A stretch of DNA of 64,000 nt from Flavobacteriales bacterium. Its GTDB lineage: Bacteria > Bacteroidota > Bacteroidia > NS11-12g > UBA955. This document shows positions 1 to 64,000 of the stretch, piece after piece. The stretch is taken from assembly GCA_947496375.1 (NCBI GenBank), contig CANMCY010000002.1:127116-191115 (forward strand). Reading direction: 5' to 3'. Numbering within the stretch: the stretch's first letter is position 1; every line of letters starts with the position of its first letter. The notes under the pieces were generated by a model. The model had not been told where the DNA came from. It saw nothing but the letters and a program-made list of their open reading frames with translations, and searched no databases. A program made the translations under genes and the position numbers.

Positions 1-570
1 CCATATCATGCCCAAAGGAATCAGCGTTCCGGTGACGATCGCCAACAAATCGCGAAAACCCACATTCTTAAAAATAATAGTGGCTATCAGCAATAGCAAG
101 GATGCCATCAGGTATTCAGTAACAAATAAAGACCCTAAACTGAGCAGAGCGGCGGCATAAAACAGCAGTTTAGGACTTTGATCACTTTGGTGCATCCGGA
201 AAAGAAATGCAAAAGATCCGATGATGAAGTAATTGGAGACCATCAGGGGATTGATGTGCAGGTTCTCCGGAAATATGCTGTTGGCCAGTATAAAAAACCA
301 GGCAGGCATAAAGGTAGGGGTGTACAAAACATCATGCAAATTGCACAGACGATTGAACAGCATGGCCTGGCTAAATACTACAAGAAAACCCAACAAAAGC
401 GATAACCATGGCCACTGTCTTACGGTATTGAAAAATGGCTCAAATACAACCCCATTCAATGTTTCCGGGCTTGCCGTAACGGTGAAAAGGGCTGGTAAAC
501 GCAGTAACAACGCTCCGAAAAACACGGCGAATACCGCTGAGGGGCCTATATGTCTGAAATAACGAAGCAT
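1..570 (-). CDS. Multi-pass membrane protein of unknown function. It is partial and runs off the window start. Its ATG is at 570..568, 1 nt after the stop of the upstream secreted-protein gene.
   Basis: I translated the minus strand by hand. It reads MLRYFRHIGPSAVFAVFFGALLL... with at least 190 codons and no stop, and has several hydrophobic helices. It is not in the ORF track because it leaves the window. Confidence 0.5.
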   Translation of the reverse strand, partial: MLRYFRHIGPSAVFAVFFGALLLRLPALFTVTASPETLNGVVFEPFFNTVRQWPWLSLLLGFLVVFSQAMLFNRLCNLHDVLYTPTFMPAWFFILANSIFPENLHINPLMVSNYFIIGSFAFLFRMHQSDQSPKLLFYAAALLSLGSLFVTEYLMASLLLLIATIIFKNVGFRDLLAIVTGTLIPLGMIW

Positions 571-571
571 T

Positions 572-2014
572 CTAATCCTGGGTTAGTTTCAGTAACAGGG
601 GTTTTTTATCCATGGTTAACGGAACCAAAAAGCGGTTGTAGCCGATTTGCTTTCCTTCCTGTGGTACAAAACCCGTGTATACCTCATCGCTGTTGAACAA
701 GACTTTTTGCAAAATTGCACCCTTTTTGTCTATGCTGACATGCATAACACGATTATTTTGGGTAACATTATCGTTATAAAGCAAATTCACGCTGTTATCA
801 CATACATAAACGGCTATTCCATTGTAAAATCCCGCACCGGCAAATCCACTTTGCCTTTTGTGTAACACCTTAAACCACTCCATCTCTGCATTGGGATTCA
901 GCGAAACAATCAGCACATCGTCATAATGATAAATATTTTTACTGCTGGTCTGGGGAATACCATTGATGTAAAAGGTCTCCAGATGCTGGGTTATATAAAA
1001 TTTTTCAGCAATAAGGAGGGTGCCCCCATCGTCGCGCGGAACCACTTTACGGACAAACAGATTTTCAGGCAAACGCCCCTTTTCCTGGGCTGTTGCACCT
1101 ATCAGCTCACTCACCAGATCCTCAGAAAAAACGGTTTTAGTTACAGGCGCTGAATTGCCTTCCTCTATGCTGTCGGCGAGTGACAACATCAGGCAACCAC
1201 CTGATCTTTCCTCCTTGTTTTCATCCCAGAAGCCACCCAGCACAAAACACCCCGTAAATTCATCCCTAACGAGTTCCATCCCGCTGACGTGGTAAGATGT
1301 TGTGTTGATTGGAAGTAAAGGTTTAAAACCGGCAACCGTGCCGAAAGCAGCAAAATAGCGGATTGGGGAGCGGCGTCCTGCTTCCTCGTCATAAGACACT
1401 GTGCATGCGTGTTGCCCCTCATTTCCGAGTGCGGCCTCCTCTATGGTTACCTGTTTAGCACTAAAAGGCACCAGGCAGTTGTGTTGTAATTTCCGGCCCG
1501 TAGGGAGATGAAAGAGGGTAACCCCCAGTTTTTGTAGCCCCTGTTCTGAAACACCCTCAGTCCATATCCCAATCCACTGCCGGTTAAAACTGTATTCTGC
1601 CGTTACAGCATCCATAGATTCCGGATTGTCCAATACACCCAGTGTGCCTGCGGACTCTTTGTCCAGACCGGGCGCAATGAGCCGGTACTGAAGCCATGTC
1701 TGTTGCCTGATTTTTTCAAGATACACCATGCAAATGCCACTGTCATAGGTAAATAGTTTAATAAGACGCGATTTCCGGCCCAGTTCAATCGGTTTCTCAT
1801 TAAGGTATTCAAGACTGTGGCTGCTGCGAATGATGGTGAAGTTTTTACGCATATCTGCGTCCCGGTAATTCATTAGATACACACCGCCGGCATTTTCCCC
1901 CAGTACACGGTAGTGGCTGTATAAAGATCGTCCGTCGGGCAATGCGTTCATGGTAACCCGCTGGGCTAAGAGTGGACAGACGCCCAGTAACCATGCTATC
2001 AAAATGACACGCAT
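572..2014 (-). CDS. Secreted hypothetical protein of about 480 aa with an N-terminal signal peptide. It may be a beta-propeller-like fold.
   Basis: The ORF track runs to 2329, but the internal Met at 2014 gives a classic signal peptide, MRVILIAWLLGVCPLLAQ. Starting upstream would overlap the divergent hflX gene. I recognise no family. Confidence 0.55.
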   Translation of the reverse strand: MRVILIAWLLGVCPLLAQRVTMNALPDGRSLYSHYRVLGENAGGVYLMNYRDADMRKNFTIIRSSHSLEYLNEKPIELGRKSRLIKLFTYDSGICMVYLEKIRQQTWLQYRLIAPGLDKESAGTLGVLDNPESMDAVTAEYSFNRQWIGIWTEGVSEQGLQKLGVTLFHLPTGRKLQHNCLVPFSAKQVTIEEAALGNEGQHACTVSYDEEAGRRSPIRYFAAFGTVAGFKPLLPINTTSYHVSGMELVRDEFTGCFVLGGFWDENKEERSGGCLMLSLADSIEEGNSAPVTKTVFSEDLVSELIGATAQEKGRLPENLFVRKVVPRDDGGTLLIAEKFYITQHLETFYINGIPQTSSKNIYHYDDVLIVSLNPNAEMEWFKVLHKRQSGFAGAGFYNGIAVYVCDNSVNLLYNDNVTQNNRVMHVSIDKKGAILQKVLFNSDEVYTGFVPQEGKQIGYNRFLVPLTMDKKPLLLKLTQD

Positions 2015-2083
2015 CAACCTGATTTCAAAATTCGCCTTCCCATGCGGCATTGCCAAACCAAAAGGGTAATTTTGCCCCAAATC

Positions 2084-3271
2084 ATGGGTAAAAACAAGGA
2101 AAATCTGCACAGTACCGAGAAAAAACAGGAATATGCCGTACTGGTAGGGGTAGATTTTCCGGCGCAGGAAGGTCGCCTGCATGAATACCTTGACGAACTG
2201 GAGCAGCTGGTATCTACCGCCGGAGCCATTACCCTGAAAAGATTTACCCAAAAACTTCCCCACCCTAACCCGAAAACCTATCTGGGAACGGGCAAACTGG
2301 AAGAACTGGTATTGTGGGTGAAAGATCACAATATCGATATGGTGGTATTTGATGATGAATTATCACCCAGCCAAATCCGAAACCTGGAGCAAGACATGCC
2401 TGATGTGAAGGTACTTAGCCGCACGCACCTGATTCTGGATATTTTTGCCCGAAATGCAAAAACAGCTCAGGCCAAGATTCAGGTAGAACTGGCACAAAGC
2501 GTATTCCTGCTGCCACGCCTTACCCGCATGTGGACGCACCTTAGCCGCCAGAAAGGGGGTATCGGACTCAGGGGGCCCGGAGAAACCGAAATAGAAACCG
2601 ACCGCCGTGCCCTGAGGAATAAAATCAGTGTGCTAAAAGAACGGTTGGCCCACATTGAAAAAACTTCCCGCACCCAGCGCGCTTCCAGAGAAGGCATGTA
2701 TCGTGTGGCTTTGGTGGGTTACACCAACGTGGGTAAAAGCACCATTATGAACCTGCTCAGCAAAGCCGATGTGCTGGTGGAAAACAAACTATTTGCCACG
2801 CTGGATGCCACGGTTCGTAAGCTAGTGCTGCCCCACCCCACAGACGAGTTGAAAACCATGCCCATCCTACTTAGTGATACCGTGGGTTTCATCCGTAAAC
2901 TGCCCACTCAGCTGGTGGAGAGCTTCAAAAGTACGCTGGCAGAGGCCCTTGAGGCGGATATGCTGGTGCATGTGGTCGATATTAGCAGCCCGCATTTTGA
3001 GGAACAAATGCGCTCGGTGAAAGAAACGCTACTGGCCATTGGCGCCGGTAACAAACCTGAACTGGTCGTTTTTAATAAAATTGACGCCTTCCGGGGTGCC
3101 CCCGATGATTTCTTTGTAGGCCAAACCGGCCTCACTGCTACACAATTTGAAAAAAGCTGGATTGCAAAGGAAAATGCACCGGCTGTTTTTATTTCGGCCA
3201 CGGGCAAAGACAATGTGGATGCGCTGAAAAAAGTACTGACGGAGTTGTTGTTGAAGTTACGGATACAATAA
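2084..3271 (+). CDS. hflX: GTPase HflX
   Basis: G1 motif GYTNVGKST, the DTVGF motif, NKID, and an HflX-type N-terminal domain (LQVELAQSVFLLPRL, GPGETEIETDRR). I prefer the start MGKNKEN at 2084. The ORF track's first M is at 2042. Confidence 0.9.
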   Translation: MGKNKENLHSTEKKQEYAVLVGVDFPAQEGRLHEYLDELEQLVSTAGAITLKRFTQKLPHPNPKTYLGTGKLEELVLWVKDHNIDMVVFDDELSPSQIRNLEQDMPDVKVLSRTHLILDIFARNAKTAQAKIQVELAQSVFLLPRLTRMWTHLSRQKGGIGLRGPGETEIETDRRALRNKISVLKERLAHIEKTSRTQRASREGMYRVALVGYTNVGKSTIMNLLSKADVLVENKLFATLDATVRKLVLPHPTDELKTMPILLSDTVGFIRKLPTQLVESFKSTLAEALEADMLVHVVDISSPHFEEQMRSVKETLLAIGAGNKPELVVFNKIDAFRGAPDDFFVGQTGLTATQFEKSWIAKENAPAVFISATGKDNVDALKKVLTELLLKLRIQ

Positions 3272-3320
3272 TAACCTATTTGAATAATTAATATTATTTT
3301 AGTATATTTGATATTGATTT

Positions 3321-3551
3321 ATGACAAAAAAGCAGATTATAGAAAAAACTATTCAAGTCATCAATAAACTACCCACTGATAAAGCTTTAGAGATATCGGA
3401 TTTTGCTGAATTTATATCAAAAAAATACGAAAATTATATTTTAAATGAAGGTATCCAACATTTGGTAAGCGAAAGTCAATCCTTTGATTTTTTATCTGAT
3501 GAGGAAGATCTCTACACTGAAAAAGATATAAAGCAACACCACAATAGCTAA
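3321..3551 (+). CDS. Small hypothetical protein of 76 aa in an AT-rich islet. It may be DUF2281-like or antitoxin-like.
   Basis: The N-terminus MTKKQIIEKTIQVINKLPTDKALEISDFAEFISKK resembles small helical antitoxin-like domains. The local GC is much lower than the flanks. I see no toxin partner. Confidence 0.4.
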   Translation: MTKKQIIEKTIQVINKLPTDKALEISDFAEFISKKYENYILNEGIQHLVSESQSFDFLSDEEDLYTEKDIKQHHNS

Positions 3552-3593
3552 AGGAGCCGTCATTTAAATTACATTTCCTTTACATCTCTCTGC

Positions 3594-4238
3594 ATGCACC
3601 CTTTCACCCCCGAACAGCAAGCAGCCCAATTGCGAAAACCCCATGGCGAAGGTGCTGAAGCCATTGCCGCCTATATGCGTGAGTTAAACCGGGAACTATA
3701 TACGCATGTTGTAAATCATTTGTTGCCTGCCAAAAATCTTTCGCTGCTGGAACTGGGTTTTGGAGAAGGTATCGTGCCTGAAATACTTGATCAGCATAAC
3801 GCAACGCTGCATTATACCGGGATTGATTTCTCTGATGAAATGGTGAAAATGGCCACTGCCAAACATATTCCGGGAGCGCGTTTTGTGAGGGGCGATATAG
3901 GTCACATGCCTTTTTCCGATCAAACATTCGATGTGGTTTTTGGCATCAATGTGCTGTATTTCTGGGAAACCCCGGAAAAGGAACTATCAGAAATCCTGAG
4001 GGTGCTGAAGACCGGCGGTCTGCTAATGCTTGGCTATCGCCCCAAAACCTTTATGCAGGCCATACCCTTCACCCAATTCGGTTTTACGCTCTATGAAACA
4101 ACAGCGCTTGAAACTTTGCTGGCAAAAAACGGTTTTGAAGAAATTTCCACCGAAACAACCGAAGAGCCCGACCGTATCATCTCGGGAAAACTAAAACCGA
4201 TGCAGCACGCAGTCACCCTGGCAAAGAAACCTGCCTAA
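3594..4238 (+). CDS. Class I SAM-dependent methyltransferase
   Basis: Motif I LELGFGEG, then IDFSDEM, the acidic loop GDIGHMPFSDQTFDVVFG, and LKTGGLLML. This is a methyltransferase type 11 fold. Confidence 0.85.
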   Translation: MHPFTPEQQAAQLRKPHGEGAEAIAAYMRELNRELYTHVVNHLLPAKNLSLLELGFGEGIVPEILDQHNATLHYTGIDFSDEMVKMATAKHIPGARFVRGDIGHMPFSDQTFDVVFGINVLYFWETPEKELSEILRVLKTGGLLMLGYRPKTFMQAIPFTQFGFTLYETTALETLLAKNGFEEISTETTEEPDRIISGKLKPMQHAVTLAKKPA

Positions 4239-4281
4239 CCTTAATATACGAAAAATTACCCAATTTTCCAAATAAATCGGG

Positions 4282-4289
4282 TAAGTTTG
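4282..4289 (+). promoter_or_regulatory. Bacteroidota-type -7 promoter box (TAnnTTTG) upstream of the HAAO gene
   Basis: TAAGTTTG matches the TAnnTTTG consensus known for Bacteroidota sigma-A promoters. The ATG is at 4297. Confidence 0.35.
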
Positions 4290-4296
4290 CATTATC

Positions 4297-4827
4297 ATGA
4301 ACATACGCATGCCTTTCAACCTGAATCAGTGGATTGAGGAAAACAAGCACCTGCTGAAACCCCCGGTGGCCAATAAAAATCTCTATCCCGAAGGCACCGA
4401 CTACATCGTGATGATTGTGGGAGGTCCCAACGCCCGCAAAGACTACCATTACAACGAAACAGAAGAACTTTTCTACCAGCTTGAAGGGGAAGCCCTCATC
4501 AAAATTCAGGTAGACGGCAAATGTGTGGAAGTGCCCTTAAAAGCTGGCGATATGTACCTGCATCCCGCCGGTGTGCCTCATAGCCCCGGTCGCATGGCCG
4601 GCGGTGTGGGCCTCGTTATTGAGCGGGTACGCGAAAACAAAGGATACAAAGACGGACTGCTGTGGTTTTGCGACAAATGCAACACCAAACTGCACGAAAC
4701 CTACTTTGAACTGCAGAATATAGAAACTGATTTTCTGCCCCATTTTAAACACTATTACGGCTCAGAAGAACTGCGCACCTGCAAAACCTGCGGTCATGTA
4801 ATGGAAGCAGATCCTCGTTTTGTATAA
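4297..4827 (+). CDS. nbaC: 3-hydroxyanthranilate 3,4-dioxygenase (kynurenine pathway)
   Basis: Cupin core with HPAGVPHSP, and a C-terminal rubredoxin-like Cys4 (CDKC...CKTCGH). The bacterial HAAO size is about 175 aa. A TAAGTTTG -7 box lies 7 nt upstream. Confidence 0.85.
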   Translation: MNIRMPFNLNQWIEENKHLLKPPVANKNLYPEGTDYIVMIVGGPNARKDYHYNETEELFYQLEGEALIKIQVDGKCVEVPLKAGDMYLHPAGVPHSPGRMAGGVGLVIERVRENKGYKDGLLWFCDKCNTKLHETYFELQNIETDFLPHFKHYYGSEELRTCKTCGHVMEADPRFV

Positions 4828-4836
4828 AGCAGTTTT

Positions 4837-5979
4837 ATGAGGTTTTTCCCGCTGCTTATTTGTTTAGGGCTGTCAACCCCACTGCTCTCGCAGGTAGTGA
4901 ATACCGGTTTTGTGGATACCGCCGGCGGCGAACACCTGGGTAAAATTACGCTGGGCGCCTGTGTGGATGTGTATGCCAACAGCAGCGGAGCGGGGAAAAC
5001 ATTGCCCTACATGGTTTCTTCAGCGCAAAACAACACCTTCGGCGTAAACCTCGCTATGCTCGACATTCGCTATCAGACCACGGGGATAAGAGCTCGGCTG
5101 GTACCCGCGTTTGGAACCTACATGAATGCCAACATGGCCAATGAACCCGGCACCTTGAAAAACCTGCTCGAAGCCAGCGTGGGTGTGCGGATTTCCAAAA
5201 AATTAAACCTGTGGATGGATGCTGGTATTCTGGGCTCGCCCTATACCAATGAAAACCCCGTAAGCAAAGACCAGCTCATGTATTCCCGTTCATTATCTGC
5301 CGAAAATTCACCGTATTACCTAAGCGGGGTTAAACTGGGATTGCCCCTGCGCGAAAACGTCCGTTTCTATGCCTATCTCATCAATGGCTGGCAACAAATT
5401 CAGGATCATAATGAGCAACTTTCACTGGGAACCCAACTGGAATGGCAGCCGGGTAAAAACCACATCATCAACTGGAACACCTATATCGGTAATGAAAAAA
5501 GCATTGACCACCCAAATTTCGGTACCCGCTATTTTACCGACCTCTACTGGATAGGCAAATTGGGCAAAAAATGGGATGTGTCTGCCTGCGTGTATGCCGG
5601 AGTTCAGCGCTATACCTCGCTGCGAACTGACAGTCTTATGCCCATTCCCGACCATGCTGACTATAAACAATATACCTGGTGGAATGCCAATGTGCAGGTG
5701 AAGTATGCTTTTAACTCTAAATTATCGCTTTCAGGACGTTTGGAGTGGTTTGATGATGCCAACAATATCTTTCAAACACCTATGCATCATGCTATTAAGG
5801 GGTATAGAACCGGCAGTTATGGATTTTGTTTAAACCGAAAAATTGAAGATCATGCCCTGCTGAGACTGGAATACCGTCGCTTCTTTAGCGGCAGTGATGC
5901 GATTTCTATTTACCCGTTTGACAGTGGATACCGCGACAACCTGGATGTAGTCAGCGCCTCGATGTTTGTGTGGTTTTAA
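4837..5979 (+). CDS. Outer-membrane beta-barrel, porin-like protein
   Basis: Signal peptide MRFFPLLICLGLSTPLLSQ. The composition is rich in alternating aromatic and polar residues, and the sequence ends with a C-terminal F (..FVWF). Confidence 0.6.
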   Translation: MRFFPLLICLGLSTPLLSQVVNTGFVDTAGGEHLGKITLGACVDVYANSSGAGKTLPYMVSSAQNNTFGVNLAMLDIRYQTTGIRARLVPAFGTYMNANMANEPGTLKNLLEASVGVRISKKLNLWMDAGILGSPYTNENPVSKDQLMYSRSLSAENSPYYLSGVKLGLPLRENVRFYAYLINGWQQIQDHNEQLSLGTQLEWQPGKNHIINWNTYIGNEKSIDHPNFGTRYFTDLYWIGKLGKKWDVSACVYAGVQRYTSLRTDSLMPIPDHADYKQYTWWNANVQVKYAFNSKLSLSGRLEWFDDANNIFQTPMHHAIKGYRTGSYGFCLNRKIEDHALLRLEYRRFFSGSDAISIYPFDSGYRDNLDVVSASMFVWF

Positions 5980-6034
5980 AGATGATACAACTGCTTGGCT
6001 AAAATGTGGGGAGACAAACTTCCATTCAACTCCC

Positions 6035-6105
6035 AAAACCCCGAAGGGGTGGCATTATTATAGCACCAACGGTGCGGTAAATCCCGAACCCCGTAGGGGT
6101 GACAT
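6035..6105. repeat. About 70-bp structured repeat, copy 1. It holds three short hairpins: ccccGAAgggg, gcaccAACggtgc and ccccgTAgggg.
   Basis: Direct repeat of 7399..7470, about 90% identical by eye. Each hairpin is a perfect 4-5 bp GC stem with a 3-nt loop. Confidence 0.8.
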
Positions 6106-6127
6106 AAAAAACAATGTTGTATATTTA

Positions 6128-6157
6128 TAAAAAAACCCGAAGTCGGGCGACTTCGGG
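6128..6157 (-). terminator. Rho-independent terminator for the lipoprotein gene 6191..6571 on the minus strand
   Basis: cccgaagtcg-gg-cgacttcggg is a perfect 10-bp inverted repeat. On the plus strand an A7 run precedes it, which is a T-run on the minus strand. It sits 30 nt downstream of the gene's stop. Confidence 0.7.
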
Positions 6158-6190
6158 CTGTGTGTTAGCTATTGAGCTATTATGGTTTAG

Positions 6191-6571
6191 TTATTCTAAT
6201 GTTAATGTGAGTTCCAAATCTTTGCCTGCTACTATTTGAATTTGACCTTCTCCATAATATTCATCACTGCCTACAACATGATAACAGTCGTAATAATAGT
6301 TTCCAGGATTTAACTGTCCAAAATTTGCTTGGCCATTAGAATTAGTTACTTTTTCTTGTAAATAAATTGAATTGTCAAGATTTGCTTGAGATGTAGCAAG
6401 TCCAACATCAACACCTGTTAAAAAACCTGTAGAACCCTCTAGTTTAACTTTAACAACCAAACCACCCGTCGTAGGTGTTGGAGCAGGATCTTCTTTGGAA
6501 CAAGAATTTAGAGAGAACGTACCCATTAGCAGCACTAATGCCAAACCAAGATTGTAAATTGTTTTTTTCAT
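6191..6571 (-). CDS. Small lipoprotein of 126 aa with a single carboxypeptidase-regulatory-like or transthyretin-like beta-sandwich domain
   Basis: Signal peptide plus lipobox (LMGTFSLNSC). The pattern GLVVKVKLEGSTGF..VTNSNGQANFGQLNPGNYYY resembles CarbopepD_reg-like domains. Codon usage is AT-rich compared with the neighbouring genes. Confidence 0.6.
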   Translation of the reverse strand: MKKTIYNLGLALVLLMGTFSLNSCSKEDPAPTPTTGGLVVKVKLEGSTGFLTGVDVGLATSQANLDNSIYLQEKVTNSNGQANFGQLNPGNYYYDCYHVVGSDEYYGEGQIQIVAGKDLELTLTLE

Positions 6572-6721
6572 GTTTTGAGTTAATATTTAATTGTTTTCAA
6601 CACTAACCCATAACAATAAGAATTCAAAACACGTGTAGATTGTATTTTCCACTTTTTATGAACACTACCCTATTTGTTGTGCTTTTGTCGTTTTAATTGT
6701 ATTATAATTTAGTTTAACCCC

Positions 6722-7018
6722 ATGTTTGCACACAAAACCACCGAATACAAGCAGCCGGGGAACATCGGCAATAAAATCAAAATGGTGCGTGAAAGCATAA
6801 ACCTCTCTCAGGAGTACGTAGCTACCAAACTGAATATCAGCCAGCAAACTTACTCCCGTATAAAGAAAAATCTGGATAATATTTCCGTTTCACGCCTGCG
6901 TGAATTATCCTCCATTCTGGGTGTGACGATCAATACGCTGGTAGGCGAAGATGACTTGTGTATACAACAAAATTACAACCAGAAGGGTGGCAATGCCGGC
7001 ACTGTAATGAATGTGTAA
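6722..7018 (+). CDS. XRE-family helix-turn-helix transcriptional regulator. It may be truncated, because an in-frame TAA is followed by a 33-codon helical extension.
   Basis: HTH_3 signature NKIKMVRESINLSQEYVATKLNISQQTYSRIKKN. After the TAA at 7016-7018 the same frame continues GPTDSERKVYEERINDLKQQLEAMQKLLLALSK* to 7120. Confidence 0.7.
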   Translation: MFAHKTTEYKQPGNIGNKIKMVRESINLSQEYVATKLNISQQTYSRIKKNLDNISVSRLRELSSILGVTINTLVGEDDLCIQQNYNQKGGNAGTVMNV

Positions 7019-7123
7019 GGCCCGACAGACAGCGAGCGAAAAGTGTATGAAGAACGCATCAACGACCTGAAACAACAACTGGAGGCCATGCAGAAGCTGT
7101 TGCTGGCGTTGAGTAAGTAGTGT

Positions 7124-7208
7124 GGTTTATTGGTTCATCAGTTTATTGGTGTATTGGTTTATTAGTCTATTGGTGATGTGCATTTACCTAATAAACCAAT
7201 CAACAATT
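7124..7208. repeat. Iteron-like cluster. It has four or five direct TTTATTGGT repeats plus a 13-bp inverted repeat, attggtttattag ... ctaataaaccaat.
   Basis: Direct reading of the sequence: gtttattggttcatcagtttattggtgtattggtttattagtctattggtg....cctaataaaccaatcaacaat. Confidence 0.6.
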
Positions 7209-7235
7209 AAACTGGTTACAATTAATACAGCAGGG

Positions 7236-7270
7236 TTGTGAAATAAAACCCAAAGTCGGGAGACTTCGGG
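7236..7270. repeat. GC-rich hairpin module, copy 2: ggttgtgaaataaaa followed by cccaaagtcggg-a-gacttcggg.
   Basis: Near-identical to the hairpin at 6136..6157. The ggttgtgaaataa motif occurs again at 7488..7500. Confidence 0.6.
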
Positions 7271-7322
7271 TAGCGGTGCAAAGTAGCTGGGATAACGCAG
7301 CCTTAGGGCAGTGGATGCATTA

Positions 7323-7341
7323 ATGCCACCCCTTCGGGGTT
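7323..7341. repeat. Inverted partial copy of repeat hairpin 1 (atgccaccccttcggggtt)
   Basis: It is the reverse complement of the aaccccgaaggggtggcat core found in both 70-bp repeat copies. Confidence 0.6.
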
Positions 7342-7398
7342 CCTATTACCGTCTATTTGGTTATTATTATCATTCCGCTCCTCCGGAGCTGTTTACAA

Positions 7399-7470
7399 AA
7401 AAACCCCGAAGGGGTGATATTATTATAGCACCAACGGTGCGATACATCCCAAACCCCGAAGGGGTGGCAT
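7399..7470. repeat. About 70-bp structured repeat, copy 2
   Basis: aaaaccccgaaggggtgatattattatagcaccaacggtgcgatacatcccaaaccccgaaggggtggcat. It is a direct repeat of 6035..6105. Confidence 0.8.
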
Positions 7471-7505
7471 ACATTCAATTGAGCTAGGTTGTGAAATAAG
7501 ACCTT

Positions 7506-8132
7506 TCAGTCCTGCATTCCCTTTCCCTGTAAAATCCTGTCTCTGTTTTTGGCAATTCTGTCAATGCGGGTTTGGGATTGTTTGGCACCCCCAAAATAGA
7601 GGATATAGCCCCTTTGCCTGCCCGGTGTTAATGCAAAAAACGCTGAAGACAGCTCTGCATCCGATTTGATGGCCTGCTGGAGCTCCTCACACATGGGCTG
7701 CTGTTCCGGTGAGTTGAAAGTCACTTTCTGTCCGGATTCTTCTATCAAAATGGCCTCTTTGAGGTAACCCATAATACTGGAAGACTGCGCTGTTACCTCT
7801 TCAGGCGCCGTAAACTTCATGTATCGTGCTGACTGACTGTTCTCACCGGGTTTCACCAGAAGATTTTCCGGATCTTTCATCAGTGCGCCTTTTAAGAAAC
7901 TGAGGGTGGCACAGCCCTTTAATACCCCCAGCAACACTACATTTTTCTTTCCTGTCACATAGCAGGGCACGCCCCACTTACGGGTTTCTGTGAGACCGCT
8001 TTCAAGCACCAGGTCCCTCAACAATATCAACTCATCCCGCCAGGTGTGAACCTTACATGCCGGCGTTCCTCCAAGCGAGCAGCGTCCGCAACCCTCCATA
8101 AAAAAAACGTCTGCTTCGGAAACGGCTCTCAC
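7506..8132 (-). CDS. YdeI/OmpD-associated family protein (DUF1801-like)
   Basis: C-terminal signature FFALTPGRQRGYILYFGGAKQSQTRIDRIAK together with an N-terminal CGRC..C motif. Confidence 0.65.
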   Translation of the reverse strand: MRAVSEADVFFMEGCGRCSLGGTPACKVHTWRDELILLRDLVLESGLTETRKWGVPCYVTGKKNVVLLGVLKGCATLSFLKGALMKDPENLLVKPGENSQSARYMKFTAPEEVTAQSSSIMGYLKEAILIEESGQKVTFNSPEQQPMCEELQQAIKSDAELSSAFFALTPGRQRGYILYFGGAKQSQTRIDRIAKNRDRILQGKGMQD

Positions 8133-8275
8133 AAAGGCAAAAATATGCTATTGCGATTGAACCCATTACAACAGATTCAATCATTTTTACCCGCAAAACC
8201 TAAGGATTGTCATATTTATTCCAAAAAATTCCGGATTTCAAGGTCAAATCCGCCACCTGCATTATATTTGTTATT

Positions 8276-11200
8276 GTGAGAAGAATAATTACCGGTTTAT
8301 TACTGCTCGGAAGTCACTCGCTTTTTTCTCAGTTTGTGCAAATTGGCGAGGGTTATTTTCTGGGTACTTTGGCCGGCCCTATGGTCGTTTCTACCTCTGC
8401 AGCAAACTACGGTTGCCGTTTTGCCTATATCTACCCCAAATCGGTGCTGGGCAATTTAAAGCACGGTGACAGCATGGAAAGTATGGAGTTCCTACGCAGC
8501 GCAGGTGCTGCCATTGGCACAGGAACGCAGCTCTCAATCTGGCTGAGAAATACTTCCCGCAGTGATTTCGGCAGCGGACGTATTTCTTTTTCGGGTGAGA
8601 CAACCTCTGCAACTAGGGTTTACAATGCAACACCCGCTTTTGATCTCGGCTCCAATGAAAGTTTTTACCGATTCCCGTTCACATTGGGTAAATATGTATT
8701 TGATACCACACAAGGGGATAACCTGGAAGTGCTCATAGAGTTCTCACAGAGCGTCGCTCAACCGGGAACTGTTAATTTCTATTTTGAAAGCAGCGCGAGT
8801 GTATCCGGCTTCTCGTCCAACCAGACCAAGAGCTTTACGGGGTGGCCTTTGCCCGATAGCTTGGGAACATCTTCCGAATATCACCCCACCGTTATCTTCA
8901 ATTACCCCCGCTTTGATTTTGATGCGGCAGCCATCAAATTGTATACCCTGGGCAAATTGCCTGTACCGTTGGGAAATCCTGACAGTGTGAAAGTGCTGTT
9001 GCGCAATGTGGGCAAAAAAAACCTAAGCGCTGCCCGAGTTAGAACGCTTTTAAAGGGCACCAATACCGGCGCTGACAGCACCACATTCAACCTGAATCGC
9101 GGTGCGCAGCTATTTTTAAATCTGCCCAGTCTGTCGCCATCCAAAAAAGGACTGGATACCGTTCTGTCCATAGCGGTAGATAATAATAGCAGCAATAATA
9201 CTGCCCGTAGCTACCGACAAACCAATGAAAATATTTACAGTTACAGAGATGTGACCCAGCCCCCGTCGCCCGGCGGCATAGGTTTTAACGGCACCACCGG
9301 CGATTTTGTGGCCCGCTTTTTTTCGAACAAAAGCAAGGCCATTAATCAGGTTACCGTGGCTTTCGCCATAGCAGGCCGATCCTTCAGGGTGGGCATTTGG
9401 GACAATAGCGGACGCCGCGGCAGACCGGGCAAACTGCTGTATCAGAGCAATCTGCTGACAACGGTGGCCGGAAATTACATACTTGACCTTACCACTCCGG
9501 TTTCCGTAGCCGGCACATTCTATGTAGGTGTAAGGCAACTGGGCACAAGCAATGTGGCATTCGGTTATCAGGATGAAAATCCGGTACGGCCCAATACGTT
9601 CTTTTATTCAACGCCTACCGGCGATACCAACTGGGTGGATTTTGCTCCCAACGCACCCTTTAAATTCATCATTGAACCCCGCCTTCAGGGTGATACGGAC
9701 TTAACCGCCGTGTCAGCTGATTTCCCCAAAGACAGCATTGACCGCTTTACCATGGATACCATGGCACCCCAGGGAACCATTGCCAATATTGGGGCGAAAA
9801 ACCTGAAAGACAGCTTCAGTATTCGCTGTGAAATCAATGTTTTTGGCAAAAATGTATACAGCCAAACCCTGCGCGACACCCTGTCCTCAGGACGCCGGAA
9901 AACCTACACATTCCCTAAAAAATTCTATCCGCTGGATTACGGTGAACACGAATTGAAAATCATCGTATCCGCAAAGGGTGATTTTATTAACGACAATGAT
10001 ACTGCAACCCGTAAATTCTTCGTCGGGGTGAAAAAAGATGTGATGGTATCGTCCGTTTTTGACCCATACAGCGGGGCCATCTATGAATTCCAGCGAGACA
10101 CTTTCATGCCTGTGGCCACCATTCAGAATCCCGGATACGACAACTCTGTTTCTTTCAATGCACGATGCCGGATTTTGAAAGGAAATACTGTTGTTTATGA
10201 CAAAACCAACACCCTGAGTTTACCCAGGTTTCAAAGCAGAATACTGTCATGGCCCACCTACCGTTGCACAGATACAGGCCGGCTTACGGTATTGTTTACC
10301 ACCGATATGTCCGGCGATAAACAACCCATCAATGATACCCAGCGGGTAAGCATTTTCGTCATAAAATCCTATGACCTTGGGGTGGACAGTGTGGCATCGC
10401 CTATGAAAAACTTTTTCTATCCTGTAGGAAAACCTATCGTTCTGAAGCCCCGGGTTTACAACGACGGTCTGCTGAATATAGGTGCTGCACGTTTGTCGGT
10501 GCGCATCAGTTCTGCTTACACCACAGCGGTTTTCCGCGATACATTTATGTATCCGCTCGCCGGAAAAGATGGCTATGTGGTGAGCATGCCCCGCTCCTAT
10601 ACTCCGTCCAAAAAAGGCATCTACAAGGCGGTTTTCAAGGTATATCATCCGCAAGATTATGTAAAGAGTAATGACAGCATTGTGCAGGACTTTTTTGTGG
10701 GCAATCCCTTTGATTACAGCGCCATATCGGTTAATTATCCCACTGGTAAAGACACCCTTTCTATAGGTGCAGGTCTGTATGCGCCTAAAATGCGAATAGC
10801 CAACCTGGGTTTTGTAAAAAACACGGATGCCGTGCCCTTTGTATGCCAGGTTTGGTATGGAAATACCCGCATTTACCAGGATATCAAAACCACATCTCTC
10901 GACACCGGTCAGGCGTTGGATTTTGATATGATGAAAACCCTAAACCCCATTAATGCCGGTACCTACCGGGTTATCGCCTACACCAATTATGCAGCCGATG
11001 TGAACCGTAAAAATGATACGGCCCTTTCAACTTTCACGGTTGTAATTGGCAAGGATGCTGGCGTGGTGAGCATTGATACCCCAGTTGCCGGACAAAAAGT
11101 GTATGCCCGTGAGACCTATTTCAATGTGCATGCCACCATCAGCTCCAACGCCAGACTGGCTTTGGGGCCTGTTCGTACAACAGCAGAAGTGCTCGCAAAA

Positions 11201-11986
11201 AACAACAGCATAATCAGCCAGGCGTTCCGCCTGGATACCTTAACGCTGGCGAAAATGGAGAAAAAAGTAATCCTGAGAGACCTGTTGTTGCCCGATTCCG
11301 GGAATTACACCCTTCGGGTACGCGTGAGCAGTGCACAGGATCAGAATATGTTGAATGACACGCTCAACACTCCCATACGCGGGGTAAGAAGACACGACCT
11401 GGCCTGGGTGGCGTTTGAAACGCCTACAACCGGGCAGTGGTTGCTCAACACTTCGGGTAATGCAAAACTGAAGGCATCGCTTATTCAGACGGGCGAAGAC
11501 ACCGCGGCTTATAATGGTAAGGCAATCTTTAGGGTGCTGGACAGTAGCAGCGGGTTCGTGTTATTTACCGATACGGGAAATTTCACCACACTTCCCAAAG
11601 GTATGTCGGTAACGGTAGCATCCAACAAGATGTTTCCTTTTGTGATTGCCGGCGCATTTAAGGCAGATGCTGTGCTGGAGCGTTTCACAGACCTGTTCCC
11701 CGAAAACGATACACTGCGCACGCACTTTAGGGTGGTGTATAATGCTGTGAGTACTTTACCGGATGCAGAATTTGTATTGTACCCCAATCCGGGAAATGAC
11801 CGTTTGATGGTAGCGGCCAAACAACCCGTTCAATCCATGATTTTGCGGGATTTGTCCGGTAAAACCGTAAAGACTGAAATAGGAGCAGGACCGTATAATA
11901 CAAATTGTGTGGCCCCGGGTATTTACATCGTAGATCTGCAATTTGCGGCAGGTTCTGCCAAGGCAGTCTGGGTGAAGCGGGATTAA
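8276..11986 (+). CDS. Large secreted adhesin-like protein. It has many CARDB-like repeat domains with recurring NDT/NDS motifs and a T9SS C-terminal sorting domain.
   Basis: GTG at 8276 gives the signal peptide MRRIITGLLLLGSHSLFSQ. The ORF track starts it at a TTG at 8207. The motif ..NDTxxxxFxVG recurs more than eight times. The C-terminus YPNPGNDRLMV...GIYIVDL...WVKRD is a Por_Secre_tail-type C-terminal domain. Confidence 0.8.
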   Translation: MRRIITGLLLLGSHSLFSQFVQIGEGYFLGTLAGPMVVSTSAANYGCRFAYIYPKSVLGNLKHGDSMESMEFLRSAGAAIGTGTQLSIWLRNTSRSDFGSGRISFSGETTSATRVYNATPAFDLGSNESFYRFPFTLGKYVFDTTQGDNLEVLIEFSQSVAQPGTVNFYFESSASVSGFSSNQTKSFTGWPLPDSLGTSSEYHPTVIFNYPRFDFDAAAIKLYTLGKLPVPLGNPDSVKVLLRNVGKKNLSAARVRTLLKGTNTGADSTTFNLNRGAQLFLNLPSLSPSKKGLDTVLSIAVDNNSSNNTARSYRQTNENIYSYRDVTQPPSPGGIGFNGTTGDFVARFFSNKSKAINQVTVAFAIAGRSFRVGIWDNSGRRGRPGKLLYQSNLLTTVAGNYILDLTTPVSVAGTFYVGVRQLGTSNVAFGYQDENPVRPNTFFYSTPTGDTNWVDFAPNAPFKFIIEPRLQGDTDLTAVSADFPKDSIDRFTMDTMAPQGTIANIGAKNLKDSFSIRCEINVFGKNVYSQTLRDTLSSGRRKTYTFPKKFYPLDYGEHELKIIVSAKGDFINDNDTATRKFFVGVKKDVMVSSVFDPYSGAIYEFQRDTFMPVATIQNPGYDNSVSFNARCRILKGNTVVYDKTNTLSLPRFQSRILSWPTYRCTDTGRLTVLFTTDMSGDKQPINDTQRVSIFVIKSYDLGVDSVASPMKNFFYPVGKPIVLKPRVYNDGLLNIGAARLSVRISSAYTTAVFRDTFMYPLAGKDGYVVSMPRSYTPSKKGIYKAVFKVYHPQDYVKSNDSIVQDFFVGNPFDYSAISVNYPTGKDTLSIGAGLYAPKMRIANLGFVKNTDAVPFVCQVWYGNTRIYQDIKTTSLDTGQALDFDMMKTLNPINAGTYRVIAYTNYAADVNRKNDTALSTFTVVIGKDAGVVSIDTPVAGQKVYARETYFNVHATISSNARLALGPVRTTAEVLAKNNSIISQAFRLDTLTLAKMEKKVILRDLLLPDSGNYTLRVRVSSAQDQNMLNDTLNTPIRGVRRHDLAWVAFETPTTGQWLLNTSGNAKLKASLIQTGEDTAAYNGKAIFRVLDSSSGFVLFTDTGNFTTLPKGMSVTVASNKMFPFVIAGAFKADAVLERFTDLFPENDTLRTHFRVVYNAVSTLPDAEFVLYPNPGNDRLMVAAKQPVQSMILRDLSGKTVKTEIGAGPYNTNCVAPGIYIVDLQFAAGSAKAVWVKRD

Positions 11987-12228
11987 GCTTGCAGGGGCGT
12001 AAACCGCTGTACTTCACCCTGCGCTGTGGTCACGGTTTCCAGAAACATGGCAGCAGGCCGCACCCAAAGGGTTCCGGGCGCAATATCCGGAGTTTCATAC
12101 AGTGGTTTGTACACCACCATTTCTTCCAGGGTTTCGCTGTGCAGGGCCATGCCTAATACTTCGTATTCACGGCCTTTGTAGTGGCGGTATTTGCCAGATT
12201 TTACCCGTTTTATAAACTCCATTGCCAA
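11983..12228 (-). CDS. DUF1653 domain protein
   Basis: Conserved YRHYKGREYEVLG core. Confidence 0.75.
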   Translation of the reverse strand: MAMEFIKRVKSGKYRHYKGREYEVLGMALHSETLEEMVVYKPLYETPDIAPGTLWVRPAAMFLETVTTAQGEVQRFTPLQA

Positions 12229-12270
12229 AAGTATGTATTTTCAAGTTTACAAATCCTAAAAAATGGATAA

Positions 12271-12349
12271 TTCCTGTACTCAAGTACAGAAAAAATCAGA
12301 TATTTCTTGTAGTCATATACATAAAAAACCCGTTTTTTCCTGTAGTCAG
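12271..12349. promoter_or_regulatory. Three direct repeats of TTCYTGTASTCA at about 33-bp spacing upstream of the DUF1653 gene. The first copy is part of the palindrome ctgtactcaagtacag.
   Basis: ttcctgtactca at 12271, ttcttgtagtca at 12304 and ttcctgtagtca at 12338. Each is followed by an A/T-rich tract. Confidence 0.4.
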
Positions 12350-12376
12350 CATTTTTTTTTAACGGTTAAATGCATC

Positions 12377-12408
12377 AAAAAACCCGGACAAATTGCCCGG
12401 GTTTTTTT
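12377..12408 (-). terminator. Rho-independent terminator downstream of gap. It looks bidirectional, with an A-run, then the stem aaacccgg/ccgggttt, then a T-run.
   Basis: aaaaaacccggacaaattgcccgggttttttt lies 20 nt after the gap stop. Confidence 0.7.
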
Positions 12409-12426
12409 AAAGATATTTTACTGTGA

Positions 12427-13440
12427 TTATTTAGAAATCAAACCGGCGAAGTGCTTCACGGTGCGCACCAGCTGGCTCACGTAGCTCATTTCGTTGTCGT
12501 ACCAGCTCACCACTTTAATCAGCTGTGCATCGCCAACCGTTACCACTTTGGTCTGGGTAGCATCAAACAGCGAACCATAAGAAATGCCGATAATATCAGT
12601 GCTTACCAGTTCTTCTTCGGTATAGCCAAAACTATCATTGGCAGCAGCTTTCATGGCAGCGTTGATTTCAGCAGCCGATGTTTTCTTTTCGCAAATAACG
12701 GTCAGTTCGGTTACTGATCCTGTAATGGTAGGAACGCGCTGTGCGCCACCATCCAGCTTGCCTGCCAGCTCCGGCAATACCAGGCCAATGGCTTTGGCGG
12801 CACCGGTACTATTGGGCACAATGTTTTGAGCAGCAGCCCTTGCGCGGCGCAAATCATTTTTGGGATGGGGAGCATCCAGGGTGTTCTGGTCATTGGTATA
12901 GGCATGAATGGTGGTCATGCTTCCCGCCAGAATGGTGTATTCATCGTTCAGCACTTTGGCCATAGGAGCCAGGCAGTTGGTGGTGCAGCTTGCACCGCTG
13001 ATGATGGTTTCGCTGCCATCCAGAATATGGTGGTTTACGTTAAAAACAACGGTTTTCAGATCGCCGGTGGCGGGGGCTGAAATTACCACGCGCTTAGCTC
13101 CTGCAGTAATATGAGCTTCGGCCTTGGCCTTATCGGTAAAGAAGCCGGTGCTTTCAATGACTACATCCACTCCATGGGCACCCCATGGAATTTGTGCAGG
13201 GTCTTTCTGGGCATAAATTTTTACCTCTTCGCCATTTACAATGATGCTGTTTTCGGTGTGTGAAACGGTAGCATTAAAACGGCCCTGTGCACTGTCGTAT
13301 TTCAACAGGTGTGCCAGAACCTGTGGGCTGGTAAGATCGTTGATGGCCACCACTTCGATGCCCTGCATGTTATAAATCTCGCGGAAAACCAGTCGGCCGA
13401 TACGACCAAAGCCATTGATGGCTACTTTTACGGTACTCAT
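12427..13440 (-). CDS. gap: Type I glyceraldehyde-3-phosphate dehydrogenase
   Basis: NGFGRIGR, the catalytic [10 protein letters not shown], and overall canonical length and motifs. Confidence 0.95.
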
Positions 13441-13513
13441 GATTTGATAAATAAATTAATGCGGCAAAATTACCGCTTTTTAAGGGGTTTTAAAAACCTG
13501 ATTATGGTCTTGA

Positions 13514-15808
13514 CTATCGCAGCGTCCAGACTGCCTGCAACTGCACACTTCTGGGAGGCCTGATATCACTGGGCCTGCCCACATATTCGCGGTTAAAAAC
13601 GTTGTTTACCTGCAGGTTAATCTTCCAGTGTTGATTGGGTTTAAACGCCAGACGCCAATCGAATACATGGGCTACACCGGCATTGTTCATAGATGCCTGT
13701 ATACCGGTTATAAATATGGGCAAAATACCCCTTGTAAATGCGCCATCAATATTGGTAATGCGGCTATTATACCTGTAACTGATACCCGATTCCCATTTCT
13801 TATATGAGCATTGTACATCCACCCTCACAAGATGCTGATAGCGATATTTCATGAGGTTATTGCTGTCATTGCGGGTATTGATAAAATTTAAAAATAATCC
13901 TGCACTATCGCGGGCATACACATATTCGGGGTTCACTGCCTGTGGACGGGTGTAGGTATATCCGCCTAATAACTGCCAATGGGTTTTTCCTATCTGCCCA
14001 TCGCCCACGGTTTCAAACTCTATGCCTCGGATTCTTCCAATACCCACATTCACACTTTTAAATCCGGGCAAGGTATTTGGATCCCACTGTCCAAAAGAAA
14101 ATTCCATCATGTTATTCAATTCCATTTGAAATACACTTAGGTCGGCAAAGCCACGGAGCCTTCGAATTTTATACCCTTGTTTTATGCCTATTTCAGCGTT
14201 ATTGCCGGATTCCGGCCGAAGATTAGGATTGGAATAAACGGTTAACGGCCCAACTGATGTGGTTACAAACAATTCTGCCATGCTGGGAAAACGAAAACCT
14301 TGTCCGGCGCTGGCACGCAAAAAAGTGGCCCTGCCCGCAGCATAGTTAACCCCGGCCCTGAAAACCGGTTTAGTATAGACATTCTGATTAACGGCATACA
14401 TTTCATAACGACCACCCCCTGATAAATTCCAACGACCTTTTTTATAATCGGCCTGAAAAAAGGCAGCTTGATTCCCTGCCGTCTGGTTCCCGCCAAACAA
14501 TGGCGAATGGGTTTCGGCAAGCATGCCGGCCGCCCCGATTACAATATTTAGGGACTGAAAATGCTGGCTGAGTCTGTATTCACCATAAAGCAGACTGCTG
14601 CCATTACTTTGATCGGTTCCGGCATTGTTTGCCCTAACACTGTTGTCTATGGCCAGATACCTGGCCTGGAATTTATGGGTTGCTTTTTTCCTTTTCCATT
14701 CGGCAAATGGATCTAAATGAATGCGAAAACCCTCATTGTAATTGTATCCATCCTGGAATGTTTCATATCCACGATCATAGCTCTTCCAAAGCAAAAAAGA
14801 ACCGCTATTGGATTGCTGAACACCTGAATTGATGCCATAATTAAGCCCCTTAATTTTTGCCGATGTGTGCTTTAGGCGAATACCCATCCTGCCCCTGTGG
14901 TTGTATTCATGATTTCGGTATCCTTGATCATAAAGCGCATTCCACTGCACTGTAATGCCTGTATTCCCTATCTTTTTTGACCAAAACCCATTTATACCAT
15001 GATTTCCACGGCGACTTTTATTCCATCGCAAACTGTCTCTGCGAGGATAATCATAAACTCCGGCAAAAGCACTTACCCTGGCGTTGTCTTGTTTCTCCGG
15101 TTCTGCACTTCTCAGGTTAACAACACCATTGAGTGCAGATGAGCCATAAAGCACACTGCCGGCGCTTTTTACCACCTCCACAGAAGCCAAATTCTCTACG
15201 GGCAAAAAAGCAAACTGTACCTGTCCGGCATCGGGACTAATCATAGGCAGCTCATCCAGTGTAACCATTACCCTGCTGCCCGCACCGTAACTCCAGCCGC
15301 TGCCGTTGCGGATGTTGACCTGTCCATCACTAATGTTAATTCCGGGCATTTGCTCAAGGATGGTAGACATATCAGCGGTTATTTTATTGTTGATGAGATA
15401 CGGTTTCAACACAGAAACACTCACTGCACTCCGGCTTAATCGGGAGGGTGTTTTGTCTGTGCTGATGATAAACTCATCCATAAATACGGAACGCGGCTGC
15501 AGGGTAAGTTTTACCGTCATTCCAGAAGTGATATCAACAGGAAATAGGGTGTCAAGCGGCAGATGGTTTTTTTGAAATACACGAATTCTACGCAAATCCT
15601 TCTCTACCACAATACGGTCTTCACGCATGCTGAAACTGCGAATCAGCCCCATACTGCTATAGGCAATAAATGAGTCGGGTTTAACCGGATTTCCGTCCTC
15701 TGTTTGAGTTACAACAACAACCTGTGCGTTAAGTTGAAAAACAGCAAAGCAAAAAAGCCACAGAAGTATTATCGAAAAAAATGGATATCTTTTGTATTTT
15801 CGTGCCAT
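13514..15808 (-). CDS. TonB-dependent receptor, SusC/RagA-like, with an N-terminal carboxypeptidase-regulatory-like domain
   Basis: Signal peptide MARKYKRYPFFSIILLWLFCFAVFQLNAQ, a plug region (VKSAGSVLYGSSALNGVVNL), a long beta-barrel, and a C-terminal aromatic residue. The ORF track's extra 49 N-terminal codons are unlikely to be real. Confidence 0.85.
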   Translation of the reverse strand: MARKYKRYPFFSIILLWLFCFAVFQLNAQVVVVTQTEDGNPVKPDSFIAYSSMGLIRSFSMREDRIVVEKDLRRIRVFQKNHLPLDTLFPVDITSGMTVKLTLQPRSVFMDEFIISTDKTPSRLSRSAVSVSVLKPYLINNKITADMSTILEQMPGINISDGQVNIRNGSGWSYGAGSRVMVTLDELPMISPDAGQVQFAFLPVENLASVEVVKSAGSVLYGSSALNGVVNLRSAEPEKQDNARVSAFAGVYDYPRRDSLRWNKSRRGNHGINGFWSKKIGNTGITVQWNALYDQGYRNHEYNHRGRMGIRLKHTSAKIKGLNYGINSGVQQSNSGSFLLWKSYDRGYETFQDGYNYNEGFRIHLDPFAEWKRKKATHKFQARYLAIDNSVRANNAGTDQSNGSSLLYGEYRLSQHFQSLNIVIGAAGMLAETHSPLFGGNQTAGNQAAFFQADYKKGRWNLSGGGRYEMYAVNQNVYTKPVFRAGVNYAAGRATFLRASAGQGFRFPSMAELFVTTSVGPLTVYSNPNLRPESGNNAEIGIKQGYKIRRLRGFADLSVFQMELNNMMEFSFGQWDPNTLPGFKSVNVGIGRIRGIEFETVGDGQIGKTHWQLLGGYTYTRPQAVNPEYVYARDSAGLFLNFINTRNDSNNLMKYRYQHLVRVDVQCSYKKWESGISYRYNSRITNIDGAFTRGILPIFITGIQASMNNAGVAHVFDWRLAFKPNQHWKINLQVNNVFNREYVGRPSDIRPPRSVQLQAVWTLR

Positions 15809-15824
15809 TAACATTGCAATGATA

Positions 15825-16529
15825 ATGGTTAAAAACATCTTTTTTACATGCGTGATTCTTTTCACAGGCTCGTTGTTCTCACAAACATGCATCCCTGATA
15901 AAAACCTCACCAAATCGGGATTTTTACCGGCGGTTTTACCGGCGGCAGTAGTCAATACGCCCTATAATGAAGGTATTTCCGTATTAACTTTTAGGGATAC
16001 ATACACCACGGTTTTGGGTTCTAAGGTGGCAGTAAAGGTTGATTCCATCAAGGTTTTGCGTATCGGAGGATTGCCGGCCGGCTTATCCTATAAATGCCAG
16101 CATCCACGCTGTGTTTTTCTTTGGGATACCGTTCGCTGCATCAGCTTCTTCGGAACCGCCACTCAGGCAGGTTCTTATCCATTAAAAATTTATATTAGGG
16201 CATTTGCCAAGGTTGGCGGATTTACCTCCACTACTCAAAACGACTCTATCAGCTCCTACACCCTGGAAGTTGTTAATAATACAGCATCTGTTTGGAACCC
16301 GGCTTCATCATCGTTTCGTGTTTCTCCAAACCCCGCCAGTGATATAATTACTATTCAGGATGCTCATCAAAATTTAGATTGGTTTATTACGGATGTTTCC
16401 GGCAGACGAATGAATTGTTCAGTTGTTGAATCCTCAAAACAAGCCGTGACTATTTCGGTTAAAAACCTCAAATCCGGGTTATATATCGTAACGGATGGCA
16501 GGCGAAAAGAGAAATTGCTGATTCCCTGA
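15825..16529 (+). CDS. T9SS C-terminal-domain secreted protein
   Basis: Signal peptide MVKNIFFTCVILFTGSLFSQ. The C-terminus FRVSPNPASDIITIQ...GLYIVTDGRRKEKLLI is a T9SS type A sorting domain. Confidence 0.7.
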   Translation: MVKNIFFTCVILFTGSLFSQTCIPDKNLTKSGFLPAVLPAAVVNTPYNEGISVLTFRDTYTTVLGSKVAVKVDSIKVLRIGGLPAGLSYKCQHPRCVFLWDTVRCISFFGTATQAGSYPLKIYIRAFAKVGGFTSTTQNDSISSYTLEVVNNTASVWNPASSSFRVSPNPASDIITIQDAHQNLDWFITDVSGRRMNCSVVESSKQAVTISVKNLKSGLYIVTDGRRKEKLLIP

Positions 16530-16532
16530 TTA

Positions 16533-16961
16533 ATGCCGCCGCTTTTTATTGCAATCCCTCGAAAAAAAGCAGAGCTTCCACAACTGATTGTGGCCGGTTT
16601 TCTGTGTTTTGTGGTCTGGTCCATTCATTATGCCATATTTGGCATGATGGGTGGTTTTATATCACTGCTCATTGCCCTGGTAGTTGTGTTTTTTCTGTAC
16701 CAAAAACTCAGAGGTGATTACTTTGTGAAGGTGGATGAAAATGGAATATCATGGCGGCAAAGCATTGTCTCGAGGTTTATTTTTATTCCTTGGAATTACA
16801 TGATGCGGGTGGATTATCTGGTGTATGAAATCAATTTCCAGATTAAGGAAAGTCGGCAGGTGGTGAGCTTTGCCACCAGCGGACTGGAAGACGAACAGAC
16901 CGATGCACTGAAACAGTATATTTCTGATACCGTAAAAAGGATAAAGGAATCTCCACAGTAA
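16533..16961 (+). CDS. Small membrane protein with two transmembrane helices plus a soluble PH-like or YdbS-like domain
   Basis: Two hydrophobic segments at the N-terminus, followed by a charged C-terminal region. Confidence 0.45.
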   Translation: MPPLFIAIPRKKAELPQLIVAGFLCFVVWSIHYAIFGMMGGFISLLIALVVVFFLYQKLRGDYFVKVDENGISWRQSIVSRFIFIPWNYMMRVDYLVYEINFQIKESRQVVSFATSGLEDEQTDALKQYISDTVKRIKESPQ

Positions 16962-16979
16962 TTATTGTATTTTCGCGGC

Positions 16980-18278
16980 ATGTCTTTTAGGCCCCACTTT
17001 GATTTTGTGGAAGAGTTGCGCTGGCGTGGCCTTTTGCATGATGCCATGCCCGGAACGCAGGATTTGTTAAACAGCGAACAGGTAACCGGTTATTGTGGTT
17101 TTGACCCTACAGCCGATTCTTTGCACATTGGCAACATGGTGCCCATCACCCTCCTGATTTTACTGCAAAAAGCAGGGCATAAGCCCATTGCGCTTGTAGG
17201 AGGGGCAACCGGTATGGTGGGTGATCCCAGCGGCAAAAGTGATGAAAGAAAACTGCTGGATCTGGCTCAAATTGAGCACAACCTGAGCTGCCAGAAACAA
17301 CAGCTGATGAAGTTCCTGGATTTTGAACAGGGTGAAAACCGCGCAGAAATGGTCAATAATTACGACTGGTTCAGTAAGTTTGGTTTTCTAGAGTTTATCC
17401 GTGATGTTGGGAAACATATAACCGTCAATTACATGATGGGTAAAGACAGCGTGAGAAACCGGCTGGAGGGCGGCGGTATGTCCTTCACGGAATTTTCCTA
17501 TCAGCTGGTACAGGGTTATGATTTTTTTCATCTTTTTACCCAAAAAAGTTGTAAGTTACAACTTGGAGGTAGTGACCAATGGGGCAATATCACCACCGGC
17601 ACAGAGCTTATCCGCCGCAAAACAGGGGGCGAGGCATTCGCGATTACCGCTCCCTTAATTACCAAAAGCGACGGCACCAAATTCGGGAAAAGTGAAGGCG
17701 GAAATGTATGGCTGGATAGAAATAAAACATCGCCCTACCGCTTTTATCAGTTCTGGTTGAATGTAGCGGATGAAGATGCCATGCGCTTTATCAAGATTTA
17801 CTCCCTGAAAAGCCGCGGTGAAATAGAAAAACTGATTTCAGACCATACAGGCCAGGAACACCTTCGTCTATTGCAAAAAGCCCTTGCTGAAGAAATGACC
17901 CAAAGGGTTCATTCCTCAGAGGATCTAGCGTTATCCATCAAAGCCACCCATGTGTTTTTTGGAGGGGGAACCCGAGAAGACTTGCTCGCTTTGGATGCCG
18001 AAACCCTCAGCAGCAGCTTGGATGGTATGGAAAAATTTACGGTTGACTGCACCCTGTTATCTGACGGAGTGTCGGTGTTGGATTTACTGTCTCAACACAC
18101 GCAGATATTCCCCAGCAAAGGTGAGGCACGCAAAATGATGCAGGCACAGGCGGTTTCCATTAATAAAGAAAAGTATACCGATATCAATGGCAGTGTTGAC
18201 AGCAGTTTCCTCTTACATGGCAAATACCTGCTCATACAAAAAGGTAAAAAGAACTACTTTGTGATTGAGGTAGTTTAA
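16980..18278 (+). CDS. tyrS: Tyrosine--tRNA ligase
   Basis: HIGN, which is the HIGH motif. KFGKS, which is the KMSKS motif. A C-terminal S4-like domain. The ORF track starts at a TTG at 16965, and the ATG at 16980 is more likely. Confidence 0.95.
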   Translation: MSFRPHFDFVEELRWRGLLHDAMPGTQDLLNSEQVTGYCGFDPTADSLHIGNMVPITLLILLQKAGHKPIALVGGATGMVGDPSGKSDERKLLDLAQIEHNLSCQKQQLMKFLDFEQGENRAEMVNNYDWFSKFGFLEFIRDVGKHITVNYMMGKDSVRNRLEGGGMSFTEFSYQLVQGYDFFHLFTQKSCKLQLGGSDQWGNITTGTELIRRKTGGEAFAITAPLITKSDGTKFGKSEGGNVWLDRNKTSPYRFYQFWLNVADEDAMRFIKIYSLKSRGEIEKLISDHTGQEHLRLLQKALAEEMTQRVHSSEDLALSIKATHVFFGGGTREDLLALDAETLSSSLDGMEKFTVDCTLLSDGVSVLDLLSQHTQIFPSKGEARKMMQAQAVSINKEKYTDINGSVDSSFLLHGKYLLIQKGKKNYFVIEVV

Positions 18279-19315
18279 GAATTTAATTTCCGAAAAGCCT
18301 GTTTTTGCTTAACCAGCATTTCTTTGGCAAGGTGAAATCCTACTACCACGGCTATTCCTAAAAACAAGCCAATAATGCCAAAAATGGCCCCTTTTTTATA
18401 GGGTTCCGGATAGGTTGCCTCCAATGGAAAGCGGATATCATCCACCACGGCTATAAAGGGCCGTTTTTTCTCCAGTTCCATTTTGGCGGCATTCAAAGCC
18501 GCCAGACTTTCTCCATACTGAGCATTCAGCATGTTAATGTCTCTCTGAAGTTGTGTCTGAGGAACACTGGCTCGGCGCATCACAGTTCCAAATCCCTGAT
18601 CCTGCATGGATGCTGAATTATATTCCTTTCCTTGCAGTGCAGCCAGCAAAGAATCCCTGCGACGAGTGGCGGCCTTAATGATCATATTGGCCCTATCCAT
18701 GCGCTTGTCGATGTAGAAATCTGAGATGGTATGAAGATGCTGCTCCAAAAAGCGCTTACAGAAAAAAGCATCGCTGTTTGAAAATGACATTACCAGCAAG
18801 CCGGATTCTTTAGACATGGCCTTGAAAGTGGGTTTAATGCCATTGCTGAAAGACCTAAGCATCTCATCTTTGCTGGGGTTGTCTCCTATTTTATACTCGC
18901 TTTTAAACCAGGCAGGGTTGGTGGAATCAACCCCCTGTTTTTCCAGCAAATGATTAATCAGGGGCATATATCGGCCGTTGGCAGATGTGTTTCTAAGCAA
19001 TGTGTATTCAATCAGCAGGTTGCTGAAGGCAAGATCATTCATAATGGCCTTGTTGCTGGTGGGTGACTGTCCGGTAATGGCCGCCATTAATGGATTGGCT
19101 GCCGGTGCTCCATTCAGTATCTCATCCTCCAGCATATAGGTAATCCGGGCTGTAAAAAAAGGTTCGTTTTGTCGTTCGTTATACCATTTATACAATCCCA
19201 AAAGGACACTAAATGCCACTGGTATATACCAGCTTCTCAGCAGCTTGCGCCAATAAGGTTTAATCAGTTTTAAATAACTGAACAGATTGAAAGGTTGCTT
19301 TGCCGGTGCGTTCAT
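18275..19315 (-). CDS. Wzz-like polysaccharide chain-length determinant (polysaccharide co-polymerase)
   Basis: One transmembrane helix at the N-terminus and one at the C-terminus, with a coiled-coil periplasmic region between them. Its ATG overlaps the stop of the upstream Wza-like gene (TAATG). Confidence 0.65.
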   Translation of the reverse strand: MNAPAKQPFNLFSYLKLIKPYWRKLLRSWYIPVAFSVLLGLYKWYNERQNEPFFTARITYMLEDEILNGAPAANPLMAAITGQSPTSNKAIMNDLAFSNLLIEYTLLRNTSANGRYMPLINHLLEKQGVDSTNPAWFKSEYKIGDNPSKDEMLRSFSNGIKPTFKAMSKESGLLVMSFSNSDAFFCKRFLEQHLHTISDFYIDKRMDRANMIIKAATRRRDSLLAALQGKEYNSASMQDQGFGTVMRRASVPQTQLQRDINMLNAQYGESLAALNAAKMELEKKRPFIAVVDDIRFPLEATYPEPYKKGAIFGIIGLFLGIAVVVGFHLAKEMLVKQKQAFRKLNS

Positions 19316-22300
19316 TATCTGCCTATTGCCAATCGATAAATACCTAATACAGACAATACCGTAGTAGCCCTCATCATGGTTTGATTGAGGAAACCATCCA
19401 CATTGAAACGCCTGCGCTGCTTGTAGGGTTCTTCTGTTTTCATGCGGTTGTTCACCACAATGGTACAACCCGGTTTGACTTTGGGGTATACTTTGAACAA
19501 CACATAATTCCGTGTAGCAATGCGTCGCCCACCCTGATACACCACCACCACTTTCTTTTTATCGGAGGTGTTGGTGAAACCGCCGCCAAAGAACTTGATG
19601 TAGAACTTGGCGCGTTTGTTTCTGAGGTAGTATGCTCCAATGTCGTTGGGGCTTTGTTTGTTCAAATCACCGGTCAGGTATACCAGGTTATCAGTGTAGG
19701 GAACATAAATGTAATCCCCGTCCTTCATGATGTGATTAAAACGCGACTTGCGGTCGCTCATGGCCTTGGGTGTTTTCAACACAATATCCAATGTATCACC
19801 GGGGGCCTGGCTTCTGCGCAAACGGCTGCCTTTGGGGTTGGCGTTGGGACGATAACCGCCTGCACGTTTAATAATGGCGGCCAGTTTATCGTTTTCTGAT
19901 TGCAGCGCATAATATCCGGGATAGTTGATAGCACCATCAATAAATACGAGCTTCAAAGGAACAAAATTGGGGTTTTTACGCACAAATACTTTATCAAATG
20001 GCTGAAGCTGCATATTCACCAGACGGTCATCAAAACTCAAGTTGCTGGTAATGGTAGTATTGAGAATCTGTGGTTTTAAGAATTGATATTTACCCTCTTT
20101 GAAGAAAAAGTTTCGTACCACTTCCACGGTGGTTCCTGCAGTAATAAACTCCAGTCCGCCTGCAGCATCTATCAGGTTTTGAAGCGTCATGTTTTCTGCA
20201 TAAACATACTCTCCTTGACGTCTAACAGGTCCATAGATAGAAACCATAAAATCATTCTTGAGTTCACTAAGGTCAAACAGCTGCAGAACATCATTCTTCT
20301 GAAGTACTATATTCTCCTTGCTATCCGGATTTTCGAGCACTTCGGCAAGGTTTACGGTTTTTAAACTCTGGTAGCCGGACTCGAGGTCAGTATGCACCAC
20401 AATAGCCCTGGATTTAAAGGTGTTGGTTTCTATTCCACCGGCCAGGTTAATCAAATCCGTCACACGCGTATTTTCGCTGAATCCAAAGGTTCCTCCTGCT
20501 TTTACCGGGCCGGTTACAGTCAGTGAGTAATTGCGCCTGAATGCCGTTTTTGAATACACCGTGATTTCATCTTTAGGCATGATTTCAAAATCAAACCATT
20601 CGCTGCCGGGTTTCACATCTTCGGGCTTAAACGGTATCAAACGTTTGTTAAAATTGGCATCTGTGCGCATGATAAAACCACTTTTTTCGTCAGCTTCATC
20701 ATTTAAACCACCCGCCATAAACAGCATTTCACCCAACTTAAGACCTGCAATGAATTGTTTTTGAAAAGGCCTTCGCACCGAGCCGGAGATTTTAACATCA
20801 TTAAATTTTCTTAAATCTGTGAGTCGGTAAATGACAATGGTATCGCGGTCTTCCAATTCCAGATCGGACGATGTTCCGGGCTTTGCCAAGGCTTCTGCAG
20901 GGTTAAAACTGATGTATTTCTTCTCGAGGGTCTTGGATGTTCTCACCAAAAATCCTCTCTCCGTAAATGCATCTGAGGTGAGTCCATTGGCGTTTTTAAT
21001 CATGCTGCTGATGCGCATGCCTTTTTTTACTTTGTAGTGCCCGGGTACTGAAACCGCACCGGAAATTTGTACCATAAACTGGTTATCGACCCCGATAAAT
21101 TTAATTTCTACTGATTCTCCACCGGTCATTACAAAATTCTTTTTGGCTTTCAGCAAACTGTCATAGTTAAGCGACAGCACCTCATATTCGTTGTTGCGGA
21201 TGCGCCTCAATAAAATGTCTTTTAAAAATGCATTGGGTTGTAAACCGCCGGCAAAGCGAATCAGGTCTGCCATGGTCTCTCCATTTTTTAATTCGTAGCG
21301 GCCGGGCCTGCGCACCGCACCACCAATATTGACAAGGTTAGCAACGGGTGCTACAATGATGTAATCGTTGTTCTGCAGAAATACATCCCGCTGATGTTTC
21401 ACGTCTGTGTAATACTCATACAAATCAAATGAATCCCTGATTTTGCCATCCCTTTTGATGTAAATATTCCTCACAGAACCAATATCCGTTGGGCCACCCA
21501 TGCTCACCAGCACGTTGAATGCACCGTTGGTGGCGGGAACCGTGTAGGTTCCGGGTGAAAACACTTCTCCAAAAATATTAACACTGACCATTCTGGGACG
21601 GGTAACAGTAACCGAAAAAGAGGATTCCTGACCACCCAGTCCCAATCGGGAACCAATCATTTCACGCACTTTTTGAAGCGACAGGCCTTTTACGAAAATT
21701 TTCTGGTATCCTTCTATGTCAATGCTTCCTGACTGACTCACTACGTAGGTTTTGCTCCAGTATCGGTATCCCCATACCTCCAGCTGAACCTGGTCACCTG
21801 TTCCCAAAACGTAATTGTCGGTAACCGCAATTTCGTCGGTTTTCTGAAAAAACTTAAAACTGCCATCGCGAAAGAACTGATGGCCGTATACACTGGCTGA
21901 AGGAAAATTCTTTTTGTTCTTGAATTTTTCCAGTTCCCTTTGCTGTTCTTCAATAATCGAACGTTCCTGCAAGGCAATTAACTTGAGGTTCTCCGTCTGT
22001 ATTCTGATTACTTCTTTCTCCTCAGGGGTGAGCAAATCCGGATCTTTTGATTTCAGATAGGCCAATTCCTGCTCCAGCTTCATACGCTGGCTTTTAAGGT
22101 TCATTTTTTTTACTTCCAGCTCATTCTTCTTTTCTTCAGGGTCAACTTCCTCATCTTCATTGCCATCATTATCCTGATTGTCAGTTTGGGCGGGTTTAGG
22201 GGTTTGCGGCTGCGGTTGATTCTGGGGTTTAGAAGTATCTGTATAGCCACCATAACCGGGCATCATTCCCGGCAACATTCCGGGAAACATAAACTGAGCT

Positions 22301-22359
22301 TGGATGCTTTCAACGCCCAATACCCAAACAAAAAACCCTATTAATATGCGCTTTTTCAC
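19315..22359 (-). CDS. Wza-like outer-membrane polysaccharide export protein. It has multiple SLBB domains and an unusual N-terminal extension that is Pro/Gln-rich followed by a coiled coil.
   Basis: Signal peptide. Poly_export-like region ([11 protein letters not shown]...). Repeated SLBB-like modules ([11 protein letters not shown].., ISGSVRRP.., [11 protein letters not shown]..). Residues about 30-150 are low-complexity, of the form QPQPQTPKP...[11 protein letters not shown]... Confidence 0.8.
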
Positions 22360-23216
22360 TTCAATAAATTGATTAAGTAATTGCCGTAACCACTTTTCTG
22401 AAGAGGAGTTGCAATTTTTTCCAGTTGATTATTGTCAATGTATCCGTTTCGCCATGCCAGTTCTTCAATACAGCCAATTTTTAGTCCTTGCCTTTCTTCA
22501 ATTACCTGAACAAACTGCCCGGCCTGCATGAGTGAAGCGAAAGTGCCTGTATCCAACCATGCGGTTCCGCGGTTAAGCACCTGCACTTTAAGTCGGCCAT
22601 TGGCAAGGTAGGTTCTGTTAACATCCGTGATTTCCAGTTCACCCCGAGGAGATGGTTTTAGGTTTTTGCTGATTTCCACCACTTCATTATCATAAAAATA
22701 CAATCCGGGAACCGCAAAATTGCTTTTCGGAATTGCGGGCTTTTCTTCAATGGAAAGTGCATTCATTTCTGCATCGAATGCTACCACACCGTATCTTTCA
22801 GGATCGCTTACATGGTAGGCAAACACAATTCCACCCTGAGGGTTCCGGCACTGCTGAAGGGTTTCCATCAGATCTGACCCAAAGAAAATATTATCTCCCA
22901 GAATTAGACTAACATTGTCATCACCAATAAATTTTTCACCTAGAACAAAGGCCTGAGCTAGGCCCTCGGGCCTGGGCTGAACACAATATTCAAAACGGCA
23001 ACCCAGCTGTGAACCATCGCCAAGCAATTTTTCAAACAGGGGCAGATCGTGGGGAGTAGAAATAATGAGCACTTCTCTGATACCGGCCATCAGCAGGGTT
23101 GAGAGCGGATAGTACACCATGGGCTTATCGTATACCGGCATAAGCTGCTTGCTCATGGCCAGGGTAAGCGGGTGTAAACGGGTGCCGGAACCTCCGGCCA
23201 GAATGATGCCTTTCAT
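22356..23216 (-). CDS. rfbA: Glucose-1-phosphate thymidylyltransferase
   Basis: [18 protein letters not shown]... is the canonical RfbA N-terminus. There is a 4-nt overlap with the wza-like start. Confidence 0.9.
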
Positions 23217-23356
23217 GAAACGATGGCAAATATACCAAGGGGTTACCTGTAGATACGGGAGTTGTCCATGAACTGTAATAATTATTGGACAGAGCAACCC
23301 TTAGTCCGTTCTTTTATGCCATTGGTCGGACAGGGCACATTCACTGCAAACAGTTG

Positions 23357-24337
23357 TTACAATGGATCCACCCACTTAAACCGCATTGATTCGACGGGAA
23401 CTTTCAGTCTTTCAGACAGTTTTTCCAGTCTGGCGGGAAGTGCCATCAGATAATCGCGTGATTTTTCGGCCGTTTCGTTCAGCCCGCAAAGTCCCCCAAC
23501 ATTCCAGTGGGCCAATAATGTTTTTAGAATAGTGATATAATCCTCTGCTGTGTAAACACCCAGTCGCTGAGCCGCATCTGCAAAGGCCTGAAAGGACTCA
23601 CCCACTGCCTGACCCGACTGCCTGAGCAGGTTGGCCGGCATCGCTATTTTTCGCTTCATCATATCGGCGAATACACTCAATACTTCAGATGCATCTAGCT
23701 CTATAATCTTTTTAACAAATTCACGATATGCCAGATGGTGGCGCATTTCATCACCGGCGATGGTTCTGCATAGCTTTTCCAGGTGGTGATTGCCTTTTTC
23801 TCTGGCTAACTCACCCACTCTCTTGTGCGAAATATGGGTGGCAAGCTCCTGAAAGCTGGTGTAAACGAAGTTTCGGTACGGGTCGCGATCCAGGCCCAGA
23901 TCAAATCCATCCATGATCAAATACTGTGTACTTATCTCAACTTCCCTCATGTTTACCCTACCGCTTAAATACAGGTATTTATTCAGTAAATCACCATGCC
24001 TGTTTTCTTCTGCACTCCACTGTCTTATCCAGTTGCTCCACGCGTTTCCATTTTCCTGATCTACCCCCTGCACATTCATTAGCCAACTCTCATACGTAGG
24101 CAGTGCCTCTTCCGTTATCATATCGCCAATCAACACTATCCAGAAATCGTAATCCAGCTCCAGGGCAGCTTCTTTCAGTTCTTTCACCCTGGGTATAAAA
24201 TTCTCCTCTCGTGAATCAGGCAAAAAATCGGACGGCTGCCAGATTTGCTCGGCCGGTATCAGGTATTTTTCCGTAAAGCCGGCAACATCCTTTTCCATTG
24301 ACCGCATCACTTCCATTCTCACATCCAATAAAGACAT
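23357..24337 (-). CDS. Soluble di-iron acyl-ACP desaturase-like protein (FA_desaturase_2, ferritin-like)
   Basis: EENRHGDLL and DEMRHHLAY are di-iron ligand motifs. The size is about 326 aa. Confidence 0.7.
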   Translation of the reverse strand: MSLLDVRMEVMRSMEKDVAGFTEKYLIPAEQIWQPSDFLPDSREENFIPRVKELKEAALELDYDFWIVLIGDMITEEALPTYESWLMNVQGVDQENGNAWSNWIRQWSAEENRHGDLLNKYLYLSGRVNMREVEISTQYLIMDGFDLGLDRDPYRNFVYTSFQELATHISHKRVGELAREKGNHHLEKLCRTIAGDEMRHHLAYREFVKKIIELDASEVLSVFADMMKRKIAMPANLLRQSGQAVGESFQAFADAAQRLGVYTAEDYITILKTLLAHWNVGGLCGLNETAEKSRDYLMALPARLEKLSERLKVPVESMRFKWVDPL

Positions 24338-24480
24338 GGGTGCAAGGTACAGCTAATTTATGGGTTGAAAGAAAATAAAATCAGTTTATTACGGCCAGAA
24401 ACGTCATGTGAACCTTACGCCCGATAGCATTATTTTGTATACCATCCTGCCATTTAAAAGGCCGACGCCGGATATTAATT

Positions 24481-25380
24481 TCACTCCCAGCCCGCCTGTT
24501 TCGCAACCAGGGCAAGTCCATCGCTGAAGTTGTGCGGAGCATAGCCCAGTTCTTTCTGCGCCTTGCTAATATCAAGCCCGGTAATGGGCGGTCTTTTCGC
24601 GGGCTGATTTAATGTTTCGCTGCTCACCAAAGAAATTTGATCCAATTGGAAGTCAAAATATTGGCCCACTCGCTCCATGAGTTCGTGTATACCAAAATAA
24701 TCCGGTCCGGCTATATTGTATATGCCACTTGCCTGTTTTTGTTGAACCAGAAAGCACCCCATGGCCAAATCTTCGGCGAGGGTTGGTGTTCTGTATTGAT
24801 CGTTCACCACCTTGGCCGCTGTGCCATTTTTGAGCGTCTGGTATGCCCATAGCACAATATTGCTGCGGCTCATATCCTGTACTACTCCGTAAACCAATAC
24901 CGTTCTTAATATTGCCCAGTCACGTGCATACTGCATTACCCTTTTTTCACCTTCCCATTTACTGCGTCCATAATTACTAAGGGGCCTGGGCTCTTCTTCT
25001 TCTGTGTACATCGGATGGGTTCCATCGAAAATAAAATCTGTACTTAGGTGAATTAGTTTAAAGCCCAGTTCAGAGGACAGCCGGGCCAGGTTTTCCACTG
25101 CATCAACATTCATGGCATCACAACCTGTTTTGTCTGACTCACAGGCGTCTACGTTGGTCATGGCAGCTGTGTTGATGACGGCTTTGGGCTTATACTTCTC
25201 TAACAATGACCTCATCCTGCCATGATCAGTAATATCGGCATCCTCATAAAAATAACCGGTTTTGACCGGATGTCTGTTCGGGCCCTTACCGGTTGCCACA
25301 AATGGTATTTCCGGATGCCTCAGGTATAAATCAGTGAGTTTTTGGCCCAGCAGGCCGTTAGATCCGGTAATGAAAACCAT
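24481..25380 (-). CDS. rfbD: dTDP-4-dehydrorhamnose reductase
   Basis: MVFITGSNGLLGQ Rossmann fold, YxxxK (YGRSK), and RmlD-like length. Confidence 0.85.
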   Translation of the reverse strand: MVFITGSNGLLGQKLTDLYLRHPEIPFVATGKGPNRHPVKTGYFYEDADITDHGRMRSLLEKYKPKAVINTAAMTNVDACESDKTGCDAMNVDAVENLARLSSELGFKLIHLSTDFIFDGTHPMYTEEEEPRPLSNYGRSKWEGEKRVMQYARDWAILRTVLVYGVVQDMSRSNIVLWAYQTLKNGTAAKVVNDQYRTPTLAEDLAMGCFLVQQKQASGIYNIAGPDYFGIHELMERVGQYFDFQLDQISLVSSETLNQPAKRPPITGLDISKAQKELGYAPHNFSDGLALVAKQAGWE

Positions 25381-25435
25381 GCAATTAATTAGGGACAAAT
25401 TTATGGAAACACACCATTGTTTATCCCTTTTTTTA

Positions 25436-26779
25436 TCACCCAATCATGCCTTTTGCTTTGAGTTCAAGGTATTTATTGAGGGTACTGATGGTCAGCTCTT
25501 CAGGTTTGCATACGATACTTTGTATACCGTGGTTGGCAAGTTCTACGGCCATTTGCTTTTTATCAGCCACCATTTGCCTGGCAACCATGCGGTTGTATAT
25601 TTCCTGCAAACTGCCTGAGGGTTCAAAAGCAAATTGCTCCACCTCTGCATTGCTAAAAAACACTACCACCAATAGGTGATGTTTATTGAGTTTTCGCAAA
25701 ACCGACATCACCCTTTGCATGGCCACCAGCGTTTCAAAATTGGTGAACAAAAACAGGAGAGCTCTTCCCTGACTCACACGCTTTAAGGCATTATAAACAA
25801 ATTCGTAATCGGCCTCGGTGCGTCGGTATTTTTCGGCATGGAGGGCATCCATAATTCGGCCCATTTGTCCCGGGCTGCTGTCAGCACGCAGGGCTGTTCC
25901 CAACCGATCTGAGAAAGTAAGTAATCCTGCCTTGTCGCCTTTCTGGAGCGCAATGTTGGCGACTACAGCACCGGCATTGACCGCATAATCAAGCAATGTC
26001 ATTCCCCCAAAAGCCATGTTCATGGGTCTGCTTTTGTCTATGAGCACATATACGGGCTGGGCTTTTTCTTCGGTAAAATGATTGGTTTTAAGGGAGGTTG
26101 TTTTCCCCGTGGCCTTCCAGTTGATATGCCTTATATCATCTCCCTGAACGTATTCCTTAATTTGCTCAAATTCATAGCTCATGCCAATACGCCTGACTTT
26201 TTTGAAACCATGAAATCGGGCGATATTTTGGAGGGTGTATAAACTATATTTTCTAAGTTGAACAAAGCTGGGATAAACAGATACCTCCTGCACTTGTTCC
26301 TTACTGACCCTTCTGCCCAGCAGCCCCAGAGGAGTGCTGATGATAACACGGATTTGACCGAAAGAATACAACCCGCGTTTCAGTGGTTTTACGGTATATT
26401 GTTTTTCAGCGCTTCGGTATGGTCCTAAAGAGGCATTAAGGGAAAATCGGCGCTCCTGAAGTTCTACCGGTAATTCATCCCAGATGCGGCACTGCCATGG
26501 CAACGGGGACTTGTTTTGAAGTAAAATCACCACGATGTTGTCATCCCCCAGGCTCCATTTAGGGCTGCATTCTCTCTGTAGTTCCAGCGGATTAGATGGA
26601 ATAAACAGCAAAAGCAAATCCATTATTGCAGCAGCAGACAGCAGCAGCAAAGCAGTTTGTGCAACTGATAGCAGAAATGGAAAGGGGTAAGCCATCACAA
26701 ACAAAACCCATACGCAGGAAAGCAGCCACCATGTTCGCGGCTGCATATACAAATCAAAGCGTTGGGCCAGTTTATTCAT
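25436..26779 (-). CDS. DUF58 domain protein. It is vWA-like and a partner of MoxR, and has an N-terminal transmembrane anchor.
   Basis: DUF58 core (HINWKATGKT...VYVLIDKSRPM), two N-terminal transmembrane helices, and an overlap with the MoxR stop. Confidence 0.75.
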   Translation of the reverse strand: MNKLAQRFDLYMQPRTWWLLSCVWVLFVMAYPFPFLLSVAQTALLLLSAAAIMDLLLLFIPSNPLELQRECSPKWSLGDDNIVVILLQNKSPLPWQCRIWDELPVELQERRFSLNASLGPYRSAEKQYTVKPLKRGLYSFGQIRVIISTPLGLLGRRVSKEQVQEVSVYPSFVQLRKYSLYTLQNIARFHGFKKVRRIGMSYEFEQIKEYVQGDDIRHINWKATGKTTSLKTNHFTEEKAQPVYVLIDKSRPMNMAFGGMTLLDYAVNAGAVVANIALQKGDKAGLLTFSDRLGTALRADSSPGQMGRIMDALHAEKYRRTEADYEFVYNALKRVSQGRALLFLFTNFETLVAMQRVMSVLRKLNKHHLLVVVFFSNAEVEQFAFEPSGSLQEIYNRMVARQMVADKKQMAVELANHGIQSIVCKPEELTISTLNKYLELKAKGMIG

Positions 26780-27774
26780 CAGCGGGGCACTTCCACGGTT
26801 TTGAGGATTTCTTCCACCACCTGCTTGATTGCAATACCCTCCATTTCACTTTCGGGTGTAAGGATAAGGCGGTGATTCAGTACCGGATAGGTTACTGTCC
26901 TGATATCATCGGGGGTAACAAAGCTGCGGCCATTCATGGCGGCAATCACACGGCTGCTGCGCATAATCGCAAGACCGGCGCGGGGAGAGGCCCCCAGATA
27001 TAAATCACGATGGTTGCGGGTTGCGCTTATCACACCGGCTATGTAGCGCAACAACTCATCTTTCACATAGACCTTGTCCAGCAGAGCCCTGATTTCTTTC
27101 ACCTTGGCGGCAGTAAGCACGGGTTTGATGCCGGCAATGGCTGTGGATGTGTCACCGCTACTGAACCTTGATAAAATCTGATATTCCTCCTCGGGAGAAG
27201 GGTATTCCATCACGATTTTCATCATGAAGCGGTCTTGCTGTGCTTCAGGCAATTTATAGGTTCCTTCCTGTTCTATGGGGTTTTGGGTTGCGAGCACCAT
27301 AAACGGCTGCGGAACGGGATGGGTGGTACCGTCAATGGTAACCTGATGCTCTTCCATCACCTCGAATAACGCCGCCTGTGTTTTAGCGGGTGAGCGGTTA
27401 ATTTCATCAATCAACACAATATTGGCAAACACAGGACCCCGTTTAAATTCAAATTCGTGGTTTTTAAGGTTAAACACACTGGTTCCGGTTACGTCGGCCG
27501 GCATCAGATCCGGTGTAAACTGGATACGGCTAAAATCGAGATCAAGAGAGCGTGCCAGCAATTTAGCCGCTGTAGTTTTGGCTATTCCGGGTACCCCTTC
27601 CAGCAGGATATGACCATTAGAGAAGAGTGCGGAAAGCATTAAATCTACCATGTTTTGCTGACCAATCAGCACTTTACTCATTTCCGCCCTGATTTGTGCA
27701 ACCGCAGTGTGAAACGGCTCCAGATTCAGCTCATGCGGACTTTGCAGTTCGTTTTGTATTTCCTGATTTTCCAT
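26779..27774 (-). CDS. MoxR-family AAA+ ATPase
   Basis: Walker A GVPGIAKT, Walker B LIDEINR, and the MoxR-type sequence VLATQNPIEQEGTY. Confidence 0.9.
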   Translation of the reverse strand: MENQEIQNELQSPHELNLEPFHTAVAQIRAEMSKVLIGQQNMVDLMLSALFSNGHILLEGVPGIAKTTAAKLLARSLDLDFSRIQFTPDLMPADVTGTSVFNLKNHEFEFKRGPVFANIVLIDEINRSPAKTQAALFEVMEEHQVTIDGTTHPVPQPFMVLATQNPIEQEGTYKLPEAQQDRFMMKIVMEYPSPEEEYQILSRFSSGDTSTAIAGIKPVLTAAKVKEIRALLDKVYVKDELLRYIAGVISATRNHRDLYLGASPRAGLAIMRSSRVIAAMNGRSFVTPDDIRTVTYPVLNHRLILTPESEMEGIAIKQVVEEILKTVEVPR

Positions 27775-29035
27775 AATTTTTTCTATATTCTTCGTAAAAA
27801 CGGCCTATGGCCTTGTTGGTTTCTGTTAATTCCGCTGCGCTCAGTGATTCATGATGCCTGTATTTTTCATGCACCGATACAACATGTTCAATGGTTTTTA
27901 TTGAAACACCGGTTTTATCGGAAAGCTTCTTCAATTCCTCTTCATTCAGGGATTTTAGGCGAAACCGAAACTGTTGCTGCAAAAAGGATACAAACTGATT
28001 CCATTCTCGCTGATATACCAGTGCGTTTTGCTTTTCGTTTTTGTAAAAACGACCTATGGCATCTACGAATGCCATGGTGTGATTTGCAGGGGGTTCAATA
28101 ACCGGTATACCTCGCTGTTTGCGTCTGCCTGCAAAAACCAGAAACAACACAACCGACACCAGCAATAATTGCCAGGCATACCACAAAGCCGGTTCCCCTT
28201 TAATAAAATCCAGCATGTTGCTGTTTTCTGATGTGACGGCATCTTTTTTAGGGAAACCAGCCCCACGATCAAACACCACCCGATTTCCGGGCAGGTGCCT
28301 CAGCACATTGGAAAGATAAGCCCTTCCATAGGGTAAAGTCTGATACACATTCCCAAACATGACAGGATTTGCGTGCAAAAAAAGCTTGCCGGAACCATGA
28401 TAGATGCATATAAAGTCCGGTCCTTTTTGAGAATTTGCGGAAACAATGGCCAAACCGGTTGGATCCTCACTGCCGGGTGAAAAATCGGTTTCTTCCGGCT
28501 TGGTAAAAGACTGGAAGGTCAGCCAACCTCTGGATTCCGGTATCAGGCGGTTATAGTGATAAAAAACCACCCTGGAGGGGTTCGCCTGCTTATGACGGAA
28601 AACTACTGGGAATGAATCGTAATCATTAACCTCTGTTTCGGAATTTTTAAGCAGGGGAAAAGCATCCAGCAGTGCTTCCGGCATACCCGCGGCGCTGATA
28701 AAAGCCGTGCCACCCTCAAAAACATGGTCCTTCAACACGGCTGCCTCGTCGGCCGTCAGGTAGCAATTTCGGCCAACAAACATATAAATATCGGCATTGC
28801 CCGGGTTTATGTCTTTGGTATTGTCGGTCAGACTTTCATTGTCTTTGATTTCATCAAATTGCCCTCCGTATTCCGTCTTTATCGTTTCGTAAAAAATGGA
28901 AAGATCATAGGGTTCATTTTCTCCAAGGCGATACGTTCGGTTCCATTTGTATTTATTGCCGTCCCGGTTGATAAAATACAGCAGTCCTACCAGCGATAGC
29001 AGCACCAGACCAACGATTACAGCACGATTATTCAC
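27731..29035 (-). CDS. DUF4350-like membrane-anchored protein
   Basis: An N-terminal transmembrane helix, a large extracytoplasmic domain and an internal transmembrane helix. It sits in the typical gene-order position between the DUF4129 and MoxR genes. Confidence 0.55.
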   Translation of the reverse strand: MNNRAVIVGLVLLSLVGLLYFINRDGNKYKWNRTYRLGENEPYDLSIFYETIKTEYGGQFDEIKDNESLTDNTKDINPGNADIYMFVGRNCYLTADEAAVLKDHVFEGGTAFISAAGMPEALLDAFPLLKNSETEVNDYDSFPVVFRHKQANPSRVVFYHYNRLIPESRGWLTFQSFTKPEETDFSPGSEDPTGLAIVSANSQKGPDFICIYHGSGKLFLHANPVMFGNVYQTLPYGRAYLSNVLRHLPGNRVVFDRGAGFPKKDAVTSENSNMLDFIKGEPALWYAWQLLLVSVVLFLVFAGRRKQRGIPVIEPPANHTMAFVDAIGRFYKNEKQNALVYQREWNQFVSFLQQQFRFRLKSLNEEELKKLSDKTGVSIKTIEHVVSVHEKYRHHESLSAAELTETNKAIGRFYEEYRKNYGKSGNTKRTAKSA

Positions 29036-29787
29036 CTGCGGCTCCTTTCTGCCATTTCATGGAAAGCCGGTGCAAGCTGCTTGTATTGGTGATCATCAGG
29101 TGTGGCCTCGCCGTACCATACCATCTCATATATGCCGGTGATGTGGCTAAACAACCCATGCAACCCCGCTTTCTCCAGCTCCTCAATATACTGACGGTTC
29201 GTTTTTTCGGGAGAGGGTTTTACCCTTTCACTGTCTATGAGTTGTTTAAGACTTTTGAGGTAAAGTAACCGTATGGCAAGGCGGTATTGTTTGCCTTCTA
29301 CAGCGTCCTGCAGGTCTGTTTCCAGGGTTAGAGAATCAAGGTTCCATGCTTCTTCCCACTCGGCAGGACCCGCCAGAGAAGTTCGCCTGCTGTAGCGGTT
29401 GCGCTTACCCGATTTGAAGATTAAATAGACCAGTAAACTGACCAGTATCACTACTGCTACCCAAAAGATAAAATCCTTGAAACGCCCGATGTTGCCGGGA
29501 ACATCAAAATCGGGTTTGCGGAATTTTGATTTAGACACTTGCTCCGGAGTCGTTTCTGCATAATTTACATTTTTTACCCGCTCCTCCATGGCCCTGGCAT
29601 CTGCTTTTTTGCCTGTTAACGGTTCCTTTTCGAAAACTTCCTGCCCCCCGGCGGTATATGGCATTGCAGAGGATGAATCGGCAACAACCTCATTCCCTAT
29701 AACGGATTCCTCCACAGGGGTTTGGTATTGTGCATTCAAGGAAAACACACAGCAAAACACCAATAGCAGACTACTCTGTTTCCACAC
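29032..29787 (-). CDS. DUF4129-like protein
   Basis: Signal peptide or transmembrane segment, an internal transmembrane helix, and the C-terminal helical domain ..QYRLAIRLLYLKSLKQLID... There is a 4-nt overlap with the downstream gene. Confidence 0.55.
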   Translation of the reverse strand: MWKQSSLLLVFCCVFSLNAQYQTPVEESVIGNEVVADSSSAMPYTAGGQEVFEKEPLTGKKADARAMEERVKNVNYAETTPEQVSKSKFRKPDFDVPGNIGRFKDFIFWVAVVILVSLLVYLIFKSGKRNRYSRRTSLAGPAEWEEAWNLDSLTLETDLQDAVEGKQYRLAIRLLYLKSLKQLIDSERVKPSPEKTNRQYIEELEKAGLHGLFSHITGIYEMVWYGEATPDDHQYKQLAPAFHEMAERSRR

Positions 29788-31675
29788 CGTATACCTCCTT
29801 TTTAAAACCTATGCTATCTATGCGCTGCATCAGGCCTGTGCCTGCCTGTTTTTCATACATCACCAAACCCGTCATCATATAGAAATATCCGGTAGCTGTT
29901 AAAATCAGCGGCCACAGCACATAATTTAACTGCACATAAAAACTCAGCACTTCTTTGGAAAAAGGATTAACACTTTGCATGGAGGCGCTAAAATTGAGCA
30001 TTACGGTAATAAAAAACCAAAAACCCATCATCAGCATCACATACAAAATACTCACCAGCATCACGGAGGCCAAAAAACGGCCCAATTGCTTAAACATTAA
30101 GCGCCAGGCAGTTTTAATCCCCTTTTTTATATTCCCATTTTCATGGTGAATGGCAATCCCTGTTCCCATGCACAACAAGGGCCAGGCAATCCATAGCAGG
30201 GGCCACCAAAAACCCTGAACCAGCCATAGCAATACGGTTGTCAAACAGGCATATTTTGCGGGTAAAAACCAGCGCTGAACCCGGGTGGGCTTATGGAGTA
30301 TACTGTTATAGGCAATATCAGACATTAGCCACAACACTGCATACCAAATCATAAAAATTACAGGTAAAACCTCCGGAAATCTGGCTGCAGAAAAAAGATA
30401 TCGGCAGGCGTAAATATTCCATAGAAGCAGTTTTGCACTGCCTGTAAACAGCTCTATGAGGGAATCCGGTGATGACTGCCCCATACTGTACATCCATCTC
30501 CTGAGCTGAAAAGCCACGTCTCTGGAGATATCGTTGGCTCCCAGCCATGCCGAGAGAAAGTAACCGCCAACACCCAGCCCTAAAGCGACCAGCAACCAGC
30601 GGCCAAAAGATGTCCGCAATTTATGGATTCCCAAAACCAGTAAAGTGCCTACACTGTATATCGTTCCGGGTAAAAAGGTGCGCACCGTCTGCGCTCTTGG
30701 CTGTTCCTCCTGCAAATCAAACTGTTGGCTGTTTCGGTGTTTCCACCAGGGTAAAACCACGAAATAATAGAGCATAAAACCCAGACTCAATAAAATGATG
30801 AGGGTTCTTTGCACAGTTCCGATATCGGTAAATCGGGTCAGATAACTTTCAATAAATGCTGCGATGATGATGATTGGCAGGCAAACCAAAAACATGGTGA
30901 TGCTTTTGCGGGCAGCATTCTGGATGGATTGCATCCTTGGCAGGGTTCCCGGAAACAAAATACCGGCTCCCAGCATAATTCCGGCGGCTCCCTCTATCAC
31001 CATAGACAGTATTTCCAGCGTACCATGCTGATAAACGGTTAATATATATTCACCGGTTAAGCCCCGAGAGGTGAAGAGGTAAGTAAACACACCCAGAACA
31101 ATCCCATTTAGCAAAAGCAGATACAATGTTCCCACACAGAAAAGGGCTCCAAAAACAAAGAAGTAGAATCCCACCCGTAGGTTATTGGTGGCAATTTGTA
31201 AAAACATTTCTCCGGCAGATTCGTCTTTATATACCCCAAGCGGGTCTCCCTTGGCTATGTTGTCCTCTGTCATGCTCACATATCCGCTACCCAGCACCGT
31301 AACGGCAAATTGTTTGTCCTGCCGGGTGCCAAAGAAACCCACTAAAAAGCCCATTAAAACCGTGATAAGCGCGATGAACATGTATTTTCTCGCACTCCAG
31401 TGAATGCGTGGTGCAGTCTGAGTAAAAAACTCCCGAATAACTTTTCTGCCTATGGGACGGCTGCGATAAATACGATCATAAACCGGGGTCAGTAAATTAT
31501 TTAGAAAGACCCTAACGGACCTGTTTGGGAAATACGTCCTGGAGTATGCCAGATCATCATTAAGTTCAAGAAATGCCCTTTCCAGCTCATCCGGGGCCAT
31601 GTTTTTAAACCGCATGTCTTCCTCAAACTGTTGCCATTTCTCACCATTGCGATTTATAAATTTCGACTCACGCAT
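29771..31675 (-). CDS. Polytopic membrane protein with a stage II sporulation protein M-like (DUF95) domain
   Basis: More than ten predicted transmembrane helices. I prefer the internal start MRESKF.. at 31675 because it avoids overlap with the divergent RDD gene. Confidence 0.55.
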   Translation of the reverse strand: MRESKFINRNGEKWQQFEEDMRFKNMAPDELERAFLELNDDLAYSRTYFPNRSVRVFLNNLLTPVYDRIYRSRPIGRKVIREFFTQTAPRIHWSARKYMFIALITVLMGFLVGFFGTRQDKQFAVTVLGSGYVSMTEDNIAKGDPLGVYKDESAGEMFLQIATNNLRVGFYFFVFGALFCVGTLYLLLLNGIVLGVFTYLFTSRGLTGEYILTVYQHGTLEILSMVIEGAAGIMLGAGILFPGTLPRMQSIQNAARKSITMFLVCLPIIIIAAFIESYLTRFTDIGTVQRTLIILLSLGFMLYYFVVLPWWKHRNSQQFDLQEEQPRAQTVRTFLPGTIYSVGTLLVLGIHKLRTSFGRWLLVALGLGVGGYFLSAWLGANDISRDVAFQLRRWMYSMGQSSPDSLIELFTGSAKLLLWNIYACRYLFSAARFPEVLPVIFMIWYAVLWLMSDIAYNSILHKPTRVQRWFLPAKYACLTTVLLWLVQGFWWPLLWIAWPLLCMGTGIAIHHENGNIKKGIKTAWRLMFKQLGRFLASVMLVSILYVMLMMGFWFFITVMLNFSASMQSVNPFSKEVLSFYVQLNYVLWPLILTATGYFYMMTGLVMYEKQAGTGLMQRIDSIGFKKEVYGVETE

Positions 31676-31753
31676 TTCCCAATGCAAGGATAAGGAATTT
31701 CGAGGGCATTTTTTGGTAAAAAACCGGCTTGCCCGGGGTAACTTTGCAAACAG

Positions 31754-32467
31754 ATGGCCCGCACCATAGAAATAGTAACTGCACAACAGGTTGTTCTGAG
31801 CTATGATCTGGCATCAATTGGTGCAAGAGCTGTGGCGACCCTCACAGATCTGTTCATCCAGTTTCTTGCCCTCATCATATTGGGTTTTTCACTTGGGGGC
31901 ACTCAGCTGGGCGGATGGCTGATGTTTGCGGTCATCACCCTGTATCATTTTTCCTTTGAAGCATTTATGAATGGCCGTTCACCCGGAAAACTCATTACCG
32001 GTATCCGGGTAATGCGCACCGATGGTGCAGCACTGGGTTTTACCGACTGTTTTTTGCGATGGATTGTGCGCCCGCTTGACTTTACGTTTTCTGCCGGGTC
32101 ACTGGCATTATTCCTGGCACTGGGTTCTGAAAAACGTCAGCGGCTGGGTGACCTGATGGCCGGTACCGCTGTACTGAGCCGCAAATACCACCTAGATTAC
32201 CGTTTCAAAGATTTGCTAAGACTACATGAAAGCCGCAGTGATATTGAGGTACAGTGGCCACAACTCAGGCATATTGAAGAAAAACATATTCTGCTGATTA
32301 AAAACACCCTGCATGCGTCTGAAGATTATACCCGTCAGGTGTACGAAAAAGCCCTCAATATCTGTGCAGACAAAATTGCCGGACTGCTTGAATTGCCGGA
32401 AACCCCAAAAAACACCCGAGCATTTCTTAATCAGGTAGTAGAGGAATATATTGTACTGACCCGGTAA
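31754..32467 (+). CDS. RDD family membrane protein
   Basis: RDD motif region (ATLTDLFIQF..GRSPGKLITGIRV), two or three transmembrane helices, and a divergent orientation to the MoxR operon. Confidence 0.7.
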   Translation: MARTIEIVTAQQVVLSYDLASIGARAVATLTDLFIQFLALIILGFSLGGTQLGGWLMFAVITLYHFSFEAFMNGRSPGKLITGIRVMRTDGAALGFTDCFLRWIVRPLDFTFSAGSLALFLALGSEKRQRLGDLMAGTAVLSRKYHLDYRFKDLLRLHESRSDIEVQWPQLRHIEEKHILLIKNTLHASEDYTRQVYEKALNICADKIAGLLELPETPKNTRAFLNQVVEEYIVLTR

Positions 32468-32499
32468 GTCCTACCCTTCAATATTCGTATTTTTGTACC

Positions 32500-33513
32500 A
32501 TGAAACTGGTAACCTTTGCTCATAACGGGGAGGCCTCTGTAGGGCTTTTCACCAACAACGCACTGTATTCGCTGCATACCATCAATCCCGTTTTGCCCAA
32601 AGATATGGCATCTTTTTTAAAAGATTGGGAGACCAACAGCGCCCTGGCGCGCGGTATTGAAGTGGAAATCCATGCGGGAAAACACGCATCGGTTGCCATG
32701 GCCTATAACCCTGCTAATTTGCTGGCACCCGTGCCCAATCCAAGCAGTTGCAGAGACGGATATGCCTTCCGTCAGCATGTAGCAGCCGCTCGCCGAAACC
32801 GGGGAGTACCCATGATTCCGGAATTTGACATGTATCCGATTTTCTATTTCACCAACCATCAGGCCATTCAAGGTCCCGGCGATATCTATTGCATGCCCGA
32901 TCACTTTGAAAAACTGGACTTTGAACTGGAAGCCGCTGTGGTGATTGGTAAAAAGGGCCGCAATATCAAAGCCGCTGAGGCCGACAACTATATTGCCGGC
33001 TACATGGTTATGAATGATATGAGTGCACGCCGACTGCAAATGGAGGAAATGTTGCTGAACCTCGGACCGGCAAAGGGTAAAGATTTTAGCACCGTTATCG
33101 GGCCATGGCTGGTAACACCGGATGAGCTGGAACCCTACCGCATATCGGCCAAACCCGGGCACACCGGCGCCAGTTATAACCTTCGAATGACCTGCACGGT
33201 TAACTGCATACAGGTGAGTGAAGGCAATATGGGCGATATGGACTGGACTTTTGCCGAAATCATTGAACGTTGTGCTTACGGCGCTGATATTCACCCCGGC
33301 GATGTCATTGGCAGCGGCACAGTAGGCACCGGCTGCTTTTTGGAACTAAACGGAACCGGCAAATTACAAGATTCCAACTATAATGAACAGTGGCTGCAGG
33401 ACGGTGATGAAGTGGTTCTGACCATAGATGGTTTGGGAACACTGCACAATACCATCCGTAAGGAAAATTCCGATTTCAGCATTCTGGCGCTGAAGAAACA
33501 GCCTTTGGATTAA
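32500..33513 (+). CDS. Fumarylacetoacetate hydrolase family protein
   Basis: C-terminal FAH fold motifs (GDVIGSGTVGTG, ELEAAVVIGKKG). Confidence 0.8.
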   Translation: MKLVTFAHNGEASVGLFTNNALYSLHTINPVLPKDMASFLKDWETNSALARGIEVEIHAGKHASVAMAYNPANLLAPVPNPSSCRDGYAFRQHVAAARRNRGVPMIPEFDMYPIFYFTNHQAIQGPGDIYCMPDHFEKLDFELEAAVVIGKKGRNIKAAEADNYIAGYMVMNDMSARRLQMEEMLLNLGPAKGKDFSTVIGPWLVTPDELEPYRISAKPGHTGASYNLRMTCTVNCIQVSEGNMGDMDWTFAEIIERCAYGADIHPGDVIGSGTVGTGCFLELNGTGKLQDSNYNEQWLQDGDEVVLTIDGLGTLHNTIRKENSDFSILALKKQPLD

Positions 33514-33514
33514 A

Positions 33515-35449
33515 TTAATAATGAAATCTCCAGACCAGCCCCAGCACAAAACGCTGTGGCTCTATGGCATAGCCCTGTGCTGACATAAACGCATTGGACA
33601 CCCCGTAATTCACGAGGTAATTATTGATGTGTGCCATTTTAAAGGTCACAATTACTGTTTTAATCTCTCCGGTAAAAAACACATCTGCCACGGGGTAATT
33701 GCCACCGGGCCTGCCGGTATTGTTAATGTAAAAATTAGCCATGTCGGGGCGATACGCCCAGGCAATATGCTCGCTTTGCCAGGCCACATCTACCCCAAAA
33801 CGGGCATGCAGCGCCTTTTTAAACATGTAACCCTGCACATATATACTGCTGAGTGTGCTAAACCGGGGCGCTGACCAAACCGTTTCATCCGAAATGTTTT
33901 GAAGGTAAAAAATATGATCGGTGTGAAGTTTACCCGCCTGCAAATGAACATGGCCTCGTATTTGCCGGTATGTGAGTTCCGCTGAACGGCTGAAAATTGC
34001 GTCTCCGCCATTATAAATCATGCCTTCAGCGCTTCCTGATACGTATGCCAAAGATAGTCTGTTGCGTTTCCCTGAATAAGAAATACCCAACTCAGCGGCC
34101 GTTGTTTTTACCGCCGGCCAGGCATTGCTGATTCGAAATTGATTGCTGAAAAACCGCTGCTGAAATAATCCCGGCATGGCTTTTTGTGACTGATAACGCA
34201 AGGCAAGTGCCCAGCGTTTGGCCATAGTCCATTGACCACCCAACCTAAGATTGTAATCCCCTTGGTTGTATCCACTCAGATAGGTGGCTGCTTCGGCCTG
34301 CCACTCCCATTTTTTGCCCTGCCCGTATGCATGAGCATGGAGACCCTGCGACATATTTTCATCTTTACCCGACAATAAATATTTTGCGCTGTAACTCATC
34401 CATTCGTGAGAATACCATGCCCTCAAACCTATCAGTAGTGCAGTGTTTTTAATATGATAACCCAGCCCGATTCGATTACTGAGTCCGTTCCATGCGCTGC
34501 TGTCATTCAGACTGTCTGCACTGCGGTATGTTTGGGCTCCATAAAAACCGGTATCCCTGCGTGAATCGAGATATCGGTAGGAGGTGCGGGTCCAGTCTGC
34601 TCGGTGAAACAGATAGGGCATCCCCTTACCAAAGGTATACTGGGTTTCTGCCAGATGATGACGGTTTGCATACACTGTCTGCGCCGTACTGAGCCGGGAA
34701 CTGTAATTGCCGCGGGTATTGAAACTATAACGAGGTTGTGTATCTATGACATTATCAAAAAACAACAATGTATCATTATCCAACCCGCCATTTTCCAGCC
34801 GCCTGGCTCGATTCCAGGAAAGAATGGCAAACTGCTTCAGACGGCCATTTTTGGAAGTGTAATAACTGCCAAGAGCAGTTCCCCTGTGCAAATGGTCCTG
34901 TTTGCTGTTTATGTAGTATTCTTTGTTGTTTACACTTCTGTAATCGAGTGCAATGTTCCAGTTTTTGCGGATATTTTGGGTGTGTTGTGCCTGCAGGGCA
35001 ATAAATCCACTCCCCCCTTGCTGATAATTAAAGCGGGTGAAAGGCATCTTGGCACGATAGAACGTAAATGTTTCCGGATTAACATCCTGAAAGACGTAGG
35101 GATTAAAACCCGTCTGCAGTCCTGCATTGACAAATGGATGAATCAACAGCGATTTTTGGGGTGATGCATAATGGCCCAAATCTACATAGGGCAGACCGGT
35201 TGCTCTGGCCCTGTCATAACGTTGAACCATGGGTAAGGTGCTATCCCATGCCACAAAAGAGTCCCTTCCTGCACTAAGGTCTGTGAAGCGCGCCGAGCCG
35301 GGATCTGCGCGAACTCCGGTAATCTTGCGCATACTGTCTGTCCGGCCTTGCGGCGTTTCACGATCCATTCTGCCAAAACCACCCGGTATCTGGGCGTGCA
35401 GGAGTAACCCTGAAATTCCCAATAGCAGTGACACCGACAAACGCAACAT
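33515..35449 (-). CDS. Outer-membrane beta-barrel, putative porin
   Basis: The signal peptide MLRLSVSLLLGISGLLLHAQ is at an internal Met. The composition is rich in Y/W/N/S, and the sequence ends in RFHY. Confidence 0.55.
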   Translation of the reverse strand: MLRLSVSLLLGISGLLLHAQIPGGFGRMDRETPQGRTDSMRKITGVRADPGSARFTDLSAGRDSFVAWDSTLPMVQRYDRARATGLPYVDLGHYASPQKSLLIHPFVNAGLQTGFNPYVFQDVNPETFTFYRAKMPFTRFNYQQGGSGFIALQAQHTQNIRKNWNIALDYRSVNNKEYYINSKQDHLHRGTALGSYYTSKNGRLKQFAILSWNRARRLENGGLDNDTLLFFDNVIDTQPRYSFNTRGNYSSRLSTAQTVYANRHHLAETQYTFGKGMPYLFHRADWTRTSYRYLDSRRDTGFYGAQTYRSADSLNDSSAWNGLSNRIGLGYHIKNTALLIGLRAWYSHEWMSYSAKYLLSGKDENMSQGLHAHAYGQGKKWEWQAEAATYLSGYNQGDYNLRLGGQWTMAKRWALALRYQSQKAMPGLFQQRFFSNQFRISNAWPAVKTTAAELGISYSGKRNRLSLAYVSGSAEGMIYNGGDAIFSRSAELTYRQIRGHVHLQAGKLHTDHIFYLQNISDETVWSAPRFSTLSSIYVQGYMFKKALHARFGVDVAWQSEHIAWAYRPDMANFYINNTGRPGGNYPVADVFFTGEIKTVIVTFKMAHINNYLVNYGVSNAFMSAQGYAIEPQRFVLGLVWRFHY

Positions 35450-35552
35450 GGATGCAAAATTGCAGGTTTTTTTCGGCTTTATTGTGGTTTTGCCCGACGA
35501 ATTCCCCAAAAGGACAGCAGAATGCCTCAGGGGTTGCCGTACATTTGCTGTT

Positions 35553-36014
35553 ATGTCATTTGGAACTGCCGCGCTGTTGAGTTTTCTGTGGTCCACCGTA
35601 AAATATCTGATTGGGGTCGGTGTGGCTTTGGCCGGTTTTCACGATCCGCTCTTTGGGTGGATTTTCACCTCGGCAGGTGCATTTCTGGGTGTTGTATTGT
35701 TTACTTACAGCGAATATTGGCTGGAAAGCTACCTAAAAAAATTCAGCAAAAGTAAAAAGCGTTTCACCAAAACCAACCGGCGGCTGGTTTGGATGCGGCT
35801 GCACGGCGGACTTCCACTCATTGCCATGCTCACCCCTCTTATCCTTAGCATTCCTGTGGGTACCTTGCTTTGTACAACCTTCATCCAGGAAAAACACAAA
35901 ATCATCCTATGGCAAAGCATAAGCATCGCATTTTGGGGAACCTTAATTTTTGGTTCACTGCTGTTTTTCGATGTCAACTTAGTGCAATACCTACAGCGAT
36001 TGAATTTGGTTTAG
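35553..36014 (+). CDS. Small four-transmembrane-helix membrane protein of unknown function
   Basis: Hydrophobicity pattern. The ORF track's longer reading (35229..) would overlap the porin gene, so I use the internal start MSFGTAALL. Confidence 0.4.
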   Translation: MSFGTAALLSFLWSTVKYLIGVGVALAGFHDPLFGWIFTSAGAFLGVVLFTYSEYWLESYLKKFSKSKKRFTKTNRRLVWMRLHGGLPLIAMLTPLILSIPVGTLLCTTFIQEKHKIILWQSISIAFWGTLIFGSLLFFDVNLVQYLQRLNLV

Positions 36015-36041
36015 GGCTCAAAGCCCTATATTCGCAATATT

Positions 36042-38069
36042 GTGCGAAATTTAGTCTTATTATATGCCTTTGTGGCTCTTACCACGGTTGCTTGCAGCCG
36101 TAAGACTGCTCGGTGGGACAACAACGTTGCTGTACCCCTGTTCAGCACCGAAATGACCCTAAATGATGTGGACAGGCGCTTTCTGGTCAACAATGCCTCC
36201 GATAGCGGGTATACCCTGATATACGACAATTTGGTTTACAATGCCCGCAGTCTCAGGGTTACCGCACCCGATACCAGCTTGAATACTGCCTTCACCCTGC
36301 GCCGCCTTAAACTCAGCGACCGAAGCATTGTGCAACGCATTACACTGGCGCAGATTAACCCTACTTTCCGCCTACTTGACGGTCAAACCATTGGAGTTCC
36401 TGCACAGAATCAAACTAACCTAAGCCCGGTAGACATTGATGCATCGGCGTTTTTTGAAACCGCCACCCTCGATTCGGGATTTTTGGATATTTCCATCAAC
36501 AATGAACTGCCCGTAAAGGTCTCCCTACTGGTATTTGAACTGCAGAACGCATCAGACGGTTCGGTTGTGGCCAAAGACTCATTCCTGAATATCAATCAGG
36601 GTTCAAGTGCTACCAAAAGCATCAGCTTGCGTAACAAGACCGTAAACAAAGGACTTAAAGGTGTAATCCGCCACCTGATTACCGAAGCCAGCAATGGTCC
36701 GGTGCTAATTAATGTATCTAAAGGGGTGGAGGTAACACTCACCGTGCGAAATCTTCGCCCCCGCAATGCCATCGCTGCTTTCCCCAACCAAAACGTGATA
36801 GAGCAGGATGAAGCACTGGTGCTGGATATGGGTGGTCCACAGGTGAAATTCTTCAAGGTTAAGCAGGGTTGGTTAAGACTCAAAGTGGAATCTACCATCC
36901 AGGAAAACATGACCATGGTGCTCAAAATCCCATCGGCCAGTCTGAATGGAGTGCCCCTTGAGCGCGTGGTGAAAATGCCGGGCGCCAAGCCAGGTAACAC
37001 TGAACGCAAAGAGGAAACCGTGGATATGAGCGGTTATTTGCTCGATTACCGGGGACGGGATCCCAATGTAAAAGATACCGTAAATACGTTTCATCAGATT
37101 ATGATTGTGTCGCTGGACAGCAGCGGCCGTAAGGTACAGGTTACACTCAATGACAGTCTGCGAATCTATTATGCGCTCACAGATTTGCTGCCCGAGTACG
37201 CCACAGGTTATATGGGTCAAACCCTGAATAACTCCGTTGGAAAGGCCCCGTTTGTCCTCTTCAAAGGGGCTGATGGTAATATTGTATTTAAGGATTTCAA
37301 GGCCTCTGTGCTGGTGAAGAACAGTATCGGTGCCGAAGGCAGGGTGCGGGTAAAATCGCTGGAAAGCGAAAATGTTTTTAGTGGCAATAAAGTAAAATTG
37401 AGCGCCTCTCCCCTTAATAATGATGTACTTATTGGCCCTGCACCCTTCATGTATGGAGAAACCACAGACAAACAGGTAGTACTTGATGGCAGCAATTCCA
37501 ACATCAAGGCATTTGTAGAGAATTTGCCCCAGCTTATCCATTACGATATTGACATAGAAACCAATCCCAATGGCAATGTCAGCAACTGGAAAGACTTTGT
37601 ATTTGACAATTCAAGTGCCGACATTTACCTCCGGCTGGAAGCGCCTGTGAGCTTTACCGTAGGCGGATTGAATCTCCGTGATACCCAGGGTATAGAAGCA
37701 GCCAGTGTTCCTCAGGTACAGCGAGTGAAAAGTGCAACTATAATTTTTGATGTAGAAAATGATTATCCGTTCGAGGTAGATATGGCCTTTTCCCTGTTGG
37801 ATCAATATGGCAATGCATTAGGCGATGTCACGGTAAATCCAGGGACCATTATGGCCGGCAAAACCACGCCTTCCGGTGAACCCATGGCCGCATCCAGAAC
37901 GGTGTTGCGGGCAAATATTCCCCGAGAACGCACAGAGTCCCTTAGAAAGGCACATGCTGTGGCCATTAAAGCCCGGGTGGTGGGAAATGGCACACAGCAA
38001 AAGATATATAACACCTATAAACTCAGGGTAAAAACCAGTCTGCAAGCCGAGTATGAAGCACAGTTTTAA
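36042..38069 (+). CDS. Large hypothetical lipoprotein of 675 aa
   Basis: Signal peptide plus lipobox (ALTTVACS). I recognise no family. Confidence 0.55.
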   Translation: MRNLVLLYAFVALTTVACSRKTARWDNNVAVPLFSTEMTLNDVDRRFLVNNASDSGYTLIYDNLVYNARSLRVTAPDTSLNTAFTLRRLKLSDRSIVQRITLAQINPTFRLLDGQTIGVPAQNQTNLSPVDIDASAFFETATLDSGFLDISINNELPVKVSLLVFELQNASDGSVVAKDSFLNINQGSSATKSISLRNKTVNKGLKGVIRHLITEASNGPVLINVSKGVEVTLTVRNLRPRNAIAAFPNQNVIEQDEALVLDMGGPQVKFFKVKQGWLRLKVESTIQENMTMVLKIPSASLNGVPLERVVKMPGAKPGNTERKEETVDMSGYLLDYRGRDPNVKDTVNTFHQIMIVSLDSSGRKVQVTLNDSLRIYYALTDLLPEYATGYMGQTLNNSVGKAPFVLFKGADGNIVFKDFKASVLVKNSIGAEGRVRVKSLESENVFSGNKVKLSASPLNNDVLIGPAPFMYGETTDKQVVLDGSNSNIKAFVENLPQLIHYDIDIETNPNGNVSNWKDFVFDNSSADIYLRLEAPVSFTVGGLNLRDTQGIEAASVPQVQRVKSATIIFDVENDYPFEVDMAFSLLDQYGNALGDVTVNPGTIMAGKTTPSGEPMAASRTVLRANIPRERTESLRKAHAVAIKARVVGNGTQQKIYNTYKLRVKTSLQAEYEAQF

Positions 38070-39324
38070 ATTCCTTTTGGGGTTGCTACTGGCAGCCCAA
38101 ACATTGCAGGCACAGAAAAATAACAACACCAAAGTGCCCGAAATAGCGGCCAAAAACGATACGTCTGTTAACCTGCCATCAAGAGATACTGTTTATACCA
38201 TACAATCCAAAATGATAGCGGTTTCCATATCAAGCGAAAGCGGCTCTGCCGGAATGCCATTGTCCATTACAGGTCGTTTTTTGCTGGGGGGTTATATTCC
38301 TTCAGAACGCATTTCCCAAACCGAAGCTCGATTAAAATCGCAGGTTAGCGGGGGAATTGCTTCAACCATGCAGCTGAATGTTTCTGACAAGTTCTTTATA
38401 CGCCGTCATCAGATGGGTGGTATTCGCTTTAATGATGATGCTTTCCGGCTGGTTTTTCAAGGCAACGGCGCGTATTTAGGACAAACCCTGGATGCACGTA
38501 TCAAAAAAGCAACACAGTGGGATGTGCTGGAGCTGGGTTTTGGATTTGAAAAATCCAAAAATTTACTTCAGGGAAAAGGCAAGGTTACTTACAAAGGAAG
38601 CATCAACCCAGGATGGTTGCGCAGTTACAGCGCTGTTAATAATTTTAGGACACAGGTCTACACAGACACCCTGGCCCAGCATGTAGATGTGCTGTGGGGT
38701 GGCAATGTGCAGCGTGCCCAAGGCGGATTTGGCCTTACTATCAATTCCGGTATCACTTATGATTTCAGTTCCGGACCATGGAAAATGGTTTTCGTAGGTT
38801 TGGAAAATGCCGGATTGTATTATACCCATGAACTCAAAACATACGGCCGCTTGCCGGGTATGGCAGACAGTACGGTACGCCTCCAATCTGCCAGTACTTC
38901 ACTTAACCGTATTTTCCGTGGCGACTGGTTGGGTGACCGCATTGATACCATTAAAAGGCAAATTGGACTGGATAGCAGCCGTAAATCGAACACCCTGTTA
39001 GCCCCTTTTGCAGTCTACCTCGCCGCGAATCATGAAAAATGGGGCTTCGTTAGATTGAGCTATCGAAATTTACCGGGATATCTGCCCCGGCTTGATTATC
39101 AGCCCAAAATCAAATTGGGTATTGGTGCGCTTCGATTTTACCCCAGTGTAAGCCTGGGCGGTTTTGATACCTGGAATATTAATTTACTGAGTTACTGGAC
39201 ATGGAAGCCCATACAGCGTGGCGGATTGCAGGTAAATATGCGCCTCGAAGGCCTGGAAAGTCTGGTGATGCCGAGTCGTCTCAATGGCTTTGGGGCTTTG
39301 GTTACCCTTCGGGTTAGATTGTAA
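38053..39324 (+). CDS. Secreted hypothetical protein of 423 aa. It may be an outer-membrane beta-barrel.
   Basis: Signal peptide MKHSFKFLLGLLLAAQTLQAQ. It overlaps the upstream lipoprotein gene by 17 nt, so the two form an operon. Confidence 0.5.
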   Translation: MKHSFKFLLGLLLAAQTLQAQKNNNTKVPEIAAKNDTSVNLPSRDTVYTIQSKMIAVSISSESGSAGMPLSITGRFLLGGYIPSERISQTEARLKSQVSGGIASTMQLNVSDKFFIRRHQMGGIRFNDDAFRLVFQGNGAYLGQTLDARIKKATQWDVLELGFGFEKSKNLLQGKGKVTYKGSINPGWLRSYSAVNNFRTQVYTDTLAQHVDVLWGGNVQRAQGGFGLTINSGITYDFSSGPWKMVFVGLENAGLYYTHELKTYGRLPGMADSTVRLQSASTSLNRIFRGDWLGDRIDTIKRQIGLDSSRKSNTLLAPFAVYLAANHEKWGFVRLSYRNLPGYLPRLDYQPKIKLGIGALRFYPSVSLGGFDTWNINLLSYWTWKPIQRGGLQVNMRLEGLESLVMPSRLNGFGALVTLRVRL

Positions 39325-39339
39325 TACACATTTGTACCT

Positions 39340-39954
39340 TCATTTACCGGGGTAGCTGCGCTCGCCGGCGCGGACAAATACCGGAATGAAATGAGATGCA
39401 GGTACCAAAGGGCATGCATAGTTATGATTGTAATGGCAGTAGGGATTGAAAGCACGGTTAAAATCCAGCACGACGTCGTCGGAACCGGCATGCTGAAATT
39501 CAATATAACGTCCCCCCTGATAACTCTCTTTGCCATTGGTTGAATCCCGAAACATAATAAAAAAGGCGGTTTCCGCGGAATCCTCAAAATAGGCCTCTAT
39601 CTCACATTCACGATTTTGAATGCGGAATTTAAATGTTCCCGCAACCTTGTAAACCCGCTTCTTACCTTTGGAATCAGGCAGCGTTACCCAATTGCCGGAA
39701 TGGCGCTTATCCCAGCGACAATTGACTTTCCATTCGGTAGATACCGGATAATATTGCAAACCACTAAAATCTTCCTGTACATCCCTGAATGGGCTATTGG
39801 GCGACATAGCAAAAGCAGCGTCCTTCTGCTGTCGCTCGTGGATTACGGCGTTTGTATAAATGCTGTCAGACTGCTCCTTATCACGAACATCCTCGTTGCT
39901 ATGACAAGCCATAAATAGCAACGACAATAGCACACACCCAATGCTTTTTCTCAT
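39340..39954 (-). CDS. DUF1684 domain lipoprotein
   Basis: GGRYIEF...NPYCHYNHNYACPLVP...AGERSY is the DUF1684 signature. It has a lipoprotein signal at the internal Met, MRKSIGCVLLSLLFMACHS. Confidence 0.7.
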   Translation of the reverse strand: MRKSIGCVLLSLLFMACHSNEDVRDKEQSDSIYTNAVIHERQQKDAAFAMSPNSPFRDVQEDFSGLQYYPVSTEWKVNCRWDKRHSGNWVTLPDSKGKKRVYKVAGTFKFRIQNRECEIEAYFEDSAETAFFIMFRDSTNGKESYQGGRYIEFQHAGSDDVVLDFNRAFNPYCHYNHNYACPLVPASHFIPVFVRAGERSYPGK

Positions 39955-39987
39955 GTTCCGTGCAAATTTGCGTAATTTCGCAAACAG

Positions 39988-41811
39988 TTGAAAGCCATTC
40001 TGCAGTTTTATCGTCATGCGCGGCCCTACAAAGGGCTGATTTTTCTGAATTTCGGCTTTAACCTGTTGTATATACTGCTTCACCTCAGCACCCTGCTCAT
40101 GATTATGCCGGTGCTAAAGTTCCTATTTAAGCCCAACGATGCGGCACCCGGCCTGGACACCAAAGGGCTTGAGGTAGGCAACTGGTTCGCGGCACGTTAC
40201 GAAGCATTCATACACTGGTTTGGCGGGATGGCTAAAGGGGATCCCCTAAGGGCGCTGGCATTTTTGTGTGCGGCACTGGTCATTATTACCGTTGTTAAAA
40301 ACCTGAGTCGGTTTGCTGCCATGAGTGTGATGGCCAAATTGCGCAATATGGCGGTTCGCGATATGCGAATGAACATCTACAATCGCTGTCTGGAACTGCC
40401 TGTGGCCTATTTCAATGAAGAACGAAAGGGTGACTTGCTCTCGCGCATGAGCAACGATATGAAAGAAATCGAATTTGCGCTGATGGTATCCCTGGAAGCA
40501 CTCTATATGCAGCCACTGACCATATTACTATTTCTATGTGCGCTGATTTTTTTATCTCCCCAACTTACCCTTTATATTGTTATTTTCCTTCCGCTTACCG
40601 CGATTTTTATTGGACTGTTAAGCCGCAGCCTGCGGAAAAAAAGCACCCGTAATCAGGAACTGGCAGGTCGCATAATGTCATCTTTTGAAGAAAGCATCAG
40701 CGGCATGCGCATCATCAAAGCATTCAACGCCGCCGGGTTTTTTCGTAAAAAATACAGTGAGGAAGATTGGTCCTATACCCGCAACAATATTGGTGTGCAG
40801 CGACGGTATGATTTATCCTCACCGCTCAGCGAAACCATTGGAATATCGGTATCGGCAGCGCTGCTTTGGCTGGGGGGTAACATGGTTTTCGGCGGAACGC
40901 TAAATCCGGAGTTTTTTCTCACCTATTTTGCCATATTCAGCCAGCTCATCAATCCGTTCAAGGCATTGAGCTCATCGTATTCTGCGGCGGTGCGCGGACA
41001 GGCCAGTCTGCACCGCATCGAAGAACTGGTGAATGCACCTGTGCGGGTTCAGGATCCGATTTATCCCAAAGTTCCTTCTTTTGAACACAGCATTGAATTT
41101 AGGGATGTTTCATTTGGCTATGACCCCAGCAAAGCTGTTCTGCACAACATTAATTTGACCATTAAAAAAGGGCAAACCATTGCCCTGGTAGGCCCAAGTG
41201 GAGCGGGTAAAACAACCTTCACTGATTTAATAGCGCGTTTTTACGACGTGGATTCCGGCAGCATTTTACTGGACGGACATGATTTGCGTGAGTTTCGGCA
41301 GGATGACCTTAGGCAGCTGATGGGCATGGTAAGTCAGGAAAGTATTTTGTTTAATGAATCCGTGCGCAACAACATTGCACTGGGAAAACCGGAAGCCGAC
41401 GAAAAGGCGGTTACAGATGCGGCCAAAGCGGCTTATGCACACGAGTTTATCGAACAACTTGAGCAAGGCTACCATTCCAATATCGGGGAGCGTGGCAGTA
41501 AACTAAGCGGCGGGCAAAGACAACGCTTGGGCATTGCAAGGGCATTGCTCAAAGATCCGCAGATTCTCATTTTGGACGAGGCCACCAGTGCACTTGACAG
41601 CCAAAGCGAAAAGGCCGTGCAGGCCGCACTGGAAAAACTAATGCAGAACCGCACCAGCATTATCATAGCACATCGTTTGAGCACGGTTACTCATGCAGAT
41701 TTAATTGTGGTCATGGATCAGGGCCGCATTACGGAAGTCGGTAACCATGAAGAGCTCCTGGCCCAAAAGGGGTTATATCACAAACTCATCCAGTTGCAAC
41801 AGCTGGCATAA
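39988..41811 (+). CDS. ABC transporter, a fused permease/ATP-binding exporter that is MsbA-like
   Basis: Six transmembrane helices at the N-terminus. Walker A GPSGAGKTT, the signature LSGGQRQR, and Walker B ILILDEATSALD. Confidence 0.9.
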   Translation: MKAILQFYRHARPYKGLIFLNFGFNLLYILLHLSTLLMIMPVLKFLFKPNDAAPGLDTKGLEVGNWFAARYEAFIHWFGGMAKGDPLRALAFLCAALVIITVVKNLSRFAAMSVMAKLRNMAVRDMRMNIYNRCLELPVAYFNEERKGDLLSRMSNDMKEIEFALMVSLEALYMQPLTILLFLCALIFLSPQLTLYIVIFLPLTAIFIGLLSRSLRKKSTRNQELAGRIMSSFEESISGMRIIKAFNAAGFFRKKYSEEDWSYTRNNIGVQRRYDLSSPLSETIGISVSAALLWLGGNMVFGGTLNPEFFLTYFAIFSQLINPFKALSSSYSAAVRGQASLHRIEELVNAPVRVQDPIYPKVPSFEHSIEFRDVSFGYDPSKAVLHNINLTIKKGQTIALVGPSGAGKTTFTDLIARFYDVDSGSILLDGHDLREFRQDDLRQLMGMVSQESILFNESVRNNIALGKPEADEKAVTDAAKAAYAHEFIEQLEQGYHSNIGERGSKLSGGQRQRLGIARALLKDPQILILDEATSALDSQSEKAVQAALEKLMQNRTSIIIAHRLSTVTHADLIVVMDQGRITEVGNHEELLAQKGLYHKLIQLQQLA

Positions 41812-41832
41812 TTAATACCGTTCAGGTATTAA
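41812..41832. terminator. Weak AT-rich hairpin shared by convergent genes (taatacc-gttca-ggtatta)
   Basis: A 7-bp inverted repeat in the 10-nt gap between two convergent stops. Confidence 0.25.
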
Positions 41833-44002
41833 ACCAGTATACCCACTTAAACGCCAGACTTCTGTTCTTAGTGAGGAAGCGGGGCTCATAGTTCTCGGAA
41901 TACACCACAAAAAAGTCACTCATGGGTCTGTATCGCCATTGGTAACGGACGTTTACATTCACATTTTCTGCTTGGGTGTTGTACTGCAAAAAAGCGGTAA
42001 AATACATAGTGGTGCTAAGACTATACTCTGTTTTTGCCCCAATGAGATTGAGGGTAGATTTTCCAAGTTCGGGAATATCAATATTAATACGGCGGTAATT
42101 GAGGGTAAACAGAAATCTTGGCTGAAGGCGATATTGCATGGCTCCGGTAAGGGAAAGTTTATCTCCTCCAAAATAGGTTCCATACTGACATTCTATGGAA
42201 CCATTCAAAGTCCGTCGATTATTGCTGTTTGCCAATGCTGACACGCTTTGAAAATGGTATTCTCCGGTAGAAAGAAATTGGGTGTCTCTGGGATTCACCG
42301 GATTAAAGGGCTGAAATAACCAGAAAAACTCTCGGTTGGCGGCCAATCGGAAACTTGCACTGTTTTGCAACATCACTTTTCCAGAAAGGGTGGAAATTGC
42401 CTCTGTTATCCTGTAATTACTATCGGTATAGGTGCTGTTATACAGGTTAAACGAAAAGTTGTTAATCACACGGCTTTTGGGATAAAAAACCCGGCTGATC
42501 ATGGGTTCCAGGCGGCCATAACTCATGAAAAAGGTTTTACGCAGCGCGGGGTCATAGTTTTCAATGCGTGGCACAAATCCCGTTGGGGCCCGAAACTTGC
42601 CTGAAACATACTCATGGTTCCACATGGCCTCCCATTTCAGGGTGCGATAAAAAAGATAGGAGGCATGGGCATAGCCTCTGTTGGATTTCAGGCCTTCATA
42701 GAGGGCCTTTTGCACAAATGCCTTACCCACCCAGCGATTGTTGGGGGTGAGCAAATTAAACTCAAGTCCTGCCACAGAATTGCGCTTTGCATTCACAGCA
42801 CCTACCGCCTGTTCGCTCACCAAAATTCCCCCGAGATAACTGGCAGCCAGTATTTTCCGCTGAAATGCAGCCACAGCATAGTTTTTAGCCGGATTAAGCG
42901 AGTCGATTCTTCGGGTTTGAACATTCATAATACCCACCCTAAGGTCTTTTCCGATTTTACCGGTTATTCTGGCACCCGCATCAATGGGGATGTTGCCCGC
43001 CTGAGAAAGGCCTATACGACGGCTAAAGAAGGGCCGTATTTGACGAAAACCAAACTGGGCGAATAGATCGCTGTTTTCAATAAAAAACTGTCTCCTTTCG
43101 GGGAAAAACAAGGAAAACCGGGTCAGGTTGATTTGTTGCTCATCCACATCCACCTGGGCAAAGTCCGGGTTTAGTGTCACATCCAAGTTCAGGGATGAAC
43201 TCAGGCCTACCTTGGCATCCAGCCCAATCCTTGGGGTGTTATCTTTCAGAAACTCTCCCTTTTCGCCTGTAGCAAGACTGCTTGCATAAGGAATGAGGGC
43301 AATATTGGGTCCCTTTCTGGCGGGCGGCTTCGGCCATTCCAGGGCTCCGGTAAACAAAAGAGAACTGATATTGAACATCCGTGGTACTTTAATCCAAGTA
43401 CTTACTTCATTATTTCGAAAATCTGCCCGCGCCACATTAAACCGCCAGTTATTAAGTCCATCGGGAAAACGCAGGGATTTAAAGGGTATTTCAAATTCAG
43501 CAAACCATGTATCGCGGGTAATGCGGGTAGCGCTATACCAAATCTGATCCCAGGCAGTAGACACCCCAAATCCGCCACCATTTTCTACAGAACCCTCCCG
43601 CTGTGCATTTTGAGGGGTAACCCCAAATGAGAAGCCATTTTCACCGTCTCCAAACGGACTTAACGTGAGTACCACAGCATCGCTTTGGGTAATGCTAAAA
43701 TACCGCTTCAGACTCTGCACCACAAAGGGTTTGTCCTGGTTGCGGTTTACACAGATGAAAGCTGCATACAGCCGTTGTTCATCATATGCCAGCATAAAAC
43801 CGGTCCGCGTCAGCGATTCGGAGGTGTCGTAAGGAAAATGTTGTATAAAACGATTTTGCAACGGCGCTTTTTGCCAGATGGCTTCCGTCAAATTGCCATC
43901 AATAACAATGTTTTCCTCTGTATTCTGAATGGGATATACCTGAGCGACTGCATCAAGGGATGATATTATAAACAGAATGATAAGAGGATTCCGCAAGGAC
44001 AA
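41822..44002 (-). CDS. DUF5916 / carbohydrate-binding family 9-like secreted protein
   Basis: Signal peptide, an N-terminal CBM9-like region (DGNLTEAIWQKAP), and a long beta-rich C-terminus. Confidence 0.55.
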   Translation of the reverse strand: MSLRNPLIILFIISSLDAVAQVYPIQNTEENIVIDGNLTEAIWQKAPLQNRFIQHFPYDTSESLTRTGFMLAYDEQRLYAAFICVNRNQDKPFVVQSLKRYFSITQSDAVVLTLSPFGDGENGFSFGVTPQNAQREGSVENGGGFGVSTAWDQIWYSATRITRDTWFAEFEIPFKSLRFPDGLNNWRFNVARADFRNNEVSTWIKVPRMFNISSLLFTGALEWPKPPARKGPNIALIPYASSLATGEKGEFLKDNTPRIGLDAKVGLSSSLNLDVTLNPDFAQVDVDEQQINLTRFSLFFPERRQFFIENSDLFAQFGFRQIRPFFSRRIGLSQAGNIPIDAGARITGKIGKDLRVGIMNVQTRRIDSLNPAKNYAVAAFQRKILAASYLGGILVSEQAVGAVNAKRNSVAGLEFNLLTPNNRWVGKAFVQKALYEGLKSNRGYAHASYLFYRTLKWEAMWNHEYVSGKFRAPTGFVPRIENYDPALRKTFFMSYGRLEPMISRVFYPKSRVINNFSFNLYNSTYTDSNYRITEAISTLSGKVMLQNSASFRLAANREFFWLFQPFNPVNPRDTQFLSTGEYHFQSVSALANSNNRRTLNGSIECQYGTYFGGDKLSLTGAMQYRLQPRFLFTLNYRRINIDIPELGKSTLNLIGAKTEYSLSTTMYFTAFLQYNTQAENVNVNVRYQWRYRPMSDFFVVYSENYEPRFLTKNRSLAFKWVYWFNT

Positions 44003-45253
44003 TTAATCTTTATTGGCTACGTTTCGCTTTTCAACAGCATTCATTCTGTTAATCTGCTCGTATTGGCTTTTCCTGGCATAAGGAACATAGAACCGAAGTA
44101 CACTGCCTGCCATAAGCGTATTGTTTCTGATTCCATTCCATGATTTCATCTCCGTTATGGTGCAGTCAAAAACATCGGACAGGGTATAAAAGCCATCTCC
44201 GGGTTTCACTTTATATATTACCCATACTTTGGCCGGTGGAACCGGTGGTGAAGAAGCAGAAGAACCATTGTTTGACGGCTCCACGCCCCTTTCGCCTCGG
44301 GGTTTTATTTCTATATATGTAATACTGTCCTTTACGGTGATTATGGTATCATACACAATTGGAGGCGCACTTTTTTGTTGTATCATGATGCATAAACTAT
44401 CCCTCACTTTCAGGTATGCGGCGTGCTTGGCGGCCGGAATATGAAAAGTAGCCGGTTCACCAAACCAGGGAATGACATTGGACTTAAATTCCGGGTTTAT
44501 TTGTTGAAGCTCTCCGGATGTAATGCCAGTTTTTTCTTCAAAAAAAGTAAAAGGGAGCAGGCATCGGGCGGTGGCGGTATCGGCCTTCATCATCGGGTAA
44601 ACGTCTTTGCTGAGCCCGGTCTCTTCAAAATGATACATCACCACCAGGGTAGCATAAAAATTTACGATGTGTTGTTGTTCCTCGGGTGTGAGGTGTTTAT
44701 AGATATCCTCAAACTTAAGGCTGTTTCCTGCTTGCCTGATGGCCTGATTCAACCGAACCGCACCAATTCGGAACGCCACGATGGTTTTTAGCCAGTCGCG
44801 ATAAATTCCTTGAAGGTCTTTAATATAGTGGCATGCCGCATTGGAGGATGCTGAAAGTGACCGTCTCTCATCCAGAATGGAAGTTTGTTTCAGCCCATAT
44901 TTTTTGCCCATGCTGAAATTGAGTGGCCATATTCCTGTGGAACCTTCTGCGTCGGTATATCGGGTGTTTAGGCCTGTGTTGGCCGCAGGTAAAAACCGGA
45001 TAAACCAGGGCAAAGAATAAATCTGACGGGCATTGTCTATGTAGGGCTGAAAGGCCGACTGTTTTCCAACCAAGGCGGATGTAATGCGGTTTGGGTTGAG
45101 CAGCAGCGTATCTATTTTTCGTTGCACCGCTGCATTATAAAAATGCGGCAGGCCTACTTGTTCGAAGGCGCGAATGCGGTTTTCCCAAACATTGGCGTTA
45201 AGGCCATTACAAAGAAGAGTAAATGCAAGCAGCAGCAGAACAGAAAACCTCAT
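44003..45253 (-). CDS. Lytic transglycosylase (MltD-like) with a C-terminal LysM domain
   Basis: Signal peptide, an SLT-like catalytic region, and a C-terminal LysM (YKVKPGDGFYTLSDVFDCTITEMKSWN). Confidence 0.7.
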   Translation of the reverse strand: MRFSVLLLLAFTLLCNGLNANVWENRIRAFEQVGLPHFYNAAVQRKIDTLLLNPNRITSALVGKQSAFQPYIDNARQIYSLPWFIRFLPAANTGLNTRYTDAEGSTGIWPLNFSMGKKYGLKQTSILDERRSLSASSNAACHYIKDLQGIYRDWLKTIVAFRIGAVRLNQAIRQAGNSLKFEDIYKHLTPEEQQHIVNFYATLVVMYHFEETGLSKDVYPMMKADTATARCLLPFTFFEEKTGITSGELQQINPEFKSNVIPWFGEPATFHIPAAKHAAYLKVRDSLCIMIQQKSAPPIVYDTIITVKDSITYIEIKPRGERGVEPSNNGSSASSPPVPPAKVWVIYKVKPGDGFYTLSDVFDCTITEMKSWNGIRNNTLMAGSVLRFYVPYARKSQYEQINRMNAVEKRNVANKD

Positions 45254-46677
45254 GAATTGCAGATACGAAGGATTTCAGATGATACATCAAAGAGTTTTTG
45301 TTCCTCAAAATCCCCACACATTAACTGCATTCCCAGGGGCAAACCTGTGGCTGTTTTTGCCACAGGAATACTGATGGCGCAGTTTCCGGCAATATTTGCC
45401 TGAACGGTAAACAAGTCTGCCAGATACATGGCAATGGGGTCTTTGGATTTTTCACCCAGCTTAAATGCCGGTGTGCTGGTGGTGGGAATCAGGATGGCAT
45501 CAGCGCCCGACAAAACTTCGCGGGTCTTATTTTGGATGATGCGCCTTACTTTCTGAGCTTTGCTGTAATAAGCATCATAATAATCGCTGCTTAAAACAAA
45601 AGTTCCCAGCATAATTCTCCTTTTCACCTCTTCTCCAAAACCTTCGCTCCGGCTGAGGGTAAAAGTAGATTCCAGGTCTTTGGCATGCTGACTCCTGTGG
45701 CCGTATAGCAGCCCGCTGTAGCGGCTCAGGTTACTGCTGGCTTCTGCTGTGGTAAGCACATAATAGGTTGGTACCAGATAATCCAGGTACTCAAAGTCAA
45801 AATAGGTAACGGTGTGCCCTTGGTCAATCAGGGATTTAATCAAGGATTCAGTTTCACTTTTTACATTGGCATCCAAACCCGGATGTTCTATGGCCTGCCG
45901 CATTACGGCAAAAGTGTATTTACCTGCAGATTGATTAGCATGATACTGTGGAGCAGGCCTGTCAGAAACGGTAGCATCCTGCTCATCGGGACCTGCCATG
46001 ATTTCCGTCAGCAATATATTATCCTCCAGCGAGTGGGTAAGGGGCCCAATCTGGTCAAAACTGCTGGCATACGCAAGCAGCCCCCAGCGGCTGATGAGAC
46101 CATAGGTGGGTTTTAGGCCAAATAATCCGCAGAATGCAGCCGGCTGACGTATAGATCCGCCGGTATCACTGCCCAGGGAAGCGTGAACAAGATGGGCTTG
46201 AACGGCAACTGCACTACCGCCGCTGCTACCACCGGGAACCCGCTCCGGGTCTATGGCATTGCGCACAGGACCAAATGCAGAATTTTCATTAGAGGCGCCC
46301 ATGGCAAACTCATCACAGTTGGTACGACCCAGGATGATGGCATCCTCGTCCAGCAAACGCTGAACAGCCGTAGCTGTGAATACGCTTTCAAAACCCTGTA
46401 AAATATTGCTTGCAGCCGATACTTTATGTCCTTTGTAAGCTAGGTTGTCTTTCAGGGCAATGACAGCACCTGCAAGGTGTCCGGGGGTTCCGGATTTAAA
46501 TTTTTGATCAATTACAGCGGCCTTTTCAAGCGCTTCCTCTGCCCATACCTCCAGGAATGCATTGAGGTGTTTATTTTCTTCAATTCGGGCAATATACGAT
46601 TTGACCAGCTGCACGCAGTTGGTTTTACCCGACCGGATGTCGGCCTGAATGTCGGAGATACGCCGATAATTGCTCAA
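45250..46677 (-). CDS. gatA: Glu-tRNA(Gln)/Asp-tRNA(Asn) amidotransferase subunit A
   Basis: Amidase signature [11 protein letters not shown]...[12 protein letters not shown]. Confidence 0.9.
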
Positions 46678-46862
46678 GCTTCTGTCTTGCTCTTGTTGGG
46701 GTCTTCGTCCATGCCCTTGCGAATTTCGCTGGACACGTTGTTTTTGGCATCGTTAAATTCACGAACACCACGACCCAGGCCACGCATCAGTTCAGGGATT
46801 TTACGTCCGCCAAACAACAACAGCACGATAACCAAAATCATGATGATTTCGCCGGTACCCAT
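46674..46862 (-). CDS. tatA: Twin-arginine translocase subunit TatA/E
   Basis: [30 protein letters not shown] is the classic TatA transmembrane and hinge region. I prefer the internal start. Confidence 0.8.
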
Positions 46863-46986
46863 ATTGCCAAGAAAAAGGATAGTACTCATGTTTGAATTTT
46901 TGTTCAAAGTTACCACTAAACCGCGGCATTGTCAAAGAAAAACATACTACAAAGCGGGTTTATGCGGCAACAAACCTTGTATTTAT

Positions 46987-46994
46987 TATTTTTG
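46987..46994 (+). promoter_or_regulatory. TAnnTTTG -7 box (TATTTTTG) upstream of frr
   Basis: Consensus match 16 nt upstream of the ATG at 47010. Confidence 0.3.
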
Positions 46995-47009
46995 CCGTGA
47001 TAAACCACT

Positions 47010-47570
47010 ATGGCAACCGTTAATGATCTGCTGACCCAACTGAAAGACCAGCTGGAAAAAAACCTCTCCCACACCCATCAAGAATTTTCACGCATTCGTG
47101 CCGGAAAAGCCACCCCCAACATGCTGGATGGTGTTATGGTAGAATACTATGGAGCTCCAACGCCCTTGAATCAGGTGGCGAATGTGGGTACCCCTGATGC
47201 CAGAACTTTGGCCATACAGCCATGGGATAAATCACTGATTCGCCCCATTGAAACGGCCATCATCAACAGCAACCTAGGGTTTGCCCCCCAAAATGACGGA
47301 GAAATGATCCGAATAAACGTACCGGCCTTAACCGAAGATCGGAGAAAAGATTTGGTCAAAATGGCCAAAGCAGAAGCGGAAAACAGCAAAGTGGGCATCC
47401 GCAACATCCGCAAAGACTTTATGGAAACGGTGAAAACCATGCAAAAGGACGGACTGAGCGAAGATGAAGCGCGGGGTGCTGAAGATGAGATTCAAAAAAC
47501 GATTGACAACTATATCAAGAAAACCGAAGAAGTGTTGTCTTCGAAAGAAAAAGAAATTATGACGGTTTGA
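47010..47570 (+). CDS. frr: Ribosome recycling factor
   Basis: Length and conserved motifs (IRAGKATPNMLDGV, PALTEDRRKDLVK). Confidence 0.95.
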   Translation: MATVNDLLTQLKDQLEKNLSHTHQEFSRIRAGKATPNMLDGVMVEYYGAPTPLNQVANVGTPDARTLAIQPWDKSLIRPIETAIINSNLGFAPQNDGEMIRINVPALTEDRRKDLVKMAKAEAENSKVGIRNIRKDFMETVKTMQKDGLSEDEARGAEDEIQKTIDNYIKKTEEVLSSKEKEIMTV

Positions 47571-47572
47571 CC

Positions 47573-48736
47573 TTATTCAAAAACCGCCCAATCCCTTATT
47601 TTACCTGCTTTATCAAGCAACTCCTGTAACGTTTCGGCCATCACTGTAATGTGTCCCATTTTTCGTTGCGGACGTATTTCTGATTTGTTATAAAGATGCA
47701 CGTATACGCCGGGTTCCGATAACAGTTTTTCAGCATATTTGAGTTTATATGCACCAGTCTGACCTTCACCCCCCACCAGGTTTATCATCGCAGACGGCTG
47801 TATCATTTCTGTATTACCCAACGGCAAACCCAGTAAAATTCGGTTAAGTTGCTCAAACTGGCTGGTATAGCTTCCCTCAATGGTATGGTGACCGCTGTTA
47901 TGAGGGCGTGGTGCTATCTCATTCACCAATACCTCGGCTGATTGCGTAACAAATAATTCTACGGCAAACAGTCCGGGAGATTTCAATTCTCTAACTGCAT
48001 GCATTGCCACGTTCCTGCATTCCGCCTCCAGATCCGGAGTGGTTTCAGCCGGCGAAAAGAGAAATTCTACCAGATTGCTCTGCGGATTAAAATACATCTC
48101 AATCAGCGGGTATGTAACCACATTTCCGAATTGGTCTGCTGCCACAATCACCGAATATTCGGTTATGTTTTCATGAAAATATTCTACCACGCAAGGTCCA
48201 GGAGATTGAAATAATCCCGTTTGAATGTCACTTTTAGTAACAATATCAACGCCTTTACCATCGTAGCCACCCATGCGTTGTTTCACCACCACCTTATCAC
48301 CGCCAAATGATTTCACTGCCTCTGCCAAACCGGCGGGGTTGTCACATATCACAAAGTCTGCCGTTGGAATGGCGTGTTTTTGGTAAAAATGCTTTTGAAG
48401 ACCCTTATCCTGAATAATTTGCAGGGTGCGGGCCGAGGGGATGACCGTTTTGCCGGATTCTTCCAATTCCATCAATACCCGGCTGTTGATATGCTCTATC
48501 TCATAGGTAAGTACGTCACATTCAGCCGCCAGTTTCTGAATGCTCTCGGCGTCTTTGAGGCCTCCCAGGATTACGTGATTTGCGAGCGCAGCAGCGGGAC
48601 AATTCAAGTCGTTTTCAAGAACGCTGTATTGTATATTCCAGGGACGAGAGGCCTCGATAAGCATTTTGCCAAGCTGCCCACCGCCAATAACCCCAATCCG
48701 TATGTCTACCGGTAGTTTTACGTTACTATTCATCAT
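47573..48736 (-). CDS. purK: N5-carboxyaminoimidazole ribonucleotide synthase
   Basis: ATP-grasp fold and PurK motifs (IGVIGGGQLGKM, EIAPRPHNSGH). Confidence 0.9.
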   Translation of the reverse strand: MMNSNVKLPVDIRIGVIGGGQLGKMLIEASRPWNIQYSVLENDLNCPAAALANHVILGGLKDAESIQKLAAECDVLTYEIEHINSRVLMELEESGKTVIPSARTLQIIQDKGLQKHFYQKHAIPTADFVICDNPAGLAEAVKSFGGDKVVVKQRMGGYDGKGVDIVTKSDIQTGLFQSPGPCVVEYFHENITEYSVIVAADQFGNVVTYPLIEMYFNPQSNLVEFLFSPAETTPDLEAECRNVAMHAVRELKSPGLFAVELFVTQSAEVLVNEIAPRPHNSGHHTIEGSYTSQFEQLNRILLGLPLGNTEMIQPSAMINLVGGEGQTGAYKLKYAEKLLSEPGVYVHLYNKSEIRPQRKMGHITVMAETLQELLDKAGKIRDWAVFE

Positions 48737-49886
48737 CCAGATCCTCTATGTTAAAAAGCGCTTTGTATTGTTTATGGAATTTTTCAGGTTGAAAGAATTC
48801 CACTGCAAAATTGTGTGCTGCATGTGACATTTCCGCTTTTTCTTCGAATGACAATTGATGGTAAGCGTTCAATGCTGCTTCAAATACGGCCGGTTCAAGG
48901 GGTAACTCCTCACCTGATTGCCTCTCCTTAAGGCCGGTCCAGGGCGTGTTTTCTCCAATGAAGCAAGGCAAACCATAAGACAGCGCCTCCGCAATGGCAT
49001 GCCCAAAATTCTCCCCTTTGCTACAGGAAACAAACACATGATGGTCTCTGTAAAAACTCCCCATGTCTGATGGTGAAACAGCACGAATATGGGTAACTTT
49101 AACATGATCCGGAAGCTGATTGCACAAATTGTTAAATTGGTTAAAATAGTCTTCGTCCGAATAATCACCTATAACGGTTGCCTCAGCCGGAAATGCCAGA
49201 CGCCCCAGCACATGAACGAGCATAGCGGGATCTTTTTCATCAGAAATGCGGCCAACGGAAAGGATTTTCAACGGCTCTCCATAATCATTCCGTTTCTGAT
49301 ACGAAGGGATACTTCGCGGTATGTTGGCAGCTTCCATTATTTTGGCTTTTTTACCCATTGCTGCCCTTATTTCCTTCGTTTCATCGGGCTGGGTGCTTTG
49401 CCAGTCTATGTTATTAAACCAGCCAAATAATCTTGCCAATGTGAGAAATAGGGTTTTTTTAAACGGCTTTACACTGCGGGCACTGCGGTGAAGCATGCCA
49501 CGTGGTGCTACCACGATTTTCCTGTGTTTGGAGCGGTGCCACCATAAAATGGGATAAATACTGAAGTACCGTGAAAATATGCCCTGTACGTAGAGTACTG
49601 ACTTTTCAGACACATTTTCATTCAGGGTGGAAAACAGGGTTGTGCGAGACAATGTCTTGTTATCCAGGTACATTACCCGGGCCATGCCATTCCAGTCTAT
49701 CCAAATTCCGGTGGCTACCGGCAATGCATTGTCTGAACCATAATCCAGGTTTCCGCAAATAATGGAAAAACTGTAGTGGTCGTGCAGCTGTGTCACCAGA
49801 TTAACCAGTGACTGAATGGGTCCACCTGCCCTGAAAGCGGGGTCGAACCAGTCGCAGACCACCACCACGGAGGTTTTCTCAGTCAT
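48726..49886 (-). CDS. Glycosyltransferase family 4
   Basis: C-terminal GT4 EX7E region (CSKGENFGHAIAEALSYGLPCF). Confidence 0.75.
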   Translation of the reverse strand: MTEKTSVVVVCDWFDPAFRAGGPIQSLVNLVTQLHDHYSFSIICGNLDYGSDNALPVATGIWIDWNGMARVMYLDNKTLSRTTLFSTLNENVSEKSVLYVQGIFSRYFSIYPILWWHRSKHRKIVVAPRGMLHRSARSVKPFKKTLFLTLARLFGWFNNIDWQSTQPDETKEIRAAMGKKAKIMEAANIPRSIPSYQKRNDYGEPLKILSVGRISDEKDPAMLVHVLGRLAFPAEATVIGDYSDEDYFNQFNNLCNQLPDHVKVTHIRAVSPSDMGSFYRDHHVFVSCSKGENFGHAIAEALSYGLPCFIGENTPWTGLKERQSGEELPLEPAVFEAALNAYHQLSFEEKAEMSHAAHNFAVEFFQPEKFHKQYKALFNIEDLDDE

Positions 49887-51726
49887 GTATATTTTGCCTG
49901 TTAATCCAATGACCCAGCACAGCAAGACTCCACGCCTTGTGCCAGTTAGGGTTATCTTTTTGATTCAGCCCTGATATCAGCCCGTCAATGTATGCCGGAT
50001 TTAACAATTCGAAATTCTTGAGCAATTCCAGTCTTTCGGTACAGAAGGGTTTGAGTTCACGGTTCATCCATGCCTGCCAGGGGAAAGAAAATCCCATTTT
50101 GGGTCTGTCCCAGATTTCGCGGGGGAGCAAATCGCCCATCGCATCAATCAGCAACTGTTTGGGTGGTTTCAGGGGTTTAAAATCATCGGGCATGGCCAGC
50201 ATAAATTCCACCAGGTCTTTATCCAAAAACGGCTCCCTGATTTCCAGGCTATGGGCCATTCCCATTTGGTCTGCATCCCGGAGTAAAACGTTCTCCAAGT
50301 AAGTGCTGCACTCGGCAATGGTAATTTCTGAAACCAGTTTTGGACCAAAAGGATCATCCGTTTCGGTTTGAAAATAACGGTGGTAATCGACTCCGGCCTG
50401 TTCGAGCTCCTGCATATTCATGGACTGTCTGAAAACAGGATACATATGCGCCCAGTCCCAGGAAGGCATTCCGGCCAGCATGGCCAGTTTCTGGGCTGCT
50501 TTTCCTTTTAACATCCGGCTGGGCAAAATTGCGGCACTTTTGCGCATTCCGATGGGCAACTTTCCGATGAAGCGGTACTTCTTCAGCTGTTGCAGATATC
50601 CAAAAACAGGGTAACCACCAAATAACTCATCCCCACCAATGCCACTTAACGCAACCGTGATTCCTGCTTTTTTGGTGTATTTGGAAATGATGTATGTATT
50701 CAACCCATCCATTCCGGGATGATCCATGGCATCGAGGGCTTCGGGAATGTCGTGTAAAAACTCATCAGGCCTCAGCAGCACAGGATGGTGGTCGGTACGG
50801 TATTTATCGGCAATCATCTCCGCAAACCGCTTTTCACTAAATTCCTGTTCATCAAAATACACATTGAAGGTTTTCACCTGTCTTTCCGATAGCTTGCTCA
50901 TCACCGCCACGATGGCCGAACTGTCAATTCCTCCGGAAAGAAAAGCCCCCAGCGGAACGTCACTCATCAGGCGTTTTTCTACGGCCTTGAAAATGAGTTC
51001 ACGGGTTTGCTTAATTACCTTCTCATAGGGGCCGGGCAAGGTATATTTATCTCGGCAATCCTCCATGCGCCAGTAGTGGCGAACGCCAAACCCTTTATCA
51101 TCTACAACGGCATAGGAACCTGCAGGCAGCATCTGTACACCGTTCACGATGGTTTCGGGACTGTAAACCGTTTGATACATCAGGTAATTGCCCAGTGCGC
51201 GTCGATTGATGCGGGCTTTAAAATGCCCCGATGCAAGCAGGCCCTTGATTTCACTGCTAAACAGCAGCATATCACCACCGCGGCAGAAGTAGAGGGGTTT
51301 TACTCCCATGCGGTCACGGACCAGCAACAGCTGCTTCTTCTCGCGATCCCAGATGGCCATGGCAAACATCCCATCGAGCATTGGAAACGCCTGAGTGCCA
51401 TGTTCCTCCAGCAGGGCCAGTATCACTTCGGTATCCGTTTCGGTTCGGTATGGGTATTTGCGATGGGTAGCTTTTAATGATTTGTAATTATAAATTTCAC
51501 CGTTGTAAACAATGGTATATCGCCCGCTGGCGGATGTCATGGGTTGGCGGGCTTCTTCGGAAAGATCGATGATACTGAGGCGCCTGTGCCCCAGTCCTAT
51601 GTTTTCATCGGTGAATATACCTGTTGCGTCCGGGCCCCGATGAACCAGTGCATTGTTCATGTGCACCAGCATGTCTGTGGTTCTGAATCTGTCTTTTAAG
51701 CCAAAAATACCGTTAATCCCACACAT
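49879..51726 (-). CDS. Asparagine synthase-like, glutamine-hydrolysing amidotransferase, paralogue 1
   Basis: MCGI N-terminal nucleophile, and PP-loop SGGIDSS. Confidence 0.85.
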   Translation of the reverse strand: MCGINGIFGLKDRFRTTDMLVHMNNALVHRGPDATGIFTDENIGLGHRRLSIIDLSEEARQPMTSASGRYTIVYNGEIYNYKSLKATHRKYPYRTETDTEVILALLEEHGTQAFPMLDGMFAMAIWDREKKQLLLVRDRMGVKPLYFCRGGDMLLFSSEIKGLLASGHFKARINRRALGNYLMYQTVYSPETIVNGVQMLPAGSYAVVDDKGFGVRHYWRMEDCRDKYTLPGPYEKVIKQTRELIFKAVEKRLMSDVPLGAFLSGGIDSSAIVAVMSKLSERQVKTFNVYFDEQEFSEKRFAEMIADKYRTDHHPVLLRPDEFLHDIPEALDAMDHPGMDGLNTYIISKYTKKAGITVALSGIGGDELFGGYPVFGYLQQLKKYRFIGKLPIGMRKSAAILPSRMLKGKAAQKLAMLAGMPSWDWAHMYPVFRQSMNMQELEQAGVDYHRYFQTETDDPFGPKLVSEITIAECSTYLENVLLRDADQMGMAHSLEIREPFLDKDLVEFMLAMPDDFKPLKPPKQLLIDAMGDLLPREIWDRPKMGFSFPWQAWMNRELKPFCTERLELLKNFELLNPAYIDGLISGLNQKDNPNWHKAWSLAVLGHWINRQNIHD

Positions 51727-51759
51727 TTATCTTCCCAATTGCGGTAATTTGCAACCTGA

Positions 51760-52941
51760 TTGAACATTGTATTCGCTACTGACGGAATTTACCCTTTTGT
51801 GCTGGGAGGCATGCAAAAGCATGCTGCCTACATTATCCGGCACCTGGCAGGAACCGAGCACAAGGTGGATGTGCTGATCCCTAACCATGGCGTCAGCAAT
51901 GCCGAAGAGGCGGAATCCCGATTTTGGGGAAATGTGCGACCTGACAACATCCGATTTCATGTAATTCCTTATCCAAAAACGCCCCGATTTCCGGGTCATT
52001 ATGTGGTGGCAAGTTATTTGTACTCCCGAAGGATTACAAACTATTTTTCCCATAAAATATCAACCATCGACATCCTGTTTGGGAAGGGATATACATTGTG
52101 GCACTGGCTGGCCCGACAAAAAAGACCTCAAATTCCCGTCATTGTTCAGTTACACGGCCTTGAAATGTTTCAGCCGGCGTTTGCCATCAAAGAAATGCTG
52201 CACAAAATGCTGATGCGAATTCCTGCGGTTCCTATCATCCGTTTGACGGATTATATCTTTTCTTACGGTGGTGAGGTAAAGGAAATTTTACGCAAGCAGG
52301 GCAAATCTGAAGATTGTATTTTCGAACAATATGGGGCTGTAGACGATTTTTGGCTGTATCCTGAACCCTTTCCCAAGGAAAATGGAATGATTCGCAAGTT
52401 TTTGTTTGTGGCAAGAAACGAATACCGAAAAGGATATCATTTACTGCATGAAACCCTACAGGAGCTTGTTACGGACAATGAAACATTTGAGATTGACATT
52501 GTAGGCGAGTTACCCAAACAACTGGAGCTGCAAGACCCGAGGATTCGCTATCACGGCAACCTATCCGCTGAGGCACTGAAATCCTTAAAAGATCGTTGTG
52601 AGGTATTGCTGTTACCAAGTTTGTCGGAAGGTTTTCCAACCATCATTATAGAATCAATGGCCAGGGGAATATGCATTGCTGCCTCAGAAGTGGGGGCGGT
52701 TACCAAGGTTATTGACAAAGACACCGGGTGGTTGTTGCAACCCGGAAGCAGCAGATCGCTCAAAGACACCATGAAGGCCATCATCAGAACACCGGAACCT
52801 GATCTTCATCGCAAGCAAATGGCCTGTTATCAAAAAGTATTGCATAATTTTCGATGGGAATCTACGGTAAATCAATTAGTTTCGCATTTACAATCAGCGG
52901 CTCATGATTATCGGGAACGGATTACTCGCCAACAGTCTTAG
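51760..52941 (+). CDS. Glycosyltransferase family 4, with a TTG start
   Basis: GT4 N-terminus DGIYPFVLGGMQKHAAY, and the C-terminal motif LLPSLSEGFPTIIIESMARG. Confidence 0.75.
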   Translation: MNIVFATDGIYPFVLGGMQKHAAYIIRHLAGTEHKVDVLIPNHGVSNAEEAESRFWGNVRPDNIRFHVIPYPKTPRFPGHYVVASYLYSRRITNYFSHKISTIDILFGKGYTLWHWLARQKRPQIPVIVQLHGLEMFQPAFAIKEMLHKMLMRIPAVPIIRLTDYIFSYGGEVKEILRKQGKSEDCIFEQYGAVDDFWLYPEPFPKENGMIRKFLFVARNEYRKGYHLLHETLQELVTDNETFEIDIVGELPKQLELQDPRIRYHGNLSAEALKSLKDRCEVLLLPSLSEGFPTIIIESMARGICIAASEVGAVTKVIDKDTGWLLQPGSSRSLKDTMKAIIRTPEPDLHRKQMACYQKVLHNFRWESTVNQLVSHLQSAAHDYRERITRQQS

Positions 52942-53590
52942 GGATATTGACCGGGAATCGGTGACCTTTTTTTGCTCCGGTGTTTCAGATTCGGGTGAAA
53001 CCAATTCATTGGCATTTGAGCGGGAACTTTCTTTGCTACGCATGCAGGACAGTCATGAGCTGCTGTGTTATTTTTCCACCGTCAGTATTTTTAATCCTTC
53101 CCGGAAGAACAACCCATACATTCGTCATAAGGTGAATATGGAGGAGGAGATTCGGACACGTTTTCCCAAGCATCTTATCATACGATTGCCCAATATGATG
53201 GGGGAAGGTGGCAATGCTTCCAATTTGTTTCCTTATTTCATGCGCAGCATAGCAGAAGGGAAAATCGTTACCATTTTTGACAATACCCACCGCGAACTCA
53301 TGGAGGTTCAGCTGCTGCCAAGCATTGTGGATGCGCTGTTAAACTTGGGTTTCACAGGAAGCATCAATGCGGGTTTTGGAAATGCCCCCAAGGTAAAAGA
53401 CATTTACCTGCACATGTGCCAATTACTGGAGGCAACACCCAACATGAAAATAGAACAAGGGGAAGACGCCTATGAAGTAGATTACTCCGAATTTACCACC
53501 CTGATGAAATCTGCCGGTGTGGCCCCAATGGGTACATGGCAGGAACGGGTGGGGCGTTATGTGTTATCTTACAAAAGCACGGTCAGTTAG
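52904..53590 (+). CDS. Short, atypical SDR-like or NAD(P)-binding protein of 228 aa with a degenerate Rossmann motif
   Basis: N-terminal IGNGLLA (GxGxxA). A YxxxK-like motif (PYIRHK) follows an S-rich strand. It overlaps the upstream GT gene by 38 nt. Confidence 0.4.
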   Translation: MIIGNGLLANSLRDIDRESVTFFCSGVSDSGETNSLAFERELSLLRMQDSHELLCYFSTVSIFNPSRKNNPYIRHKVNMEEEIRTRFPKHLIIRLPNMMGEGGNASNLFPYFMRSIAEGKIVTIFDNTHRELMEVQLLPSIVDALLNLGFTGSINAGFGNAPKVKDIYLHMCQLLEATPNMKIEQGEDAYEVDYSEFTTLMKSAGVAPMGTWQERVGRYVLSYKSTVS

Positions 53591-54616
53591 AGCCCTAGAC
53601 CACATGTCTGCAATATAAATCTCTGCTATTTCACGGCTTTTACTACTCATTCTCATCCTGTCTTCAGCACTGATTTTTGTCATATTAAGTAGAGCCGCCT
53701 TTAATGCTTCTTCAGATCCGGATTGGAAAACAAAACCATTTTCTTTATGCCGCATAAATGCTTCAGAGGCCCCTACAGCAGTACTCAGAATTAAAGGGAA
53801 TCCTGCGGCTGCAAATTCCTGAACTACCATGCCCCAGGGCTCATAGCGGCTGGGCAAAACAAAGACATCCGATTGATGGATGACATATTCCATTTCGGCT
53901 GGCTGAACAAAACCCAGATGCCTTATGCCGGGGTGCTCTGCTCTATTTTCATAATCCGCACCCGCACCAACGCACCATAGCTCCCAATCCTCACCTATTT
54001 GGGCATAAATTCCCTGAAATGCAGACCACAATAGCGGATATGATTTATCAGGAATATATCTGGCTACACAAATAAATCGTTTTTTTCGATCTTTGATTTC
54101 TTTTCTATTCAAACCCATTTTCACAAAGGGCTCTATATCTGTAGCATAAAACCCTAACTGAATTTGCGTTTCCAGAAACCCGAGTCTGGAGGCAAAAAGC
54201 GCTTGTCTCTTCCCCGGAACCCAACACCATGAAACAAATGAATGTAATATAATTCTTGCCAAAGGAAGAAGAAGCCACTGTTTTATACTTCCTGTCCATG
54301 GGTTATCTATAATTAAACCCACCGAACACTGTTTACCTATCATTCTTCCCACTTTCATATAATCTCGGTCCATCCAACCTGAGATAATTACTGAATCCGG
54401 CTTAATTTCTTTGTATAACGCATAAATCCCTTCCAGACCCAACATTCTTTTCTCATAAAAGACTACACCCTGTATTTTTTCAAACACAAAGGGTGCCTCG
54501 TCATTGACCGGATGATGGATTACATAAATTTTATCTCCAGGATTTAAGATCAGGTGCTTTTTAAAGCAATTGAGCGTGTAGCCCGCCAGTTCTGTATACA
54601 GAAATAAATGCGTCAC
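53564..54616 (-). CDS. Glycosyltransferase family 4
   Basis: C-terminal VLPSRYEPWGMVVQEFAAAGFPLI is the EX7E motif. Confidence 0.75.
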   Translation of the reverse strand: MTHLFLYTELAGYTLNCFKKHLILNPGDKIYVIHHPVNDEAPFVFEKIQGVVFYEKRMLGLEGIYALYKEIKPDSVIISGWMDRDYMKVGRMIGKQCSVGLIIDNPWTGSIKQWLLLPLARIILHSFVSWCWVPGKRQALFASRLGFLETQIQLGFYATDIEPFVKMGLNRKEIKDRKKRFICVARYIPDKSYPLLWSAFQGIYAQIGEDWELWCVGAGADYENRAEHPGIRHLGFVQPAEMEYVIHQSDVFVLPSRYEPWGMVVQEFAAAGFPLILSTAVGASEAFMRHKENGFVFQSGSEEALKAALLNMTKISAEDRMRMSSKSREIAEIYIADMWSRALTDRAFVR

Positions 54617-56065
54617 TGGTCTATATTAATGATGCGTTGCGTGATTTATTGCCTTATTTTGCTGCTGATGAGATACGAAAAATTCATAATAACACTGATG
54701 GTGATGACCGTTTTTATGGATGATTTTCGTTTTGGAAGTGAAGATTTTCGCCGTTCTGCAACCTTTGATTTTTATTATTACTACGTAATATGGATTCTCT
54801 TTATCGTTCATTATATCCGCAAAAGAAGGGAAATTCCTGTTTGGCCGCGATGGTTTATGCTGGGTCTACTTGCCTTGTTTACCAATTCTGTATTCGGGGG
54901 AGCAGCATCGGGAAGCTTAAAATTTCCCATGCTAAAACAGATGATTGGTATTACGTATTCTTCGGTTGCTTATTTGTCACTAATCAAATTTAATGATTAC
55001 GATCTTAAAAAGATATTTAATATCTACCTGAAAGCTGCGTTTTGGGTGGCTATATGGGGAATCGCTGAACAAGCCATGCATGTTTTTGGATTTAAATTCA
55101 GGTTTGCAGGAAGTTTTATTGAGGATTTTACCAAGTTAATCGGTTTTGAAAATTTTTGGAACAATTACAAAATTACTTCCACCGGGTTCAACCGCGTCTA
55201 TTCCATCATGGGCGAACCCTATTATCTTGCAGTTGCGCTGTTACCTGCTTTTTTTTATTATTCCAACCGCCTTTTTGGAAGCAAAAACTTTAGGGATTGG
55301 GGGTATAAGTGGCATTTTGGGGTTTTAGCACTTTGTTTTTTATTTACTTTCAGTACAGCCGGCTATGTGGGCATTCTAATGACAGGTATGTTTATTGGTG
55401 TAAACCGTGGTTTTTTTGACCTCCGACGGTTTGGATTACTTTTTATTCCTATTTTTCTCCTCATTCTATTACCAAACATTGCCCGCCTAAGAACCGCTTT
55501 TTTTGAACTGCAGGTGCGAGTGGATGATACTGTTAAAGCTTTTTTGTACAAAGGAATTATGGATAAAAAAGAAATAGCTAAACTAAACTCCTCCACTTTT
55601 GCCCTGTATTCCAATTTTTTAATCGCCGGAAAATCTTTTGAGGAACATCCTATCACGGGGGGGGGGCTAGGATCACATGAAATCAGCTATAATAAGTTTT
55701 TTGATGTTTTTTTGGATAAAAACATTAAAAAAATGTACGGCACATTTAACTCCAAAGATGCAAATTCCCTTTTTATTAGATTGCTATCCGAAACCGGCAT
55801 CATCGGTCTGATTGTTTTTTTTGTTGCACTTTTTTCGTTTTTTGCTTACAAAAAAGGAATTGATATCCCTGAAATTTCTACCCTTACCATTATCAATCAA
55901 GCGGTATTTGTCATGCTGATAATTCGGTTACTTCGGACCGGTAATTATATCGGCCAGGGTTTTTACTTCTTCTTTTTCTTATATGCCTTTGCAGCCATTC
56001 AGATAAGGCAATACTACAAAAATCAACCCTCTGCCTCAATAGCAGAAAATATCCCGGATGCCTGA
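54608..56065 (+). CDS. O-antigen polymerase/ligase-like polytopic membrane protein (Wzy/WaaL family)
   Basis: About 11-12 transmembrane helices and a large periplasmic loop near the C-terminal third. It lies within a glycosyltransferase locus. Confidence 0.65.
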   Translation: MRHWSILMMRCVIYCLILLLMRYEKFIITLMVMTVFMDDFRFGSEDFRRSATFDFYYYYVIWILFIVHYIRKRREIPVWPRWFMLGLLALFTNSVFGGAASGSLKFPMLKQMIGITYSSVAYLSLIKFNDYDLKKIFNIYLKAAFWVAIWGIAEQAMHVFGFKFRFAGSFIEDFTKLIGFENFWNNYKITSTGFNRVYSIMGEPYYLAVALLPAFFYYSNRLFGSKNFRDWGYKWHFGVLALCFLFTFSTAGYVGILMTGMFIGVNRGFFDLRRFGLLFIPIFLLILLPNIARLRTAFFELQVRVDDTVKAFLYKGIMDKKEIAKLNSSTFALYSNFLIAGKSFEEHPITGGGLGSHEISYNKFFDVFLDKNIKKMYGTFNSKDANSLFIRLLSETGIIGLIVFFVALFSFFAYKKGIDIPEISTLTIINQAVFVMLIIRLLRTGNYIGQGFYFFFFLYAFAAIQIRQYYKNQPSASIAENIPDA

Positions 56066-57228
56066 GCCACCCAGGTATGTTCATCCAGAATTTTGTTACG
56101 GAAACATCTACCCATTTCAAGAGAATCTACGGTGTTTTGCAGCACATATAACAAGGCCTCCTCTAGGTCTTCCGCATTGTCTGAAACCAGCCATCCATGT
56201 TTTTTGTGTTCCATCACATCCCGCAAGGGTCCCTTATCGGGTGCCACGATGGGCACTCCAGTAAGACCATATTCAAATATTTTAATAGGGGAACCATACC
56301 AGTTGGAAGATGGCATTACTGCCACATCAAAGGATCTGATATAATTCATCACCTCGATGTGGGGAATTTTACCCGTAAATGTATACGAACCTGTTGGCAA
56401 GATTTTGTCCGCCAGGGCCTGCAACGCTTCTCTGATGACACCCTCCCCCACAATCATAAGATGGGCATTGGGTAGCATAGCTACTACACCTGCGAATGCC
56501 TCAATCAGTCCGTCCACCCCGTGGTAGGGAAAAAGACTTCCTACAAATCCGATGATTTGTGTTTCAGCGGCAAGGCCGGCGCGAATTTTTGTTACCTCCT
56601 CTGGGTTGAATTGCTCCTTTTCAGGGTTAATGGCATTGGGCGCCACATGGATGGGTAATTGACATTGGTATTTTGATTGAAGATACTCCTTCATGGCTGT
56701 AGAAACCGCAATCACATGCGAGGTTCTGTTAAGCTTATTACGTTCCTTCCAGTGGCCTATAAACCGCAAAATATCAGGCCCTTCAAAAGCCGCCATTTCT
56801 TCCACCACAGGACTGTTTACCTCCAGCACATGTTTGATCCCATGACGGGTTGCCATATTGACCCCGCTATCCTGAAGATATTCACCACGTTCATAAATCA
56901 AATCCGGCTTGAAAGTATGAATAGCTGTTTCAAGCTGCCTACCAGCCCTTCTGTCATGCATCAACAGACGGATATCTTTCAGTGCATTCCAAAGAAAAAG
57001 GGGTAAAAAACGCTTTATAATTGAAACACTGCCGGCCTTTTGTGTTAAACCATCGATGTGATTTTTAACTGAAGCAGTTTCTGTGCCTCCCATCACCACG
57101 GGCAAAACCTCATGACCCAATTGGCGAAAAGCCGCTATGCTCTCACGCTGATGCGTACTATAACCTACCTCACTCACAATATCGTGGGTGGGATGGGGCG
57201 AATAGTAAATAATCCTGAGTTTTTTCAA
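56023..57228 (-). CDS. Glycosyltransferase family 4
   Basis: VMPSSNWYGSPIKIFEYGLTGVPIVA is a GT4 C-terminal motif. Confidence 0.75.
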   Translation of the reverse strand: MKKLRIIYYSPHPTHDIVSEVGYSTHQRESIAAFRQLGHEVLPVVMGGTETASVKNHIDGLTQKAGSVSIIKRFLPLFLWNALKDIRLLMHDRRAGRQLETAIHTFKPDLIYERGEYLQDSGVNMATRHGIKHVLEVNSPVVEEMAAFEGPDILRFIGHWKERNKLNRTSHVIAVSTAMKEYLQSKYQCQLPIHVAPNAINPEKEQFNPEEVTKIRAGLAAETQIIGFVGSLFPYHGVDGLIEAFAGVVAMLPNAHLMIVGEGVIREALQALADKILPTGSYTFTGKIPHIEVMNYIRSFDVAVMPSSNWYGSPIKIFEYGLTGVPIVAPDKGPLRDVMEHKKHGWLVSDNAEDLEEALLYVLQNTVDSLEMGRCFRNKILDEHTWVAQASGIFSAIEAEG

Positions 57229-58217
57229 GATAACGAATAACCCGCCGCACGCATTACATCTTCGCGGGTGTAGGATTTCATGGGAATGTTGATCTCTGTT
57301 TTGGCAAATGTTTCGGGGATGTCTTCTCCCTGAATCAGTTTTTGCAGCCAGGGTTTATAGTAGGAAGGGGTTTGAGGGCGGTTGAGAACTTCCTGCAGGT
57401 ATTGTATGTCTGCAATCCCTTTTTCCTGAATAAAACGACAAACGGCTTGTATGCTGTAGCTGTCTATTTCCGGACCCACCGCACTACGGGTTGGAGCAAA
57501 ATATTCATTTTCATCAATACCCGTGAAGGCATCGCCATCAGGATACCACTGAACGGTATTTGCCACTGAAATGCCAAACTGTTTTTCCATTCCCAGCAGC
57601 TGTATGGCTTTCCTAAGAGGAGTTTTAAATGCTTTCAGCAATGGGTTGTGACGCAACGAATCTGTAGCGCGCTTTTTATCGGGTGTCCATAGCTGCAGGG
57701 TGGCACTGTACGTTTCTGGAAGATATACGATGTGTGGTTCCCAACTGTCGATGGTATGCACAGGATATTGCTGCTGGGTAAAATGCTTACTTACCCTGAG
57801 TTTCGTTTTGCCGCCCTCAACCTGGATATTTTTATCAAACAGCATGGTTTCATAACCGGAACCCAGAATGGCTGCAGTTGTCAGTATATAATTGTTGTGA
57901 TGATGTATGCAGTGAGCAGCAATTCCTTTGACGTGTGTAGGATGCGAAGCAAAGAAATGGATTTTCATAACCATATCTTCATTTTCGTAGATATACAGAA
58001 AGGGTATGTTATACTGGCTCCAGGTTTGTTTGAGATACCCTTCATCATTAAAATTTCTGCGAACAACCTGTTTCAAAAATTCTGCATCACTGCCCATTTG
58101 TTGCAACAACGGACCGGCCTTCTCATGAAGCAAATTGCGGTTTTCATGCGTTCTGTTTAGTTCAAGTATTTGTTGGATATAGTGGTGCTGAGAAAGCTGT
58201 TCCTGATTCATTTGCAT
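57225..58217 (-). CDS. Hypothetical protein of 330 aa with a His-rich motif. It may be a metal-dependent enzyme.
   Basis: HFFASHPTHVKGIAAHCIHHHNNY cluster. I recognise no family. It overlaps the downstream GT4 gene by 4 nt. Confidence 0.45.
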   Translation of the reverse strand: MQMNQEQLSQHHYIQQILELNRTHENRNLLHEKAGPLLQQMGSDAEFLKQVVRRNFNDEGYLKQTWSQYNIPFLYIYENEDMVMKIHFFASHPTHVKGIAAHCIHHHNNYILTTAAILGSGYETMLFDKNIQVEGGKTKLRVSKHFTQQQYPVHTIDSWEPHIVYLPETYSATLQLWTPDKKRATDSLRHNPLLKAFKTPLRKAIQLLGMEKQFGISVANTVQWYPDGDAFTGIDENEYFAPTRSAVGPEIDSYSIQAVCRFIQEKGIADIQYLQEVLNRPQTPSYYKPWLQKLIQGEDIPETFAKTEINIPMKSYTREDVMRAAGYSLS

Positions 58218-58295
58218 TTGTAAAGTTCCTTGATTAAAATATAATGTGAGTTATTTTTATCAGAGTATATTGCCCTACAGGGCTTATTTGTAATT

Positions 58296-58565
58296 TTAAG
58301 GAAACGACCTGTAAATGTCTTTTCTATGGGCTACAATAATTAGTCGGATAGTTGTTTCTGCTATCTTTTCCAGACCAATCCTGTAGGCTCCTAATCGAAT
58401 TCTATAATACGTTTTAAAACCACTTAGTTTTTTAAGATTTTTAATTTCGTGGAATGATTTGGCATTTTCCAGATCAGCAATTATTGTTTCAATTTTAGGT
58501 AATATGCTTTTGTCCTTGACTTTGTCAATAGATTTTTCAAATGATTTGTCAAATTCAACAATCAC
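58296..58565 (-). CDS. Type II toxin, RelE/ParE family
   Basis: YYRIRLGAYRIGL....IVAHRKDIY is the RelE/ParE signature. The gene is AT-rich. Confidence 0.8.
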   Translation of the reverse strand: MIVEFDKSFEKSIDKVKDKSILPKIETIIADLENAKSFHEIKNLKKLSGFKTYYRIRLGAYRIGLEKIAETTIRLIIVAHRKDIYRSFP

Positions 58566-58759
58566 TTGGCCTTCAGCTTCTTCAAAATGCTGTTTTTGGA
58601 AACAGTTGTACCTGTTTTAACATTATCCATCAGAGTTCCAAGCATCAAATCTTCAAATTGCGTATCTGACAAAGAAATAACATCACCGCCTAAATGTTTG
58701 GCCAACTGTGCCAAAATCTTACTGTTTTTATTATCGGTTTTGATGAGAAGCGTGCTCAT
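58562..58759 (-). CDS. Putative cognate antitoxin of 65 aa
   Basis: It lies immediately upstream of the toxin gene with a 4-nt overlap, and is small and helical. I recognise no family. Confidence 0.5.
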   Translation of the reverse strand: MSTLLIKTDNKNSKILAQLAKHLGGDVISLSDTQFEDLMLGTLMDNVKTGTTVSKNSILKKLKAK

Positions 58760-58827
58760 GTTGTAAATTTACTAAAAATAAGTTTATGATTCAACAGGAA
58801 ATTAGCTGTCAGAATTCTAAAATTTAT

Positions 58828-59874
58828 TTAAAACCAGGCATCCTGATAATAACGAACAAACCGCAAACCCCAGCTGGGTTCAGGAATAAGCGGTTTTACG
58901 TCAATTCCAATGGCTTGTTGTACTGCAAGTAACGGCAAATTGATACCCATTCCCAAAGCAGTAGTGGTACTTCCCTGCAATCGTGGATTGATTTCCAGTA
59001 TGCGAAATTCGCCGTTTTTATTGCGTTTAACCTGCAATCCATTGGGGCCATGCAGCCCTGTTGCCTTGAAAACGGCCGTTGCGTAATCAATAATTTCTTT
59101 ATTGTTTTCAAACTCACCTGCAACGCTGATACCATTGTTCATGCTGATCCGTTTCCGAGGTAATATTATCAAAGGCTCCCCGATGTCCAGTAGGGCATCT
59201 ACAGTATATTCCTCTCCCGGTAGGTATTCCATTACCAGCATCGTGGGCAGGGTGGCATCACCAAAAATGTGAAGTACATTTTCCAGGGTTGTATGGGTAT
59301 TGTTGGGCTTCTGCTCAAAAAAAGATGACAAAGAACCTGCAGATGCATCCAGAATGCGCATTCCCCTGCTTCCATTGGAAAGGGACGGTTTAATGCACAC
59401 TTTTTTTTGCGGATAACCCAGTTTTTTTGCGAACATTTCAATTTCCGCGGCGCTGTGGGCGGTATAACATTCAGCAACGGGAATATTCGCGGTGATTAGG
59501 GTTTGAATCAGCAACGCCTTGTCATTGGCCATATGCAGTTTATCCGAACCTGAAACCACCACGGATGTGCCGATGGCCCTGAAATCAGCTACATGTTGGG
59601 ATAATAACTCAAGTTCGCGGGTTACCAGGGGTAACAGCACCTGAATTTGCTTTTCCCTACAAATCCGTAGCATTTCTCCAACAAATTCAGGTTGAGAAGC
59701 AGCTGGAATCTGGATAAATTCCGCATGCACAGCACGTCCTGAAGCATACGGATTGGCATCGGCTATGATGAGTTCGATTTGCGGATTTTGCCTAAGGGCA
59801 TGCATTATGCCGGGTCCACCGGGAGCTCCGGCGCCCGTCATTAAAACACGAATGGGTTGTGATGTGCTCATCAA
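58828..59874 (-). CDS. ATP-grasp domain protein, a putative amino-acid:amine ligase
   Basis: A pre-ATP-grasp N-domain (RVLMTGAGAPGG). The central region KPSLSNGSRGMRIL. E/N residues of the ATP-grasp C-domain (EINPRLQGS). Confidence 0.7.
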   Translation of the reverse strand: MMSTSQPIRVLMTGAGAPGGPGIMHALRQNPQIELIIADANPYASGRAVHAEFIQIPAASQPEFVGEMLRICREKQIQVLLPLVTRELELLSQHVADFRAIGTSVVVSGSDKLHMANDKALLIQTLITANIPVAECYTAHSAAEIEMFAKKLGYPQKKVCIKPSLSNGSRGMRILDASAGSLSSFFEQKPNNTHTTLENVLHIFGDATLPTMLVMEYLPGEEYTVDALLDIGEPLIILPRKRISMNNGISVAGEFENNKEIIDYATAVFKATGLHGPNGLQVKRNKNGEFRILEINPRLQGSTTTALGMGINLPLLAVQQAIGIDVKPLIPEPSWGLRFVRYYQDAWF

Positions 59875-60506
59875 TAAATCATGCGTACCACCTCAAACAC
59901 CTCAGCCAGGGGCAGTCCCACTTGAACCCCACGCACTTTGGCCAAACTTTGAATGAAATCAGGTTTCATGTAGGGGCGGTGTGCCTGGCTTTTGTAGCAA
60001 GCCAACGCGCGCATTTTAGCGTCTACATGTTTTTGCTCCAGGGAATAAAACAGGGTGGTTTTAAATTCAAAATTATTCCAAGGCAATTCATAACAAAGCA
60101 ACGTCGAAAATTTAAAAGCCCGCACAGCTTCTTGGGCAATGGTATAATGATCCTGGTGAATGTCATTAACACTCGGCACAAAAACCACATCCGGTTTAAT
60201 TTTATTCCGTAAATTCAGAATATCATCCAGAATTTCCTGGCGGTGAAAATTGAAAGTGCGTACATCGTAATCAAACAGGTGCAGATTTTCTGCAGGAATA
60301 CCCAATTCCCGGGTAGATGCCTTAATTTCCTGAACAAGCACATCTTCCGGAAACCCTTCCAGAACACTGTGTCTGCAAGCCGAAAATGCGGCTATATGGA
60401 CCTGGTTGCCTTGTTCCAGCAGCAGTTTTATGGTTCCGCCACAGCCCAGTTCGGCATCGTCGGTGTGGGGTGAAAGAATGAGGATGGATTTGTTTGTAAA
60501 TTTCAA
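59871..60506 (-). CDS. PIG-L / LmbE-family N-acetylglucosaminyl deacetylase
   Basis: ILSPHTDDAELGCGGTI (HxDD...G) and the HQDH motif. Confidence 0.85.
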   Translation of the reverse strand: MKFTNKSILILSPHTDDAELGCGGTIKLLLEQGNQVHIAAFSACRHSVLEGFPEDVLVQEIKASTRELGIPAENLHLFDYDVRTFNFHRQEILDDILNLRNKIKPDVVFVPSVNDIHQDHYTIAQEAVRAFKFSTLLCYELPWNNFEFKTTLFYSLEQKHVDAKMRALACYKSQAHRPYMKPDFIQSLAKVRGVQVGLPLAEVFEVVRMIY

Positions 60507-60510
60507 TTTT

Positions 60511-61761
60511 TTAATTTGGTTTTAGGTAAGGTATAATTTTCTTTGTTAAGTTTTCAATGCTATATTCATTAATGTCCAATTCCTTGTTAAAAGTCAATTC
60601 ATGACTAATTAACTCTAAAAGACGTTTTTTTATTGTTCCTTTATAAATGCCAAAACCAATCTTATTTTTTTCAACAAAATCAGTAGTTGGTCCTGGCTCA
60701 GAAAAAACAATAATAGGTTTTCTTAATGCTATTGCCTCATAGAATTTTGTGCTTTTTGAGTATTTTAAATCATCAGTTAAAAATAACATAGAATAATCAG
60801 CATTTAAGGAATCAACAATGGCATCATTAAATTTCTTTATACCACTATATCTAATAATCTGGTGATTATGTGTTATTTCTTGAAACCATGACGGAATCTC
60901 TCCCATAAAATTAAATTCCAATCTATTATAAATTTCAATGTTTTCAACCCTAATTTGGTCTAAAGCCTGCACAAATTCTGTAAAAACAATTTCAGTTTTA
61001 TTATACAGGGTACCTGAAAAGCTAAATATTATTTTATCCGTTTTTTTTAAATCCTCTTCTAAAACATGTATTTTATTATAGTCATGCGGATCAAACCCAT
61101 TTGGCAGCGTTACACATTTTTCATGCCCTGCAGATAATAGATGCTTAAAATGATTTTTCATTTCTTCAGAAACAGCAAATACAGTGTCATATTCTCTCAA
61201 AACAAACTTTTCTAGGTCTTGTTCATATTTCAATGATTCATCATTTAAACCGGAAAAACCAAATGAAGTTTGATTATTAGACCATGGGTCCCGAAAATCA
61301 ACAATGAAATTAACGTGTGGGAAATATTTTTTTACTTCAATAATTTCAGCAGCCATGTGAAACGGTCCTACTGTAACTAAAATATTGTTTACGCCATTAT
61401 TTATTTCCTTTTTTATAAGAGGTAATATTTTTTTTCCAAAACCTATAGAATAGTCATAAAAGTTTTGATTCTTGTAATTGCTTTTTACCTTAATTAATGC
61501 TAATCTATACCTGATTTTTTGAAATACCGTATCAGGCCGAGTCATTAAGATGGTTGGATAAGTCATTTTTTCATATAAAACAGGAATTTCAGATTGTAAA
61601 TCATTATTCCATTGGCTATCCGACAACCCGTCTTTTTTGGCTGCTATAACCCTACAATCAACCCCATTTTTATTTAAGTACTTTGAGAATTTAACCCATC
61701 TTCTTCCACCAATTCCGGAATATGGTGGAAAAGTAAAGCTCACAATGAGTAGGCGTATCAT
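60511..61761 (-). CDS. Glycosyltransferase (GT4-like). The gene is strongly AT-rich.
   Basis: N-terminal FPPYSGIGGRRW, which matches the GT4 N-terminal sugar-donor pocket. Its GC content is far below the flanking genes. Confidence 0.65.
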   Translation of the reverse strand: MIRLLIVSFTFPPYSGIGGRRWVKFSKYLNKNGVDCRVIAAKKDGLSDSQWNNDLQSEIPVLYEKMTYPTILMTRPDTVFQKIRYRLALIKVKSNYKNQNFYDYSIGFGKKILPLIKKEINNGVNNILVTVGPFHMAAEIIEVKKYFPHVNFIVDFRDPWSNNQTSFGFSGLNDESLKYEQDLEKFVLREYDTVFAVSEEMKNHFKHLLSAGHEKCVTLPNGFDPHDYNKIHVLEEDLKKTDKIIFSFSGTLYNKTEIVFTEFVQALDQIRVENIEIYNRLEFNFMGEIPSWFQEITHNHQIIRYSGIKKFNDAIVDSLNADYSMLFLTDDLKYSKSTKFYEAIALRKPIIVFSEPGPTTDFVEKNKIGFGIYKGTIKKRLLELISHELTFNKELDINEYSIENLTKKIIPYLKPN

Positions 61762-61849
61762 TTAAATATGTTTTTCAATTTACTTACAAAAGGAGTCAAT
61801 AAATATCCGTAATTTTCGGGCTTTTTCAAAAAATCCTCTTAACAACCAC

Positions 61850-63748
61850 TCATTTCAAAAGTTGTGCGTTTATCTCTTGCCAAATCCTTTGGCTTTTTTT
61901 GAGATCAAATGTCTCATTCGGATTTGTTTTCTTTAATTCTGAGAGTTCTGAAGAAGGGAGAACCATCAGGTCTTCCTTGAAATTGGTTGAACTCAACATA
62001 TCCATCATCCATTCTTTTAGCGGCCCATTTGCCCAATGCTCAATGGGGCTGCCGATTCCCACCTTAAACGTTCTTTTTCTGATTCCTTCAGCCATTCGTC
62101 CTTTCATGGCTTCCCTTAAAATACGTTTATTAAAGCCACCGCCAATTTTTGCTTCTGTGGGCAACGAGAACAAATATGTTACCAAACGCCAGTCCATAAA
62201 TGGCATGCGTATTTCTACCCCATGCATCATACCCGCCCTATCAAAATTGCCTAAAATGGTGGGAAGTGAATTAACAAACGTTTCAAAATACAACAGCCGC
62301 TGCGGATAGGGTAGTTGACCCAATTGATAATCTTCACCCAAGCCCAGCAGCATGGGATGGTTTTCCAGATTGTCTTTGGGCCTGTTCTTTAGATACGACC
62401 CCAATTTGTATTTTAATCTTTTGATAGGGTTTTTTGCAATTTCCCTTAATACGTTCAAATTACTATAAACCCTTTCCCTTTCAGACTCGGCATAAGTTTC
62501 CACAATAATATCAGAGAGTGACAATGCCAACTTGGTTGAGCCTTCAGAAAAATAATGATGATAAAGACGGTACAACATATCGCGATAACCATACATCATT
62601 TCATCTACCGCATGACCATCAAGTGATACAGAGATGCCATTTTTCTTCATGCCCTCATAAATGCCGGCTATGGAAGTAATAGGAGCAGTTGAAATTGCAT
62701 CAAACATCATGGTATCCGCGGCCACCCTATCCGGAAGATTGTTTTCATTTTGCTCCAGATAGGTTACAGGTCCACCAGTAAATGCAACCGCTTCCTCCGC
62801 ATATTTTCGTTCATCCATGGCCAAACCAGGAAATGTAGCCACAAATGCCTGTTGACTGTTTTTGTGTGAACGTTCAAATGACTCTGTATTTAGCAAATGA
62901 TGAACCATGGAGTAAACACTGCTGGAATCCAATCCCCCGCTAAGTGCAGTTCCTATGGGAACATCACTGATTAATCTAAGACGACAAGCATCCTTGAACA
63001 ATTCATAAAAACATTCCGTTTGTTCCCGGAAGGATTTGGGAATGTTGTTATGAAGATGGTTTGAAATGTGCCACCAACGTTTTTGCTGCAATGGTTTATT
63101 CGCGGAAACCACCGCATAATGCCCGGGAAGAATCTGTTTTATGTTTTGAAAAATGGAGTAGCCTGACCCATCTATTGGGATTCCGGCAACCTGTAAATCC
63201 AGATACGTTTTATTTAAACTGCGCTGAAATCCCTCCAGATGTTTAAACGCCCGTGTTTCACTGGCAAAAGCAATTATTTTACCCGGTATATGCAAATAAT
63301 ACAAGGGCTTTATCCCAAAACGATCCCTGCATAGGATGAGTTCTTTTCGCAATTCATCCCAAATGGCCATGGCCCACATCCCGTTAAATTTATCAAGAGA
63401 CTGAATTCCCCATTTATCCCAAGCAGCTAAAATCACCTCTGTATCCGTATTCGACTTAAATTCATAGCCCAATGTTTCTAATTCTGCTTTTATTTCACCA
63501 AAATTGAAAACTTCCCCATTGTAGGTGATGGTATATCTTCCATTGTCAGATAACATAGGCTGTTTACCCAAATCAGACAAATCGAGAATGGACAAACGCC
63601 TGTGTCCAAGGCCCAGGGTGTTGTTTTCTAAAAGTGTATAGCCGCCGCCATCAGGTCCTCTGTTGGCCATAGAATCCGTAAACGTTTTTAGTTTTTGCTC
63701 TGTAACGGCAGTGCCGTCAAGATGCCATATTCCTGCAATTCCGCACAT
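61850..63748 (-). CDS. Asparagine synthase-like, glutamine-hydrolysing amidotransferase, paralogue 2
   Basis: MCGIAGIW N-terminal nucleophile, and PP-loop SGGLDSS. Confidence 0.85.
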   Translation of the reverse strand: MCGIAGIWHLDGTAVTEQKLKTFTDSMANRGPDGGGYTLLENNTLGLGHRRLSILDLSDLGKQPMLSDNGRYTITYNGEVFNFGEIKAELETLGYEFKSNTDTEVILAAWDKWGIQSLDKFNGMWAMAIWDELRKELILCRDRFGIKPLYYLHIPGKIIAFASETRAFKHLEGFQRSLNKTYLDLQVAGIPIDGSGYSIFQNIKQILPGHYAVVSANKPLQQKRWWHISNHLHNNIPKSFREQTECFYELFKDACRLRLISDVPIGTALSGGLDSSSVYSMVHHLLNTESFERSHKNSQQAFVATFPGLAMDERKYAEEAVAFTGGPVTYLEQNENNLPDRVAADTMMFDAISTAPITSIAGIYEGMKKNGISVSLDGHAVDEMMYGYRDMLYRLYHHYFSEGSTKLALSLSDIIVETYAESERERVYSNLNVLREIAKNPIKRLKYKLGSYLKNRPKDNLENHPMLLGLGEDYQLGQLPYPQRLLYFETFVNSLPTILGNFDRAGMMHGVEIRMPFMDWRLVTYLFSLPTEAKIGGGFNKRILREAMKGRMAEGIRKRTFKVGIGSPIEHWANGPLKEWMMDMLSSTNFKEDLMVLPSSELSELKKTNPNETFDLKKSQRIWQEINAQLLK

Positions 63749-64000
63749 GTATTAATTTTTATATTTATGGCTAACAGTTATTTTAATCTTATGCATAATT
63801 TACAGTTTTTTTATAATTATGTTAATTATATTAATTTGTTTTCTTTATCAAATAACTATATTAACGTTCAACACAAGAATGCATATTAAAAATTAGAATA
63901 TTTTGGGTAAAAAAAATTTCAAGAGTAAATAAAATCTAACTTTTTTATGAAATTGTCCTCGTTATAAACACATTTTGAGTCCATACTCGATGAAGGAATT

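Follow-up and report, generated by a model that had tools for sequence, protein, structure and literature searches.

The spacer between a porin gene and a DUF1801 gene in the DNA analyzed here, a window of 64,000 nucleotides from a Flavobacteriales bacterium, is probably an array of REP-like units with two hairpins each (arms) that forms a recombination hot spot with an accessory 1.2-kb indel, and not a mobile cassette flanked by MITEs. An earlier note on positions 5980–7505 had described two copies of a direct repeat, about 90% identical, on either side of a low-GC cassette with a lipoprotein gene and an XRE regulator gene. The copies are indeed present, at 6035–6106 and 7400–7471, with 65 of 72 positions identical and a spacing of 1365 nt, and open reading frames and Pfam matches bear out the gene content (porin, lipoprotein, XRE, DUF1801). 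Absent from that description were the hairpin modules inside the repeats, a third arm (C), two terminator-like hairpins (T1 and T2), a 34-nt duplication, and an XRE reading frame that continues beyond its TAA.

The porin gene (BBP2, OmpL-like; 4837–5979, plus strand; Pfam PF07642, 3.2e-56) and the DUF1801/OmdA (YdeI-like) gene (7506–8132, minus strand; Pfam PF08818 and PF13376) converge, and the arms sit between their two stop codons. The porin is the last gene of a conserved left-hand synteny block (HflX, methyltransferase, 3-HAO, porin) whose order is kept in all relatives, and synteny is broken immediately past it. DUF1801 is the first gene of a conserved right-hand block; in the relatives it still adjoins the gene of a large T9SS protein, and its opposite side varies. 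The spacer is a synteny breakpoint. The genes near the array are the porin, 3-HAO, DUF1801, and T9SS protein genes, with no integrase and no attI nearby.

The 72-nt direct repeat (D1) is the longest of any in the whole 64-kb window, and its copies are arm A (6035–6106) and arm B (7400–7471), both on the plus strand. In each, a 19-nt hairpin module is present twice at a distance of 50 nt, and a third hairpin separates the two. The arm consensus reads AAyCCCGAAGGGrTG..AT, then an ATTATAG box, about 22 variable nt, and AACCCCGAAGGGGTGrCAT; the module stems fold as 5 bp around a GAA loop. In the computed DNA fold of arm A, H1 occupies 6037–6055 and is followed by the ATTATAG box, the middle hairpin GCACCAACGGTGC, and H2 at 6087–6105, and arm B folds as three clean hairpins. 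The 85 arms from which a covariance model, R1, was built all come from other genomes and include none from this organism or its relatives. The model gives exactly three matches in the window: arm A (6037–6105, 67.6 bits, E = 1.1e-10), arm B (7402–7470, 73.5 bits, E = 7.5e-12), and a diverged two-hairpin unit, arm C (7321–7395, minus strand; match at 7323–7390, 54.7 bits, E = 3.4e-8). The hairpins of arm C are CTCCGGAGGAG (H1) and AACCCCGAAGGGGTGGCAT (H2), and inverted repeats I2, I3, and I5 also mark this arm. Arm C stands head-to-head with arm B, and the array reads A+, C−, B+. All five copies of the 15-nt core AACCCCGAAGGGGTG in the window fall inside the 1.5 kb, against 0.17 predicted from shuffles. 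R1 finds no match in relatives that are without arms.

Further small units surround the arms. A leader remnant precedes the array (5980–6034, plus strand; alignment A5); it is missing 44 nt relative to the conspecific contigs L002, L138, and L139, and a similar leader also precedes an array at an unrelated locus, L140. An A-rich linker with hairpin T1 follows arm A (6107–6159, minus strand). T1 itself (6134–6159), with an 11-bp stem followed by TTTTTTT (z = −4.9), looks like a minus-strand intrinsic terminator directly downstream of the lipoprotein gene. The hairpin T2 (7248–7271), 90% alike (repeat D3), likewise looks like a minus-strand terminator. Arm, linker, and T form a composite unit that is repeated in L140 and in L151, a relative at 89% identity. 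Toward the other end of the insert lies "pal", an AT-rich inverted repeat (7123–7216; arms 7139–7165 and 7188–7214, I1; z = −4.5) that contains repeated TATTGGT motifs. It is followed by a 34-nt unit, D2a (7217–7250), which has the G-box GGTTGTGAAATAAAACC and together with T2 spans 7217–7271 on the minus strand. This stretch is 87% identical to one just downstream of DUF1801 in L153, a relative at 90% identity. Both pal and the D2a-T2 stretch are ancestral intergenic DNA; pal lies between porin and DUF1801 in L153, which is without arms and insert. A second copy of the 34-nt unit, D2b (7470–7503, plus strand; repeat D2), also with the G-box, is 79% identical to D2a and abuts the DUF1801 stop codon.

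The repeat also extends beyond this locus, a check that the earlier note had proposed. The exact arm subfamily was recovered at one further locus, the array of L140, whose organism is possibly not the same. The wider family is represented by an exact 18-base core at more than 119 loci of GTDB genomes, against about 17 chance matches estimated from the database size. Its hosts are many Bacteroidota and some Ignavibacteria, Chloroflexota, Nitrospirota, and others, and among the matches listed several other genomes have at least two to three separate loci each. The 2.9 million viral contigs searched contain no core match, and a link to phages is not supported. The spacing from H1 to H2 peaks at 47–53 nt, convergent arm pairs are present in many other loci, alternating or tandem arrays of arms are seen as well, and the hairpins have conserved flanks (5′ AA, 3′ TG..AT) with no GT[AG]G tag. 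Arms lie outside genes: stretches free of stops for 120 aa or more make up 84.4% of bases but hold only 17.9% of modules. We did not find the motif string printed in the relevant literature. One candidate from a metagenome scan, L137, was rejected as a family member; it is a different tandem repeat that has only the middle hairpin in common.

The hairpin stems of the family show compensatory changes. The H1 stem covaries, with CG 77, UA 42, and GC 13 times at one position, and all five of its pairs have changed on both sides. Paired cells amount to 92.4%, against 81.2 ± 0.6 in shuffles, and fall to 37–54% when the pairing partner is slid by 1–3 columns. Double changes number 84 where 19.3 are expected, a count that none of 500 shuffles reaches.

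The family is associated with a transposase. Among the matches listed, 28 of 119 loci have an ORF of about 153 aa adjoining the modules, with matches to Pfam Y1_Tnp (5.5e-24) and NCBIfam transpos_IS200 (62 bits). Its motifs DH[IV]H, WQ, and Y---Q--HH are the signature of subclass 1.2 of Quentin et al. (2018; PMC6006769). The proteins carry YI.nQe.HH (class 1, subclass 1.2), and the Y---NP of class 2 RAYT is absent. They further resemble the TnpA-Y1 proteins of that subclass in length, about 148–154 aa, and in their presence in Bacteroidetes. The 20 full-length Y1 genes are mostly bracketed in inverted fashion, with plus arms upstream, typically ending about 25 nt before the ATG, and minus arms downstream, beginning 7–44 nt past the stop. 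These genes look single-copy and conserved, at 60–80% identity across phyla. A tblastn search with four Y1 proteins found no Y1 gene in the 64-kb window.

The bracketing differs from what has been published, since Quentin et al. (2018; PMC6006769) list subclass 1.2 without REP sequences and without typical terminal hairpins. Bertels et al. (2017; PMC5581495) describe an IS200 Group 3 without duplicates that is yet flanked by abundant 16-mers; we infer that this group and subclass 1.2 are possibly equivalent. Searches of the REPtron and TnpA-Y1 literature since 2018 found nothing on repeats of subclass 1.2. We tentatively suggest that the IS200-like Y1 proteins of subclass 1.2 have the two-hairpin arms as their cognate REP-type repeats, an assignment that we regard as plausible, though short of probable. 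If true, they would represent an undescribed REPtron class spanning phyla (Bacteroidota, Ignavibacteria, Chloroflexota, Nitrospirota, Planctomycetota), marked by a recognition unit that is composite and 70 nt long, by hairpins at a fixed distance of 50 nt, and by the ATTATAG box, and its arrays would generate strain-level variation in gene content, as at the present locus. A sequence-defined repeat family would thus be tied to a Y1 subclass whose DNA partner was reported missing. The H1 and H2 hairpins with their AA and TG..AT flanks offer an explicit candidate substrate for biochemistry. The assignment also bears on the question of whether IS200-type transposases were domesticated into REP-handling enzymes more than once.

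The REPtron arrangement consists of REP, BIME, or REPIN repeats with RAYT (TnpA-REP) genes (Nunvar 2010; Bertels & Rainey 2011; Ton-Hoang 2012; Quentin 2018). The arms share with it short hairpin repeats outside genes, inverted doublets (as in REPINs) and arrays of alternating orientation (as in BIMEs, and as + − + − + in L139), and a small Y1 HUH gene bracketed by inverted repeats, which here is found in other genomes and not in the window. As in REP/REPIN-RAYT systems, the compensatory changes in the arm stems indicate selection on the hairpin. The arrays also lie between converging genes and vary among strains, like REPs and BIMEs. In contrast, a REP is a single palindrome of 20–40 nt, whereas the arm is a unit of about 70 nt with two hairpins at a fixed distance of about 50 nt and a conserved ATTATAG box. 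Its stems have only 5 bp with a GAA triloop, the 5′ GT[AG]G tetranucleotide of classical REPs is missing, and the associated protein has Y---Q--HH (class 1, subclass 1.2) in place of the Y---NP of class 2 RAYT.

Part of these features would also be expected if the modules worked at the RNA level, as 3′-UTR stabilizers or terminator-like elements of the porin and DUF1801 genes, their repetition being due to local duplication and not to a transposase-linked family. Classical REPs stabilize upstream mRNA. The modules lie downstream of converging genes, their hairpins are rich in G+C with covarying stems, and T1 and T2 resemble intrinsic terminators. Such a role nevertheless seems unlikely to us as the main explanation. 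Both orientations are seen among the modules, which also form arrays; the same sequence and not just the same structure recurs in many phyla and at a locus unrelated to this one; and Y1 genes are bracketed in a fixed geometry. At the stem position that varies most, G-U pairs are rare (2 UG beside 58 double changes), which fits a DNA hairpin, or one that is needed on both strands. Neither the window nor five related loci gave an Rfam match at gathering thresholds; the best sub-threshold match was Acido-Lenti-1 (17 bits; threshold 37). The arms may have a secondary effect at the RNA level.

The preferred reading, a hairpin array with an accessory indel, draws on comparison with strains and relatives. 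The empty site that the earlier note had proposed to look for exists. In L139, a conspecific contig of 23 kb at 98.2–98.6% identity, the 1.2-kb insert (window 6112–7315) is missing, and a 186-nt A-C unit is duplicated, giving A-C′-A2-C-B, five arms in the orientation + − + − +. The 22.6-kb contig of L153 reads porin, leader, pal, T2, DUF1801, with only 238 nt from porin to DUF1801. L007, a relative at 83–91% identity, has A, C, and B adjacent with no insert between them; its contig ends 40 nt after arm B, inside a terminator-like hairpin. L138 (conspecific, 98.6%) has one arm, which is a B/A/B mosaic and not the A-5′/B-3′ hybrid expected from one crossover between the arms of the window; on its own it is weaker evidence because its contig stops 57 nt beyond that arm. 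L002–L006 have the same structure as the window (L002 is colinear over 6.2 kb, and L003–L006 are 98.7–100% identical). The number of arms among conspecific strains is therefore 1, 3, or 5, and site content differs in every related lineage.

These alleles also give the order of events. The arms predate the insert, since they are adjacent without it in L139 and L007, and the A-specific and B-specific bases are common to the window species and L007. Arms A and B are thus neither the ends of the insert nor the product of its insertion. The insert lies between arms A and C, where the H2 hairpins of these arms otherwise form an inverted pair 39 nt apart (fold of L139 3850–3940), so that it occupies the position of a 39-nt loop. 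Its junctions replace about 19–25 nt of spacer, and no duplication brackets it. The insert may be old and repeatedly lost, since it is also present in L151 (89% identity), where the array that precedes it is longer.

The insert is a mosaic, in which about 0.6 kb of low-GC DNA (the lipoprotein gene and its promoter) lies beside native DNA. The drop in GC and codon usage that the earlier note had ascribed to the cassette is real, with windowed GC of 0.33–0.34 over about 6150–6750, but it covers about half of the interval. The lipoprotein gene (6191–6571, minus strand; 126 aa, with a signal peptide and the lipobox LNSC, Cys24) has GC 0.346 and GC3 0.18, whereas its neighbors, including the XRE gene, have GC3 of 0.52–0.58. 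It is the sole compositionally foreign gene in the interval. Its homologs at 60–76% identity lie in unrelated contexts in genomes of 33–38% GC, and the gene looks horizontally acquired. The AT-rich intergenic region (6572–6721, GC about 0.33) that separates it from the divergent XRE gene presumably holds the promoters; similarity to the XRE locus of a relative, L013, starts only at 6714. The XRE/HTH_3 gene (6722–7018, plus strand; Pfam PF01381, 1.3e-13) is native in composition (GC 0.454, GC3 0.58; flanking genes 0.48–0.50 and 0.52–0.55). It is truncated by a stop codon and decaying: an in-frame TAA lies at 7016–7018 (codon 99), a further 33 codons stay open up to 7120, and the ortholog in L013 has 133 aa. 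The XRE gene, the AT-rich palindrome, and hairpin T2 have counterparts in relatives, and L153 has half of the segment at the corresponding position. We also considered the lipoprotein and XRE genes as a traveling module and found no evidence for it; the more distant lipoprotein homologs have no arms, no XRE partner, and no common neighborhood.

The view that the interval is not core genome holds in that L139 and L153 lack the insert, and the lipoprotein gene looks foreign. The MITE-flanked composite does not hold, because such a unit would carry terminal inverted repeats and a target-site duplication, and neither is present; A and B repeat in direct orientation, and arms are present without the insert. 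A related possibility is a composite cassette in which A and B serve as IS200/IS605-type ends and a Y1 enzyme acting in trans moves the whole A-lipoprotein-XRE-B unit. Subterminal hairpins of the IS200/IS605 type share the same orientation at both ends. The direct orientation and 90% identity of A and B, the link of the arm family to an IS200-like Y1 transposase, the presence or absence of the insert among strains, and the single arm in L138 would all agree with such a cassette. We consider it quite improbable, given that A, C, and B occur together without the insert in L139 and L007, that the differences between A-type and B-type arms are older than the species split, and that the insert lies between A and C and not between two equivalent ends. 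Moreover, half of the segment is native DNA at the same position in L153, the contigs with an exact lipoprotein match all show one identical context, the distant homologs are without arms, and the arms around Y1 genes are inverted, not direct.

The likeness to IS200/IS605 elements, PATEs, and MITEs consists of the same Pfam Y1 family and of non-autonomous hairpin copies scattered in intergenic DNA. By analogy with the recognition of subterminal hairpins in single-stranded DNA, the arm hairpins are putative targets. The differences are that neither tnpA nor tnpB is present here, with lipoprotein and XRE genes between the arms instead, that arms are inverted around the Y1 gene, unlike the ends of IS200/IS605, that the Y1 genes look single-copy and conserved, and that the arms form arrays in place of discrete elements whose left and right ends are defined. 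Small genes bounded by imperfect structured repeats of about 70 nt also recall integron cassettes and their attC sites. This reading was rejected: the R″/R′ core sites were not seen by eye, the arm folds as three separate small hairpins, arms exist without cassettes in insert-free alleles, and there is no integrase nearby. The arm makes no long bulged hairpin of the attC type because its two hairpin modules are direct repeats.

We propose instead that the hairpin array itself drives the variation. Three arms (A+, C−, B+) and repeated linker-terminator hairpin units fill the spacer, and the arms may have been multiplied by a Y1 enzyme acting in trans that cuts and joins single-stranded hairpin DNA. 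In the window strain, the insert combines a surface-lipoprotein gene that looks horizontally acquired with native DNA (the decaying XRE gene, the palindrome, and T2). Insert and arms would come and go as the repeated units recombine, homologously or by strand slippage, and not through transposition of a cassette. Recombination within the array is indicated because the insert boundaries coincide with unit boundaries and the variants differ by whole units.

An ordinary flexible islet, swapped by homologous recombination in the flanking core genes with the repeats as bystanders, would equally produce a break in synteny with different content in each related lineage and with a compositionally foreign lipoprotein gene. 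It overlaps with our explanation, and the sole difference is how much the repeats contribute. We find it very unlikely, as the variants differ by whole units (one, three, or five arms; the 186-nt A-C unit in L139; the arm-linker-T unit of about 160 nt in L151). That mis-joined metagenome contigs created the repeat pair or the empty-site alleles is most improbable of all: short contigs do stop at or near arms (L001 at 6076, L003 at 7391, L138 57 nt past its arm), which indicates that assemblers struggle at the array, but the window structure is reproduced in independent JGI, ENA, and Logan assemblies, and L139 and L153 cross the site with kilobases on each side and are not collapses, since both have spacer sequence that the window lacks and that no collapse could produce.

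The locus would thus show, within a single species, a hairpin-repeat array that grows and shrinks and that captures or loses a small gene for a surface lipoprotein. For annotators, the covariance model R1 describes a repeat at which metagenome assemblies of many Bacteroidota break.

Two short motifs were considered and rejected. TGGCAT-N5-TAGCA in arm A has the GG-N10-GC spacing of a sigma-54 promoter, but by eye arm B has GATAT there. The leader hairpin GGTGGTTTCAAATCCACC resembles a T-arm, as in an att site derived from a tRNA fragment, but ARAGORN found no tRNA within the window, and a second leader allele is without the resemblance. The structure model of the lipoprotein (pLDDT 87.8) matches transthyretin/CnaB folds, and the protein is predicted to be a single transthyretin/CnaB-like β-sandwich; the fold search returned this generic sandwich only, with no functional lead. 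In L002, codon 99 of the XRE gene is CAA, but a separate stop occurs at codon 105.

The direct repeat of about 70 bp described in an earlier note on this DNA was recovered as two 72-nt copies, at 6035–6106 (arm A) and 7400–7471 (arm B), both on the plus strand, with 65 of 72 bases identical. The pair is the longest repeat of the 64-kb window. Each 72-mer is a composite of two hairpin modules of 19 nt, AACCCCGAAGGGGTGrCAT, whose starts are exactly 50 nt apart in both arms; between them stand the box ATTATAG and then a middle hairpin (GCACCAACGGTGC). Five copies of a 15-nt core are found inside 1.5 kb and none elsewhere in the window (0.17 in shuffles). The fifth copy is part of arm C, a third arm that has diverged and is located on the minus strand at 7321–7395, head-to-head with arm B and with CTCCGGAGGAG as its first hairpin. 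We regard the locus as a REP/BIME-like array. The partner of its family, a Y1 (IS200-like HUH) transposase of subclass 1.2, was reported to be repeat-less.

The arms of the window belong to a wider family. A scan of an 18-base core over one genome per GTDB species gave more than 119 loci, compared with ~17 chance matches estimated from the database size, and these often hold 2–4 copies in a few hundred bases. The same pattern had zero matches in 2.9 million viral contigs. The loci listed are mostly from Bacteroidota (Chitinophagales, Saprospiraceae, Cyclobacteriaceae, Flavobacteriales, Bacteroidales), and the others from Ignavibacteria, Chloroflexota, Nitrospirota and one Planctomycetota genome (Jettenia). 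Aligned in register, they have a common architecture of AAyCCC-GAA-GGGrTG..AT (module H1), (g/t)ATTATAG, ~22 variable nt and AACCCC-GAA-GGGGTGrCAT (module H2). The H1–H2 start-to-start distance peaks at 47–53 nt, in agreement with the window arms. A covariance model (R1) trained on 85 arms from other genomes identified three window arms and no others (B, 73.5 bits; A, 67.6; C, 54.7), with zero matches in the relatives without arms. The motif string was not printed in any paper found in our literature search. A ~37-nt tandem repeat in another contig (JACDJA010000196.1, 700–760 of the locus) contains the box and middle hairpin of the arm (ATTATGATAGCACCAGCGGTGCG) without the CCCCGAAGGGG modules; this could be a related variant of the repeat or a coincidental match.

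The hairpin of the arm is under selection. The arms used for covariation were chosen by the box and the second hairpin alone, and therefore pairing in the first stem was not favored by the choice. This stem covaries strongly, with CG 77, UA 42 and GC 13 at one position. Its cells are paired in 92.4% of cases, versus 81.2 ± 0.6% in shuffles, and double changes number 84 versus 19.3 expected, a value that 500 shuffles never reached. Shifting the pairing partner by 1–3 columns leaves 37–54% of the cells paired. The modules also avoid coding sequence: stop-free stretches of 120 aa or more account for 84.4% of the bases but hold only 17.9% of the modules.

The family is associated with a Y1 gene. 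At 28 of the 119 loci listed, the modules are accompanied, no more than tens of bases away, by an ORF of ~153 aa. Its product has matches to Pfam Y1_Tnp (5.5e-24) and NCBIfam transpos_IS200 (62 bits, cutoff 55), and weak ones to the solved IS200/IS605 transposases. The layout is largely consistent among the 20 full-length cases, with plus-strand arms usually ending ~25 nt upstream of the ATG and minus-strand arms beginning 7–44 nt downstream of the stop. The REPtron of RAYT genes has the same layout. The arm-linked proteins are 60–80% identical across phyla and have the motifs DH[IV]H, WQ-G-G-FSY and YI-nQe-HH; the set DH[IV]H / WQ / Y---Q--HH is the signature published for TnpA-Y1 subclass 1.2 (PMC6006769). 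Quentin et al. listed this subclass without REP sequences and generally without terminal hairpins (PMC6006769). The "IS200 Group 3" of Bertels et al. (2017) has no duplicates, although abundant 16-mers flank it (PMC5581495); this may be the same group. Our literature search found no later paper on repeats of subclass 1.2. The window itself contains no Y1 gene.

A purely RNA-level role of the arm hairpins leaves the Y1 linkage, the occurrence of arms in both orientations and the scarcity of G-U pairs unexplained. The hairpins may have a secondary effect on transcripts.

The number of arms and the presence of the insert, the ~1.2 kb between arms A and C, vary between strains. The window structure recurs in independent assemblies (L002, 97.8% identical and colinear over 6.2 kb; L003 to L006, 98.7–100%). 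In the 23-kb contig L139 (98.2–98.6% on both sides), window 6112–7315 is absent, and five arms, A, C', A2, C and B, stand in its place in alternating orientation. Another contig, L138 (98.6%), has a single arm between the porin and DUF1801 genes, a B/A/B mosaic, to which we give less weight because the contig ends 57 nt past the arm. In the relative L007 (83–91%) A, C and B are adjacent, with an A–C spacer of 39 nt, as in L139. The 22.6-kb contig L153, from a 90% relative, has the order porin, leader, AT-rich inverted repeat (pal), terminator-like hairpin T2, DUF1801, with zero arms and neither the lipoprotein nor the XRE gene. The presence of pal and T2 in this insert-less contig indicates that window 7123–7276 is ancestral intergenic DNA. 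Two other contigs, L151 and L152 (89%; lipoprotein 93% identical), have the insert behind a longer array, in which a unit of ~160 nt comprises leader hairpin, arm, linker and T hairpin, together with three tandem pal units. The empty site that the earlier note had proposed to look for in related genomes thus exists, both without arms or insert (L153) and without the insert alone (L139), and its view that the interval is not core genome holds.

The arms predate the insert, since the A-specific and B-specific bases are common to the window species and L007. At other arm positions A and B are alike within one genome and unlike between the two species, and some gene conversion seems to act on the arms. 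It is unlikely that a composite cassette is moved by its two arms: the arms are older than the insert, they stand adjacent without it in L007 and, with two further arms, in L139, and the insert is a mosaic that includes the ancestral DNA found in L153. The earlier suggestion that the repeats bound a mobilized insertion does not hold. The independent assemblies, and spacer sequence unique to the insert-free contigs, rule out an assembly artefact.

IS608 TnpA and E. coli TnpA-REP have been shown to cut and join single-stranded hairpin DNA (PMC6006769, PMC8266576). The arms would be copied by a trans-acting Y1 enzyme through such cutting and joining, and the array would change through homologous or slipped-strand recombination between units. 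Such recombination would account for the 186-nt A–C duplication of L139, for L138 with its single arm, and for the 1.2 kb being gained or lost. The insert occupies a site that would otherwise be the 39-nt loop of an inverted pair, H2 of arm A with H2 of arm C. It may have been gained in the lineage of the window, as L007 and L139 favor, or it may be old and repeatedly lost; the 89% relative L151 also carries it.

The gene content is as previously described: a BBP2 porin (4837–5979, plus), a lipoprotein of 126 aa (6191–6571, minus), an HTH_3/XRE gene (6722–7018, plus) and a DUF1801/OmdA gene (7506–8132, minus). The reported drop in GC and codon usage applies to the lipoprotein gene and the divergent promoter region (GC 0.33–0.35), but not to the XRE gene (GC 0.454). 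GC3 is 0.18 for the lipoprotein, 0.58 for XRE and 0.52–0.55 for the neighboring genes. By composition, the lipoprotein gene is foreign. Its homologs (60–76% identity) occur in hosts of 33–38% GC, in unrelated neighborhoods, with neither XRE partner nor arms. The structure model is a single transthyretin/CnaB-like sandwich (pLDDT 87.8). The lipobox cysteine, Cys24, is followed by SKED, a candidate surface-export signal by its resemblance to that of Bacteroidetes. The XRE gene is native, with an ortholog of 133 aa in the related contig L013, 5.7 kb away from the porin, and is decaying or being trimmed. Its frame has a TAA at codon 99 (7016–7018), followed by 33 further open codons, and L002, another strain of the species, has an independent stop at codon 105, six codons away. 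Both stops spare the HTH domain and drop the C-terminal helix of the ortholog, which could reflect decay or selection for a truncated regulator.

Several further elements surround the arms. Two intrinsic-terminator-like hairpins on the minus strand, T1 (6134–6159) and T2 (7248–7271), are 90% alike, and a 34-nt unit with GGTTGTGAAATAArACC occurs at 7217–7250 and 7470–7503. In the arm-less L153 (4205–4290, equivalent to window 7217–7276 plus 7489–7505), T2 is flanked by two 17-nt copies (GGTTGTGAAATAAAACC and GGATTGTGAAACAAGACC) of the G-box, a motif inside this unit; T2 may itself be an inserted mini-element. The inverted repeat pal (7139–7214) lies 3' of the XRE frame. Its region (7123–7216) has repeated TATTGGT motifs, is a tandem triplicate in L151 and is present without XRE in L153 (4250–4385); it may represent a further repeat module or an array of operators. 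The leader (5980–6034), which in L002, L138 and L139 comes after the stop codon of the porin, lacks 44 nt that these strains have. At an unrelated locus, L140, the array is preceded by a similar leader, and the leader may be part of a dispersed element. The L140 array, of at least 7 arms of the same subfamily with a T-like hairpin, has an RCC1-repeat gene on one side and, on the other, a hypothetical-protein gene that is itself downstream of sugar-nucleotide genes. Sub-threshold Rfam matches to Acido-Lenti-1 RNA (minus strand, 6037–6074 and 7453–7475; 17 bits, gathering score 37) probably reflect merely a common hairpin shape.

In more distant relatives (porin 78–83%), gene order is conserved left of the porin and other genes follow it, and likewise beyond DUF1801; the site is therefore a synteny breakpoint. 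A second small indel site lies 1–2 kb away, where L007 (porin 87%) has a Fic-domain gene (4430–5224) between the methyltransferase and 3-HAO genes that is absent there in the window. Other low-GC islands, at 55400–55700, 58100–58550, 60350–61650 and 63500–64000, contain no arm modules; that at 60350–61650 is the largest (GC 0.26–0.31, below the lipoprotein gene). Between the HflX and methyltransferase genes, 3050–3350 has a GC of 0.29–0.35 and may be a toxin–antitoxin remnant; at this position L013 has a PemK toxin gene with a 76-aa partner, and L002 a called 76-aa gene.

Follow-up and report, generated by a model that had tools for sequence, protein, structure and literature searches.

A possible low-copy family of REP/BIME-like hairpin repeats between converging porin and omdA genes of a Flavobacteriales bacterium

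Introduction

What kind of element is a repeat of three small GC hairpins that stands twice between two converging genes of a Flavobacteriales bacterium, and how is it maintained there? The question was raised by an earlier note on a window of 64,000 nucleotides (the whole stretch of DNA analysed: assembly GCA_947496375.1, contig CANMCY010000002.1, positions 127,116 to 191,115), which had described a highly structured repeat family as a possible REP/BIME-like element or small RNA. The answer offered here is tentative: the repeat, called R below, may be a module of a small low-copy hairpin-repeat family that is built like a REP/BIME cluster and tied to one or two loci.

Structure of the repeat and its inverted partner

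R is a direct repeat of 72 nt on the plus strand, with R1 at 6035-6106 and R2 at 7400-7471 showing 90% identity. Both copies consist of three hairpins with 5-bp GC stems and 3-nt loops. In R1, these are ACCCC-GAA-GGGGT (6038-6050), GCACC-AAC-GGTGC (6063-6075) and ACCCC-GTA-GGGGT (6088-6100), with predicted RNA energies of -7.3, -5.6 and -7.3 kcal/mol, respectively; the hairpins of R2 lie at 7403-7415, 7428-7440 and 7453-7465. The central 18-mer TATAGCACCAACGGTGCG occurs twice against 0.03 occurrences expected by chance, and all five matches to the arm motif CCCCGAAGGGGTG with up to two mismatches fall inside 6039-7466. A covariance model built from nine distinct copies of R was run over the 64-kb window with filters off. 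It returned R1 and R2 at about 100 bits each (100.6 bits with E 3e-25, and 102.6 bits) together with a diverged inverted copy, R', on the minus strand at 7320-7395 (40.6 bits, E 4e-9), and no other match. Taken alone, R has a stability only moderately above that of shuffled sequence (z between -1.3 and -3.3 as RNA, about -2 as DNA).

The hairpins of R' are an arm at 7328-7340 and GCTCC-TCC-GGAGC at 7377-7389. The latter replaces the first hairpin of R, while the last hairpin of R' is the inverted fragment of hairpin 1 that had been reported previously; positions 7321-7341 are 100% complementary to 6037-6057. The R' block TATTATTATCATT(C/T)CGCTCCT(C/T)CGGAGCT at 7362-7390 is the same in all 10 aligned units apart from its two C/T positions. 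R' and R2 together (7316-7477) make a palindromic doublet of 160 nt, bounded by terminal inverted repeats (26 nt, 88%), which folds as a single long hairpin (plus strand: -67.7 kcal/mol, z -7.0; the minus strand gives a similar result). This R'(-)-R(+) doublet is present in every genome examined.

The description in the earlier note holds up well at this level. The repeat pair and the three hairpins per copy were recovered with coordinates within 2 nt, as were the inverted fragment, the separate GC-hairpin modules at 6136 and 7249 and the short motifs scattered around the copies, of which GGTTGTGAAATAA lies at 7234 and 7487 and ATTGAGCTA at 6171 and 7478. The mosaic, BIME-like organisation it had proposed is likewise borne out: the hairpin arms alternate in orientation, the linkers are fixed and the hairpin modules are shuffled between genomes.

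On its own strand (window 7373-7353, minus), R' reads GGAGGAGCGRA-ATG-ATA-ATA-ATA in every unit, which gives a mini-ORF M-I-I-I with three rare AUA codons. As the remaining peptide and its length vary among the copies (from 6 to more than 20 codons), this is probably not a real gene. Several other functional readings of the repeat were rejected. A small protein-coding repeat disagrees with copies lying in different frames of chance ORFs, a stop codon in the L001 copy and 1-nt indels between genomes. A sigma-54 promoter (TGGCAT-N5-TAGCA in R1, with GG-N10-GC spacing) was dismissed because the GG is not kept in other copies. The template/variable pair of a diversity-generating retroelement was set aside, since the changes that separate R1 from R2 are not specific to adenines, and no reverse transcriptase was found. 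The RNA array of a type III toxin-antitoxin system was discarded for want of a co-oriented gene after the array.

Genes of the islet and its surroundings

The flanking genes converge on the repeats: a BBP2-family porin gene at 4837-5979 (plus) and a gene for a DUF1801/OmdA protein at 7506-8132 (minus). The 1.3 kb between R1 and R' has a G+C content of 34-40%, compared with about 48% in the surroundings, and contains an islet: two divergent genes, together with a promoter region and terminators. The first gene (6191-6571, minus) encodes a predicted lipoprotein of 126 aa, recognised as an ORF with a signal peptide and Cys. Its Pfam match to SpaA is weak (E 6e-4, under the curated cut-off; SpaA/prealbumin-like fold), and an identical protein occurs on 6 other contigs, each time at the porin/omdA locus. 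The second gene (6722-7018, plus) encodes an XRE-family HTH regulator of 98 aa (Pfam HTH_3, E 1e-13). It is ended by TAA at 7016-7018, the remaining frame being open to about 7120, and its orthologues in L001 and L073 have 132 aa and CAA where the window has TAA. In the close relative L006 (reverse strand, about 2100), the regulator has another premature stop, TAG, and 104 aa. The C-terminal coiled-coil part of the regulator is lost by two independent truncations in these near-identical strains, the window and L006.

The islet also includes short tandem repeats of the TTTATTGGT type at 7123-7214 (TRF periods 8, 16 and 24), which together with an inverted copy make a long AT-rich hairpin with 27-nt arms, 85% complementary. 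Lying just 3' of the regulator gene, this hairpin resembles iterons or an operator array; L001 carries the module twice (6080-6330), and beside regulator homologues at other loci it is absent. Distant regulator homologues (60% identity) in L050-L057 (3431-4399) are again divergent to a small lipocalin-like lipoprotein gene, so that the pair of small lipoprotein and XRE regulator seems to be a conserved two-gene module at different chromosomal sites.

Two large GC hairpins, at 6136-6157 and 7249-7270, resemble minus-strand intrinsic terminators. The first of them, the T hairpin (CCCGAAGTC-GGGC-GACTTCGGG; minus), marks the left end of the islet; the terminator scan gave it 11 pairs and the tail TTTTTATAAA, and its predicted energy is -16.0 kcal/mol. 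With a T-run behind it on the minus strand, it is likely, according to this prediction, to end transcription of the lipoprotein gene as an intrinsic terminator. The terminator-like T' module (7234-7276, minus) marks the other end, on the right, and is made of GGTTGTGAAATAA, the hairpin at 7249-7270 and a TAGCGG tail; this module is found alone 3' of R2 in L003, L073 and L001. The start of a further spacer/T module, ATTGAGCTA followed by GGTTGTGAAATAA, stands at 7478-7499 (plus), where the hairpin is deleted in the window lineage, the module being intact in L003 and L073. The canonical terminators that are present, the T hairpins, serve minus-strand transcripts, and the terminator scan found no canonical U-tract terminator for the porin gene on the plus strand.

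The islet at 6136-7270 has one 22-nt perfect hairpin (CCCGAAGTC-GGGN-GACTTCGGG) at both ends, and therefore 9-bp terminal inverted repeats; its right-hand flank TAGCGGTGCA also occurs in the islet-free allele. The islet could move as a unit bounded by T-type hairpins. In L001 (4064-4125), a 17-nt unit, GGGAGACTTCGGGTAGC, stands three times after the hairpin, an expansion of the slippage type that involves the 3' half of this T hairpin with its GTAGCGG tail. Another strain-variable spot lies 2 kb upstream in the same relative, where about 1.1 kb (997-2128) between the methyltransferase and 3-HAO genes is without a counterpart in the window (about 4216-4243).

No Y1 or other transposase, integrase or other recombinase was found among the 48 window ORFs of at least 100 aa that were scanned, and no Y1 transposase in the gene tables of the related loci that were fetched. 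ARAGORN finds no tRNA or tmRNA in the window, and a tRNA, tmRNA or tRNA-derived attachment site was rejected on this ground.

Occurrence of the repeat at other loci

A pattern scan for hairpin 1 followed by hairpin 2 in 185,579 genomes, one per species, returned two MAGs and one chance match within a Burkholderiales gene. In both MAGs, all matches are situated at the orthologous porin/omdA site. A metagenome scan with a 22-mer of R' gave one contig, L005, and amounts to a weak census, as the JGI contigs L006 and L073 contain the 22-mer yet were missed and the collection is incomplete. Exact-protein look-ups added about 30 further versions of the locus from lake metagenomes. Over 339 kb of related loci, the covariance model matched at the porin/omdA locus and L005 only; it found no R near 29 loci of pspC homologues or near 18 loci encoding homologues of the islet regulator. 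Three pattern scans of viral contigs gave 0 matches, BLAST against phage records was without a match, and plasmid records gave only a low-complexity match to the TTTATTGGT repeats, so an origin from phage or plasmid was rejected. A literature search with the motif strings found nothing relevant. That R is a dispersed family is not supported, with only R1, R2 and R' in 64 kb, two sites in 339 kb and the orthologous site in two MAGs.

Many metagenome contigs end inside R1, R' or the L005 array (L004, L005, L007, L061-L066). Either the repeats or differences between strains at these sites regularly interrupt short-read assembly of the porin/omdA locus.

L005 is a freshwater Bacteroidota contig in which a full R stands 30 nt behind a 72-aa PspC-domain gene, with at least 4 tandem units of about 135 nt after it, each in the order spacer, R', one arm. 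The array reaches the contig end (TRF period 135, 3.9 copies), and its arm(-) and arm(+) alternate with a period of 135. In the relatives L058, L060, L073 and L003, the stretch of about 100 nt that separates R1 from the porin stop codon aligns, with about 80% identity, to the 60 nt at the 3' end of the L005 pspC CDS. The alignment score of this pseudo-pspC stretch is 49-56, compared with 13.6±2.1 for shuffles, 0 of 1000 of which reach it (z about 17-20). The window has a remnant of the pseudo 3' end of a pspC-like gene at 5995-6006 (plus), about 43 nt that are intact in relatives being deleted; the window segment before R1 scored 13 against L005 pspC, which is not significant. Other pspC homologues adjoin a converging DUF6029 gene and leave no space for an array.

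Because the relatives keep about 60 nt of the pspC 3' end before R1, the porin-side locus is, judged by these alignments, a segmental copy of the pspC 3' end with its array and not the product of a precise transposition. R lies between converging genes, 55-100 nt downstream of the stop codon of the co-oriented one, and the spacing in L005 is 30 nt. Since the two loci are related by segmental copy, their shared orientation behind a gene is not independent evidence.

The segmental copy bears directly on whether R belongs to a genuine REP/REPIN family, in which the R'-R doublet would be a non-autonomous element moved as ssDNA by a RAYT-type Y1 transposase encoded elsewhere and the present cluster would be one of many. 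Such a family would explain the inverted-arm doublet with its spacer of 60-110 nt and single-hairpin fold, the tandem clusters in alternating orientation and the frequent assembly breaks within R. It also agrees with the C-GNA-G loops, of a type known from DNA mini-hairpins (PMC3201870), and with the RAYT subclasses 2.4 and 2.6 of Bacteroidetes, which have 'atypical' flanking structures (PMC6006769). However, a second locus that arose by segmental copy carrying pspC coding sequence is not what precise transposition would leave. One locus was found in 64 kb and none in 339 kb of related loci beyond the two known sites, the combination of hairpins 1 and 2 occurs at the porin/omdA locus only in two whole MAGs, a GTAG or CGTC foot is absent beside the arms, and neither the 48 scanned window ORFs nor the genes of the fetched loci include a Y1 transposase. 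This explanation is considered unlikely, and the low-copy family tied to one or two loci is preferred to it.

Alleles of the locus and recombination among relatives

The islet, 1.2 kb in size, is situated within the spacer that separates an R from the following R', and the relatives differ in what this spacer holds. In allele a (L060), there is a single, chimeric R, with the left flank of R1 joined to the right flank of R2 and an intergenic region of 212 nt. Allele b (L058/59, L067-72, L003) has R1, a 37-nt spacer, R' and R2. In allele c (the window, L006-10, L073/74), one islet replaces the core of the spacer. Allele d (L001) has two islets, each followed by its own R'-R; their lipoprotein genes differ, and the first regulator gene is cut to 12 codons. 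These differences separate close relatives: between the window and islet-free L058, the porin gene is 99.65% identical, the downstream sequence is 99.3% identical, and both R1 and R2 are identical.

The empty allele has a 19-nt spacer core that does not occur in the islet (best match with 6 mismatches) and that resembles the spacers of the L005 array, so the empty and the islet-bearing allele are alternative old states and not the result of a recent simple deletion. The divergence of the islet is about that of its flanks, with 89% colinear identity to L073 and 88%, against 84-86% for the flanks, to L001. The islet is consequently old and vertically inherited, and its recent horizontal transfer was rejected. 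An invertible segment between the 21-nt perfect inverted repeats at 6037-6057 and 7321-7341 was likewise rejected, as the islet has the same orientation in 9 of 9 islet-bearing loci.

The types of R are mosaic, and variants of linkers and loops swap between the R1 and R2 positions across lineages, for example in L073. The left half of R1 in L006 is of the L005 type and has a GCA loop, found at the porin locus otherwise only in the identical L009 copy. These swaps and the L005-type half point to conversion between R copies, one of them outside the porin locus; the L006 conversion tract implies at least one further R copy elsewhere. As L060 and L073 show, two alternatives fill the 30 nt immediately before R1, either GGGGAGACAAACTTCCATTCAACTCCC, as in the window, or GAGGGGGTGGTTTCAAATCCACCGCC with a small hairpin of its own. 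Their combination with differing porin alleles is a sign that the population recombines.

The presence of zero, one or two islets at one site, with an R'-R doublet after each, suggests a further reading. The doublets might be sites of a site-specific recombinase, and the locus an integron- or dif-module-like cassette platform that captures islets of lipoprotein and regulator genes. Cassettes A and B of L001 with their different lipoprotein genes, and an empty allele that is no simple deletion product owing to its 19-nt core, would suit such a platform. The islet boundaries, though, lie in the spacer and at the T hairpins and not within R, and the islet is as diverged as its flanks, hence old and vertically inherited. 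Homologues of the regulator elsewhere have no R nearby, RYYYAAC/GTTRRRY cores are absent from the doublet ends, and the window has no recombinase. Moreover, the palindromic cores have a 3-nt centre, which is too short as the crossover region of a tyrosine recombinase. Capture by site-specific recombination is accordingly rated as highly improbable. Scarcely to be expected either is its bolder form, in which the doublets would be recombination sites of an undescribed cassette platform of freshwater Bacteroidota, lipoprotein and XRE-regulator islets being stacked or exchanged at a fixed site, and C-GNA-G mini-hairpins being read by a recombinase or ssDNA enzyme encoded elsewhere. Homology between the R copies of a low-copy family is the preferred source of the allelic differences.

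Conservation of stems and loops

In the alignment of 13 distinct R copies, variation affects 1 stem column out of 30, compared with 18 of the 33 columns in loops and linkers (Fisher p 5.7e-6); two of the contributing loci were retrieved by a pattern that fixes the stems of hairpins 1 and 2, for which only one matching copy was needed and 5 of 5 matched. The copies obtained by other search routes agree with the stem conservation seen at those loci, and the stems appear to be under purifying selection. All 195 stem cells of the 13 copies are paired, and the sole variable stem column is a C to U change, which leaves a G-U pair on the plus strand. R and R' show 83-99% identity across lineages, about as much as the coding flanks and more than the adjacent pseudo-pspC stretch (71-86%).

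The minisatellite reading takes R as functionless, with slippage and unequal crossing-over amplifying a hairpin-rich unit and gene conversion keeping it uniform, and no selected role. Many of the processes it calls for are visible: the tandem amplification and higher-order repeats of L005, the 17-nt slippage copies in L001, frequent conversion and chimeras, and near-identical strains that differ in copy number. Conversion, however, homogenises every position equally and cannot produce the contrast between stem and loop or linker columns. If mutation is assumed to be AT-biased, G+C-rich stems would be the more mutable part, if anything. The conservation of R and R' at the level of the coding flanks, compared with the lower identity of pseudo-pspC, also speaks against an unselected unit. 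A minisatellite alone is a doubtful explanation, and stems kept by selection in a low-copy hairpin family fit these data better.

Read on their own strand, the loops are C-GAA-G, C-GTA-G or C-GCA-G in the arms and C-GGA-G or C-GAA-G in R', mostly with a change of the middle base and with one ATA exception; this pattern rests on four to six independent events and is a lead only. Triloops of the type d(C-GNA-G) give unusually stable DNA mini-hairpins (PMC3201870, PMC13037366). Not only the pairing of the stems is invariant but also their sequence, and on these alignments recognition by a protein would fit at least as well as a purely structural role.

Compensatory stem changes, which the earlier note had proposed as a check, were found in 0 of 15 pairs in the 13 R copies, where invariant stems make the test one without power, and in 0 of 25 pairs in 10 R'-arm units. 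The long-range pairs between arms are broken in the L005 units, in which the arms are mutated. That note had looked both to further copies and to such substitutions: the copies do exist in relatives, and the compensatory substitutions do not.

The same observations weigh on the suggestion that the R'-R doublet, or R by itself, represents a structured non-coding RNA, either a small RNA or one derived from a 3'-UTR. The predicted structure is strong (z -7.0 for 7312-7480; plus-strand z of -2.1 and -3.3 for R), the sole stem substitution retains a G-U pair on the plus strand and the position behind a gene is conserved. Nevertheless, covarying pairs number 0 in the 13 R copies and 10 R'-arm units, the long-range pairs do not survive in L005, half of the hairpins have the opposite orientation, both strands fold about equally well and a convincing promoter is absent. 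Rfam 15 has zero matches at gathering thresholds in the window; the best sub-threshold one, Acido-Lenti-1, reaches 17 bits against a gathering score of 37. Nothing points to a discrete small RNA, so this half of the original proposal is not upheld, and the RNA explanation as a whole is very improbable.

Proposed history and role

The low-copy hairpin family, if correctly recognised, would consist of the arm A-ACCCC-GNA-GGGGT-G-NN-AT, the central GCACC-NNN-GGTGC and the inverted, diverged R' with GCTCC-TYC-GGAGC. In L005 it forms a 135-nt tandem array immediately after a pspC-like gene, and the site between the converging BBP2-porin and DUF1801/OmdA genes is a segmental copy of that flank. The R copies recombine with and convert one another, and close relatives carry zero, one or two islets. 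At the DNA level, the conserved modules may act as homology tracts through which the islet is lost, duplicated or exchanged between strains.

The hairpins themselves would be the selected feature, and the R cluster probably acts like a REP cluster, as a 3' hairpin barrier and recombination substrate. Its most likely role may be at the 3' ends of the two converging units, where it would block 3' exonucleases or read-through. A role as terminator is opposed by the R hairpins being of 5 bp and having no U-tracts, i.e. they are not canonical terminators. The binding of a hairpin- or sequence-specific protein would be the second option.

If this reading is right, the locus is a small, clean natural example of how extragenic hairpin repeats persist, with stems under selection and with spread by tandem amplification, segmental copying and conversion. 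It would also illustrate how such repeats destabilise a fixed chromosomal site, so that near-identical strains come to differ by an islet of a surface lipoprotein and a regulator. Furthermore, a REP/BIME-like architecture could then exist at very low copy number in Bacteroidota, where genome-wide repeat finders would miss it. The practical consequence is modest: the repeats break metagenome assemblies at the porin/omdA locus and mark a strain-variable site.

Comparison with known repeat systems

The clusters of integron attC sites, CALIN, and the pdif modules of Acinetobacter resemble the R locus in having gene modules parted by structured imperfect palindromes, the number of which varies between strains. 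Unlike these, the islets here have their own promoters and terminators and two divergent genes, and their breakpoints lie outside the repeats; attC or dif core motifs are absent at 7316-7477 and an integrase is absent from the window. MITEs such as Correia/NEMIS and ERIC are comparable to R'-R as intergenic and possibly co-transcribed elements, R'-R having about 160 nt and 26-nt terminal inverted repeats. The present copies are, by contrast, low in number and tandem rather than dispersed, and no target-site duplication is recognisable by eye at 7316/7477.

The REPIN-RAYT system (Bertels and Rainey; subclasses 2.4/2.6 in Bacteroidetes, PMC6006769) is closer, as it shares the inverted arm doublet in one long hairpin, the tandem clusters and the loops of the ssDNA-hairpin type. 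R differs from it in that no RAYT gene was found (48 window ORFs and the fetched loci), no dispersal was seen and the second locus arose by a segmental copy together with a neighbouring CDS.

The REP/BIME of Enterobacteria and Pseudomonas are the closest in architecture. Like R, they are short GC-rich palindromes, extragenic and placed at the 3' ends of converging genes, with alternating orientation, fixed linker motifs and mosaic, variable clusters prone to recombination. The R arm, A-ACCCC-GAA-GGGGT-G-NN-AT, is an imperfect palindrome of 19-21 nt in extragenic DNA, in keeping with the REP/BIME unit size of 20-40 nt. Copy number is a point of difference: REP/BIME have more than 100 dispersed copies per genome, whereas the R family was found at one or two loci, as three units at one site in 64 kb and as one locus per MAG. 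The other is the foot, which in REP is a conserved GTAG or CGTC tetranucleotide (PMC3733652). R has none, its arms being flanked 5' by AAAA/GGAA and 3' by TG-NN-AT with GTAG present only as the 3' tail of the separate T hairpin, and each unit has three different hairpin types. The REP/BIME-like label of the earlier note thus stands for the architecture, i.e. palindromes, alternating clusters and linkers, and not for copy number or the GTAG/CGTC tag. In this comparison, R is an undescribed, modest variant of the REP/BIME-like architecture.

Follow-up and report, generated by a model that had tools for sequence, protein, structure and literature searches.

Three neighbouring genes in a surface-glycan locus

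The window (the whole stretch of 64,000 nucleotides that was analysed) comes from an uncultured Bacteroidota bacterium, and the genes described here lie in a Wzy-type surface-glycan locus that also encodes other glycosyltransferases. Three genes follow each other on the minus strand: a divergent GT-B (GT4-like) glycosyltransferase of 416 aa (60511..61761; GT416), a PIG-L/LmbE-family de-N-acetylase of 211 aa with a TTG start (59871..60506; PIG-L) and an ATP-grasp carboxylate-amine ligase of 348 aa (58828..59874; ATP-grasp). The latter also starts with TTG and has an alternative in-frame ATG start at 59871. The ORF list and the Pfam matches (Glyco_transf_4, PF02585 and ATPgrasp_Ter, respectively) agree with the genes, families and strand proposed in a first-pass annotation, and the sequence bears out the spacing given there. 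The stop codon TAA of GT416 is followed by AAAA and the TTG of PIG-L, which leaves a gap of 4 nt. The PIG-L stop codon TGA lies within TTGATGA, which contains the start of ATP-grasp, and the two reading frames overlap by 4 nt (TTG start) or 1 nt (ATG start). This spacing suggests that the three genes are translationally coupled. Scans for promoters, terminators and the Bacteroidetes -7 motif gave counts no higher than the shuffle expectation, and operon boundaries are not callable from them. The order of the three genes recurs with 57-95% protein identity on the independent contigs L001, L002 and L083-L086 and is thus not due to chance.

A breakpoint separates the glycosyltransferase from its two partners

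When the locus was compared to related contigs with blastn, DNA homology at 85-90% identity was found to stop at window position 60510 (L001), 60517 (L002) or 60505 (L003). The GC content steps from ~0.30 to ~0.45 at the same junction: GT416 has 0.296, the two partner genes have 0.447 and 0.465, and the window as a whole has 0.452. The 4-nt spacer between GT416 and PIG-L (60507..60510) thus marks a breakpoint in both recombination and composition that divides the conserved part of the locus from a variable cassette. Protein identities to the positional counterparts are 29-31% for GT416, 95% for PIG-L (L001 and L002 copies) and about 90% for ATP-grasp. The glycosyltransferase gene is AT-rich, as had been noted from the sequence, and this had been taken to suggest that the three genes were acquired horizontally as one unit. 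Such a single acquired triad is rejected by the data, as DNA homology and host-like GC content end exactly at the GT/PIG-L junction and the low-GC island comprises the upstream cassette only. We conclude that GT416 is a separately swapped cassette gene and not part of one inherited unit. The breakpoint shows serotype-like cassettes that are swapped at a fixed junction beside conserved tailoring genes.

The variable cassette is ~9.6 kb long, low in GC and closed by GT416, and it carries NeuB and a CMP-transferase. NeuB, CTP_transf_3 and an aminotransferase are found just upstream of GT416-PIG-L-ATP-grasp in L168 (the window's contig), L001, L083 and L084. The cassette also includes AsnB2, an asparagine-synthase-like glutamine amidotransferase of 632 aa (61850..63748, minus strand; Asn_synthase 178 bits, GATase_7 145 bits), which scores 346 against a cut-off of 267 for TIGR01536. 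AsnB-like genes adjoin the PIG-L/ATP-grasp pair in L006, L046, L067 and L131 and are thus occasional neighbours.

Within GT416, the N-terminal Glyco_transf_4 domain is the sole part with a Pfam score (33.4 bits, cut-off 28.5). The C-terminal half has no Pfam match (Glycos_transf_1); the GT416-family profile aligns to the bona fide GT4 C-domain of GT401, which is encoded in the same locus, with an hhalign probability of 93.8%. K339 is invariant and E342 nearly invariant in the family, matches in the PDB are weak (E 0.003), and the C-terminal, donor-side half is more divergent than the rest (23% versus 32% identity). There was no NCBIfam match to GT416 at E <= 0.01 and hence none to BshA or MshA.

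The content of the cassette raises the question whether PIG-L and ATP-grasp swap the N-acetyl group of a free or CMP-linked nonulosonic or ulosonic acid before its transfer by GT416. The NeuB, CTP_transf_3 and aminotransferase genes upstream of the triad in the four contigs would fit this explanation, as would the unusually divergent donor-side half of GT416. Furthermore, the N-acyl groups of bacterial nonulosonic acids vary. However, nucleotide sugars are not known to us as substrates of any PIG-L enzyme, and the pair retains 90-95% identity across loci in which the cassette, including the glycosyltransferase, has been replaced. The pair is also present in many loci that lack NeuB (L122, L158, L006 and the PIG-L-ATP-grasp-HAD operons of Sphingobacteriales). 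We thus regard a substrate of this kind as quite improbable. Examples of nonulosonic acids with varied N-acyl groups come from Tannerella (PMC5378307). As a counterpoint to the pair model proposed below, the modified sugar could be the neighbouring nonulosonic acid instead of a hexosamine.

The deacetylase and the ligase have intact catalytic motifs

PIG-L matches PF02585 with 66.3 bits (cut-off 28.2) over residues 9-130, covering the full profile. The motifs P13-H14-x-D16-D17 and H117-Q118-D119-H120 are invariant among 18 aligned family members; from the established structures of MshB, BshB and TT1542, we take (A/P)H-x-DD and H-x-x-H to be metal-binding and catalytic. The protein most likely deacetylates an amino sugar.

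ATP-grasp is matched by ATPgrasp_Ter (98 bits, cut-off 29.1), PylC-like_N (48.8, cut-off 27) and ATP-grasp_3 (47.3, cut-off 23.2). K161, E215, E293, N295 and R297 show no variation among 19 homologues and are, from established knowledge of the fold, presumably the nucleotide and Mg residues. Its AF2 model (pLDDT 92.4) has the three-domain fold of the superfamily; Foldseek finds 774 PDB matches to it at E <= 0.001, and the 50 that were listed are ATP-grasp enzymes without exception. The closest structure is 2pn1 (E 7e-24), which has no assigned function. RizA follows with E 2.6e-18, TM 0.61 and 14-17% identity, a level at which biotin carboxylases score nearly as well. Sequence-profile matches were obtained to 4wd3 (RizA; E 1.6e-8) and 3vot (BL00235; E 4.8e-7). 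Judged from these profiles and the predicted structure, L-amino-acid ligases appear to be the nearest characterised relatives of ATP-grasp. Whether the enzyme groups with RimK or D-Ala ligases had been named beforehand as a point on which its link to sugar amines depends. It does not group with them, as it reaches 17 bits against a RimK cut-off of 143 and 19 bits against a Ddl cut-off of 243, and an affinity to either was rejected. Likewise, TupA was not among the seven Pfam families that matched at E <= 0.01. ATP-grasp most likely puts another acid, probably an amino acid, in the place of the acetyl group.

A word-indexed search found more than 2,600 homologues of ATP-grasp, and neither the PIG-L clade nor the ATP-grasp clade contains a characterised enzyme. 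In the literature, we found no paper that joins ATP-grasp with LmbE or PIG-L, and nothing functional on WbqC, a protein that is found beside PIG-L in some loci (see below). The PIG-L/ATP-grasp pair is widespread and unstudied.

PIG-L and ATP-grasp form a conserved pair with alternative partners

Of 81 genome loci with ATP-grasp, ~30 have PIG-L directly upstream; once one Chitinophagaceae clade is set aside, the figure is ~31 of 35. This clade is monophyletic and accounts for all but four of the loci without PIG-L; about 46 Chitinophagaceae loci have ATP-grasp with no PIG-L nearby. Starting from PIG-L, ATP-grasp was found at a distance of at most 8 kb in 22 of 65 loci. The two genes are the conserved core, an old and tightly linked pair. 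Their partnership extends to haloarchaea: a Halobaculum plasmid encodes PIG-L-ATP-grasp-PHP with 4-nt overlaps (its PIG-L matches the family profile with 232 bits), and in Haloarcula a CE4 deacetylase takes the place of PIG-L in the order CE4-GT-ATP-grasp-HAD. In both cases (CE4 in Haloarcula, PHP in Halobaculum), non-orthologous displacement keeps the enzyme roles. An HAD or PHP phosphatase often follows ATP-grasp, with HAD in 18 genome loci; no HAD phosphatase was detected in the window.

The glycosyltransferase behaves differently. With the GT416-family HMM at a threshold of at least 140 bits, it was detected in 13 of 45 loci with PIG-L and ATP-grasp, in 4 of 14 with PIG-L and an LpxD-like protein and in none of 46 with ATP-grasp only. 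The family thus tracks PIG-L, which it accompanies in about 29% of loci, rather than ATP-grasp. Furthermore, the sister loci L093 and L118 keep GT416-PIG-L-hyp330 (hyp330 is described below) without ATP-grasp, and therefore PIG-L can work without the ligase.

To which genes PIG-L is linked otherwise can be seen in the 52 PIG-L-centred metagenome loci of at least 6 kb. ATP-grasp is present in 20 of these, an LpxD-like N-acyltransferase that passes the NF002060 subfamily cut-off in 14 and a WbqC protein in six, whereas no locus contains two of the three (Fisher p = 2.7e-4 and 1.8e-6, the latter about 2e-6). The three behave as alternative partners that fill one functional slot after deacetylation. 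Their mutual exclusivity thus supports a deacetylation that is followed by re-acylation.

That the three enzymes share no chemistry and modify different glycan residues independently is highly improbable in our view. Unrelated tailoring genes are packed tightly in glycan loci, and both PIG-L without ATP-grasp and ATP-grasp without PIG-L occur. However, this explanation has to account for a pair that has been kept, with overlapping reading frames, in different Bacteroidota classes and in a haloarchaeon, for three partner types that exclude each other and for a gene set that is kept although its order is shuffled (L006, L023, L027, L046 and L158).

A proposed two-enzyme tailoring module

The observed gene order, families, intact catalytic motifs, co-occurrence statistics and breakpoint can be combined in one model, in which PIG-L and ATP-grasp form a two-enzyme tailoring module on the cytoplasmic side that yields an N-aminoacyl (N-acyl) amino sugar in the glycan. 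We see this model as evenly poised between right and wrong. Against it stand the Chitinophagaceae loci of ATP-grasp that have no PIG-L nearby, the many PIG-L loci that have no ATP-grasp, the homologues in Haloferax (see below), the window's lack of an HAD and the fact that no enzyme of either clade is characterised. We infer its substrate, the order of the steps, the acid and the product as follows. PIG-L would remove the N-acetyl group from an N-acetyl-amino-sugar residue. The characterised enzymes of the family (PIG-L, MshB, BshB and BtrD) act on GlcNAc glycosides made by a glycosyltransferase; by this precedent, the substrate would be a HexNAc glycoside that a glycosyltransferase has already installed, with the lipid-linked repeat unit as the probable site. 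ATP-grasp would then activate a free carboxylic acid as acyl phosphate and couple this to the amine that PIG-L has exposed on the sugar. An amino acid is the most likely candidate for the acid; related loci may use a phosphorylated one, which the HAD or PHP phosphatase would trim later. The Wzy-type surface glycan made by the locus would thereby contain an amino sugar with an N-aminoacyl (N-acyl) group. The variable cassette, of which GT416 is the last gene, would encode a CMP-activated ulosonic-acid pathway, and GT416 would therefore more likely join the sugar that varies between strains to the conserved part of the glycan than just supply GlcNAc.

Comparison to known systems

The mycothiol pathway consists of MshA, MshA2, MshB, MshC and MshD, and the bacillithiol pathway of BshA, BshB and BshC. 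As proposed for the genes of the window, a GT4-type glycosyltransferase and a PIG-L deacetylase act first, and an amino acid is then ligated to the GlcN amine that deacetylation has exposed. The resemblance goes further in relatives of the module, which carry a phosphatase and, in one case, a GNAT. In contrast, the ligase of the module is an ATP-grasp enzyme and not CysRS-like MshC or BshC, and the module is set in a Wzy-type glycan locus and not in a small-molecule operon. Membership in either pathway was rejected. The best NCBIfam match of PIG-L is BshB1, with 69.5 bits against a cut-off of 182.5 (BshB2: 28.3 against 195.25), GT416 matches neither BshA nor MshA, and the adjacent ligase is an ATP-grasp enzyme. 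By equivalog scores, none of the three proteins is an Msh or Bsh orthologue. The first-pass annotation, which had likened the triad to these pathways, is supported in part: what survives is the logic of deacetylation followed by ligation, which fits the linkage of the pair, its exclusive partners, the CE4 replacement in Haloarcula, the proximity of ATP-grasp to L-amino-acid ligases and the association of the GT416 family with PIG-L. The Msh/Bsh identity of the proteins does not survive.

A soluble aminoacyl-glucosaminide, i.e. a thiol similar to mycothiol or bacillithiol or a compatible solute, might still be made by a glycosyltransferase acting on a phosphorylated acceptor, a phosphatase, the deacetylase and the ligase. 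Compact GT416-PIG-L-ATP-grasp-HAD modules do lie among housekeeping genes without Wzx or Wzy (L122 and L158), and a compact module beside housekeeping genes in L006 adds a GNAT, so that the whole recalls MshA, MshA2, MshB, MshC and MshD; BshB1 as best match of PIG-L points the same way. However, the scores for BshB1, BshA and MshA are far below the equivalog cut-offs, and the pair in the window is embedded in a Wzy/GT locus without a phosphatase. Furthermore, a YfhO-like GT-C membrane protein is part of several compact modules and suggests a target in the envelope and not a soluble one. We thus consider a soluble product very improbable. A broader proposal is that a GT416-family transferase, PIG-L or CE4, ATP-grasp and HAD or PHP form a pathway common to Bacteroidota and haloarchaea whose product would be an aminoacylated glucosamine bound to a lipid carrier. 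A GT-C membrane transferase (YfhO-like, GT39 or F20 protein) would in many genomes receive this product and decorate the cell envelope with it, as part of an Arn-like surface-charge system with ATP-grasp in place of a tRNA- or CoA-dependent acyl donor. We regard this proposal as speculative and on the whole unlikely.

Lipid A synthesis offers a second parallel, as LpxC and LpxD also remove an N-acetyl group and re-acylate the same nitrogen, and an LpxD-like paralogue follows this PIG-L family in 14 of 52 loci, never together with ATP-grasp. The enzymes differ: LpxC is not a PIG-L protein, and LpxD uses acyl-ACP whereas ATP-grasp would use a free acid and ATP. A third parallel is found in the core-oligosaccharide cluster of Pseudomonas, where the glycosyltransferase PA5001, the PIG-L protein PA5002 and the GNAT PA5003 are encoded and the core carries N-alanyl groups (PMC8005017). 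As in the window, a surface-glycan cluster places a putative acylating enzyme next to a glycosyltransferase and a PIG-L protein, but the third gene there is GNAT-fold and not ATP-grasp, and the two clusters are likened by description, not by sequence. In our view, PA5001-PA5003 may be linked to the alanyl group.

Among solved structures, RizA (4wd3), BL00235 (3vot), PylC and 2pn1 are the best profile or structural matches to ATP-grasp, at 14-21% identity. RizA and BL00235 activate the carboxylate of an amino acid and couple it to an amine, but their acceptors are amino acids and not sugars.

In Campylobacter jejuni, Cj1438C couples serinol-P or ethanolamine-P to GlcA as an amide, and the phosphate is then removed by the HAD protein Cj1435 (PMC11800397, PMC11800379). 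Cj1438C is a TupA-like ATP-grasp enzyme (PMC11800379). This system resembles relatives of the module in that an ATP-grasp enzyme forms an amide on a growing surface polysaccharide and an HAD acts afterwards, and the adjacency of ATP-grasp and HAD is common. It differs in that Cj1438C activates the sugar's own carboxylate, whereas the ATP-grasp of the window is ATPgrasp_Ter/PylC-like, paired with a deacetylase and without an HAD. Membership of the latter among Cj1438C-type amidoligases was rejected, as there is no TupA-like match and there are no uronate-forming genes nearby. Among the genes of the window locus that we examined, no nucleotide-sugar dehydrogenase was found. We note, as a counterpoint to the pair model, that the phosphatase partner is likewise used by the uronate-amidation system Cj1438C/Cj1435 (PMC11800397).

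By the same precedent, ATP-grasp might couple an amine or an amino acid to the carboxylate of a uronic or ulosonic acid in the glycan, and PIG-L would be an independent deacetylase that shares no more than the operon. The HAD or PHP phosphatases that follow ATP-grasp in many loci are consistent with this, as are the homologues in Haloferax, which lack PIG-L and adjoin two nucleotide-sugar dehydrogenases and an AsnB-related gene. The window locus itself has two AsnB-like amidotransferases and the NeuB/CMP-transferase cassette. However, NDP-sugar dehydrogenases are almost never nearby (in the flanks of one of 45 bacterial loci with PIG-L and ATP-grasp), which argues against a uronate substrate, and the TupA-like character of Cj1438C is missing from the ATP-grasp of the window. 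Furthermore, amidation leaves unexplained why ATP-grasp and LpxD-like N-acyltransferases exclude each other and why a deacetylase is kept through non-orthologous replacement. Taken together, this makes amidation of a sugar carboxylate decidedly unlikely.

Implications for surface glycans

The N-acyl groups on amino sugars shape the charge and antigenicity of bacterial and archaeal surfaces and their recognition by phages and the immune system. To our knowledge, few routes are known that place amino-acid or hydroxy-acid substituents on sugar nitrogens. If the pair of PIG-L and ATP-grasp works as proposed, it would be a widespread ATP-dependent route for the re-acylation of sugar amines without tRNA or CoA, and an alternative to LpxD-like acyltransferases in the same slot. 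It would also provide a rule for reading glycan loci, namely PIG-L plus ATP-grasp, an LpxD-like protein or WbqC.

Genes downstream of the pair

Lastly, we looked at the genes that follow ATP-grasp. A toxin-antitoxin pair (58296..58759, minus strand) lies between ATP-grasp and the next conserved gene. It comprises a 65-aa gene (58562-58759) and an 89-aa ParE/RelE-like toxin (58296-58565), has a GC content of 0.325 and shows a weak ParE_toxin match on the identical contig L168. It is missing from L002, where the gap is 52 bp, and is outside the pathway. The next conserved gene, hyp330 (57225..58217, minus strand), encodes a protein of 330 aa with a 3-His cupin fold and overlaps the downstream GT401 by 4 nt. 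We considered a pairing of ATP-grasp as cysteine ligase with hyp330 as thiol dioxygenase. This was rejected, as homologues of hyp330 travel with a GT401-like gene in loci without PIG-L and ATP-grasp. The gene is within the conserved part of the locus, yet it is not tied to ATP-grasp, and in loci without the ligase it directly follows PIG-L.

Families and arrangement of the three genes

The three genes follow each other on the minus strand: the glycosyltransferase GT416 (60511–61761, 416 aa), the PIG-L gene (59871–60506, 211 aa, TTG start) and the ATP-grasp gene (58828–59874, 348 aa, TTG start and a further ATG in frame at 59871). The ORF list and the sequence confirm the 4-nt spacing and overlap reported by the first-pass annotation. 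A 4-base spacer (AAAA) lies between the GT416 stop and the PIG-L start, and the TTGATGA at the ATP-grasp start contains the PIG-L stop TGA. Pfam and NCBIfam also agree with the family calls GT4, PIG-L and ATP-grasp, for GT416 by the N-terminal GT4 domain only (33 bits). For the C-terminal half, similarity to a GT4 donor domain shows solely in a profile comparison with GT401 of the same locus (hhalign 93.8%). The hallmarks of the GT416 family are a conserved FPPxxGxGGxR N-terminus and a DxRDPW motif.

The middle gene matches the PIG-L Pfam family with 66 bits, and the motifs PH-x-DD and HQDH are invariant in the family alignment. The closest solved structures are TT1542, diacetylchitobiose deacetylases and BshB (E 5e-9 to 5e-5). 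The third protein belongs to the ATP-grasp superfamily (ATPgrasp_Ter with 98 bits, plus PylC-like_N and ATP-grasp_3), and it scores 131 bits with the 'carbamoyl-phosphate-synthase-like' PRK12767 models, which is under their cut-offs. Its predicted structure is confident (pLDDT 92). The top structural match is 2pn1 (E 7e-24), followed by the L-amino-acid ligase RizA, with biotin carboxylases, PurK and BL00235 behind it; in the profile search, 2pn1 again comes first, ahead of carbamoyl-phosphate synthetase and then RizA and BL00235. 2pn1 is a structural-genomics protein of unknown function. A grouping with RimK or D-Ala-D-Ala ligases, which would have spoken against the original proposal, was not found (17 and 19 bits versus cut-offs of 143 and 243).

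GT416 is part of an exchangeable cassette

The surrounding surface-glycan locus begins at about 48.7 kb and continues past the window end. In plus-strand order it contains a GT, an AsnB-like gene, a GT, a short SDR-like protein, a GT, a Wzy_C protein, GT401, the cupin-fold protein hyp330 (330 aa, 57225–58217, minus strand), a small toxin-antitoxin pair, ATP-grasp, PIG-L, GT416 and a second AsnB-like gene. A public contig (L168) is 100% identical to the window over 13.5 kb and extends past its end, where it encodes a 417-aa protein without Pfam match, NeuB, a CMP-transferase (CTP_transf_3) and a 2-hydroxyacid dehydrogenase, and farther on a second unannotated protein, a GT, a DegT aminotransferase and an amidohydrolase.

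To three related loci (L001, L002 and L003), nucleotide identity is 85–90% through ATP-grasp and PIG-L and ends at window position 60505–60517, which coincides with the PIG-L start and the GT416 stop. Protein identity to relatives is 95% for PIG-L, about 90% for ATP-grasp and 92–94% for hyp330, and only 29–31% between GT416 and the gene at its position. As the first-pass annotation had noted, the GT gene is AT-rich, with a GC content of 0.296 versus 0.447 and 0.465 for PIG-L and ATP-grasp. On L168, the low-GC stretch (0.29–0.42) is about 9.6 kb long; it reaches from the upstream GT through GT416 and stops at PIG-L. This cassette (window 60511–64000 and onward, L168 1800–11400) comprises a GT, the 2-hydroxyacid dehydrogenase, the CMP-transferase, NeuB, the 417-aa protein, the second AsnB-like gene and GT416. 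The breakpoints in homology, identity and GC all fall between GT416 and PIG-L, and we thus conclude that GT416 closes an exchangeable cassette, whereas PIG-L and ATP-grasp belong to the conserved backbone of the locus. This rules out the triad as a single unit and, with it, the suggestion that all three genes were acquired horizontally together.

NeuB and the CMP-transferase occur in every cassette version seen, and the accessory genes differ: some relatives carry Fe-ADH and DegT at the same junction, others SIS, AP_endonuc_2, Aminotran_4 and SDR genes. The pattern resembles a serotype-type exchange of cassettes. A less likely reading, in which the pair of PIG-L and ATP-grasp would remodel the nonulosonic acid made by the cassette, agrees with the local neighbourhood only, as many contexts of the pair lack NeuB.

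Two further features of the locus were observed. The toxin-antitoxin pair between ATP-grasp and hyp330 (58296–58759, minus strand, GC 0.325) consists of a 65-aa gene and an 89-aa ParE/RelE-like toxin; it is missing in L002 and partially matched in L001. All relatives of the locus also conserve a 228-aa protein (52904–53590, plus strand) whose match to the NAD-dependent epimerase/dehydratase profile is confined to the C-terminal part of that profile (21 bits); this protein could be an SDR that is truncated or degenerate.

PIG-L and ATP-grasp are retained together

An ATP-grasp-centred scan with one genome per species returned 80 loci, and 81 loci were analysed. PIG-L is directly upstream of ATP-grasp in about 30 of the 81, and a HAD hydrolase follows ATP-grasp in 18. 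Flavisolibacter and Sphingobacteriaceae MAGs (L049, L035) are among the carriers of the pair. In a neighbour-joining tree, nearly all ATP-grasp copies without PIG-L fall into one derived Chitinophagaceae clade, outside of which PIG-L is present in about 31 of 35 loci. In that clade (about 46 loci within L010–L081, e.g. L043 from Terrimonas ferruginea and L077 from Flavisolibacter longurius), the solo ATP-grasp is fixed in a housekeeping region, with a UbiD-like decarboxylase on one side and a TraB/GumN-family gene on the other, and no PIG-L, HAD or GT416-family gene occurs within 10 kb. In the reciprocal PIG-L-centred scan of metagenomes (80 loci, 50–80% identity), 65 loci have enough flank; ATP-grasp is directly downstream of PIG-L in 12 of these and anywhere within 8 kb in 22.

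The GT416 family, counted at a score of at least 140 bits, is found in 13/45 loci with PIG-L and ATP-grasp, 4/14 with PIG-L and an LpxD-like gene, 2/12 with PIG-L only and 0/46 with ATP-grasp only. Thus, the GT tracks PIG-L and not the ligase. Two sister loci (L093 and L118) keep the order GT416-PIG-L-hyp330-GT401 without ATP-grasp. Mean identity within the GT416 family is 32% in the acceptor-side half versus 23% in the donor-side half. From this difference and the place of the gene in a variable cassette, we infer that the acceptor may be conserved and the donors strain-specific.

The members are retained in different orders: GT-PIG-L-ATP-grasp-HAD in L006, GT-ATP-grasp-HAD-PIG-L in L158, PIG-L-ATP-grasp-HAD with a reversed GT in L027 and PIG-L-GT-hyp330-GT401-ATP-grasp in L046. 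Several compact sets are located among housekeeping genes, and six contain a YfhO-like GT-C membrane protein. Such compact modules would agree with a soluble mycothiol-like product, a reading that fits these modules only, as the window locus is Wzy-type. Modules of this kind outside Wzy loci combine a GT416-family GT, PIG-L, ATP-grasp and HAD with a YfhO-like protein of about 820–840 aa (L006 4975–13507, L099 3034–9643, L027 39–6136); L006 additionally has a GNAT and an AsnB-like gene. In ten Sphingobacteriales loci, F20, a 491-aa multi-pass protein without Pfam match, is encoded divergently beside PIG-L-ATP-grasp-HAD.

Searching plasmids with tblastn revealed homologues with 32–37% identity on haloarchaeal megaplasmids, in modules with swapped parts (L170 8369–10718, L171 5053–8751, L169 8956–12106). 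In Halobaculum sp. XH14, PIG-L (232 bits with the family profile), ATP-grasp and a PHP phosphoesterase are linked by 4-nt overlaps, and Haloarcula sp. GH36 carries a CE4 polysaccharide deacetylase, a GT, ATP-grasp and HAD. In Haloferax species, two nucleotide-sugar dehydrogenases lie upstream of ATP-grasp, which has a GT39 protein, GlmS and an AsnB-related gene as neighbours, and PIG-L is absent from these contexts. Because the deacetylase and phosphatase roles are retained through non-homologous replacements, there is good evidence that they share the chemistry of the ligase. Conservation across two domains of life makes it unlikely that the adjacency is pure coincidence.

Alternative partners of PIG-L

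Other frequent genes downstream of PIG-L encode an LpxD-like hexapeptide N-acyltransferase (252 and 208 bits, NF002060 subfamily cut-off 207) and a WbqC-family protein. Among 52 PIG-L-centred loci of at least 6 kb, 20 contain ATP-grasp, 14 LpxD-like and 6 WbqC, and no two of these co-occur in any of the 52 (Fisher one-sided p=2.7e-4 for ATP-grasp versus LpxD-like and 1.8e-6 for ATP-grasp versus either). We read them as three enzymes that can each fill the same slot once the sugar is deacetylated. The LpxD-like type is a member of a family of enzymes that acylate a sugar amine, and WbqC, found in the same slot, might likewise modify a sugar amine. In place of ATP-grasp, PIG-L orthologues of 50–64% identity are followed directly by an LpxD-like gene in 16 loci and by WbqC in 4 (6 within the locus); such metagenome loci include L087, L089, L092, L094, L096, L101 and others, and L090, L128, L143 and L146.

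A putative deacetylation and re-acylation pathway

The reading with the best support is a two-step deacetylation and re-acylation. PIG-L would take the acetyl group off an N-acetyl amino sugar that is already glycosidically linked. ATP-grasp would then form the acyl phosphate of a free acid, for which an amino acid is most likely, and pass the acyl group to the freed amine. The deacetylation step is proposed because of family precedent, as PIG-L, MshB, BshB and aminoglycoside deacetylases act on glycosidically linked N-acetyl amino sugars. That a phosphatase is so often a partner points to a phosphorylated intermediate in many lineages; a HAD partner of that kind is absent from the window genome.

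ATP-grasp could instead amidate a uronate or ulosonate, as in Campylobacter, where the ATP-grasp Cj1438C works with the HAD Cj1435 (PMC11800397, PMC11800379). The phosphatase link and the Haloferax contexts agree with such amidation. It is weakened, however, by the different ATP-grasp subfamily without TupA match and by a nucleotide-sugar dehydrogenase near only 1 of 45 bacterial copies (none was detected among the window locus genes examined), and it explains neither the presence of a deacetylase nor the exclusivity with LpxD-like enzymes.

The logic of deacetylation and re-acylation is shared with MshA/B/C, BshA/B/C and LpxC/LpxD. The likeness to mycothiol and bacillithiol synthesis claimed initially is partly supported, for the chemical logic, but Msh and Bsh family membership fails on curated scores. 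The same logic applies to a Pseudomonas core-OS cluster with the GT PA5001, the PIG-L-family protein PA5002 and the GNAT PA5003, where the core carries N-alanyl groups (PMC8005017); these genes are probably tied to the core alanyl group. A full-text literature search found no paper mentioning ATP-grasp together with LmbE or PIG-L. What would be new here is the use of an ATP-grasp as the putative acylating enzyme where a sugar nitrogen is deacetylated and re-acylated.

Lastly, the window locus contains two asparagine-synthase-like glutamine amidotransferases (49879–51726 and 61850–63748, both minus strand). AsnB-like neighbours, also present in L006, L046, L067 and L131, could amidate a remaining carboxylate, and are inconsistent partners of the PIG-L/ATP-grasp pair.
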